A DNA stretch of 43,677 nucleotides from a virus. The notes beneath the pieces are model-generated. The model searched no databases and was not told the origin of the DNA. It saw only the letters and a program-made list of their open reading frames with translations. The stretch is from positions 1 to 43,677 of IMG/VR virus record IMGVR_UViG_3300045988_057586; one strand, 5' to 3'. The translations under genes were made by a program, and so were the position numbers. Of this stretch, positions 1-43,677 are shown piece after piece; the first letter of the stretch is position 1; every line of letters starts with the position of its first letter.

Positions 1-99
1 ATTTTTTTGTAACAGTGGTGGATGGCTGTGTATCACTCCGTAACAAAACGGTAGTGTGGGCAAAGGCGTGTCTGTATCTCATGTATCAGTGTTGTAACA
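1..99. repeat. Direct terminal repeat, left copy (identical to 43579..43677)
   Basis: First 99 nt equal last 99 nt exactly when compared by eye. Indicates a circularly closed assembly or terminal redundancy. Confidence 0.9.
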
Positions 100-278
100 T
101 ATCGTGCGATACACGAAAAAGCCAGGCACAGTCTGTGCTTTCTGGTATCTGTATCACTTGTATCATATAAATTCTCTGGAATTATAAAAATAATACAATA
201 GAGGACATAACGCCCGCGTAACGCGCATACACAGGCGCGTATAGGACGCAAGTGATACAGTGATACAGACTGTATGAT
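29..278. repeat. Non-coding iteron module A (paralogue of 15054..15327)
   Basis: About 9 copies of TGTATCA(C)/GTGATACA plus GTAACA motifs. Exact 38-bp core 144-181 equals 15194-15231, and 19-bp block 249-267 equals 15299-15317. Direct copies lie on the left, inverted copies on the right. Confidence 0.85.
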
Positions 279-283
279 GCCCC

Positions 284-670
284 TTATAGCGTTATAGTAT
301 CACTTTGCGCAACGGGGATACTTTCAAAGAACTTATTCGTCTTGGAACTGTACACATCCCAAAAGGCAAGGTAAGCAGTTGCACCGGAGGAACTGGTATA
401 TGTGATAACATAATACAGTTTTTCGGCACCCTTTGATGTTGTTATAGCATCTCCGTGGTACCTTGCCATAAAATTGCGTTCGCGTACCATGGTGTCTACA
501 GATTGTATCTGAGCAATCGGCAGATTGACAGTCTTGCCCTCGTTGTTGGAGAACACGAGCATATCACCGGAAATTTTTGCATTACAGGGGAAGTCCTGAC
601 GGAAACCGGGCAATCCCTCGTAGTGAGGGATGACTATACCGTCGGGTTTATTTTTGCGGGAAAAGAACAT
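284..670 (-). CDS. Hypothetical protein (cargo position at end of lysogeny operon)
   Basis: 128-aa ORF co-oriented with the ImmA/repressor genes and with non-repetitive composition. No motif recognised. Confidence 0.6.
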   Translation of the reverse strand: MFFSRKNKPDGIVIPHYEGLPGFRQDFPCNAKISGDMLVFSNNEGKTVNLPIAQIQSVDTMVRERNFMARYHGDAITTSKGAEKLYYVITYTSSSGATAYLAFWDVYSSKTNKFFESIPVAQSDTITL

Positions 671-696
671 AGTAAAATACTCCTTTTACTGAACTA

Positions 697-1131
697 TTAT
701 AAAGCTAAACTATTCATACGATATTCGGCCAGCTCGTATTTGACTCCAAGTATTTGAGCAACAGTGGCAACGGAATACTCGGCCAGATCGCGGAGGTCCT
801 CATCGGAGTAGAGAAGATCTATCGCAAATTGGTCGGCCTCTTTTTCGTAGCGGCTGGTGACCATCTGCGTACAGTTATCCATAAAGATGCGGTTAAGGCC
901 CTTATGCTGGAGCGCGTGTCCCAGCTCGTGGGCGCATACCCATTTCTGTTCCTGCTCTGGCATATCTGCTCTCAAGTAAATGATACGGCAGCGGCGTGCC
1001 TCTTGGTAGAATCCGCGGATTCCTTTAAGCGGAGTTTTGATGATGATAAAGCCCATAGCTTTGGCGATGCCAAAGGGGTCACGCGTACCATAGGTGCGAA
1101 CTAATTTTTCGGCAAGGGCTTTCTGGGTCAT
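697..1131 (-). CDS. ImmA/IrrE-family zinc metallopeptidase
   Basis: HELGHALQH (HEXXH) motif. Immediately downstream of, and co-transcribed with, an XRE repressor (ImmR-ImmA arrangement). Confidence 0.85.
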   Translation of the reverse strand: MTQKALAEKLVRTYGTRDPFGIAKAMGFIIIKTPLKGIRGFYQEARRCRIIYLRADMPEQEQKWVCAHELGHALQHKGLNRIFMDNCTQMVTSRYEKEADQFAIDLLYSDEDLRDLAEYSVATVAQILGVKYELAEYRMNSLAL

Positions 1132-1134
1132 GCG

Positions 1135-1608
1135 TTATTCCTTTCTGTATTTATACGGAGTAAATCTTGCTTTGTTTTTAGCTTTGGCAGCTTCTAAGCC
1201 TAAACGCATGGCGGATACAATACTTTCGCGGGCTTCCTGTGTCATCGGATCACCGTCAAACATCATATCGCCGCCAGCTTCAAGATCGGCCATGATGGAT
1301 TCCAGATCGTGGGCTATATCACGCTCGTCCTTTTTCGTAAGGACGGGCTTTTTTTCGTTTTCATGCTCATCCATACCGTCTATATAGCCTGCGTTATAGG
1401 CATCAAAAGCTGGTCGGGTAGCCGAATCAATGAGAACGGCAGGATCCACACCAAGGCCGTTGGCCAGGCGGTAAATGGTGTTGATGGAAGGCGTGCCGCC
1501 TTTCTTCCATGAGGTGACGCTGGAGGTGCTCATACCGAGCGATTTAAGCAATGCGGTAGGGCTGGTGCCCTTTTTGAAACAAGCCTCTTTCAGATTATCA
1601 AAAAACAT
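1135..1608 (-). CDS. XRE-family HTH repressor (CI/ImmR-like)
   Basis: N-terminal HTH (TALLKSLGMSTSSVTSWKKGGTPSINTIYRLANGLGV). Divergent from a Cro-like gene. Confidence 0.85.
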   Translation of the reverse strand: MFFDNLKEACFKKGTSPTALLKSLGMSTSSVTSWKKGGTPSINTIYRLANGLGVDPAVLIDSATRPAFDAYNAGYIDGMDEHENEKKPVLTKKDERDIAHDLESIMADLEAGGDMMFDGDPMTQEARESIVSAMRLGLEAAKAKNKARFTPYKYRKE

Positions 1609-1829
1609 AATTTTAGTCCCCTCTAAAAATAAATTCTAAAAAACGAATTTTGGGACTTGACAAATTCGATATACCGAGTTATCCTATGTTCAGAAACTTC
1701 GATTTAGCGAATTGCAAAAGTCCCCCGACAGAGTTGGAAGTTCGTAGTGTCGAAAATATATTCGGTTAAATTCTATAAATAGAATATATCACGGCGCTAC
1801 TATTTAGTCAAGAGGGAGGTGTATGTTTT
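1609..1829. promoter_or_regulatory. Divergent early promoter/operator region (lysis-lysogeny switch)
   Basis: AT-rich. TTGACA at 1657-1662, then 17 nt, then TATCCT at 1680-1685 on the + strand. CGAA/TTCG palindromes at 1644-1668, 1698-1711 and 1751-1764. Confidence 0.5.
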
Positions 1830-2051
1830 TTGGAAAAGACAGCAGCTTTTTATCGTCGCTTTCAGCAGCTCTGCGATAAAAACGGCAGAAGTCCGACGGA
1901 CGTTGTCACCGCTGCCGGATTGAGCAGTTGCCTGGTAACGGCTTGGAAGCGGGGCGCAAGCCCCAAGCTCGACACTATTGCTCGTATGGCGAAAGAGTTA
2001 AACGTGTCCGTCACGGAGCTCATGGAAGATAATACCGAAGAAAGAGGGTGA
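1830..2051 (+). CDS. XRE-family HTH protein, Cro-like early regulator
   Basis: TTG start 8 nt after GAGGGAGGTG. HTH sequence VVTAAGLSSCLVTAWKRGASPKLDTIARMAKELNV. Confidence 0.8.
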   Translation: MEKTAAFYRRFQQLCDKNGRSPTDVVTAAGLSSCLVTAWKRGASPKLDTIARMAKELNVSVTELMEDNTEERG

Positions 2052-2341
2052 AACCAATGAAAACGCTTACTCCGAAGGAAGCCACCGATCTGGCTTACAA
2101 CACGACCGGCGCTCTTATGCTTTTCCACGCAAGAGAGATTTTCGATCACTGCTTTGCGGCTCGCCTCGGTACCGGCGTAGGCCGTGACCCGACATGGGCG
2201 CGGTATTGCGCTGCAGCTGCCTGCTACAACGCTGGTCGCGTTGACGGCATTCGCGCCGAGCGGGAGCGCCGCAAGAAAGGCAAGCGCAAGAACAAAGAGG
2301 GAGGTGTCAGGAATGGCGGTACCCACCATCATTGCGACTAA
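2048..2341 (+). CDS. Hypothetical protein
   Basis: 97-aa ORF overlapping the previous stop, with a basic C-terminal tail. The start is uncertain (GTG 2048 or ATG 2057). Confidence 0.5.
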   Translation: MKPMKTLTPKEATDLAYNTTGALMLFHAREIFDHCFAARLGTGVGRDPTWARYCAAAACYNAGRVDGIRAERERRKKGKRKNKEGGVRNGGTHHHCD

Positions 2342-2582
2342 GCTGGCAGAGCTTGAACAGCTTTGCGAGAAGTACCCGACAAAGATTCCCATTGAGGAGT
2401 GCGCGGCTTTCCTGGGTATGGCCGGTGAAAGCCTGAGAGCGTGCCTGGAACATGGTTCGTGTCCGTTCGGACTGGGCTGGCTCAAGAAAAATGCCCACAA
2501 CCGCGCATTTTACATTCCCACATTGACATTTTATCTGTGGGTCACGCAAGCCGCTGGATTCAGAGAGGAGGTCAGGGCATGA
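2313..2582 (+). CDS. Hypothetical protein, possible small DNA-binding protein
   Basis: ATG 2313 is preceded by AGAGGGAGGTG. The upstream part of the 2184 ORF overlaps the previous gene and looks non-coding. Confidence 0.55.
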   Translation: MAVPTIIATKLAELEQLCEKYPTKIPIEECAAFLGMAGESLRACLEHGSCPFGLGWLKKNAHNRAFYIPTLTFYLWVTQAAGFREEVRA

Positions 2583-2743
2583 GCCGTATTCACGCAATCA
2601 CCGCCGGTCTGAGTTTTCTGGGCTTACTGTCTGCCACAGGTTACGCCGAACTCGACAAGCTGTCGATGGGAGCCTACACGGTACTCGCGTTGTTCCTGCT
2701 GGCGGTATTCGCTGTCTGTGCGTACAGAGCGGCGCGGGAATGA
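2579..2743 (+). CDS. Small membrane protein (about 54 aa, two hydrophobic segments)
   Basis: ATG overlaps the previous stop (ATGA). Hydrophobic stretches LSFLGLLSATGY and VLALFLLAVFAVCAY. Confidence 0.5.
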   Translation: MSRIHAITAGLSFLGLLSATGYAELDKLSMGAYTVLALFLLAVFAVCAYRAARE

Positions 2744-2832
2744 AAAAGGCCGCCTCGGAACGGCAATTCCGAATAGCGGCCTATGAAAAAATAATTTCAA
2801 CTACATAATAGCATATAGCAAGGAGAAAAACA

Positions 2833-3279
2833 ATGCCGAAATATCCAATCAATGTTACGCCGTTCATTAAGGCCATCGAGGAAGAAAACGGCAGTCCGCT
2901 GGACAAGATCAACCGCGAACTGTGGAGCCTTATCGTAAAGCTCCAGAATCAGGCATACGATGCGGGCCTGAAGGACGGCTTTATGAAGCAGTGCGAGAGC
3001 ATTGTGGGGCCGACTGCACCTGCCGTAAAGGCGGTAAAGCTCATCGACCCCAAGCTGGACAAGCAGCTGACGGAGGCGCTTAAGTCGCTTCGTGAGGGCC
3101 TGGACGAAGAGTTCCAGGAGGAGGGCTTCAATTCTGTTGTGAAAGCGCTAGGCGTTCTGCCGCAGGATATGCCCTGGGGCGAGCGTATTTACGCGATTGC
3201 CCGCGAATCTTTTTTTCAGGGCGGCCTTTATACCGCTCTGGCCGATGACGAGGAGGAAGAGAACCATGATCGAGATTAA
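2833..3279 (+). CDS. Hypothetical protein
   Basis: 148-aa ORF with AAGGAGAAAAACA upstream of the ATG and an acidic C-terminus. Confidence 0.7.
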   Translation: MPKYPINVTPFIKAIEEENGSPLDKINRELWSLIVKLQNQAYDAGLKDGFMKQCESIVGPTAPAVKAVKLIDPKLDKQLTEALKSLREGLDEEFQEEGFNSVVKALGVLPQDMPWGERIYAIARESFFQGGLYTALADDEEEENHDRD

Positions 3280-3715
3280 GATTGCCGGTAATACGGCTGC
3301 AGAAGCACTGGCTGATCTGACCAAGCTGGCCGATCTGGTCCGCTCTGGCATGATGCAACCGGTAGGACAGCAAAAGCCGGAACCGGTGTCCAATTCGGAC
3401 ACGTCGGACAAGACCGTACCCGCGCCGTCTTCGAAAGCAGAGAAGAGCGTGGGCGTACCGGAACAGGCTGCTGAACCGGTCGCAGAGGATAGCGCCCAGG
3501 AGCAGCAGGCCGACAGTTCCGCCGACACCGCAGAACCCGCTCGTACTTACACGCGCGAGGAAGTGCGTGCCGAAACCGTAGCCACGGCCAAGAAGCACGG
3601 CAAGCAGGCGGTACGCGATCTGCTCGAGAGCCTTGGCGCCCAGGGCGTGAGCACGCTGCCGCCGGAAAAGTACCCCGAGTTCATGCAGAAGCTGGGTGAG
3701 ATCAATGCCGAGTAA
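3266..3715 (+). CDS. Hypothetical protein (acidic, low-complexity centre)
   Basis: ATG 3266 follows AGGAGGAAGA. The long upstream extension of ORF 3197 overlaps the previous gene. Confidence 0.65.
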   Translation: MIEIKIAGNTAAEALADLTKLADLVRSGMMQPVGQQKPEPVSNSDTSDKTVPAPSSKAEKSVGVPEQAAEPVAEDSAQEQQADSSADTAEPARTYTREEVRAETVATAKKHGKQAVRDLLESLGAQGVSTLPPEKYPEFMQKLGEINAE

Positions 3716-4874
3716 GCACGCATTACTGGGACCGTCCAGCGCGTTCCGTTGGAGCCGCTGCACGAAAAGCGCCCGCTTGGAGGAGGGCCTGCCGGATACC
3801 GGCAGTGCCTATGCCACCGAGGGTACGCTGGCTCACCGGCTGGGTGAGCTGCTCCTGCGAGCTGAATACGAGGGCGCCGGTCTGACTGAACTGGCCGAAG
3901 TGCAGGCAGATTCGCAGTATTCTCGCGCTATGCAGGAGCACATGGAAGGCTATGCCGCCTTTGTCGGTGAGCGCATGGCCGAGGCACATACACGCTGCAA
4001 GGATCCGCTGATTTTCATCGAGCAGCGCATTGATGTGACCGAATATGTGCCGGAGGGCTTTGGTACGGCCGACTGCGTTATCATTGCAGACGGCATGATG
4101 GACGTAATTGATCTGAAATACGGGGCCGGGCACGCTGTTAGCGCCGAGGGCAATCCACAGATGCAGATCTATGCGCTAGGTTGCTTGCTGGCATTTGACC
4201 TGTTCTATGATATTCAGTCTATCCGCATGACTATCTATCAGCCGCGTTTAGACAGCATTTCCACCTCGATTATCGAGCGGGACAGCCTGCTGGACTGGGC
4301 GGAGAACGTGCTGAAACCGCGTGCGGAAATGGCCTATGCCGGTGAGGGCGAGTTCGCGCCCAGCGAGGAAACCTGCCGCTGGTGTAAGGCTGGAGCAATC
4401 TGCAAGGCTCGCGCCGAGTACCAACTGGAGATTGCTGCGAAGGAGTTTCAGGACGCCGCGACGATGGATAACACGGAGATCTCCGAGGTACTGGAACGCC
4501 TGCCGGGTCTGCTTTCGTGGGCGAAGCAGGTTAAGGACTACGCTGAAAAGGCAGCAGTCAACCAGGGCGAGAAGTTTCCCGGCTTCAAGGTAGTCGAGGG
4601 ACGTGCTAACCGGCGCTACGTTAACGAAGCTGCTATTGCCCGCAGGCTGAAAAAGGCGGGTTTTACAACCGCCGACATCTACAAGCCCAAGGAACTGCTC
4701 GGCATTACTGCCATGGAGAAGCTGGTGGGCGCCAAGAAGCTGGCGGAACTGGTCGGCGGTCTGATCGAGAAGCCGGCAGGCTCTCCGACACTGGTGCCGG
4801 AAACGGATAAGCGCCCAGAGCTGAATACTGCCGCCAAGGCCGCTGAGGACTTTGCGGACGAGGTGCAGCCATGA
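3705..4874 (+). CDS. PD-(D/E)XK nuclease, DUF2800/Cas4-like
   Basis: Motif D..DVIDLKYG plus a C-terminal Cys cluster (CRWCKAGAICKARA). Typical partner of DUF2815 and PolA in phage replication modules. Confidence 0.85.
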   Translation: MPSKHALLGPSSAFRWSRCTKSARLEEGLPDTGSAYATEGTLAHRLGELLLRAEYEGAGLTELAEVQADSQYSRAMQEHMEGYAAFVGERMAEAHTRCKDPLIFIEQRIDVTEYVPEGFGTADCVIIADGMMDVIDLKYGAGHAVSAEGNPQMQIYALGCLLAFDLFYDIQSIRMTIYQPRLDSISTSIIERDSLLDWAENVLKPRAEMAYAGEGEFAPSEETCRWCKAGAICKARAEYQLEIAAKEFQDAATMDNTEISEVLERLPGLLSWAKQVKDYAEKAAVNQGEKFPGFKVVEGRANRRYVNEAAIARRLKKAGFTTADIYKPKELLGITAMEKLVGAKKLAELVGGLIEKPAGSPTLVPETDKRPELNTAAKAAEDFADEVQP

Positions 4875-5170
4875 ACAAGATCTTTCATATCGTGAACGGA
4901 TCGTTCCATGCGAACCTTGATCCGGAGCATATGCACGAGATGCTGCTGTCAAACTGGCGTAAGATGGTTAGGTTGGCAGTCGCAGACTGGCGTAATGAGG
5001 ATACTCTGCGGGAGCTGAATGAGTGGTTTACGCAGAGAGCCCAAAGCGCCCAGCAGGAGTGGAAAATCGCTTCACAGGTATATGTGAACGGCTGGAAAGA
5101 TCCGAAAAACCATGGCCGTGAGGCAAGGCGGCGAAAACCGCCGCCTTGCCAAAGCGGTAAAGGCCGCTAA
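4871..5170 (+). CDS. Hypothetical protein
   Basis: 99-aa ORF with start overlapping the previous stop. The C-terminal approx 20 codons look non-protein-like (see finding at 5112). Confidence 0.55.
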   Translation: MNKIFHIVNGSFHANLDPEHMHEMLLSNWRKMVRLAVADWRNEDTLRELNEWFTQRAQSAQQEWKIASQVYVNGWKDPKNHGREARRRKPPPCQSGKGR

Positions 5171-5294
5171 GCGGTATTATGAGCGCTTGTGCAAGATGCA
5201 GGCAATTCTCACGGAAGCACAGAAACCGTGAGTTACAACCAAAGTTACATTACAAAACCATTCATACTAATTTAGAATTACGGAGGAATTTACT

Positions 5295-5855
5295 ATGTCT
5301 ACTAACCAGCCGACCAAGGTTATCACCGGCAAGTGCCGCCTGTCTTACTCTCATGTATGGGATGCTGTCAGCATTGACGGCAACTCTGATCCGAAGTTTG
5401 GCGCGTGCATCATTATCCCCAAGAACGACAAGGTGACCATCAAGAAGGTCAACGCCGCTATCCAGGCCGCCATCATGGAGGGTGTCAAGTCTAAGTGGAA
5501 GGGTAAGAAGCCGGTCAATCTCAAGCTGCCGCTGCGTGACGGTGACGAGGAGCGCCCGGACGATGAGGCTTTCGCGGGCTGCTACTTCCTGAACGCCAAC
5601 AGCAAGACCCGTCCGGGTATCATCGACCTGGCAAAGCACGAGATCATGGACACCTCGGAGGTTTACAGCGGCTGCTTCTGCCGTTTCTCCATCAACTTCT
5701 ATCCGTTCTCGACTTCGGGCAACAACGGTGTAGCCGCTGGCCTGAATAACATTCAGAAGGTTGCAGACGGTACGCCGCTGGGCGGCCGCAGCCGCGCTGA
5801 GGACGACTTCGACGACGATTACGAGGGTGACGAGGATTTCGGCGATCTCGAGTAA
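5295..5855 (+). CDS. DUF2815-family phage ssDNA-binding protein
   Basis: N-terminus VITGKCRLSYSHVW and an acidic tail DDFDDDYEGDEDFGDLE, typical of T7 gp2.5-like SSBs. Confidence 0.85.
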   Translation: MSTNQPTKVITGKCRLSYSHVWDAVSIDGNSDPKFGACIIIPKNDKVTIKKVNAAIQAAIMEGVKSKWKGKKPVNLKLPLRDGDEERPDDEAFAGCYFLNANSKTRPGIIDLAKHEIMDTSEVYSGCFCRFSINFYPFSTSGNNGVAAGLNNIQKVADGTPLGGRSRAEDDFDDDYEGDEDFGDLE

Positions 5856-5866
5856 GCAATTAACCG

Positions 5867-5903
5867 AACCCCGCTGCTGCAAAGGCGGCGGGGTTCTTAT
5901 CAT
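5867..5903 (+). terminator. Intrinsic terminator after the SSB gene
   Basis: GAACCCCGCTGC / GCGGCGGGGTTC hairpin followed by a T-rich tract. Confidence 0.6.
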
Positions 5904-5953
5904 TATAATTCGTTTGAGCTGTTTTAAGCTCTGGCTTGAGAGGAGAATAAGCG

Positions 5954-7144
5954 ATGGAAGCAGTTCGCAAGCGTAAATCTCCGCCGCTCGGCAAGCGCAC
6001 CTGGACACCGGAGGACGAAAACTATCTGGCAGAGAAGTGGGGCTATGCATCAGTGCCCGCCATCGCAAAGAAGCTGAACCGCACGGAAAACGCGGTCATT
6101 GTCCGGGCACGGCGGCTCGGCTTGGGAGCTGTGCTGATGGCAGGTGGGTACGTCACGCTGAACCAGCTGCTCGCCACAGTGACGGGAAGGGGACGCGGCA
6201 ACACCTACCAGCGCAAAAGCTGGGTGGAAAATCGCGGTCTGCCGGTGCACAGGAAGAAGGTCCAACGGTGCAGCTTTTCTGTGGTCTATTTGGAGGAGTT
6301 CTGGGAGTGGGCGGAGCGTAATCGCAGTTTCCTCGACTTCTCGAAAATGGAGCCGCTGGCGCTCGGCTGGGAACCGGCATGGGTCGCAGAGCAGCGCAAA
6401 AAGGATTACCGCGCCTGCGCTCTCCAACGCAAAGACCCGTGGACGGCAGCCGAGGACAGCCGCTTGAAAATGCTGCTCAGTCAGCACAGATATACATGGG
6501 CAGAACTGTCGGAGATGCTGCACCGCACGACCGGCGCGATCCAGCACCGGTGCCGTGACCTCGGCATTAAGGATCGCCCAGTCAAGGCAGACAATCACGG
6601 TAAAAGCGCGGTGTGGAACGAGCGCGACTATGCAGTTCTGGCGGACGGTATCCGCCACGGTGACAGCTACATGGCGATCGGACAGGCGCTCGGCAAGTCG
6701 GAAAAGGCCGTGCGCGGTAAGGTCTATACGGTATATCTCACCGAAAGCGCAGATAAGGTGCGCGAATACATGGGCAACGGTCCGTGGGGAACAGGTGCGC
6801 CGGAGCCGAAAGTCAAGCAGGCGGTGCACTTGTCCACTACAAGGACGGAGGTGCGAAAGCAGCTGTCATATCTGGCAGGGCTACTGCGGAAACGGGCGAA
6901 TGACCTGGGCTACGATCCGTATTGGCAGCGTTTTATGTGTCAGCACTGGGACGACTTCGGCGGCTGCTCTGCCGGCTGCGCGAATTGTGATGACTGCACA
7001 GAATTTCGGCGTATCCGTCCGCAGTATTGCGCTCGGTGCGGCGGCACGTTCTACGAGAGGAAGGAGAACCGTTTCTGCGGCGCCTGCCGAACGGCACGGA
7101 AGAAGAAAGCACAGCGGCATTGGTGCCGCGTCAATCATAGCTGA
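5954..7144 (+). CDS. DNA-binding protein with three SANT/Myb-like repeats and a Cys-rich C-terminus
   Basis: Three W..E(D/E)..L...-type repeats (TWTPEDENYL, PWTAAEDSRL, VWNERDYAVL). C-terminal CxxC clusters (CANCDDC, CARCGG, CGAC). Confidence 0.7.
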   Translation: MEAVRKRKSPPLGKRTWTPEDENYLAEKWGYASVPAIAKKLNRTENAVIVRARRLGLGAVLMAGGYVTLNQLLATVTGRGRGNTYQRKSWVENRGLPVHRKKVQRCSFSVVYLEEFWEWAERNRSFLDFSKMEPLALGWEPAWVAEQRKKDYRACALQRKDPWTAAEDSRLKMLLSQHRYTWAELSEMLHRTTGAIQHRCRDLGIKDRPVKADNHGKSAVWNERDYAVLADGIRHGDSYMAIGQALGKSEKAVRGKVYTVYLTESADKVREYMGNGPWGTGAPEPKVKQAVHLSTTRTEVRKQLSYLAGLLRKRANDLGYDPYWQRFMCQHWDDFGGCSAGCANCDDCTEFRRIRPQYCARCGGTFYERKENRFCGACRTARKKKAQRHWCRVNHS

Positions 7145-7163
7145 ACAGGAGAGGAGAACAACC

Positions 7164-7373
7164 ATGGCAAAATGTAAATTCTGCGGACAAGGCGTGCGGA
7201 CAGCACCCGTGTTCCATCCGGCCTGCTGGGAGCAGGCGGCGAACAAACTTGCAAGCGAGTTCTGTGATGAGTATTGCAAGTTCCCGTTTGAGATGGACTA
7301 TGAGGCGTTGGTAGACAAATGCGAGCAGTGCCCGATGGTACGGCTGAAAGAGTTGGGAGGTAAAAACGTATGA
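7164..7373 (+). CDS. Small Cys-rich hypothetical protein
   Basis: ATG 7164 follows GGAGAGGAGAA. Contains CKFCGQ...C..., C..YC and CEQC motifs. The rest of ORF 6555 is an out-of-frame overlap. Confidence 0.6.
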   Translation: MAKCKFCGQGVRTAPVFHPACWEQAANKLASEFCDEYCKFPFEMDYEALVDKCEQCPMVRLKELGGKNV

Positions 7374-7702
7374 TGCTGGAACTGACAGGTAAGGACATTC
7401 TTGCCCTGACCAACGAGAGCAAGCGCAAGGCCGTTCTGGCCGACTGGCAGAACTGGGGCATCTGGCACAAGGCACCTGAGATCGGACTGTTTGTGTATCG
7501 GCTCGATCTGCCGGACGGCAGCTTTTTCACCGCCAGCTGGTATGCCGGTGACGACTTCTTTCCGGGCGGCGGTACGCATAACGTCAACTGTCCGCGTTAC
7601 AACTTTGGCGGCGCTGACGGCAAACTCAAGGCAGGTAGCGTCGCGGAAAGTGTGCTGACGGACAAACTCAAAGAGCTGCGGAAGGAGCTGCTGGCAAAAT
7701 GA
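7370..7702 (+). CDS. Hypothetical protein
   Basis: 110-aa ORF, overlapping the neighbouring genes at both ends. Confidence 0.65.
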   Translation: MMLELTGKDILALTNESKRKAVLADWQNWGIWHKAPEIGLFVYRLDLPDGSFFTASWYAGDDFFPGGGTHNVNCPRYNFGGADGKLKAGSVAESVLTDKLKELRKELLAK

Positions 7703-8427
7703 AAGCACCTGCTTTTCAAACCGAGGCACAGAAAACTTTCTGCCAGACGTTCCAAAAGCTATGCAGCCATACAAGTGCATGGCAGGTGTGGAGCGACTTT
7801 GTACAGCTGACTGCGATTGCGTTGTCAAACCGCTGTGATATGCAGGCAAAGCGCGAAAAGCAGTATAACGAGATCATGCAGCAGTACGACAGAGCGGAAC
7901 AGAGCGTTTTCGCAGAACTGTTTGCGCAAATGGTGACGGCACTGGAAGAGCAGCCGGAACAGGATTTCCTTGGTGATATGTTTATGCGGCTGGAACTTGG
8001 CAGTCATTGGCATGGTCAGTTTTTCACTCCGTACAGTGTGTGCAGGCTGCTGTCGTCGGTAACGATCCGAAGTGCTGTCGAACAGGTAGCAGAACACGGA
8101 TACTGTAAGGTGAACGACTGTGCGTGCGGTGCGGGTGCAACGCTGATCGCGGCGCGAAACAGTCTGAAACACACGGGCATCGGAACGGATCAGGCGTTGT
8201 TCGTAGGGCAGGACGTAGACCGCACGGCGGCGCTGATGTGTTACATTCAACTCAGTCTGCTTGGCTGTGCCGGTTATGTGGTGATTGCGGATACACTGTC
8301 AAACCCGGCAGTGGGAAAAATCATTCCGCGCCGGAAAGCAGGGCAGGACATCTGGTTCATGCCGGGATTGTATTTGTCAGATGCCTGGTGTGAACGGATA
8401 CGATGGGAGATGATGATGTGCAACTGA
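7699..8427 (+). CDS. N6-adenine DNA methylase-like protein lacking the catalytic NPPF/Y motif
   Basis: Contains GQFFTP (motif X), NDCACGAGATL (motif I) and IADTL. The ORF ends before any NPP[FYW] motif. Confidence 0.6.
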   Translation: MKAPAFQTEAQKTFCQTFQKLCSHTSAWQVWSDFVQLTAIALSNRCDMQAKREKQYNEIMQQYDRAEQSVFAELFAQMVTALEEQPEQDFLGDMFMRLELGSHWHGQFFTPYSVCRLLSSVTIRSAVEQVAEHGYCKVNDCACGAGATLIAARNSLKHTGIGTDQALFVGQDVDRTAALMCYIQLSLLGCAGYVVIADTLSNPAVGKIIPRRKAGQDIWFMPGLYLSDAWCERIRWEMMMCN

Positions 8428-9449
8428 CAGAAAAATTGATCGACCGATTGCTGGATGTGTATATACAGTCAGACAGCGACCTGCAGATTGTCAAGAGTCA
8501 GCTGGAGATCATTCTGTATGATTACGATGTCCGCCCAAAGGAAACAGCGATCGTGCCCTATGGCAAAACGCGCAATGAGGTGCTGATGAAGCGATTTGCA
8601 GTCGCCAAGGCGGTTGCGGGTCGCAGTCCGCGCACGATAGAGGTTTATCTGCAAGCTGTGGGGCTGTTCCTGCGCACAATCCAGAAAAATGCGGACGAGG
8701 TGCGCAGCGAGGATATACAGGTGTATATCGCTCAACTGATGACCAAAGGACGAACGAAGACATACTGCAATGACGTTAGACGGTTTCTGTCCAGCTTCTA
8801 CACCTATTTGACTAAAGAAGAGATTATAACCAGAAATCCGATAGATCGCGTGGAAGCTATTAAGTGCAAGCGCAGAAAAGAGCCGGCGTTTACTGATATG
8901 GAAGTTGAGCGAATGCGTGTAGCTTGCAGAACGTCATTTGAAACAGCAATAATCGAAACGCTGCTGTCTACCGGATGCCGCGCCGCAGAGGTGTGTGCAA
9001 TCCGAAAGGACGACATCAACGGCGATAAAATTACTGTGACCGGTAAAGGCGACAAGGTGCGGACGGTATACCTGAGTGCAAGAGCTCTTGTTGCGATTAA
9101 TGCATATCTCAAGGAACGCAGCGACAACAACGAATATCTGTTTCCGAGGCGCATTACGAAGCCATCACGCAAGGAGGCTTGGTTTCGGAATCCGGATATG
9201 GTCGCAGAGGGGCATTTCTCACGCGAAAGCGTGAATTGCTTGTGTAAGCGCGTTGCTGAAAGGGCGGGCGTTCAGGGCGCTCATGCACACCGTTTTCGCC
9301 GGACTTGTGCAACATTTGCTCTGCGGCGTGGTATGCCGATCGAAATGGTTTCCATGATGCTCGGGCATGAAGAACTCTCCACGACACAGATTTACTTAGA
9401 TGTGCGAGAGAGCGATCTTCAGATCGCACACGAAAAATACGTTTTTTGA
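8403..9449 (+). CDS. Tyrosine recombinase (XerC/D-like), second of three in the genome
   Basis: Catalytic residues TGCRAAE, HAHRFRRTCAT and LGHEELSTTQIYLDV (R..HxxR..Y). N-terminal SAM-like core-binding domain. Confidence 0.85.
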   Translation: MGDDDVQLTEKLIDRLLDVYIQSDSDLQIVKSQLEIILYDYDVRPKETAIVPYGKTRNEVLMKRFAVAKAVAGRSPRTIEVYLQAVGLFLRTIQKNADEVRSEDIQVYIAQLMTKGRTKTYCNDVRRFLSSFYTYLTKEEIITRNPIDRVEAIKCKRRKEPAFTDMEVERMRVACRTSFETAIIETLLSTGCRAAEVCAIRKDDINGDKITVTGKGDKVRTVYLSARALVAINAYLKERSDNNEYLFPRRITKPSRKEAWFRNPDMVAEGHFSRESVNCLCKRVAERAGVQGAHAHRFRRTCATFALRRGMPIEMVSMMLGHEELSTTQIYLDVRESDLQIAHEKYVF

Positions 9450-9459
9450 GGTGATAACC

Positions 9460-9786
9460 GTGAAAACCGATGAACTGATTATGGCTTTGCAGAAACTGAA
9501 AGTCCAGACCGGCTCTCTGGCCTGCCTCGGCTGCGGGCATGAGCACAACTGCGGCGTGCATGGCTGCGCGATCGCGCGAGAGGCTGCGGTGCGGCTGAGC
9601 CTGTATGAACACGCGCTGAAACAGGTGACGAAGGAGCGTGATGCAGCGGTCAAACAGCTGCGTCGCATGGCTGACTGTGATACCTGCAAGCATGATCACC
9701 CGTGCGGCATGGATGGCGATCCGTGTACTGCATGTACGACCGGCCAGTGTTGGGAATGGAACGGAGGCGCGCCATGTACATTCTGA
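9460..9786 (+). CDS. Cys/His-rich hypothetical protein
   Basis: GTG 9460 lies 6 nt after GAGGTGAT. Contains CLGCGHEHNCGVHGC and CDTCKHDHPCG..CTAC motifs. Confidence 0.6.
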   Translation: MKTDELIMALQKLKVQTGSLACLGCGHEHNCGVHGCAIAREAAVRLSLYEHALKQVTKERDAAVKQLRRMADCDTCKHDHPCGMDGDPCTACTTGQCWEWNGGAPCTF

Positions 9787-10064
9787 CTGGTGACAAGAAG
9801 CAGATCATCAACTCGGATTTCGTGGAGCGCTTTTGCATCTCGGAAAAGCCGGATGCGGCGCTCATCGTCGCAAGCTATGACAAGAACGCCAAGGTAGTAA
9901 CTGTGGCGCGGTATCGTGATCTGCGGGAAGCGCAAAAGGTGCTGGGCGAACTGCTCTGCGCCATCGCAGGCGGACAGGCGTATTACACCATGCCGGAAAG
10001 CCTGCTGTATGCGGAGCAGCACATCAGCAAAGATGCACGCATCAAGCGGAAAGGCGGCAGCTGA
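9774..10064 (+). CDS. Hypothetical protein
   Basis: ATG 9774 (MYILTGDKK...) overlaps the previous gene's end. 96 aa. Confidence 0.6.
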   Translation: MYILTGDKKQIINSDFVERFCISEKPDAALIVASYDKNAKVVTVARYRDLREAQKVLGELLCAIAGGQAYYTMPESLLYAEQHISKDARIKRKGGS

Positions 10065-10066
10065 TT

Positions 10067-10306
10067 ATGACCGATAGAGAACTGATACTGCTGCACGACC
10101 TGCTTGAAGATTTGGAAACAGACGAGGGCGTGTGCTACAAGACCCGAAGCAGCACCTGCGCCACGGCCTGCCCGCTGTCATACGCCGGTGCCTTTGGTGA
10201 TAACATTTGCCTGCCGTCTGTCCTCGGTCGCCGGGTAACACGGATGATCCGGGATAAGCAGCTGCGTGAAAGAGAAAAGGGAGGAGTAACTCATGGCAAA
10301 GACTAA
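10067..10306 (+). CDS. Hypothetical protein
   Basis: 79-aa ORF in the early operon. Confidence 0.55.
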   Translation: MTDRELILLHDLLEDLETDEGVCYKTRSSTCATACPLSYAGAFGDNICLPSVLGRRVTRMIRDKQLREREKGGVTHGKD

Positions 10307-10670
10307 GAACAAGCGCCTCGGAAAGCCGCGAGGCATGAACTACGCCGATATGCTGGCGCGAAAGCGCATGATCCGTGAGGCAGTACAGGAGGCGGCGGAC
10401 GATGCCACCGTGCAGCTGCGTGCGGATATGGCAACCCAGAAAGCACTCTGGCTGGCGGTCTGCTCGGTGGCCGATGCCTACGGTTTCGGACCGGAGCGCA
10501 TGAAGAAGTTCTTTATTGCACTCCAGGAAAACAACGACGAGATCACGCGCATGGGGAAAGAAGTCGATACCGACTATGCCTATGAAAAGCTGCGGCTCAA
10601 GGCCGAGCGTGTAACCGGTATGAAGATCGAGTATCTGTATGAGCATGAAGCACAGGATTATGAGGGCTGA
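10293..10670 (+). CDS. Hypothetical protein
   Basis: 125-aa ORF with GGGAGGAG upstream of the ATG. Confidence 0.65.
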   Translation: MAKTKNKRLGKPRGMNYADMLARKRMIREAVQEAADDATVQLRADMATQKALWLAVCSVADAYGFGPERMKKFFIALQENNDEITRMGKEVDTDYAYEKLRLKAERVTGMKIEYLYEHEAQDYEG

Positions 10671-10672
10671 TT

Positions 10673-12640
10673 ATGGCAAAGATTATGGCTGTTGATATAG
10701 AAACCTATTCCGGCGTTGATCTGGTCGCTTCCGGTGTCCGCCCGTACAGTGAGGCGGACGACTTTGAGATTCTGCTCATTGCTTATAAGGTGGACGATGA
10801 GCCGACACGAGTGCTGGATCTGGCTGGCGGCGATAAGCTGCCTGATGCTACGGAATTTACCGCGTTGCTGTTGAATCCGAATGTGCTCAAGACTGCCTAC
10901 AATGCAGCATTTGAGCGCACCTGTCTGGCTCGATGGTTCCGGTCGCCGATGCCGCCGGAGCAGTGGAGCTGCACCATGGTGCTGGCCTCCAATCTCGGTC
11001 TGCCGGGTACACTGGCCGGAGCTGGTGCCGCATTGGGACTGGACAAGCAGAAGATGACTGAGGGCAAGGAGCTGATTCAGTATTTCTGCAAGCCGTGCCG
11101 ACCGACCAAGGCCAACGGCGGCCGTACCCGCAATCTTCCGAGTGATGCACCGGAAAAGTGGGAGCTGTTCAAGAAATACAATATCCGCGATGTTGATGTT
11201 GAGGTGGACATTCGGCAGCGGCTTTCCGGCTTTTTCATTCCGGAGGCCGAACGGCTGGCATGGCAGCATGACCAGCATATCAATGACTTGGGCGTTCGCG
11301 TGGATCAGGTGCTCATGCGCCAGGCGCAGGAGCTTAGCAATCAGTACAATACCCGCTTGATGGACGAGGCCAAAGACCTTACCGGATTGGATAATCCCAA
11401 GAGCGCGCCGCAGGTCAAGCGCTGGCTGCTGGAACACGAGGGCATTGAGGTGCCGAGCCTCAACAAAGAAGCCATGCCGGAGCTGATGCAGCAGGTGAAA
11501 AGTCCGGAGGCACGCCGTATGCTGACAATCCGGTCGGAGCTGTCTAAGACATCTGTCACCAAGTATGAGGCGATGGAGCGTGGTCTGTGCCATGATGGCC
11601 GAGTGCATAATCTGCTCCAGTTTTACGGAGCCAACCGCACCGGTCGCTGGGCGGGCCGCTTGGTACAGGTACAAAACCTGCCGCAGAACAAGCTCAAGGA
11701 CCTCGAACTGGCGCGTGAGCTGGTACGGGACGGTGAGTTTGAACTGTTGGAAATGGCGTTTGGTTCGCCGCCGTTCGTCCTGTCGCAACTGATCCGCACG
11801 ACCTTTATCCCGTCCGAGGGCTGCCGCTTTATCGTTGCCGATTACAGCGCCATTGAGGCGCGTGTAATTGCGTGGCTGGCGGGTGAGCCGTGGGTACTGG
11901 AAGAATTCAAGGGCGACGGCTTGATCTATGAGGCAACCGCCGCGATGATGTTTCACAAGGTCAAGAACGACATTAAGAAGGGCGGCCCGCACGCGGATCT
12001 TCGTCCGAAAGGCAAAGTCGCTACACTGGCCTGCGGCTATCAGGGCGGTGTCGGCGCGCTGAAACGCATGGGCGCTCTGGAAAGTGGTATCCCAGAGGAA
12101 GAACTTCCGGGCATCGTCAATCGCTGGCGGCGTGCCAATCCGCATATTGTTCGGTTCTGGTATGATGTCGAGAACGCCGCGATCCGTGCGGTACAGGGCG
12201 AGCGGGTGGCGCTCAGACACGGCCTCAAGTTCTTCTGTGAACGAGGGTACCTGTTCATTCAGCTGCCGTCCGGCCGTAGACTGGCATATTTTCAGCCGCG
12301 CTTAGAGCCGGAACCGAAGTTCAATAAAGAGGGAATCACCTACATGGGCGTCGATCAGGAGAAGAAAACATGGTCGCGCCAGAAGACTTACGGCGGAAAA
12401 CTGGTAGAGAACATTGTGCAGGCAACGGCGCGTGACTGCCTGCGTGATACCATGCAGGCACTGTGGAAAGTTGGCTACGAGATTGTGTTTCATGTCCACG
12501 ATGAGGTTATCATCGACGCACCTAAGGGGCAGGGCTCCTTGGAAGATGTTCTGGAGATTATGGGCCACAGTCCGCGCTGGGCGTTCGGCCTGCCGCTCAA
12601 AGCAGCCGGTTTTGAAGCGCCGTTTTACATGAAGGACTAA
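10673..12640 (+). CDS. Family A DNA polymerase with 3'-5' exonuclease domain
   Basis: Exo I motif AVDIETYS. Pol motif A DYSAIEARVIAWL, motif B RPKGKVATLACGYQGG, motif C VHDEVIID. Confidence 0.95.
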   Translation: MAKIMAVDIETYSGVDLVASGVRPYSEADDFEILLIAYKVDDEPTRVLDLAGGDKLPDATEFTALLLNPNVLKTAYNAAFERTCLARWFRSPMPPEQWSCTMVLASNLGLPGTLAGAGAALGLDKQKMTEGKELIQYFCKPCRPTKANGGRTRNLPSDAPEKWELFKKYNIRDVDVEVDIRQRLSGFFIPEAERLAWQHDQHINDLGVRVDQVLMRQAQELSNQYNTRLMDEAKDLTGLDNPKSAPQVKRWLLEHEGIEVPSLNKEAMPELMQQVKSPEARRMLTIRSELSKTSVTKYEAMERGLCHDGRVHNLLQFYGANRTGRWAGRLVQVQNLPQNKLKDLELARELVRDGEFELLEMAFGSPPFVLSQLIRTTFIPSEGCRFIVADYSAIEARVIAWLAGEPWVLEEFKGDGLIYEATAAMMFHKVKNDIKKGGPHADLRPKGKVATLACGYQGGVGALKRMGALESGIPEEELPGIVNRWRRANPHIVRFWYDVENAAIRAVQGERVALRHGLKFFCERGYLFIQLPSGRRLAYFQPRLEPEPKFNKEGITYMGVDQEKKTWSRQKTYGGKLVENIVQATARDCLRDTMQALWKVGYEIVFHVHDEVIIDAPKGQGSLEDVLEIMGHSPRWAFGLPLKAAGFEAPFYMKD

Positions 12641-12651
12641 GGAGGGATTAT

Positions 12652-15057
12652 GTGAAAGTGCAATATGATGGTCCTGTTACGTTGGCGGTCGGTTCGTCCC
12701 GTACCGCCGCGCACTGGAAGAACAAGACCATGCAGTGGAGTGCATTTCTGGACACAATCCAGACTACTACGCAGACCCGCGAAACGCTGGCCGAGTATCT
12801 GAAGCTGCCGAAAAGCAAGCAGGATGCTATCAAGGACGTTGGCGGTTTTGTAGGCGGCTGGCTCAAGCAGGGACGGCGTAAGGCGGAGAACCTGGAGCAC
12901 CGTTCCATGCTCACGCTGGACGCTGACTTTGCCACGATGGATCTGTTGGAAAGCCTGTCTATGTTTTATGGCTGCGCTGCCGCTGTCTATTCGACCCATA
13001 AGCACTGCATGGACACACCGCGCCTGCGCCTGATCGTGCCGCTGACCCGGCAGCTGTCTGGTGACGAATATCAGGCGGTTGCCCGCATGCTGGCGAACGA
13101 CCTGGGTATGGACCTGTTTGACGATACGACCTATCAGCCGACCCGCCTTATGTACTGGCCGAGCACTCCGGTCGATCAGCAGTATTACTTTGACTGTACA
13201 GATGGCCCGTGGCTGAATCCGGACACGCTGCTGGCGCGGTATCCGGACTGGCGAGATACGTCTTACTGGCCGGAGAGCAGTCGTGCAGCCAATGTTCGGC
13301 ACACGGCGGCAAAGCATCAGGGTGACCCGACTGCAAAGCCGGGTGTCGTGGGTGCGTTCTGCCGTACTTATAATGTAGAGCAGGCGATCGAACGCTTTCT
13401 GCCGGATCGCTATACCGCCTGTGAAATGGAAGGGCGCTACACCTACGTTGGCGGCTCGACCTCGGCCGGACTGGTTATCTATGACGGCGGTCTGTTTGCC
13501 TATTCCAATCACGCGACCGATCCGGTCAGCGGCCGGCTGTGCAATGCTTTCGACCTGGTTCGTTTGCATCTGTACGGAGAACAGGACAGCGAGGCCGCCG
13601 AGGGTACGCCGGTGAATAAGCTGCCGTCCTATGCGGCTATGGTCGAGCTGGCACGCACGGACGAGGCCGTCAAGCTGACCAGTGCCCGCGAACGGCTTGA
13701 CCAGGCACGCGGCGACTTCGATATTCCAGATGAGGGTCAAGCTGATGATACATGGATTGCGCAGTTGGAAGTGGACAAGCGCGGTGTTCCGATGCAGACC
13801 ATTCAGAACGCCTATATTATCCTCTCGAACGATCCACTGCTGAAAGGCACCCTGGCCTATAACTGTTTCAAAGACCGTATCGTCGCCATTCAGAATCTGC
13901 CGTGGAAAGAGGTGCAGGACACCGTGAACGGCGATGCATGGACGGATGCCGACGACAGCGAACTCCGCCGGTACATGGAGCTGGCATATCGCATTACCGG
14001 TAAGGAGCGCATCATGGACGCAGTGAGCGGCGTTGCCCGCGCCAACACGATCCACCCCGTTCGCAGCTTTCTCAAGGGGCTGGAGTGGGACGGTGTAGAG
14101 CGACTGGACACGCTGCTGATTGATTATCTGGGCGCCGAAGATACGCCGTACATTCGCGCAGTTACTCGTAAGGCATTCACAGCTGCGGTAGCGCGTATCG
14201 TGAACCCAGGCTGTAAATTCGACTATGTGCTCACACTGGCCGGTCCGCAGGGACGAGGCAAGTCCACGCTCATCAATAAAATGTCGTGCGGGTGGTATAC
14301 GGACAGCTTGGCAGGTATCGGCACCAAGGAAGCCTACGAGGGTATTCAGGGCTTCTGGCTTGTGGAGCTGGGAGAACTGGCAGCCATGAAGAAGACAGAG
14401 ATTGAAGTCACAAAGAACTTTATCTCTAAGCAGGTGGACAGCTACCGCGCACCATACGGTCGCCGCGTAGAGGATCACAAGCGTCAGTGTGTCTTTTTCG
14501 GCACAACCAACAGTGCGGCGTTTCTCCGTGACGATACCGGCAACCGCCGTTTCTGGCCGGTACGTCTGGGCGATGAGCCGCCGGCGCGAACTGTTTGGAA
14601 TGACCTGACGACTGATATTATCCATCAGCTGTGGGCGGAAGCGGTCATTCGCTACGAAGAGGGCGAGTTGCTGACTTTGACCGGCGAGCTGGAAGCCGCA
14701 GCCTGTGAGCAGCAGCGCGAGTTTACAGAGGACGACCCGCGTGCCGGTGAAGTCCAGCTGTATCTTGACCGCTTGCTGCCGGAGGACTGGGAGGACAGGG
14801 ACAAGCTGGATCGCCGTGCTTGGCTTTCAGATGATTTCGGGACCGCCGAGGGCACGAAGCCTCGCATGACTGTATGCGTGGCCGAAGTCTGGAATGAATG
14901 TTTCAAGAGCGACATCGAGCGGTTGTCCAGGCAGGATAGTCAGGCGGTAGCAGCTATTTTACGACGTATCCCTGGCTGGGTCGAGGAAAAAGGACGGCAG
15001 CGCTGCGGTATCTACGGACTTCAAAAGCGTTTTCGTCGCGTAGATGTAGACCTGTGA
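12652..15057 (+). CDS. DNA primase / VirE-family P-loop helicase
   Basis: 801 aa. Walker A motif GPQGRGKST in the C-terminal half. Synteny after PolA in the DUF2800/DUF2815 module. Confidence 0.9.
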   Translation: MKVQYDGPVTLAVGSSRTAAHWKNKTMQWSAFLDTIQTTTQTRETLAEYLKLPKSKQDAIKDVGGFVGGWLKQGRRKAENLEHRSMLTLDADFATMDLLESLSMFYGCAAAVYSTHKHCMDTPRLRLIVPLTRQLSGDEYQAVARMLANDLGMDLFDDTTYQPTRLMYWPSTPVDQQYYFDCTDGPWLNPDTLLARYPDWRDTSYWPESSRAANVRHTAAKHQGDPTAKPGVVGAFCRTYNVEQAIERFLPDRYTACEMEGRYTYVGGSTSAGLVIYDGGLFAYSNHATDPVSGRLCNAFDLVRLHLYGEQDSEAAEGTPVNKLPSYAAMVELARTDEAVKLTSARERLDQARGDFDIPDEGQADDTWIAQLEVDKRGVPMQTIQNAYIILSNDPLLKGTLAYNCFKDRIVAIQNLPWKEVQDTVNGDAWTDADDSELRRYMELAYRITGKERIMDAVSGVARANTIHPVRSFLKGLEWDGVERLDTLLIDYLGAEDTPYIRAVTRKAFTAAVARIVNPGCKFDYVLTLAGPQGRGKSTLINKMSCGWYTDSLAGIGTKEAYEGIQGFWLVELGELAAMKKTEIEVTKNFISKQVDSYRAPYGRRVEDHKRQCVFFGTTNSAAFLRDDTGNRRFWPVRLGDEPPARTVWNDLTTDIIHQLWAEAVIRYEEGELLTLTGELEAAACEQQREFTEDDPRAGEVQLYLDRLLPEDWEDRDKLDRRAWLSDDFGTAEGTKPRMTVCVAEVWNECFKSDIERLSRQDSQAVAAILRRIPGWVEEKGRQRCGIYGLQKRFRRVDVDL

Positions 15058-15327
15058 TGTATCACAACGACCGCTGAAGAACCGCATTTTGTATCAGAAT
15101 GTAACACAATCACAAAATCTTATGTATCACTTGTATCAAGACTGTAACAAGTGATGTGATACACAAAAAAGGTAGACAGCGTCTATGCTTTTCGGTATCT
15201 GTATCACTTGTATCATATAAATTCTCTGGAAGTATAAAAGTAGTATATAGAGAGTATGAGCGCCCGCATAGCACGCCCGCGTAGGCGTATAAGGGCAACA
15301 AGTGATACAGTGATACATGAGATACAC
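15054..15327. repeat. Non-coding iteron module B (paralogue of 29..278)
   Basis: TGTATCA(C) at 15058, 15090, 15123, 15132, 15200 and 15210. GTGATACA at 15156, 15302 and 15310, and GAGATACA at 15320. Shares the 38-bp and 19-bp exact blocks with module A. Confidence 0.85.
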
Positions 15328-15337
15328 AGGAGGCTAT

Positions 15338-15631
15338 ATGGAAAAAGACATCGAAAGCTATCTGCGTAAGCGGGTAACGGCAGCAGGCGGCCTCGCGTTG
15401 AAATTGGTTTGCCCCGGATTTACCGGAGTCCCGGATCGGCTTATCCTTTTCTCCGGCGGCCGTGTCTGCTTCGCGGAGTTAAAGGACACCGGGCAGAAAC
15501 CGCGCAAACGGCAGCTGCGTGTACATGGTATGCTGCGGGATCTTGGCTTTACAGTTTATGTTCCCGACAGCAAGGCCGCCGTTGACAAGATGATGGAGGA
15601 GGTGGTGCCGAATGAAGTTCATACCCCATGA
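15338..15631 (+). CDS. VRR-NUC domain nuclease
   Basis: GVPDRLILF...CFAELK (PD..ExK) motif. ATG follows AGGAGG. Confidence 0.85.
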   Translation: MEKDIESYLRKRVTAAGGLALKLVCPGFTGVPDRLILFSGGRVCFAELKDTGQKPRKRQLRVHGMLRDLGFTVYVPDSKAAVDKMMEEVVPNEVHTP

Positions 15632-15728
15632 GTACCAGAAGTTCTGCGAGGACTTCCTGATGGACAAGCCCGCAGCAGGTCTTTTACTGGATATGGGCTT
15701 AGGCCCAGCAAGACGGTTATCACGCTGA
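15612..15728 (+). pseudogene. N-terminal 38 codons of the SNF2 helicase, out of frame with the rest
   Basis: Encodes MKFIPHEYQKFCEDFLMDKPAAGLLLDMGLG, then the frame is lost. The downstream frame continues SKTVITLTAAA. Confidence 0.6.
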
Positions 15729-15745
15729 CCGCTGCTGCAGGCTGG

Positions 15746-16999
15746 TTGTACGACCGGTTTGAAGTCAACAAGGTTCTGGTGGTGGCGCCGCTTCGTGTGG
15801 CGGAGGACACATGGACCAAGGAAAGCGCAAAGTGGGATCACTTGCAGGGGCTTCGCGTGGTTCGCGTTCTGGGTAGTCAGGCGCAGCGGATCTGTGCCTT
15901 GGAAACCGATGCCGATATTTATTGCATCAACCGAGAGAATATCCCGTGGCTGGTAAAGTATTACGGCACAGACTGGCCGTTTGACGGCGTGGTTCTGGAC
16001 GAGCTTTCCAGTTTCAAGAGCCCAAGTTCCAAGCGGTTCAAGGCGATGCGTAAGGTGCGGCCGCTTATCAAGCATATTGTCGGCCTGACCGGCACACCCA
16101 GTCCGAACGGCTTGATTGACCTGTGGGCGCAGATCTATCTGCTGGATCAGGGCAAGCGCTTGGGCCGAACGCTGACAGAATACCGCAACCGTTATTTCAA
16201 TCCCGGTCGCCGCAATGGGTATGTTGTTTATGACTGGGTACCGAAGGTCGGAGCAGAGGACGAGATATACCGCCGTATTTCCGATATTTGCATCAGTATG
16301 AAAGCCTGTGATTATCTGAAACTGCCCGAGCGGGTTGACGTAGTTCGCACTGTCAAGTTGGATAATGAAGCACAGACAGTCTATACCGAAATGGAAAAAG
16401 AGGCCGTGCTGGAACTTGGACCAAACGAGATAGTCGATGCCGGTACCGCCGCTGTGGTTTCGGGCAAACTGCTGCAAATTGCAAACGGCGCGGTGTATGA
16501 CGAAGATGGGAAAACTCATATCATTCACGAGTCCAAATTGGACACCTTGGAAGATGTGATAGAAGCTGTCAACGGTCGGCCGGTGCTGGTGTTCTATGCG
16601 TATCAACACGATTTGGAGCGAATCGTGCAGCGGTTTCCGCAGGCACGCAAGCTGGAGGGCTCAGCGGAGATTGATGCGTGGAACCGTGGAGAAATACCGA
16701 TTCTGCTGGCGCATCCTGCCGGAGCTGGTCATGGACTTAACCTGCAAGCGGGAGGAAACCATATCGTGTGGTTCGGTCTGACCTGGTCGCTGGAGCTGTA
16801 TCAGCAGGCGAATGCCCGCATTTATCGGCAGGGTGTAAAGGGTGAACGGGTTACTATTACGCATTTGGTAGCCGAGGGCACTATCGACGAAGATGTTATG
16901 CGAGTGTTGGACGGCAAAGCGACCCGGCAAGATGCTTTGCTGGAAGCCGTTAAGGCTCGTGTAGAGAAATACCAATTGAACGGAAAGGAGATCACATGA
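15746..16999 (+). CDS. SNF2-family helicase (main body; frame is open from 15632)
   Basis: Contains VLDELSSFK (DExx box), TGTP and helicase C motifs (LLAHPAGAGHGLNLQ, QQANARIYRQG). Confidence 0.9.
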   Translation: MYDRFEVNKVLVVAPLRVAEDTWTKESAKWDHLQGLRVVRVLGSQAQRICALETDADIYCINRENIPWLVKYYGTDWPFDGVVLDELSSFKSPSSKRFKAMRKVRPLIKHIVGLTGTPSPNGLIDLWAQIYLLDQGKRLGRTLTEYRNRYFNPGRRNGYVVYDWVPKVGAEDEIYRRISDICISMKACDYLKLPERVDVVRTVKLDNEAQTVYTEMEKEAVLELGPNEIVDAGTAAVVSGKLLQIANGAVYDEDGKTHIIHESKLDTLEDVIEAVNGRPVLVFYAYQHDLERIVQRFPQARKLEGSAEIDAWNRGEIPILLAHPAGAGHGLNLQAGGNHIVWFGLTWSLELYQQANARIYRQGVKGERVTITHLVAEGTIDEDVMRVLDGKATRQDALLEAVKARVEKYQLNGKEIT

Positions 17000-17403
17000 C
17001 GACGAAAGAATGGCTGAACCGCGGGTGGGCACTCGACCGCGAGATCACGGCCCTTGAGGGTGCCAAGCGCCGGGCGTATGACCGCTGCGTGTCCGGTGTG
17101 GCATCGGTGAGCGGTGCACCGGGAGGCGGCGGAGCGTCAGACGGCGGCCTGAGCCGCTACGCCGATTTTGCGGCCCAGTTGGACACGCAGATCGACAAAC
17201 TGGTTGCCATCAAGCAGGAGATTGCGGACGTTATCGCGCAGGTGCCGGACACGACCCTGCGGACACTTCTCACAAAGCGGTACTTAAACTTTGAGAAGTG
17301 GGAGAAAATCGCGGTTGACCTAAATTATTCGTGGCGGCAGGTTATGCGCCTGCACGGTCAGGCGTTGCGCGCTGCGGAGCCGCTTATCGCAAACATGGCA
17401 TAG
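16996..17403 (+). CDS. DUF1492-like / sigma-70 region-4-like late transcriptional regulator
   Basis: C-terminal sequence LLTKRYLNFEKWEKIAVDLNYSWRQVMRLHGQAL. Positioned directly upstream of terS, as in many Firmicute phages. Confidence 0.7.
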   Translation: MTTKEWLNRGWALDREITALEGAKRRAYDRCVSGVASVSGAPGGGGASDGGLSRYADFAAQLDTQIDKLVAIKQEIADVIAQVPDTTLRTLLTKRYLNFEKWEKIAVDLNYSWRQVMRLHGQALRAAEPLIANMA

Positions 17404-17519
17404 GATGTCATGGTATGTCATATTGTTCCGTGCTATACTGGTATCATGAAGTTCAGCGGAGATGAAACCAAGGCTCCGCGTTTCTCCTGCTTCATAGCAT
17501 TGGAAACACCTCCGGAAGA

Positions 17520-17546
17520 GCACTCTTGGAAACAAGGGTGCTTTTT
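17520..17546 (+). terminator. Intrinsic terminator in the leader upstream of terS
   Basis: GCACTCTTG-GAAA-CAAGGGTGC stem (9 bp, one G.U pair) followed by TTTTT. Confidence 0.65.
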
Positions 17547-17578
17547 CGTGCCCGGAATTCAGAAAGGACGGTGAGCGC

Positions 17579-18022
17579 GTGGCAGGACTGACAAACAAAC
17601 AGGAGGCCTTCGTGCTGGCACTCATCGAGGGAAAGAGCCAGCGTGAGGCATACCGCAGCGCCTACAAGGCCGGACGCATGAAAGACGAAACGGTCGATCA
17701 GTGTGCGTGCCGGCTGCTGAAGAACCCCAAGGTTTCCGCAAGGTATGAGGAATTGCAGGCAGCCGTGCGAGGAGAGGCGGAACAGCGCAGCGTTGCGACG
17801 GCGGCGGACGTGCTGGAGGAGCTGTCGAACGTCGGCATGGGGCGAGTCAAGTACCCGGCCTACGATATGTTCGGCAATGAGCATCAGCAGTTCCCGAGCG
17901 TTACGCAGCGTACCAAGGCGCTGGAGCTTCTCGGCAAGAAATACGGTCTGTTTACCGATAAGGTGAACATGAGCGGCGTGATTCCTGTCGTAATCACCGG
18001 CGGTGATGAGCTTGAAGACTGA
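17579..18022 (+). CDS. terS: Terminase small subunit
   Basis: GTG start. LTNKQEAFVLALIEGKSQREAYRSAY is a TerS-type HTH. Directly precedes terL. Confidence 0.85.
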   Translation: MAGLTNKQEAFVLALIEGKSQREAYRSAYKAGRMKDETVDQCACRLLKNPKVSARYEELQAAVRGEAEQRSVATAADVLEELSNVGMGRVKYPAYDMFGNEHQQFPSVTQRTKALELLGKKYGLFTDKVNMSGVIPVVITGGDELED

Positions 18023-19265
18023 CAAGCGGATCCTGCGCCTGCCGGAGATCGTCGGGCGCGGCTACGGCACGTTCTGGAACTTCAAGGGCCGCTATCGCGT
18101 GTGCAAGGGCAGCCGTGCCAGCAAGAAGAGCAAGACGACCGCGCTCAACCAGATCAATCGTATCATGGAGTACCCGGAAGCCAATCTGCTGGTCGTCCGC
18201 AAAACGTACCGCACGCTGAAGGACTCCTGCTTTGCTGAGCTCAAGTGGGCGATTCACCGGCTGGGCGTTGATGCATGGTGGGCGGTCAAGGAAAGCCCGC
18301 TTGAAATGACATATCTGCCGACCGGCCAGAAGATCTACTTCCGCGGTCTGGACGATCCGCTCAAGGTGACATCCATCACGGTTGATGTCGGTCAGCTGTG
18401 TTTTCTCTGGCTCGAGGAGGCCTACGAGGTCACACGCGAGGAGGACTTCGATATGCTGGACGAATCCATTCGAGGCGAGAGCGCACCGGGTTTGTTCAAG
18501 CAGATCACGATCACGTTCAACCCGTGGAACGAGCATCACTGGCTGAAAAAGCGCTTTTTCGATGCGCCGCCGGATCCGGACATTCTCGCCATGACGACCA
18601 ATTACACCTGCAACGAGTGGCTGGACGACGCAGACAAGCGCCTGTTCGAGCGTATGAGGCAGAACAATCCTCGGCGCTACCGTGTTGCCGGTCTGGGTGA
18701 CTGGGGCATTGTGGACGGCCTGATTTTCGAGAACTGGGAAGAACGAGAGTTCGACATTGACGAGCTGCGCCGCAGGCCGGAACTTCACACCGTGTTCGGT
18801 CTGGACTTTGGCTACACGAACGACCCGACCGCACTGTTCTGCGGCATGATCGACCGCGTGAGCCGCACGCTGTACGTCTTTGACGAGATGTACGAAAAGG
18901 GAATGTCCAACGAACGTATTGCGGAGCATGTGGCTGCTATGGGCTACACCAAGGAGCGCATCACGGCCGACAGCGCCGAACCGAAGTCCATCGACCGCCT
19001 GCGGGAGCTTGGCCTGTACCGCATCCGTGCGGCACGCAAGGGCAAAGACAGTATCGCCAACGGCATTGACTTCCTGCAGGACTACCGCATCGTCGTGCAT
19101 CCGCGCTGCGTGCACTTCATCACCGAGATTTCAAACTACACCTGGGACACCGACCGCTTCGGCAACAAGATCGGCCGACCCATTGACGACTTCAACCATC
19201 TTATGGACGCCATGCGCTACGCCTGCGAGGGCGATATGCGCGGCGCAACATTCAGTTTCGACTAA
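18003..19265 (+). CDS. terL: Terminase large subunit (PBSX-type)
   Basis: Degenerate Walker A motif (CKGSRASKKSKTTA), Walker B LWLEEA, and a C-terminal nuclease domain. Confidence 0.95.
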   Translation: MMSLKTDKRILRLPEIVGRGYGTFWNFKGRYRVCKGSRASKKSKTTALNQINRIMEYPEANLLVVRKTYRTLKDSCFAELKWAIHRLGVDAWWAVKESPLEMTYLPTGQKIYFRGLDDPLKVTSITVDVGQLCFLWLEEAYEVTREEDFDMLDESIRGESAPGLFKQITITFNPWNEHHWLKKRFFDAPPDPDILAMTTNYTCNEWLDDADKRLFERMRQNNPRRYRVAGLGDWGIVDGLIFENWEEREFDIDELRRRPELHTVFGLDFGYTNDPTALFCGMIDRVSRTLYVFDEMYEKGMSNERIAEHVAAMGYTKERITADSAEPKSIDRLRELGLYRIRAARKGKDSIANGIDFLQDYRIVVHPRCVHFITEISNYTWDTDRFGNKIGRPIDDFNHLMDAMRYACEGDMRGATFSFD

Positions 19266-19279
19266 AGGAGGGACGAGCC

Positions 19280-20761
19280 ATGTTCCAATTCGATCAGACA
19301 TACGAGGACTATTTGCTGTCCCTCGGCAGAGAAAACACCGATCAGCGCATGACGGACGCGCAGTTCATCGTGCAGGAGATCTACCGGTTCTGGCGCTCTA
19401 AACGCTGCCGCAACATGATGGACGGCGACCTGTACTATCGCGGCAGGCACGCCATTCTGCACAAGCAGCGTACGGCTATCGGTGAGAACGGCGAGCTGAT
19501 TACGCTGGATAATTTGCCGAACAGCCGCATTGTGGACAACCAGTTCCGCAAGCTAGTCGATCAGAAAGCCAACTATCTGGTCGGACAGCCGTTCGTCATT
19601 CGGTCGGAAGATCAGTCGTTTGTGGACGCCCTGCGGCCGTACCTGCTGACAAAGAAGTTCGCGCGGCTCATCAAGGTGGTCACCCGCGATGCGCTGTGCT
19701 GCGGCATCGGATGGCTGTTCCCGTATTACGACGAGAACGGCGCTCTGGCGTTTCGGCGGCTGCGCCCTTATGAAGTTATCCCTCTGTGGGCGGACGAGGA
19801 ACACACACGACTTGACGCCGCCATCCGCGTATATGACATGACCGAGTACGTCGGCCTGACCGAGAAGATCGTGCACCGCGTGGAGGTGTACGATGACACC
19901 GGCATTCACTACTTCACGCTGTCCGGCGGCAGCCTGACACCGGTCGAGCCTTTCTCCGCGCCGTACATCATGGCCGGAGAGCAGGCGTACAACTGGGAGC
20001 GCATCCCGCTGATCGCTTTCAAGTACAACGCAGACGAAACGCCGCTGCTGACGCGCTGCCGCTCCATGCAGGACGGTCTTAACGCCATCGAGAGCCAGTG
20101 GCAGGACCAGATGCAGGAGGATCCGCGCAACACCATCATGGTGCTGGTCAACTACGATGGCGAGAACCTCGGTGAGTTCCGCAGGAACCTTGCAACCTAC
20201 GGTGCGGTTAAGGTTCGTTCGGACAGCTCGGGCGGCGGTGACGTGCGTACCCTGCAAATCGAGGTTAACGCCGAGAATTATCAGACACTGGTCGCACAGT
20301 TCAAGAAAGCGATTATCGAGAACTGTATGGGCTACGATGCTAAGGACGACCGGCTCGGCGGCAATGCCAACGAGATGAACATCAAGTCCATGTACTCAGA
20401 CATCGAGCTGGACACGAACGGCATGGAAACCGAATACCAGGCGGCGTTTGAGGAACTGATCTGGTTCATCACCTGCCATATTTCAAACACCGGCGGCGGA
20501 GATTTTGAAAATGAGCCTTACGAGTTGATTTTCAATCGCGACATTTTGATTTCCGAATCCTCTGCTATCGCGGACTGCCGGAACAGCATGGGCGTTATCA
20601 GCAATGAAACCATCGTGGCAAATCATCCGTGGGTCGATGATGTACAGGGTGAACTGGACCGCCTGGCGGCCGAGAAGGAAGCAAATCTTGACCTGTACGG
20701 CGGTTTTGGACAAAACAGTCCGCCACCGGATGATGAACCGCCGGACGATAACAACGATTAA
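19280..20761 (+). CDS. Portal protein (SPP1 gp6-like)
   Basis: 493 aa immediately after terL. Acidic Pro-rich C-terminus. Confidence 0.9.
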   Translation: MFQFDQTYEDYLLSLGRENTDQRMTDAQFIVQEIYRFWRSKRCRNMMDGDLYYRGRHAILHKQRTAIGENGELITLDNLPNSRIVDNQFRKLVDQKANYLVGQPFVIRSEDQSFVDALRPYLLTKKFARLIKVVTRDALCCGIGWLFPYYDENGALAFRRLRPYEVIPLWADEEHTRLDAAIRVYDMTEYVGLTEKIVHRVEVYDDTGIHYFTLSGGSLTPVEPFSAPYIMAGEQAYNWERIPLIAFKYNADETPLLTRCRSMQDGLNAIESQWQDQMQEDPRNTIMVLVNYDGENLGEFRRNLATYGAVKVRSDSSGGGDVRTLQIEVNAENYQTLVAQFKKAIIENCMGYDAKDDRLGGNANEMNIKSMYSDIELDTNGMETEYQAAFEELIWFITCHISNTGGGDFENEPYELIFNRDILISESSAIADCRNSMGVISNETIVANHPWVDDVQGELDRLAAEKEANLDLYGGFGQNSPPPDDEPPDDNND

Positions 20762-20775
20762 GGGAGGTGCGGCGC

Positions 20776-22407
20776 GTGCGCAATCAGGAATACTGGCAGA
20801 AACGCTTTTCGGCTGTTGAAGAAATGCGAAACAAGCGCGGCAGATTGACGGTTGACCAGATCGCGCCGCACTTCGACCGGGCACAGGCTACCATCGACAA
20901 GGAGATCCGCGTCTGGTATCAGCGCTTTGCGGACAACAACGGTATTTCGCTTGCGGAGGCCAAGAAGCTGCTGCGGCAGAACGAGCTTGACGAGCTGAAA
21001 TGGGACATTGAGGAATATATCAAGCGCGGGCAGGAAAACGCCGTGTCGCAGAAGTGGCTGAAAGAGCTGGAGAACGCCTCGGCAAAGTTTCATATTTCAC
21101 GGCTGGAAGCGCTCAAGCTGCGGACGCAGAACGCTGCGGAAAACGCCTTTGCCGCCGAGCAGAACAAGCTGACCGACCGGCTCGTGGGCACCTGGAAAGA
21201 GGATTACTACCGCACCGCCTTTGAGGTGCAGAAAGGCTTCTCTCTCGGTTTTGACGTTGCGCGGGTGGACGAAAACCGCGTAAAGAAACTGCTGGATACA
21301 CCGTGGACGGCGGACGGGCAGACGTTCTCCGACCGCATCTGGAAGTCCAAGGCGCAGCTGCTCGACAGCGTGAGTTCCGAGCTGACACAGATGTGCATCC
21401 TCGGCAAAGCGCCCGATGATGCCATTGCCACTATTGCAAAGCGCATGAACGTCGCCAAAAGTCAGGCGGGACGCTTGGTAATGACCGAGAACGCTTATTT
21501 TGGTTCTGCTGCACAGAAGCAGTGCTATAAAGACCTCGATGTAGAACAGTATCAGATCGTAGCTACTCTGGACAGCCGCACGTCCGACATCTGCCGCCAC
21601 CTCGACGGCAAGGTGTTCGATATGAAGGACTACGAGCCGGGTGTTACCGCACCGCCGTTCCATATTTACTGCCGCAGTTGTACTGTACCGTACTTCGCGG
21701 ATAACGACGAGAACGGTATGCGTGCCGCGAGGGACGAGAACGGCAAAACGTACTATGTACCTGCGGATATGACATATGAAGAATGGGCACAGCGGTCGGT
21801 AAAGGGCGAGCGCGGCATTACGAATAAGCGCGCACCGAAAGAGAACGACTACCGCGTAAATTTCGATATAGTCAATGCGCCGGGGTACATGAAGAAATTT
21901 CGCGGCATGACCGGCAATACCGCTGCTGATGAAAGCCTGTGCAAGTACGCGCGGGCAGCTCTGACGCACCGCGACGGCACAAACTGCGAGGATGTGTATA
22001 TTATTTCTCGCAAAACCGGCGAGGTACTCGGAAAGAATGTCGCCGACGATATGCCGTTTGGTGTCAGACCGAATGACGATATTCGGAACGCTGTCAGAAA
22101 CCATCAAGGCGATCTGGTCGGTATACATACCCATCCGGACGGCTCACCGCCTACAGGAAGCGACTTTGAAACCTCCGCTCGTCGAGGGTACGAATTGGGC
22201 GTTGCGGCCTGCGCTGATGGCAGCGTTTATGTGTACAAGCACTCGAAACGTCCTGTTTCCCAGCTGCTTATCGACGATACGATTGAAAAATACAAAAATC
22301 GTCTTGACAGCGATGGAAAACGGGTATATCATTCAGATATAGAAGCGCATCTTGCAGCTTTAGATCAACTTGCAAAGGAGTACGGGATCTATTATGAAAA
22401 GAAGTAA
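20776..22407 (+). CDS. MuF/SPP1 gp7-like minor head protein with an extra C-terminal domain
   Basis: MuF core ends at LDSRTSDICRHLDGKVF...PPFHIYCRSCTVPY, followed by about 230 additional residues including IHTHPDGSPPTGSD. The start is GTG 20776 or 20767. Confidence 0.85.
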   Translation: MRNQEYWQKRFSAVEEMRNKRGRLTVDQIAPHFDRAQATIDKEIRVWYQRFADNNGISLAEAKKLLRQNELDELKWDIEEYIKRGQENAVSQKWLKELENASAKFHISRLEALKLRTQNAAENAFAAEQNKLTDRLVGTWKEDYYRTAFEVQKGFSLGFDVARVDENRVKKLLDTPWTADGQTFSDRIWKSKAQLLDSVSSELTQMCILGKAPDDAIATIAKRMNVAKSQAGRLVMTENAYFGSAAQKQCYKDLDVEQYQIVATLDSRTSDICRHLDGKVFDMKDYEPGVTAPPFHIYCRSCTVPYFADNDENGMRAARDENGKTYYVPADMTYEEWAQRSVKGERGITNKRAPKENDYRVNFDIVNAPGYMKKFRGMTGNTAADESLCKYARAALTHRDGTNCEDVYIISRKTGEVLGKNVADDMPFGVRPNDDIRNAVRNHQGDLVGIHTHPDGSPPTGSDFETSARRGYELGVAACADGSVYVYKHSKRPVSQLLIDDTIEKYKNRLDSDGKRVYHSDIEAHLAALDQLAKEYGIYYEKK

Positions 22408-22573
22408 AAATAAGCACCCGGATAACTCCGAGCGCTATGCACCCGGTCACCTCTACTATGACGGTCCGGTCGTAGACTCTGGCCGCACGATGGAAGAGAT
22501 CGATGCAGACATCGAACGCGAAAAAGAACGCATGGCACATATGGAATGGCCGCCTAAGTACAACGGAGAATAA
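22394..22573 (+). CDS. Small hypothetical protein (59 aa)
   Basis: ATG 22394 follows AAGGAG and overlaps the end of the MuF gene. Confidence 0.5.
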   Translation: MKRSKNKHPDNSERYAPGHLYYDGPVVDSGRTMEEIDADIEREKERMAHMEWPPKYNGE

Positions 22574-22606
22574 CCACCAAAGAGCAATCTGCGGTGGTTT
22601 TCTTTT
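22572..22606 (+). terminator. Possible intrinsic terminator
   Basis: AACCACC..GGTGGTT hairpin with a 14-nt loop, followed by TTTTCTTTT. Confidence 0.4.
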
Positions 22607-22658
22607 ACCCAAAACTGCATACCAAACGCTTTACCAAACGGTGAGGCGTTTTTCTTTT

Positions 22659-22733
22659 GCCGGCATAGCTCAGAGGCAGAGCAGGGCGCTTTTAACGCTC
22701 AGGTCGGGATTTCAAAATTCCCTGCCGGCACCA
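22659..22733 (+). tRNA. tRNA-Lys (anticodon UUU), CCA encoded
   Basis: Folded by hand. Acceptor stem GCCGGCA/TGCCGGC, D arm GCTC-AGAGGCA-GAGC, anticodon arm GGGCG-CTTTTAA-CGCTC, T arm GGGAT-TTCAAAA-TTCCC, then discriminator A and CCA. Confidence 0.8.
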
Positions 22734-22821
22734 CTTCGGCGCTTTGGCATTTCCGCCGCAAACCGAAAGACCGCAAACACCGGACTGAACCGGGCAACAA
22801 ATGTGAAAGGAAGAAAAGACC

Positions 22822-23427
22822 ATGAAAAAAGAAGAACTGATGAAACTGGACGGTATGACTGACGCACTGGCGGCTGCTGTGCTGAATCTCGCCAAGGGTG
22901 ATACCGAGGGCATGATTCCCAAGGCACGCCTCGATGAAGTGATTGCAGAGCGCGACAACGCCCGCAAGGAACACGCGGACGTACTGAAAGAGCTGGGTGC
23001 ACTCCAGAAGGAAACCGGCGATGCTGCCGACCTGCGCGACAAGATCAAGTCGCTCGAGGACGCAGCCAAGGAGAGCCAGAAAAAGCACGATACCGAAATC
23101 CACACCCTCAAGGTGGACAACGCAGTAAACTCTGCGCTGCTGGGTTCGGGTGCGCGGAACGTCAAGGCGGCCAAGGCCCTGCTGAACCTCGATAAGGCCG
23201 AGCTGGCCGAGGACGGCACTGTTAAGGGTCTGGCAGACCAGATCAAGGCACTCCAGACCGCCGAGGACAGCAAGTTCCTGTTCGGTTCTTCTACGCCCAA
23301 ACTCAAGGGTGCCAAGGCGGGCGAGAGCGGCGACGATGACGGCAGCCATCAGGTAGACATCTCCAAGATGACCTACACGGAGCTGGCCGCTTACATGGCG
23401 GAGCACCCCGACGAAAAAATCAACTGA
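22822..23427 (+). CDS. Capsid scaffolding protein
   Basis: Coiled-coil, charged 201-aa protein immediately upstream of the major capsid gene. Confidence 0.75.
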   Translation: MKKEELMKLDGMTDALAAAVLNLAKGDTEGMIPKARLDEVIAERDNARKEHADVLKELGALQKETGDAADLRDKIKSLEDAAKESQKKHDTEIHTLKVDNAVNSALLGSGARNVKAAKALLNLDKAELAEDGTVKGLADQIKALQTAEDSKFLFGSSTPKLKGAKAGESGDDDGSHQVDISKMTYTELAAYMAEHPDEKIN

Positions 23428-23448
23428 TGAAAGGAAAGTGAAATCGAA

Positions 23449-24540
23449 ATGGCTGAAACCAAGTTTGACAGCAAATCTTTCAACCCGCAGGCGTTCGGCG
23501 CGTATGTAAACCGAATTCCGAACACTACCAAGACCGAGCTGGCGAAGTCCGGCGCAGTCGGCGCGAACGAGCAGGCACGCGGTGCCCTCTCGAGCCAGAC
23601 CGGCGCACTGTACGCACGAGTGCCGTACTTCGGCCGCATCTCCGGCAAGACCAGCCAGAACAACGACGGTGCGACCAACATCAACAGCACCGCAACCACT
23701 ACCTACGAGCAGGGCTTTGTCGTTGCCCGCCGTATGGACGCATGGACCGAGCGCAACTTCTCGACCAACATTACCGCAGGCGTGAAATTCATGGACAACG
23801 TAGCCGCGCAGATCGCGGACTACAAGATGGAGGTCAAGCAGGCTATGCTGCTGGCGATTCTGTCCGGTGTGTTCTCCATGAGCACCTCTGCCGGCACCGC
23901 TATCCAGAAGAGCGCTGCAAAGGAGTTCCTTGCGGGCCATGTGTACGACATTACCGGCAAGACCGGCGATGAGGCTATGGTCGGCGCAGCCACTCTGAAT
24001 GCAGCGATGCAGCAGGCTTGCGGCGATAACAAGTCCATCTTTAAGCTGGTCATCATGCACAGCGCAGTGGCAACGAACCTTGAGAACCTGCGCCTGCTCA
24101 AGTACATGACCTACACCGACGAGGACGGCATTCAGCGCGATCTGTCGCTCGGCACCTGGAACGGCCGTCTGGTCCTCGTAGACGACGGTATGCCGACTGA
24201 GGAGGTTGCGGCGGATTCCGGCAAGGGCACCGCTGCGTACACCAAGTATACTACCTACGTTCTCGGTGAAGGCTCCATCATTCTGGACGACATCGGTGAC
24301 TCCGTACCGTATGAGATGAGCCGTGATCCCAAGACCAACGGCGGTCAGGATACGCTGTATGTCCGTGACGGCTTTATCTGTGGCGTTGCTGGTCTGTCCT
24401 TCGAGAAGCCTGCGACGATTACCGCATCTGCTACCAACACTGACCTGTCCACCGGTGCAAACTGGTCTGTCATCAACGACGGCACCAACGCAATCCCGCA
24501 CAAGTCTATCGCGCTGGCAAAGATCGTTTCCAAGGGTTAA
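23449..24540 (+). CDS. Major capsid protein
   Basis: 363 aa. Assigned from its position after the scaffold gene and a strong RBS. Confidence 0.85.
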   Translation: MAETKFDSKSFNPQAFGAYVNRIPNTTKTELAKSGAVGANEQARGALSSQTGALYARVPYFGRISGKTSQNNDGATNINSTATTTYEQGFVVARRMDAWTERNFSTNITAGVKFMDNVAAQIADYKMEVKQAMLLAILSGVFSMSTSAGTAIQKSAAKEFLAGHVYDITGKTGDEAMVGAATLNAAMQQACGDNKSIFKLVIMHSAVATNLENLRLLKYMTYTDEDGIQRDLSLGTWNGRLVLVDDGMPTEEVAADSGKGTAAYTKYTTYVLGEGSIILDDIGDSVPYEMSRDPKTNGGQDTLYVRDGFICGVAGLSFEKPATITASATNTDLSTGANWSVINDGTNAIPHKSIALAKIVSKG

Positions 24541-24544
24541 AGCC

Positions 24545-24928
24545 ATGGACGGTATTCTGGACCGCGTATTGCAGCGGCTTGCGTCGTTCGGCTGCACCGC
24601 ACCCGACGAATGGGCGGTGCAGTTCTGCATCGACAAGGTGGAGAACCACATTAAGAACCAGATAAACCGCACCGACATTCCGGCAGAGCTTACTGAAGTA
24701 TGGGTAGACCGTACCTGTGGCGGGTATCTCAGTGCGGCGTATGCGTCCGGTAAGCTGGATCTGGAAAGTCTTGACCTGACGAACGCTGTCCAGTCGGTGA
24801 GCGAGGGTGACACGAGCGTCACCTTTGCCGCCGATGCCTCGGACAGTGCGCGTCTGTCCACGCTGATCGGCAGTCTGCTGACCGCCGGGGAGGAGGACTT
24901 GCTATGCTTCCGAAAGCTGCGGTGGTAA
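24545..24928 (+). CDS. Head-tail connector (gp6-like) protein
   Basis: ATG 24545 lies just after the capsid stop. The upstream part of ORF 24323 overlaps the capsid gene out of frame. Confidence 0.7.
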   Translation: MDGILDRVLQRLASFGCTAPDEWAVQFCIDKVENHIKNQINRTDIPAELTEVWVDRTCGGYLSAAYASGKLDLESLDLTNAVQSVSEGDTSVTFAADASDSARLSTLIGSLLTAGEEDLLCFRKLRW

Positions 24929-25275
24929 GCGTTCGCAAAACGCTGGAACGCGGCTACACCGGCACATTTACCGTCACCGAGCGCAGGAAAATCGTGCGTG
25001 ATGACCACAGCACCGGCTTTGCCGAGGTGCAAATCGTAACAGACCGGCCCTGCCGACTGTCGTTCACGACCTCGCCCGCGGCAGGGGACGGCGACACGGC
25101 AGCGCTCACGCAGAGCGTCAAGCTGTTCTGCGCGCCTGAGGTAAATATTCCTGAGGGCTCGCGCCTTACGGTTACGCAGAACGGCGTGACCGGCGACTAC
25201 GCCCGTTCCGGCATGGCGGCTCTGTACGATACCCATGCCGAGTATGTACTCGAAGCATTTCGGGGGTGGGCGTAA
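24904..25275 (+). CDS. Head closure / head-tail adaptor protein
   Basis: 123 aa. Assigned from synteny in the head-completion block. Confidence 0.7.
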   Translation: MLPKAAVVSVRKTLERGYTGTFTVTERRKIVRDDHSTGFAEVQIVTDRPCRLSFTTSPAAGDGDTAALTQSVKLFCAPEVNIPEGSRLTVTQNGVTGDYARSGMAALYDTHAEYVLEAFRGWA

Positions 25276-25814
25276 TGGCACGATCAAGCGTGAGCATGAA
25301 TTACGATGGTCTGAAGAAGCTGAGAGATCAGCTTGCGAAGATTGACCAGACAGACGAGTTCTTCAACGCCTGTGCAAAAGAGCTTGCCGCACGATTGCTT
25401 GCAAAAGTTATCAAACGTACCCCTGTTGGCGATTATCGTACTAAGGAAGTGCGCGTTGCCAAACGTGATGGTAAGAAGCACAAGAAAGGTGAGAAATACA
25501 CCGTCTGGGTCAAGCCTGCATCGGGCAAGACCGGCGGCACACTGCGCCGTGGCTGGACAGCCGGGCAGAACGCGAACGCCAAGGCCTACGCAGAAAGCCT
25601 GTCTGTGCAGCGTGTCGGCAGCGACTTCGTTATCGACATCATCAATCCAGTTGAGTACGCATCCTATGTGGAGTACGGGCACCGCACGGCAAACCACAAG
25701 AATTGGGTGGAAGGTAAGTTCATGCTGACACTCAGTGCAAAAGAGGTGCAGGACATGGCGCCGCGTATTCTCGAACGCAAGCTGGCAGACTATCTGCGGA
25801 GGTGTTTCAGTTGA
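25266..25814 (+). CDS. HK97 gp10-family protein
   Basis: Signature PVEYASYVEYGHRT. Confidence 0.8.
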   Translation: MGVMARSSVSMNYDGLKKLRDQLAKIDQTDEFFNACAKELAARLLAKVIKRTPVGDYRTKEVRVAKRDGKKHKKGEKYTVWVKPASGKTGGTLRRGWTAGQNANAKAYAESLSVQRVGSDFVIDIINPVEYASYVEYGHRTANHKNWVEGKFMLTLSAKEVQDMAPRILERKLADYLRRCFS

Positions 25815-26236
25815 CCATTGGAGCGATCACAAGCGCGGTTTCGACCGCTGTTTACAACGCTTTCGGTGATGAGTACGAGATTTACACAGACCGCGTAACG
25901 CAGGGTCTGCATGAACCGTGCTTTCTCATTTCGTGTCTGTCCGGTACACGCGGCGTGGACCTCGGCAGAAGATACGCACGAGCTGCTCAGTTTTCTGTGC
26001 AGTATTTCCCGAAAGTCGAGGGCGACAGCGCGGAAATCAACAGCGCCTTTGAGAAGCTGCTGGAAGCATTGGAAGCCATCGAGGCGGACGGCTGCCTGCT
26101 GCACGGCAGGGACATTACCGGCACGCCGCATGACGGTATGCTGACCGTCACCGCAATCTACGACGGCTTCGTGCTGCGGGAGGAAGCCCTTCCGGATATG
26201 GATTCCCTGACCACGCAGACGAACGCAAAGGAGTAA
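25802..26236 (+). CDS. Tail completion/terminator-position protein (XkdJ position)
   Basis: 144 aa directly upstream of the sheath block. Assigned from synteny only. Confidence 0.6.
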   Translation: MFQLTIGAITSAVSTAVYNAFGDEYEIYTDRVTQGLHEPCFLISCLSGTRGVDLGRRYARAAQFSVQYFPKVEGDSAEINSAFEKLLEALEAIEADGCLLHGRDITGTPHDGMLTVTAIYDGFVLREEALPDMDSLTTQTNAKE

Positions 26237-26238
26237 CT

Positions 26239-26412
26239 ATGACCAGAAAAACCAAGAACGAACCGCGGTTCTCTCGGAATGCGCTGCTGTATTCCGAGCT
26301 GTTCCGGCACGAACGTGACCTCATCTGTGCGCTGATTGCACCTGATGAGTATTGCACCGTGCAGGAAGTGCAGGACCGCATCAACAAATACAAGAAAGGA
26401 AAGGTGACCTGA
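26239..26412 (+). CDS. Small hypothetical protein (57 aa, not in the ORF track)
   Basis: ATG 26239 follows AAGGAG. Fills the gap before the sheath gene. Translates as MTRKTKNEPRFSRNALLYSELF... Confidence 0.5.
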   Translation: MTRKTKNEPRFSRNALLYSELFRHERDLICALIAPDEYCTVQEVQDRINKYKKGKVT

Positions 26413-26413
26413 T

Positions 26414-27727
26414 ATGGCACTTGGCGGCGGTATTTTTACCACGCAGAACAAGGTGCTGCCCGGCAGCTACATCAATTTCGTGTCGGCGAGCAAGGCAAGC
26501 GCCAACCTCAGTGACCGCGGCATTGCAACTATGCCGCTCGAACTGGACTGGGGTACTGACAATGCTGTATTTGAAGTAACCCCTGCGGACTTTCAGAAGA
26601 ACAGCCTTGCCATTTTCGGTTATCCGTTCACACACGACAAGCTCAAGGGCCTGCGTGAAGTGATGGATAAGGTGCGCACGCTGTACGCCTACAAGCTGAC
26701 CAGCGCAGGCGCAAAGGCTGCGAACACCTACGCTACGGCGAAGTGCTGCGGTGTACGCGGCAACGACCTCAAGGTCGTGATCGGCGCGAACGTAGACGCA
26801 CCGGAGAAGTTTGACGTCAGCCTGTATCTCGGTACGACCCTTGTTGACACACAGACCGGCGTTGCAAAGGCGGCAGACCTCAAGGACAACGACTACGTTA
26901 TCTGGAAGGATTCTGCATCGCTTGCCGAAACGGCAGGCACGGCGCTGACCGGCGGCACGAACGGTACTGTTGACGGCACGGCTCACCAGAAATATATGGA
27001 CAAGATTGAGCCGTACACCTATAACACGATGGGTGTTGTCACGACCGACGAAACCACCAAGTCCCTGTATGCGGCGTTTGTAAAGCGTATGCGTGAGGAC
27101 GTCGGTGCGAAGTTCCAGTGCGTGCTGTACGGCAAGGCAGCCGATTATGAGGGCGTTATCAACGTCAAGAATCGCGTAACCGACGAGGGTGCAAATGAAG
27201 CCTCTCTCGTGTACTGGGTGACCGGTGCCGAGGCGGCCTGCGCGATCAACAAGAGCCTGCTGAACGTCAAGTACGACGGCGCTTACACTGTGGACACCGA
27301 CTACAAGCAGAGTGAGCTGGAAACCTTCATTAAATCCGGCGTATTTGCGATGCACAATGTCAGCGGCGAAACCCGCGTGCTTTCAGACATCAACAGCTTT
27401 GTGTCCGACACCGAGGGCAAGAGCAAGGAAATCTTTGGCGACAATCAGTGCGTCCGCGTCATGGACCAGATCGCAAACGACATTGCGGTGATGTTCAACA
27501 CGCGCTATCTGGGTAAGGTGCCGAATGATGCAAGCGGTCGCGTATCTCTGTGGAACGACATCGTAAAGCATCACCAGCAGCTCGAGGACCTGCGGGCCAT
27601 CGAGAATTTCTCGGCGGACGATGTGCAGGTCGAGCAGGGCGACGCCAAGAACAGCGTTGCGGTGCAGGATGCCGTTACCATCGTATGCGCGATGGCCAAG
27701 CTGTACATGACTGTCACCGTATCGTAA
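26414..27727 (+). CDS. Contractile tail sheath protein (XkdK-like)
   Basis: N-terminus GGGIFTTQNKVLPGSYINF is typical of sheath proteins. 437 aa, followed by the tube gene. Confidence 0.9.
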   Translation: MALGGGIFTTQNKVLPGSYINFVSASKASANLSDRGIATMPLELDWGTDNAVFEVTPADFQKNSLAIFGYPFTHDKLKGLREVMDKVRTLYAYKLTSAGAKAANTYATAKCCGVRGNDLKVVIGANVDAPEKFDVSLYLGTTLVDTQTGVAKAADLKDNDYVIWKDSASLAETAGTALTGGTNGTVDGTAHQKYMDKIEPYTYNTMGVVTTDETTKSLYAAFVKRMREDVGAKFQCVLYGKAADYEGVINVKNRVTDEGANEASLVYWVTGAEAACAINKSLLNVKYDGAYTVDTDYKQSELETFIKSGVFAMHNVSGETRVLSDINSFVSDTEGKSKEIFGDNQCVRVMDQIANDIAVMFNTRYLGKVPNDASGRVSLWNDIVKHHQQLEDLRAIENFSADDVQVEQGDAKNSVAVQDAVTIVCAMAKLYMTVTVS

Positions 27728-27742
27728 AGGAGGGAACAAGGT

Positions 27743-28210
27743 ATGGCTTATATGCCTGCAAATGATGCGCCGTCCGCCAAGCTGGCGACGGCCTACGTCA
27801 CCATTGACGGCAACCGTTACGCCTGCCTGATGGCAAAGAGCTTTGAGGGCAAGATGAACGTGGAGACCAAGGAAGTACCGGCTCTGGGACGCACTGTAAA
27901 GGGCGTGAAGGCAGTTGGCGCGAGCATTAAGTTCTCCATGGTTGTCTACAAGGTGACGGAGATCTTCGACGAGCTGATGGAGCGCTACAAGAACACCGGT
28001 CTGCTGCCGACGTTCGACATCCAGACCACAAACGAAGACCCGGCAACGTCCATCGGTCGCTCGACCAAGATCTACACCGACTGCGTGATCGACGGCGATG
28101 TGCTGCTGAGTATGTTTGATGCTGACGGCGATTTTGTTGAACAGACCATCGAGGGCTACGCACAGGATTTCAGCCGTCCGGAGAAGTACACCAACCCGTC
28201 TTATATGTAA
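27743..28210 (+). CDS. Tail tube protein (XkdM-like)
   Basis: 155 aa immediately after the sheath gene. Confidence 0.85.
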   Translation: MAYMPANDAPSAKLATAYVTIDGNRYACLMAKSFEGKMNVETKEVPALGRTVKGVKAVGASIKFSMVVYKVTEIFDELMERYKNTGLLPTFDIQTTNEDPATSIGRSTKIYTDCVIDGDVLLSMFDADGDFVEQTIEGYAQDFSRPEKYTNPSYM

Positions 28211-28216
28211 ACCTGA

Positions 28217-28249
28217 TATGCCCCTGTCTAACCGGATAGGGGTATTTTT
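28217..28249 (+). terminator. Hairpin plus T-run after the tube gene (attenuator-like)
   Basis: ATGCCCCT..AGGGGTAT stem with one mismatch, followed by TTTTT. Confidence 0.4.
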
Positions 28250-28696
28250 ATGAAGAAAGGAACCGATATGTCGAATTTCAGCGCTTTTATGAAAAGCAAC
28301 AAGAAGCAGCGCCCGAACGAGCTTTACGCCGCTACGAAGTCCCTGACCGACGGAAACGGTGTACCGCTGCTGTGGGAGCTGCGCCCGGTCACCACCCGTG
28401 AGAATGAGGCGATCCGCGAGCAGTGCACCACCGAGGTGCAGGTGCCGGGCAAGCCGGGTATGTACCGTCAGCGCGTCGATACCTCGGAGTACCAGGCAAA
28501 GCTGATGGCGGCGGCTGTCGTTACGCCTAATCTGAACGACGCAGAACTGCAGGACAGCTATGGTGTGATGAGCGCCGAGGAGCTGCTCAAGGAAATGCTG
28601 GACGATGCGGGCGAGTATACCGAGCTTGCTGTCAAGGTGCAGCAGATTTCCGGCTTTACCACTCTCGCAGAGGACGTTGAAGCGGTAAAAAACTGA
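28250..28696 (+). CDS. Tail assembly chaperone (XkdN-like), 0-frame product
   Basis: Position between the tube and tape measure genes. An alternative start is ATG 28267. Confidence 0.8.
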   Translation: MKKGTDMSNFSAFMKSNKKQRPNELYAATKSLTDGNGVPLLWELRPVTTRENEAIREQCTTEVQVPGKPGMYRQRVDTSEYQAKLMAAAVVTPNLNDAELQDSYGVMSAEELLKEMLDDAGEYTELAVKVQQISGFTTLAEDVEAVKN

Positions 28697-28872
28697 TCGA
28701 GGCAGAGGATACGGAAACGTGCTATGCGTTGTATGCTCTGCATCAGTTACACATATTGCCGTCTGATTTTCTTGCGCTGGACCAGAAAGACAAGGCGTTC
28801 ATCATCGCTGCGGCACTGGAAAAGGTAAAGCAGGAAAAGGCAGAGATGGCAAAGATCAAGAATAAGAGGTGA
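28693..28872 (+). CDS. -1 frameshift extension of the tail chaperone
   Basis: Slippery AAAAAAC at 28687-28693, just before the 0-frame stop. The -1 frame is open for 59 codons up to the tape measure start. Confidence 0.7.
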   Translation: MIEAEDTETCYALYALHQLHILPSDFLALDQKDKAFIIAAALEKVKQEKAEMAKIKNKR

Positions 28873-28876
28873 TTTC

Positions 28877-30856
28877 GTGGCGGGTATTACAACAGCTGTA
28901 AAGCTGAATGACCAGATGACCGCACCGCTGCGGAACATTACAAACGCGGTCAATATGATGCTCTCCAGCTGGGAGAGCCTGGATAATGCCACAGCCCGCG
29001 GTCTGGACATGGGCGACGTCGGCGCTATCCGCACGCAGCTGAATGATGCAACGACTGCGCTGGATCAGCTCGGAAACGAGCAGCAGGAGTTTAATAGCAA
29101 AGTCGAACATGGTTCTGATGCGCTGAGTGGTATGGCGGGCAAGATTGCCGGTATGGTTGCGGGCTACCTTAGTTTGCAAGGCGCGATGAACACCGTTAAG
29201 AACGGCATTGATTACGCCTCCGACCTTGCTGAAGTGCAGAACGTCGTGGATGTGTCGTTCGGTAAGTCGGCTGCTTCCATCAATGACTGGGCGCAGAAAG
29301 CACTTGAAGCCTACGGTCTGAACGAGGTTACAGCAAAACGCTATAACGGCACACTCGGTGCGATGCTGAAATCTACCGGCGTGACGGGTGACAGTGTTGT
29401 GGATATGTCGGAAAAGCTGACGGGTTTAGCCGGCGATATGGCATCGTTCTACAACCTCGACACCAATACGGCGTTTGAGAAAATCCGTTCCGGCATCTCG
29501 GGCGAGACTGAACCGCTCAAACAGCTCGGCATCAATATGTCGGTCGCCAATCTGGAGGCCTACGCGCTGTCGCAGGGTATTACGACCGCGTACGATAAAA
29601 TGTCGCAGGCGGAGCAGACCATGCTGCGCTATAACTATCTGATGAGTGTTACCTCGGACGCCCAGGGCGACTTCGCCCGAACGTCCGACAGCTGGGCAAA
29701 CCAGACGCGACTGCTCAGTGAGAACTGGACGGAGTTTGTCGGCAAAATGGCGGCGAACCTGCTGCCGACGCTGACAGCGGGCGTTTCCACGCTGAATGAC
29801 GTGATTCTGTGGATGTCTGAGAATACGGCGTTCATTACGCCAATCCTCGGCGCGATTACTACGGCTGTTGGTTTGTATACCGCGGCTGTGCTGACCAATG
29901 CGGCGGCGAAGGGTATCTCTGCTGTCGCGTCTCAGCTGCATGCGGCAGCAGAAGCACGAGCGGCGGCGCTGACATTCCGAGCAACAGTTGCGCAGTATGG
30001 CCTGAACACGGCGCTGCTGGCCTGTCCTATTACATGGATCGTTAGCGGCATTATCCTTGTTATCACGGCGATCTATTTAGTTGTCGCCGCCATTAACAAG
30101 GTCAAGGGTACGAGTATCAGTGCAACCGGTGTCGTTCTGGGTGTACTTGCCACGGCGGGCGCGATTGTGCTGAATACGATCATCGGCGTTATCAACGCAG
30201 CCATTCAGGCGGTTTGGACGCTTTTTGTCGAACCGTTTATCGGTGTGATCGAGTGGGTGCTCAATGCGGTGAATGGCGGCTTCGACAGCCTTGATGACGC
30301 GGTTAAAAATCTATTGGGGCAAATGATCTCGCGGCTGCTTTCGTTCGGTAAGATCGCGACGAAAATCATTGACGCGGTTTTCGGAACGAATTGGACAGAC
30401 AAGTTGAATGAACTTCAGAACACAGCGCTTTCTTGGGGCAAAAACGAAAACGCGATTACAATATCGCGCAACGCACCGACCATCGAAAAGCGTTTCGCGT
30501 ACAAGGACGCATGGAATTTCGGATACAATCTCGGTCAGAGCATTGATGAGAAATTCAGCGCCGCGAACGCCTCTGCAACGCCCGAGTTTGACGCGCTGAA
30601 CAACAATGTCGCAGCGATCGCTGCCAACACGGCGGACACCGCGGACGCATTGCAGCTGTCGAATGAGGACCTAAAAATGCTTCGCAACATCGCGGAACGT
30701 CAGGAAATTAACAAGTACACCACCGCCGAGATCAAGGTGGAAATGGTCAACCACAACAATATCTCGAACGAGATGGATCTGGACGGCGTAGTCAATCTGC
30801 TGGAAGCCAAGGTCACCGAGGCATTGGTCACCAGCGCGGAAGGAGTGCACATCTGA
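28877..30856 (+). CDS. Tail tape measure protein
   Basis: 659 aa, helical, with a hydrophobic central segment. GTG start. Follows the chaperone pair. Confidence 0.9.
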   Translation: MAGITTAVKLNDQMTAPLRNITNAVNMMLSSWESLDNATARGLDMGDVGAIRTQLNDATTALDQLGNEQQEFNSKVEHGSDALSGMAGKIAGMVAGYLSLQGAMNTVKNGIDYASDLAEVQNVVDVSFGKSAASINDWAQKALEAYGLNEVTAKRYNGTLGAMLKSTGVTGDSVVDMSEKLTGLAGDMASFYNLDTNTAFEKIRSGISGETEPLKQLGINMSVANLEAYALSQGITTAYDKMSQAEQTMLRYNYLMSVTSDAQGDFARTSDSWANQTRLLSENWTEFVGKMAANLLPTLTAGVSTLNDVILWMSENTAFITPILGAITTAVGLYTAAVLTNAAAKGISAVASQLHAAAEARAAALTFRATVAQYGLNTALLACPITWIVSGIILVITAIYLVVAAINKVKGTSISATGVVLGVLATAGAIVLNTIIGVINAAIQAVWTLFVEPFIGVIEWVLNAVNGGFDSLDDAVKNLLGQMISRLLSFGKIATKIIDAVFGTNWTDKLNELQNTALSWGKNENAITISRNAPTIEKRFAYKDAWNFGYNLGQSIDEKFSAANASATPEFDALNNNVAAIAANTADTADALQLSNEDLKMLRNIAERQEINKYTTAEIKVEMVNHNNISNEMDLDGVVNLLEAKVTEALVTSAEGVHI

Positions 30857-31581
30857 TGTATGAATTTTATATGGACGGTGTGCGCCTTCCGGTCACGCCG
30901 AGTGCGCTGACCATCAAGATCAGCAACCAGAACAAGACCATCAACCTCATCAACGAGGGTCAGCGCAACATCATCAAGACACCCGGATTGAGCAAGTACA
31001 GCTTCAACGCGCTCCTGCCGAACAGGGAATACCCGTTTGCCTGTTACCCGAACGGCTACCAGCCGGCACAGTATTATATGTCACTGCTGGAAAAGCTCAA
31101 GCGTGAGTGCAAGCCGTTTGAGTTTTTGGTCATCCGCACGGACGACGCAGGCAATCTGCTGATGACGAACGACCCGGACAAGCCGCTCATGGTATCGTTG
31201 GAAAGCTACGAACTGAGCGAGGATGCCGGTAGCTACGGCGTTGACGTGATGGCGAAAATCGAACTGCTGACTTATGTGGATGTCAAGACCAAGCTGATCG
31301 AGTTCAAAAAGAGCGAGAGCAGCAGCTCCGCCACCAAGAAGGCGACCGTCACGCAGAAGCGCGACACTACGACCGCACCTAAGAACAAAACGTACACTGT
31401 TAAACAGGGTGATACCCTATGGGATATTGCCCGTGTACACTTAGGTAACGGCTCTAAGTGGCAGTCTATTTATAATCTGAACAAGGCTGCCATTGAAGCT
31501 GCAGCAAAGAAGTACGGCAGATCGAGCAGCAGTAACGGCTGGTGGATCTACCCCGGAACCGTGCTCAAGCTGCCGGGTTAA
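30856..31581 (+). CDS. LysM-domain tail protein (XkdP-like)
   Basis: C-terminal LysM domain YTVKQGDTLWDIARVHLGNGSKWQSIYNLN. Confidence 0.85.
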   Translation: MYEFYMDGVRLPVTPSALTIKISNQNKTINLINEGQRNIIKTPGLSKYSFNALLPNREYPFACYPNGYQPAQYYMSLLEKLKRECKPFEFLVIRTDDAGNLLMTNDPDKPLMVSLESYELSEDAGSYGVDVMAKIELLTYVDVKTKLIEFKKSESSSSATKKATVTQKRDTTTAPKNKTYTVKQGDTLWDIARVHLGNGSKWQSIYNLNKAAIEAAAKKYGRSSSSNGWWIYPGTVLKLPG

Positions 31582-31593
31582 GGAGGGGAGAAC

Positions 31594-33468
31594 ATGGGTA
31601 AATATGTTTGGCCGTGTCCGTCCTACTCGCGCATTTCGAGCGGCTACGGCAACCGCGTACACCCAATTTACGGCACTGTCAAGTTTCATGACGGTGTAGA
31701 CCTTGCTTCTGCTTCGGGTACTCCTATTCTTGCGTTTGCTCCTGGTACTGTAACGGTATCCGGTTTGAACGGAGGTTATGGTAACTACATCAGTATTAAC
31801 CATGGCGGCGGTCTGATGAGTTTCTACGGACATTGTTCGAAACTGTATGTTTCAAAGGGCGCGAAAGTTTCCGCAGGTCAGAAGATTGCCGCCGTTGGTA
31901 CAACTGGCAACTCGACCGGCTGTCACCTGCATTTTGGTATGCACTTGAACGGTTCGTCGGTCAATCCGCTGAACTATGTATCGTCGAAGGACACAGTATC
32001 TAACTATACCGGCTCTAAATCGTCTGGTACTGCTACAAATACGGTTAAGGCACTCTTTACCGCCTATTATCCTGCGAATAACGCTATGGAGGGCGGTTTT
32101 CTTGATGCACTCGGCAACAGGTTAGACCCAAGCAAGCACACTTGCGCTGCACCGCCAAGCGTACCGTTTGGTACTAAGGTTACAGTGCAGGGTACAGGTA
32201 CAGCGCTTGATGGAGTGACGTACACGGTTAATGACCGTGGCGGTATGATTCAGATTGAAAATGGCGTGTACCATTTCGATTTGCTCATGTCCTCGAACGC
32301 CGAATGTAACAACTGGGGCAGGCGAAAAGGTACCGCCATCATCGGCGGTTCTGGTTCTTCAAGTTCGTCCGGTTCATCCGGTTCGAGTACCGAGAAGAAA
32401 AAGAAGGACATCACGACCGTTGTTGTTAAGTCTGTTACCGGCGCGGCGGGCACGCGCAAGGAGATCCTGCGGGATGTTCCGTCCTGCCAGATGCCGGGCG
32501 CGGAGCTGATCATCCAGAACAAAAACGGTCAGCTTCAGCAGCCGATGATCGAGGGCGACATCGTGTGGGAAACCACCCGCAGCGGCGCGGCATCCTCGCT
32601 GACGTTTACGGTGGTCAAGGATGATACGCTCAACTTCCACGAGGGCAATCCGGTGTCGTTCCGGTTCAATGGCGCGAATGTGTTCTACGGCTACGTCTTT
32701 AAGAAGTCGCGCTCAGACAATCGGCTGATTAAGGTCACGGCCTATGACCAGCTGCGCTACTTCAAAAACAAGGACACCATCAGCTACACGAACAAGACCT
32801 ATGCCGATGTGCTGAAAATGCTGGCTGCGGACTACGGACTCAAGGTCGGTACCGTGACCGACACCAAGTACAAGATTCCGCAGCGTATCGAGGAGGGGAC
32901 GCTCTTTGATATGCTCGGCAATGCCAGTGACCTGACCATCATCAACACCGGTAAGGTGTACGTCTTGTATGACGATTTCGGCAAGTTGTGCCTCAAACCG
33001 TATGAGAGCCTGCTCCTGCCGCTCTACATCGACGAGGACACCGCCCAGGGTTACAGCTACACCTCGTCCATCGACAGCGATGTGTACAACCGCATCAAGC
33101 TGGCGTGGGACAACGACGAAACCGGCGTCAGAGAGGTTCATGTGATGAACAATACCGCCAGCCAGAGCAAATGGGGCACGCTCCAGTATTACGAAAAGCT
33201 GGACAACGCCCTCAACACCGCCGATTTGCAGACCAAGGCCAAGGCGCTGATGAAATACTACAACGTCATCCACCGCGAACTGACCATGCAGAAGGTGTTC
33301 GGGGATGTTCGGGCGCGTGCCGGTACTTCGGTCTGCGTCGGCATGGGCCTGGGCGACATCAACATCAAGAACTATATGTGCGTGGAAAAAGCCAAGCACA
33401 CGTTCAGCAACGGTCTTTACACGATGGACCTGTATTTAAGCGGAATTCGAGGTGAGTTTAGTGTCTAA
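31594..33468 (+). CDS. Tail hub protein fused to M23 peptidase and 3D-like domains (XkdQ-like C-terminus)
   Basis: M23 motifs HDGVDL and GCHLHFGMH. A 3D-like block (FTAYYPANN...GTKV..YTVNDRGG). A Ser-rich linker. The C-terminal half occupies the XkdQ position. Confidence 0.85.
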   Translation: MGKYVWPCPSYSRISSGYGNRVHPIYGTVKFHDGVDLASASGTPILAFAPGTVTVSGLNGGYGNYISINHGGGLMSFYGHCSKLYVSKGAKVSAGQKIAAVGTTGNSTGCHLHFGMHLNGSSVNPLNYVSSKDTVSNYTGSKSSGTATNTVKALFTAYYPANNAMEGGFLDALGNRLDPSKHTCAAPPSVPFGTKVTVQGTGTALDGVTYTVNDRGGMIQIENGVYHFDLLMSSNAECNNWGRRKGTAIIGGSGSSSSSGSSGSSTEKKKKDITTVVVKSVTGAAGTRKEILRDVPSCQMPGAELIIQNKNGQLQQPMIEGDIVWETTRSGAASSLTFTVVKDDTLNFHEGNPVSFRFNGANVFYGYVFKKSRSDNRLIKVTAYDQLRYFKNKDTISYTNKTYADVLKMLAADYGLKVGTVTDTKYKIPQRIEEGTLFDMLGNASDLTIINTGKVYVLYDDFGKLCLKPYESLLLPLYIDEDTAQGYSYTSSIDSDVYNRIKLAWDNDETGVREVHVMNNTASQSKWGTLQYYEKLDNALNTADLQTKAKALMKYYNVIHRELTMQKVFGDVRARAGTSVCVGMGLGDINIKNYMCVEKAKHTFSNGLYTMDLYLSGIRGEFSV

Positions 33469-33724
33469 TCTGATGGAATCTATGCGGCAGATTGCCGCGA
33501 ATGAGCGTCAAGCCGCTTTGCCGATGACGATTTGCTTCGGCAAGGTAATCGCACTCTCACCGTTCCGTGTGCAGATCGACCAGAAACTTGTACTCACTAA
33601 GGAGTTTTTCATCGTGAAAAGCGGCGTGAGCGCATCCTCGTTCAAGGTGGGAGATGTGCTCATCCTGTTCCGCAATGAGGGCGGACAAAAGTACCTGATA
33701 TTCGACAAGAAAGGGGCGCTGTAA
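33461..33724 (+). CDS. XkdR-like (DUF2577) baseplate protein
   Basis: GTG 33461 follows GAGGTGA. Size and synteny support the call. Confidence 0.75.
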   Translation: MSNLMESMRQIAANERQAALPMTICFGKVIALSPFRVQIDQKLVLTKEFFIVKSGVSASSFKVGDVLILFRNEGGQKYLIFDKKGAL

Positions 33725-34143
33725 TGCTGCCGACAGAGTATAATGACGATCTCGTGCAGGATTTCGAGATCGAAACACAGCCTACGCGCACCTACGCGCT
33801 GCGGTTTGACGGCTATCCGTGCTCCGGCGGCAAGCTGGACGGCCTGGAAGCCATGAAGCAGGCCATCTTCCTGATTCTCCAGACCGAACGGTTTCAGTAC
33901 GCCATCTATTCATGGAATTACGGCATTGAGCTGAACGCCCTGCTCGGGCAGACCATGACGCCGTATCTGCAGGCCAAGGTCGCCAAGGCGATTGAAGATG
34001 CGCTCATGGCGGATGATCGTGTTTTGTCGGTTGAGCAGTTCTCGTTCACCAAGGGCAAGCACAGCCTGCTTGTGAAATTTACGGTAACCACGACCGAGGG
34101 CGACGTGGAAAGCGAATTTGAGTTTGGAGGTGAAGCGGCATGA
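33724..34143 (+). CDS. XkdS-like (gp25/W-like) baseplate wedge protein
   Basis: 139 aa. Assigned from synteny upstream of the baseplate J gene. Confidence 0.75.
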   Translation: MLPTEYNDDLVQDFEIETQPTRTYALRFDGYPCSGGKLDGLEAMKQAIFLILQTERFQYAIYSWNYGIELNALLGQTMTPYLQAKVAKAIEDALMADDRVLSVEQFSFTKGKHSLLVKFTVTTTEGDVESEFEFGGEAA

Positions 34144-35222
34144 TCGGACGATACTCGGACGAAATGACGTTTGATTTTATCATGAATCGTATGCTGGAAA
34201 GCGTGCCGGATACGGTTGATAAGCGAGAGGGCAGCATCATCTACGATGCGCTCTCACCGGCAGCCGCGGAGCTTGTCAAGTGCTACATGGAACTGGACGT
34301 CGTGATGGACGAAACCTTTGTGGACACGGCGTCGCTCCAGTACCTCATGCTGCGTTGCAAAGAGCGCGGCGTAGCTATTCAAGGCGAAACAGCTGCCGTT
34401 ATCGAGGGCGTGTTTACGCCGTCCAGTGTGGAGCTGACCGCGGGCCTGCGGTTCAACTGCGATGAGGTGAACTACACCATCACAGAAAAGATCTCGGCAG
34501 GTCACTACAAGCTGGAAGCTGAAACGCTCGGCACGGTCGGCAACAAGTACACCGGTCTGCTGTTACCGATCCAGACGGTCAACGGATTGGAAACCGCCCA
34601 GATTGCAGCGGTGCTCATTCCGGCCGAGGACGGCGACACGACCGACACGCTGCGCGAGAAATACTACGCCAGCATTGACGGTGAGGCTTTCGGCGGGAAT
34701 GTCGCGGACTACCGCGAGAAGGTCAACGCGATTACCGGCGTGGGCGGTGTCAAGGTCTATCCGGTATGGAACGGCGGCGGTACGGTAAAGCTGACTATTA
34801 TCGCGTCGGACTTCACCGCGCCCAGTACGGAGCTCATCAGCAAGGTACAGACCGCCATCGACCCCGAGGGCAATCAGGGCGAGGGCCTCGGCCTTGCGCC
34901 GATCGGACACACGGTGACCGTCACCGGCGCACGCTACGCTGACCTCACCGTTGCAGCGAATGTCACCTTTGCCGCCGGATGGAGTTGGGACAACGGCAAG
35001 TCGCAGCTCGTGAGCGCTGCTAATGCGTATCTTGATGAACTGCGTAAGAACTGGGCGGACAGTGAAACAACAGTGGTTCGTATCTCGCAGATCGAAACAC
35101 ACCTGCTGACCGCGGATTGCGTGGTCGACGTGGACGGCACAACCGTTAACGGCGATACCAGGAACATCGAGCTGGCTGCGGACGAGATTCCGCGGCTGAG
35201 TACGATTGGCGGTGCGTCGTGA
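34140..35222 (+). CDS. Baseplate J-like protein (XkdT-like)
   Basis: 360 aa. Assigned from N-terminal similarity to baseplate J proteins and from synteny. Confidence 0.9.
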   Translation: MIGRYSDEMTFDFIMNRMLESVPDTVDKREGSIIYDALSPAAAELVKCYMELDVVMDETFVDTASLQYLMLRCKERGVAIQGETAAVIEGVFTPSSVELTAGLRFNCDEVNYTITEKISAGHYKLEAETLGTVGNKYTGLLLPIQTVNGLETAQIAAVLIPAEDGDTTDTLREKYYASIDGEAFGGNVADYREKVNAITGVGGVKVYPVWNGGGTVKLTIIASDFTAPSTELISKVQTAIDPEGNQGEGLGLAPIGHTVTVTGARYADLTVAANVTFAAGWSWDNGKSQLVSAANAYLDELRKNWADSETTVVRISQIETHLLTADCVVDVDGTTVNGDTRNIELAADEIPRLSTIGGAS

Positions 35223-35776
35223 GAAAGAAGCTGCAAGACTACCTGCCGTCGATCCTGCTGAAAACCTACGAGTTTCCGCTTTTGTGCGACACCGAGCAGC
35301 CGGAGATTGACCGTCTGCGCGATGCCGCTGATGCGGTGCTGGACGCGCAGTTCATCAGTACCGCCGGTGAAACCGCCATTGCGCGCTACGAGAAGATCTT
35401 CGGCATTACGCCGATGGACACGGACACACTGGACGAGCGCCGGTTTAAGGTGCTCGCAAAGATCAATGCGCAGCTGCCGTTCTCGGTGCGCCGCCTGCGG
35501 CAGCAGCTTGAAACGCTCTGCGGTGCGGACGGCTACAAGCTCGAGCTGGATGGTGGCAAATACACGCTAACCGTTAAGGTGGCGTTGACCGCAAAGCGCA
35601 ATCAGCAGGCGGTCGAGGAACTGCTTGCCGACATTGTACCCGCGAATATGGTTTGTACAACATCGTTGCTGTACAACACATGGGAGCAGATCAAGAAGTT
35701 AACATGGGGCGAGCTGAAAAAGCTCACCTGGCGAGAAATTAAGGAGGAGGTGCTGCCGGATGGAGCAAACACCTAA
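35219..35776 (+). CDS. XkdU-like (tail protein I-like, DUF2313)
   Basis: Signature YLPSILL..YEFPLLCDTEQPEID. Synteny agrees. Confidence 0.8.
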   Translation: MRKKLQDYLPSILLKTYEFPLLCDTEQPEIDRLRDAADAVLDAQFISTAGETAIARYEKIFGITPMDTDTLDERRFKVLAKINAQLPFSVRRLRQQLETLCGADGYKLELDGGKYTLTVKVALTAKRNQQAVEELLADIVPANMVCTTSLLYNTWEQIKKLTWGELKKLTWREIKEEVLPDGANT

Positions 35777-36647
35777 CTATCATCTGAATACGCCCGGCTA
35801 CGAGGAGTTCGGCGATGTCGAAGTGCTCAACCAGAACTTTGCCGCGATCGACGCCGAGCTGAAAAAGAATGCTGACGCGGTGGGCGAACGTGTCAAGACC
35901 ACTGAACTGGCCGAGAAGGTCAAGCAGACCGTCAAGGACGGCAGTCTGACCGCAAAGGATCTCGGCGCCGTATCAGCTGATACCAAGGGCAAGGCCGATG
36001 GTGTGGCCGGTCTGGACGGGAATGGCAAAGTGCCCTCCAACCAGCTGCCTGAAATGAATTACGAGGGCAAGGGCGCCGTAGATGAGCATAACAAGAGTAC
36101 ATCGGCGCACGCTGCACTGTTTAAGGCAATTAACGATTTGCTTGCGGCGCACGTCAAGGACACCGGCAACCCGCACAAGGTCACACCGGCGCAGATTGGT
36201 GCTATCGCGCTGACCCTGCTCGGCCAGCCGAACGGTCCGGCGGTGCTGGATAAGGACGGCCGTCTGACCGCTGACCAGCTCGGTGGCATGATCGGCGGCG
36301 AGAGCGACAGCGGCACCGGTGAACTGCAGGACACCGAGATGGAGGTCGGCACGATCACCAATGCAGGGGCGGGCTGGAACACCTACCATTTTAGAGAGGC
36401 GTTTGAGGGTATCCCGCAAGTTGTATGTCAGGCTGAGGACTTTGACGGCGTTGTACTGGTCAAGGACATTACCGCCGAGGGATTTTTGTACTGCCTGCGT
36501 ACCTTGCAGACCGGCAGTTACTACACCGGTAGCGCGACGGGCACCAATCCGTCGCACAGCGCGAACACGCTGGTCAGCGGCACAACGACCACGGCTGACA
36601 GTATCAAGATTAACTACATCGCAGTAGAGTATGGAGGCGAGCGATAA
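35760..36647 (+). CDS. Tail fibre protein (XkdV position)
   Basis: N-terminus NYHLNTPGYEEFGDVEVLNQNFAAID is typical of prophage fibre proteins. Confidence 0.75.
   Translation: MEQTPNYHLNTPGYEEFGDVEVLNQNFAAIDAELKKNADAVGERVKTTELAEKVKQTVKDGSLTAKDLGAVSADTKGKADGVAGLDGNGKVPSNQLPEMNYEGKGAVDEHNKSTSAHAALFKAINDLLAAHVKDTGNPHKVTPAQIGAIALTLLGQPNGPAVLDKDGRLTADQLGGMIGGESDSGTGELQDTEMEVGTITNAGAGWNTYHFREAFEGIPQVVCQAEDFDGVVLVKDITAEGFLYCLRTLQTGSYYTGSATGTNPSHSANTLVSGTTTTADSIKINYIAVEYGGER

Positions 36648-43677: not shown

Follow-up and report, generated by a model that had tools for sequence, protein, structure and literature searches.

Paired TGTATCA iteron modules of a temperate Clostridia phage: probable origin-type arrays for a VapE/D5 primase-helicase, with a conserved second copy beside int

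The Locus and Its Genes

The window, i.e., the whole stretch of 43,677 nucleotides analyzed here, is a circular assembly with an end overlap of 99 bp (1-99 matches 43579-43677 at 100% identity), so that the true length is 43578 bp and two TGTATCA matches, at 43607 and 43660, are duplicates of the ones at 29 and 82. The element is a tailed phage, temperate and complete, whose relatives include prophages of Clostridia MAGs. Its genes include three tyrosine recombinases, one of them at 8403, as well as a nuclease, an SSB and a resolvase-like protein. The following features surround the two repeated modules, hereafter A and B.

8-267, + strand: module A, a direct-orientation paralogue of B flanked by int and by the end of the cI/ImmA operon
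284-1608, - strand: lysogeny operon, right neighbour of module A and converging on it
284-670, - strand: 128-aa ORF with no assigned function, last gene of the cI/ImmA operon
697-1131, - strand: ImmA/IrrE peptidase
1135-1608, - strand: HTH repressor of the cI/ImmA operon
12652-15057, + strand: primase-helicase of 801 aa, the proposed initiator, with an N-terminal primase, an SF3 VapE/D5 helicase and a putative C-terminal DNA-binding domain
14892-15054, + strand: C-terminal domain of the primase-helicase, codons ~747-801 (EVWNECF...ILRRIPGW...KGRQRCGIYGLQKRF), proposed determinant of iteron specificity
15058-15326, + strand: module B, origin-type iteron module, its first iteron directly after the primase-helicase stop codon (which ends at 15057)
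15338-15631, + strand: VRR-NUC-like endonuclease/Holliday-junction resolvase (phrog_93, E=4e-27; phrog_5702), first gene after module B
42353-43465, - strand: tyrosine integrase int, left neighbour of module A, with its true start (MPRKKPTRK) at 43465
43579-43677, + strand: assembly overlap repeating 1-99 (the start of module A) and not a third copy

Module B fills the space between the primase-helicase stop and the RBS and ATG (15338) of the VRR-NUC-like nuclease, its inverted iterons being followed by the RBS GGAGG and then by the start codon; further downstream lies a VRR-NUC/SNF2/DUF1492-like/terminase block. Module A has two - strand neighbours, int on one side and the gene that ends the cI/ImmA operon on the other. 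The gene context that the earlier note had given for both modules is confirmed by the positions of the primase-helicase, VRR-NUC and int genes and of the cI/ImmA operon.

Anatomy of the Two Modules

Two non-coding modules of about 260 bp in direct orientation, as first claimed from the sequence alone, are indeed present. TGTATCA has 19 matches on both strands of the window against 3.28 +/- 1.86 expected, a count reached by none of 100 shuffles, and 17 of these 19 fall within the modules. A shift of 15050 brings the modules into an ungapped alignment (73-267 vs 15123-15317), in which identity is 81% across 123 nt and 74% across 57 nt; a core of 38 bp is exactly the same in both (144-181 = 15194-15231). 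When one mismatch is allowed, each module holds 12 sites, namely nine exact and three one-mismatch copies in B, and six of each kind in A. The number of 8-10 copies proposed for both therefore stands for module B, while module A reaches it only if degenerate copies are counted. An additional inverted iteron that had been missed closes the left array of both modules (107-113 and 15157-15163). The parts can be listed as follows.

8-113, + strand: left array of module A, partly degenerate, with TGTATCA at 29 and 82, one-mismatch copies at 8, 73 and 93, and inverted CGATACA at 107-113
144-181, + strand: 38-bp exact core of module A, with central direct iterons at 150-156 and 159-165
166-210, + strand: AT-rich centre of module A
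211-248, + strand: GC-rich block of module A, with a sequence specific to the A lineage (fold z = -1.70)
253-267, - strand: inverted iteron pair of module A, GTGATACAGTGATACA, with exact copies at 253 and 261
15058-15163, + strand: left iteron array of module B, with TGTATCA at 15058, 15090, 15123 and 15132, TGTAACA at 15100 and 15143, and an inverted copy at 15157-15163
15194-15231, + strand: 38-bp core of module B, containing central direct iterons at 15200-15206 and 15209-15215
15216-15260, + strand: AT-rich centre of module B, putative DNA-unwinding element, read directly from the sequence
15261-15298, + strand: GC-rich block of module B, with imperfect palindromes (fold z = -0.75)
15303-15326, - strand: inverted iterons of module B, TGATACA at 15303 and 15311 and AGATACA at 15320

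The right edge of module A is placed at 267/268, as other A-type copies diverge straight after the inverted pair. Its left array is better preserved elsewhere: the A copy of contig 000202 keeps more intact iterons than that of the window. Comparable AT-rich centres can be found in relatives with other iterons. By inspection of the sequence, -35/-10-like sequences overlap the second central iteron. The earlier description of an AT-rich stretch followed by a GC-rich hairpin that differs between the copies holds for the AT-rich stretch and for the differing GC-rich block but is doubtful for the hairpin, since the GC blocks do not fold clearly better than shuffled sequence in either module. A conserved hairpin is accordingly not established (fold z-scores between +0.55 and -1.7), and a terminator scan detected only weak terminator-like hairpins in module A.

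Several other candidates were rejected. A hidden gene is contradicted by open frames of 63-88 codons that switch strand and length among relatives and reach at most 55 codons in the relative L288; no conserved frame runs through the modules of relatives. A structured RNA was discarded after an Rfam scan of the whole window, which returned a tRNA-Lys only and no match in the modules. A parS/partition site was abandoned as no ParA/ParB match was obtained among 30 early-region and selected late proteins scanned; it is further disfavoured by the integration of the L295 element beside an apparent host proC gene.

The Primase-Helicase as Candidate Initiator

The gene directly upstream of module B belongs to a large family: matches to its protein number more than 570 among IMG/VR stretches and 1135 among GenBank phage records. 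Its product matches the Pfam VapE-like_dom (E=1.6e-78), phrog_256 (DNA helicase) over its full length and phrog_9765 (DNA primase) at its N-terminus. Against the structure of SaPI1 Rep1 bound to DNA (7pds_A), the single sequence gives E=2.4e-77 and the family profile E=3.6e-110, with profile positions 365-792 covering chain residues 15-464 of 477. Within this full-length profile, the Rep1 C-terminal domain is aligned with codons ~747-801, while a profile of the C-terminal domain alone gives a marginal match to the Rep1 C-terminal domain in the PDB (E=0.011). Single-sequence AlphaFold2 modelling of the last 170 residues yielded a pLDDT of 41 and no usable fold.

This homology directs attention to the replication origins of the S. 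aureus pathogenicity islands (SaPIs), which exhibit 6-12 short iterons of 5-6 bp immediately downstream of rep. There the iterons flank an AT-rich centre, no fewer than two per side and in opposite directions, and the Rep C-terminal domain reads them through a winged-helix domain (PMC9371898). The resemblance is extensive. SaPI Rep/PriRep (PDB 7PDS, 7OLA) is a homologous SF3 helicase-initiator, and in SaPI5 PriRep5 the primase and helicase are likewise fused in one chain. Module B, in the window as in relatives, directly follows the initiator ORF, unlike module A, which is 15 kb away. Both modules have the 6-12 iterons of a SaPI origin, albeit with a 7-bp word instead of 5-6 bp, and both flank their centre with direct iterons on one side (150 and 159 in A; 15200 and 15209 in B) and inverted ones on the other (253 and 261 in A; 15303, 15311 and 15320 in B). 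Differences can also be noted: the GC-rich block after the AT-rich centre is not in the published SaPI description, the host element is a complete temperate phage and no satellite island, and a second full copy lies 15 kb off whereas a single ori downstream of rep is described for SaPIs (PMC9371898).

Among the alternatives that had been raised for the modules, iteron-type replication origins next to the primase is the one supported by the Rep1 homology, by the anatomy and by the exchange of the module together with the C-terminal domain described below. Both modules are probably origin-type arrays for a primase-helicase initiator of the SaPI Rep/PriRep kind. For module B in particular, it is very likely that it constitutes the origin read by the primase-helicase C-terminus. 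The sequences establish the anatomy, the protein homology, the co-variation of C-terminal domain and iterons and the selective conservation of iterons in both copies, while binding, melting and firing as well as the specific role of copy A are inferred. Cumulative GC skew gives no origin signal, being uniformly positive and rising monotonically with the coding strand. While this type of origin is already known, what is unusual is the conserved second copy beside int. For Firmicutes temperate phages with VapE/VirE-type primase-helicases, which form a large family, the reading offers a concrete origin assignment that can be put to the test.

Joint Exchange of Iterons and C-Terminal Domain Among Relatives

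In a survey of 80 loci, the stop codon of the primase is immediately followed by a module of the same anatomy in relatives whose iterons use another word, such as GGTTGCCG (L009, L010), ATTGCCG (L288), GGAACAAA (L012), TGTAAACA (L013) and others. No related module was returned by blastn against GenBank phages, a 25-mer search of species-representative genomes gave nothing, and short exact-word scans (GGTTGCCGNNGGTTGCCG, TGTATCACTTGTATCA) yielded mostly chance matches in unrelated contigs.

The comparison with L009 is the most instructive. Its protein is 68-100% identical to that of the window per 50-aa bin up to aa 750 and then 40% identical, as opposed to 88% in the C-terminal domain of L008, which also has the TGTATCA iteron. 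At the nucleotide level, the window and L009 (~80% identical) share roughly 65-88% on both flanks (~64-86% ahead of 14892) and 28-50% over 14892-15324 (60% in one 50-nt bin), a stretch made up of the ~55 codons that end the primase gene and of the module in full. Just downstream of module B, the VRR-NUC/SNF2 sequence stays about 70-88% identical up to ~16400, where the comparison stops, the DUF1492-like gene at 16996 lying beyond its end. This collapse of identity, limited to the last ~55 codons and the module, suggests that the C-terminal domain and the iterons swap as a single cassette. L009 and L288 have similar C-terminal domains together with similar iterons. For pairs 70-90% identical in the protein body, which are non-independent, C-terminal identity is 81% with the same iteron (n=11) vs 55% with different ones (n=15). 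Sequence comparison thus supports a co-variation of the C-terminal domain with the iteron word over few independent swap events, and it is proposed that this domain (aa ~747-801) sets iteron specificity. The natural cassette of ~55 C-terminal codons plus iteron module is a ready specificity experiment and points to the iteron-reading residues.

The same comparisons bear on whether the modules are instead transcription-control regions, where a phage regulator on the TGTATCA arrays would switch a promoter in the AT-rich centre that, in B, drives the VRR-NUC/SNF2/late genes. Module B lies directly upstream of that block and, by inspection, its second central iteron supplies a TTG... hexamer ~17-19 bp before TATAAA, similar hexamers occurring in relatives. 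However, no + strand promoter was called in 14500-16000, and the same orientation in module A leads into the 3' end of genes converging on it, where no downstream gene is on the + strand. Moreover, the iteron word changes with the primase C-terminus while the downstream VRR-NUC/SNF2 sequence stays similar. Transcription control as the function of the modules is hence improbable, although module B may have a dual origin/promoter role. Regarding the earlier suggestion of binding arrays for a Myb-like or DUF1492-like protein, the repeats do qualify as protein-binding arrays, but these two proteins are unlikely binders: the Myb-like gene (5954-7144) falls in a 4.3-kb segment that relatives keeping both modules lack, and the iterons co-vary with the primase C-terminus while the sequence downstream stays similar up to ~16400, a comparison that ends short of the DUF1492-like gene and so does not bear on its product.

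Distribution and Conservation of the Second Copy

Both copies are present in five contigs, namely the window, 172866, 000202, OGQE01001285.1 and OLNY01002109.1, always in the order int, module, lysogeny operon. This order holds where the int position is occupied by a 564-570-aa ORF without similarity to the tyrosine integrase of the window and where the lysogeny genes are different; altogether, the second copy occurs in three different int/lysogeny contexts and is always about 110 bp upstream of the int start. It was not seen in the stretches retrieved from 79 distant relatives or from a 77% relative with another iteron and, among the relatives examined, is confined to the TGTATCA-specificity clade. 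In contigs 105475 and NODE-988 (80-87% lineage), the B copy is present in the part of each contig examined. With its absence from the examined relatives with other iteron words, the second copy appears unneeded for replication in the family, and a role other than initiation is possible.

Between copies A and B, iteron columns are 94% identical and other columns 65% (Fisher p=8e-6), which indicates that module A is under selection; its retention by selection suggests in turn that it is bound by the same primase-helicase. We are nearly as confident that module A is a functional binding site for this protein as we are of the origin in module B. A-type and B-type copies form separate conserved lineages. 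The A copies of two lineages are 72-75% identical to the B copy of their own genome vs 60-62% to each other, which points either to independent duplications into the same slot or to ongoing gene conversion between A and B. The central pair, the AT-rich centre and the inverted pair are intact in every A copy, and the AT-rich centre is equally well conserved in A and B copies. In nearly every copy that was aligned or retrieved, the shorter core word TGTATCACTTGTATCATATAAATTC is exact, the B copy of contig 000202 (two changes) being the one exception; this word had served to select the retrieved copies.

These data leave little room for module A as a functionless relic of a neutral duplication or a hitch-hiker of the int region. 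Such an origin would account for its absence from most of the family and for the partly degenerate left array, but it fits poorly with the excess conservation of the iterons, with the intact central elements and with the recurrence in three different int/lysogeny contexts. In addition, a direct repeat of ~250 bp with a 38-bp exact core would be expected to carry a risk of deletion, which argues against neutrality.

Even less probable is a site-specific recombination function, in which the modules would be invertons or recombination sites of an extra tyrosine recombinase, with either the ~85-bp centre flipping or the circle splitting into 15 kb and 28.5 kb. The imperfect inverted arms around the centre of module A (149-169/240-260, 86% complementary), the two direct copies per genome and the three tyrosine recombinases would be compatible with it. 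The arms, however, are iteron pairs, and the layout, which is that documented for the origin type, recurs in relatives whose iteron words are unrelated and which have no recombinase next to the module. Relatives keeping both modules lack the recombinase at 8403, and an orientation-agnostic arm search, the one search able to reveal a flipped centre, found it unflipped in 4/4 contigs. An invertible segment of 70-85 bp would also be unusually short. The inverton switch put forward in the earlier note, whose spacer was said to bear a promoter where none was called, is thus not retained, nor is the splitting of the circle, as no A/B hybrid junction can be found in the assembled sequence of 18 copies from other contigs (12 metagenome stretches and six IMG/VR copies). 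In annotation, such modules should be labelled rep_origin and not promoter, inverton or repeat region.

Proposed Mechanism and Comparison With Known Systems

In the mechanism proposed, the early operon would produce the 801-aa primase-helicase after induction, and its C-terminal domain (about aa 747-801) would bind the 7-bp word TGTATCA. Hexamers would form on both flanks of the ~85-bp AT-rich/GC-rich centre, using the two direct iterons on its left and the two or three inverted ones on its right, with an upstream array of 5-7 iterons aiding their recruitment. The AT-rich centre would then melt, the helicase would load itself, and the N-terminal primase together with the phage family-A polymerase would begin synthesis. 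Module B, directly after the primase-helicase gene, would be the ancestral origin of the phage family, and module A a full paralogue with iterons, AT-rich centre, GC block and inverted pair, selected between int and the lysogeny operon. By analogy with oriL/oriR of SPP1, module A would most likely be a second origin; the chance that it fires independently is put at slightly under even.

Among known systems with two iteron loci, SPP1 (oriL/oriR) and P4 (ori/crr) come closest. SPP1 has two origins separated by ~13 kb, oriL and oriR, which are alike in layout, each combining direct repeats with an AT-rich unwinding element. Both are targets of gp38, and a proposed role of the second copy is to block forks and so bring about the theta-to-sigma switch (PMC6316719). 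The two like modules described here are similarly spaced, at 15 kb in a 43.6-kb genome as compared with ~13 kb in the ~44-kb circularised SPP1, although binding is inferred here. Unlike the self-loading SF3 primase-helicase, gp38 is a separate origin-binding protein acting with a helicase loader and a DnaB-type helicase. Furthermore, oriL is inside gene 38, and SPP1 is virulent, without int or lysogeny genes.

As to P4, its crr is required in cis. In record NC_001609, crr (4291-4590) directly follows alpha (4636-6969) beside attP/int, and ori (9086-9809) is 4.7 kb away, both carrying the same type-1 repeats. P4 therefore resembles the present phage in having a primase-helicase with two separate same-repeat loci, one directly after its gene. 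Nevertheless, BLASTP of the primase-helicase against P4 gpalpha gives E=0.052 in the P-loop region alone, with no real homology, and ori and crr differ in architecture whereas modules A and B are full paralogues.

These precedents also frame the possibility, which we regard as rather unlikely, that module A is bound by the initiator without firing and has a control function instead. As in the SPP1 oriR model, it could be a fork roadblock triggering the switch from theta to concatemeric replication; it could pair with B by handcuffing, in the style of P1 incA, or be its cis-required partner, like P4 crr; or initiator binding could be coupled to int expression. The requirement of P4 for two separate iteron loci, the partly degenerate left array of module A in the window, the dispensability of the second copy across the wider family and its constant distance from int are all in line with a control site, and the phage nuclease, SSB and resolvase-like protein could process a stalled fork. 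Conversely, module A retains the full anatomy of an origin beyond iterons alone, with an AT-rich centre conserved as in B copies. It is equally doubtful that the second copy is a selected control device and no spare origin. If it were, it could be an initiator-bound fork barrier setting the theta-to-concatemer switch in Clostridia temperate phages or, alternatively, link the onset of replication to int expression or excision in these phages. In either case, the copy beside int offers a genetic handle on whether initiator-bound origin copies serve as fork barriers or regulators in temperate phages.

Iteron plasmids provide a further comparison. P1 oriR/incA and RK2 oriV are plasmid origins with separate control arrays, where one iteron array can be controlled by another through titration or handcuffing, and in RK2 oriV the iterons are followed by an AT-rich and then a GC-rich region. 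The same segment order, from iterons through an AT-rich to a GC-rich segment, is found in modules A and B. Unlike the SF3 primase-helicase, the initiators of these plasmids are of the RepA/TrfA winged-helix type without helicase activity, and their control arrays are devoid of an unwinding element, whereas module A keeps one.

Anatomy and gene context of the two modules

Two non-coding modules built on the iteron TGTATCA, a short repeated word, can be found in the window, one directly after the primase-helicase gene (module B) and one between the integrase gene and the lysogeny operon (module A). The assembly is circular, positions 1-99 being identical to 43579-43677 (genome of 43578 bp), and through this end overlap the first 99 bases of module A are present twice in the file.

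Features of the window, annotated by Pfam and PHROG searches
42353-43465, - strand: tyrosine integrase (true start read), neighbour of module A
8-267: module A, between int and the lysogeny operon
284-670, - strand: 128-aa ORF, function not assigned, converging on module A
697-1131, - strand: ImmA/IrrE peptidase, lysogeny operon
1135-1608, - strand: HTH repressor, lysogeny operon
first in order on the + strand: Cro-like HTH protein, DUF2800 nuclease, Enc34-type SSB
5948-10269, + strand: 4.3-kb accessory block with a Myb-like/GcrA-like regulator, an N6_Mtase-like ORF (242 aa, 7699-8427), a third tyrosine recombinase (8403-9449), an unassigned ORF and further small ORFs
10673-12640, + strand: family-A polymerase
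12652-15057, + strand: primase-helicase, 801 aa, followed by module B
15058-15326: module B
15338-15631, + strand: VRR-NUC-like nuclease, after module B
thereafter, + strand: SNF2 helicase, DUF1492-like regulator, terminase, late genes

The existence of two such modules, already noticed in an earlier note, is borne out by a gapless alignment of 73-267 with 15123-15317 (offset 15050) that includes an exact 38-bp core, and by 19 TGTATCA hits on both strands versus 3.28 expected, a count reached by none of 100 shuffles. All but two of these hits (17/19) lie inside the modules, two of the 17 in the duplicated end. Exact copies number nine in B and six in A; with one mismatch allowed, there are 12 in each.

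Layout common to modules A and B, in order
left array of direct iterons with one inverted copy at its end
A-run, small hairpin, T-rich stretch
direct iteron pair, 9 bp apart
AT-rich segment, about 45 bp
GC-rich block, about 38 bp
inverted iterons 8-9 bp apart, two in A and three in B
exact core: 144-181 (A), identical to 15194-15231 (B)

The GC-rich block does differ in sequence between the copies, as the earlier note had it, but the hairpin proposed there shows no clear gain over shuffled sequence (fold z = -1.70 and -0.75). No conserved reading frame was found in the modules across relatives, nor any Rfam family matching them.

The small mid-module hairpin between the A-run and the T-rich stretch has a 5-bp stem in both copies (123-143 in A, 15176-15193 in B), with unlike stems (GCACA/TGTGC and TAGAC/GTCTA) and a 3-nt offset; it scored as terminator-like in A only. 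Another terminator-like hairpin, on the + strand at 43549-43586 and running into 1-7 (tcccgctctggtgttggtagcaccagggcggga then T7), separates the int start from module A. It is oriented against transcription antisense to int and may insulate module A from read-through. A T-run is also present 5' of the A-position module in the related contig OLNY01002109.1. The repressor/ImmA operon ends with 284-670, whose 128-aa product has no Pfam or PHROG match and is a candidate prophage-expressed accessory gene, e.g., for superinfection exclusion.

The primase-helicase as a predicted initiator

Along its entire length, the 801-aa protein is matched by phrog_256; its N-terminus also hits a primase PHROG, and there is a match to the Pfam VapE-like_dom. 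Its sole solved relative is 7pds_A, which is matched by the single sequence at E=2.4e-77 and by a five-member profile at E=3.6e-110, with an alignment running through the C-terminal domain. 7PDS is a complex of SaPI1 Rep1 with DNA (PMC9371898), and the protein adjacent to module B is, on this profile match, homologous to a characterised initiator-helicase. As self-loading SF3 helicases, SaPI Reps double as initiators, reading short iterons with the winged-helix domain of their C-terminal domain; their origins hold 6-12 iterons directly 3' of rep, with an AT-rich region near the centre and, as a conserved feature, at least two iterons per side in opposite directions, a hexamer being thought to bind at either flank of that region (PMC9371898). 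Each of these points is matched by module B and also by the central part of A, and both modules thus have origin-type anatomy.

It can be proposed that the C-terminal domain of the primase-helicase binds TGTATCA, that hexamers load at both flanks of the AT-rich centre, which they melt, and that synthesis would then be started by the fused primase together with the phage polymerase. Module B is very probably an origin read by this C-terminus. Members of this primase family abound, being encoded in at least 570 IMG/VR stretches; matches extend to 1135 GenBank phage records, among them Staphylococcus, Enterococcus, Clostridium, and Listeria phages.

Joint exchange of C-terminal domain and iterons

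Modules of the same anatomy but with other words are found 3' of the primase stop in related loci: GGTTGCCG in L009 and L010, ATTGCCG in L288 (a Clostridia MAG), GGAACAAA in L012, and TGTAAACA in L013. Five or more repeats of one word occur in roughly half of the 89 surveyed loci. Compared with its counterpart in the window, the L009 protein shows 68-100% identity in each 50-residue bin as far as residue 750 and 40% in the final one, where L008, which uses TGTATCA, retains 88%. At the DNA level, identity between the window and L009 is roughly 65-88% on both sides and 28-50%, save one 50-nt bin at 60%, over 14892 to ~15324, i.e., the last ~55 codons and the whole module. On this alignment evidence, the C-terminal domain and the iterons swap jointly, as one cassette. 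Between L009 and L288, both C-terminal domains and iterons are alike. Among pairs 70-90% identical in the body, which are not independent of one another, C-terminal identity averages 81% with the same iteron and 55% with a different one. Taken with the anatomy and the Rep1 homology, this joint swap indicates that the first suggestion of the earlier note, iteron-type origins beside the primase, is probably correct.

The second copy and its possible roles

When A and B of the window are compared, iteron columns are 94% identical and other columns 65% (Fisher p=8e-6), a result unchanged with the exact core left out; the iterons are thus selectively conserved in A and B, both copies being under selection for TGTATCA. 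Among related phages, the A-type copies make up one conserved lineage and the B-type copies another, and both types are present in five contigs: the window, IMG/VR 172866, IMG/VR 000202, OGQE01001285.1, and OLNY01002109.1. In the last, which appears to be an integrated prophage, a host-like ORF similar to proC is followed by a 570-aa ORF where the integrase would lie, then by the module and three lysogeny genes, with the primase and the start of module B further on. The int-module-lysogeny order and the direct orientation to the replication genes thus persist with both neighbours replaced. In related prophages, ORFs of 564-570 aa (in the stretch 89-2617 of OLNY01002109.1 and at 9438-11132 of L297) replace the tyrosine integrase, with no tblastn match to that of the window, while the TGTATCA origin is kept, so that the replication module travels with different integration modules. 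In the OLNY01002109.1 lineage, A copies share 72-75% identity with the B copy of that lineage and only 60-62% with the A of the window, a pattern that suggests either separate duplication events that used one and the same slot or A-B gene conversion. The second copy is not general in the primase family: it was not found in the stretches analysed for 79 distant loci (~35 with at least 9.4 kb upstream), and L288 (77% primase, ATTGCCG) has int, ImmA, and repressor upstream, yet no second array.

Other readings of the modules fare less well. Contig 172866 has ~470 bp in place of 5948-10269 and keeps both modules, which are therefore independent of the Myb-like protein, once proposed as their binder, and of the recombinase at 8403, suggested as serving an inverton. 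The supposed inverted arms are iteron pairs that recur elsewhere in the family with unrelated words, and no flipped centre was seen in four contigs in the sole search leaving centre orientation free. Recombination between the copies, which would split the circle, finds no support: flanks fit the A or B type in 18/18 copies from other contigs, with no hybrid junction among them. A promoter as the main function is unlikely: the promoter scan called no + strand promoter in B, and in A the same orientation would lead into genes that converge on the module, from their 3' ends. A secondary promoter role may exist for B, as -35/-10-like hexamers overlap the second central iteron.

Module A probably works as a site to which the same primase-helicase binds. 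That it fires as a second origin is a tentative reading, for which its whole anatomy, AT-rich centre included, speaks. A non-firing control site (a fork barrier of the sort proposed for SPP1 oriR, a partner in handcuffing, or a helper like P4 crr) is less likely, and the remaining probability falls to a relic or something else. In the 44-kb genome of SPP1, gp38 binds two like-organised origins separated by ~13 kb, of which the second is the proposed trigger of the theta-to-sigma switch (PMC6316719). In P4, crr directly follows the alpha primase-helicase gene and adjoins attP and int, with ori 4.7 kb away and the same type-1 repeats in both; alpha shows no sequence relationship to the 801-aa protein (E=0.052). 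By analogy, the element would work like the SaPI, SPP1, and P4 systems, its family membership being of the SaPI Rep type only; module B and its initiator agree with SaPI Rep/ori in the features compared, C-terminal fold and binding and origin activity being predictions. This origin type is already known; new are the full origin duplication, the conserved slot beside int that the duplicate occupies within one specificity clade, and the clean exchange, in nature, of a C-terminal domain together with its iterons.

Other loci in the window

In the close relatives L002 and L003, ~470 bp stand in place of the accessory block; its methylase fragment, with a recombinase as neighbour, may form a modification unit subject to phase variation. 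A tRNA-Lys gene (anticodon UUU, 22659-22733) lies amid the head genes. Inverted repeats at 37218-37275 and 38191-38248 (58 nt with 93% complementarity, and two overlapping pairs besides) enclose ~0.9 kb with a reverse-strand 193-aa ORF (37824-38405). They fall at the 3' terminus of a tail-region ORF of 324 aa (36647-37621; no Pfam hit), and a tyrosine recombinase (38448-39467) comes directly after them. The region 37049-39467 looks like an invertible tail-fibre C-terminus, i.e., a host-range switch.
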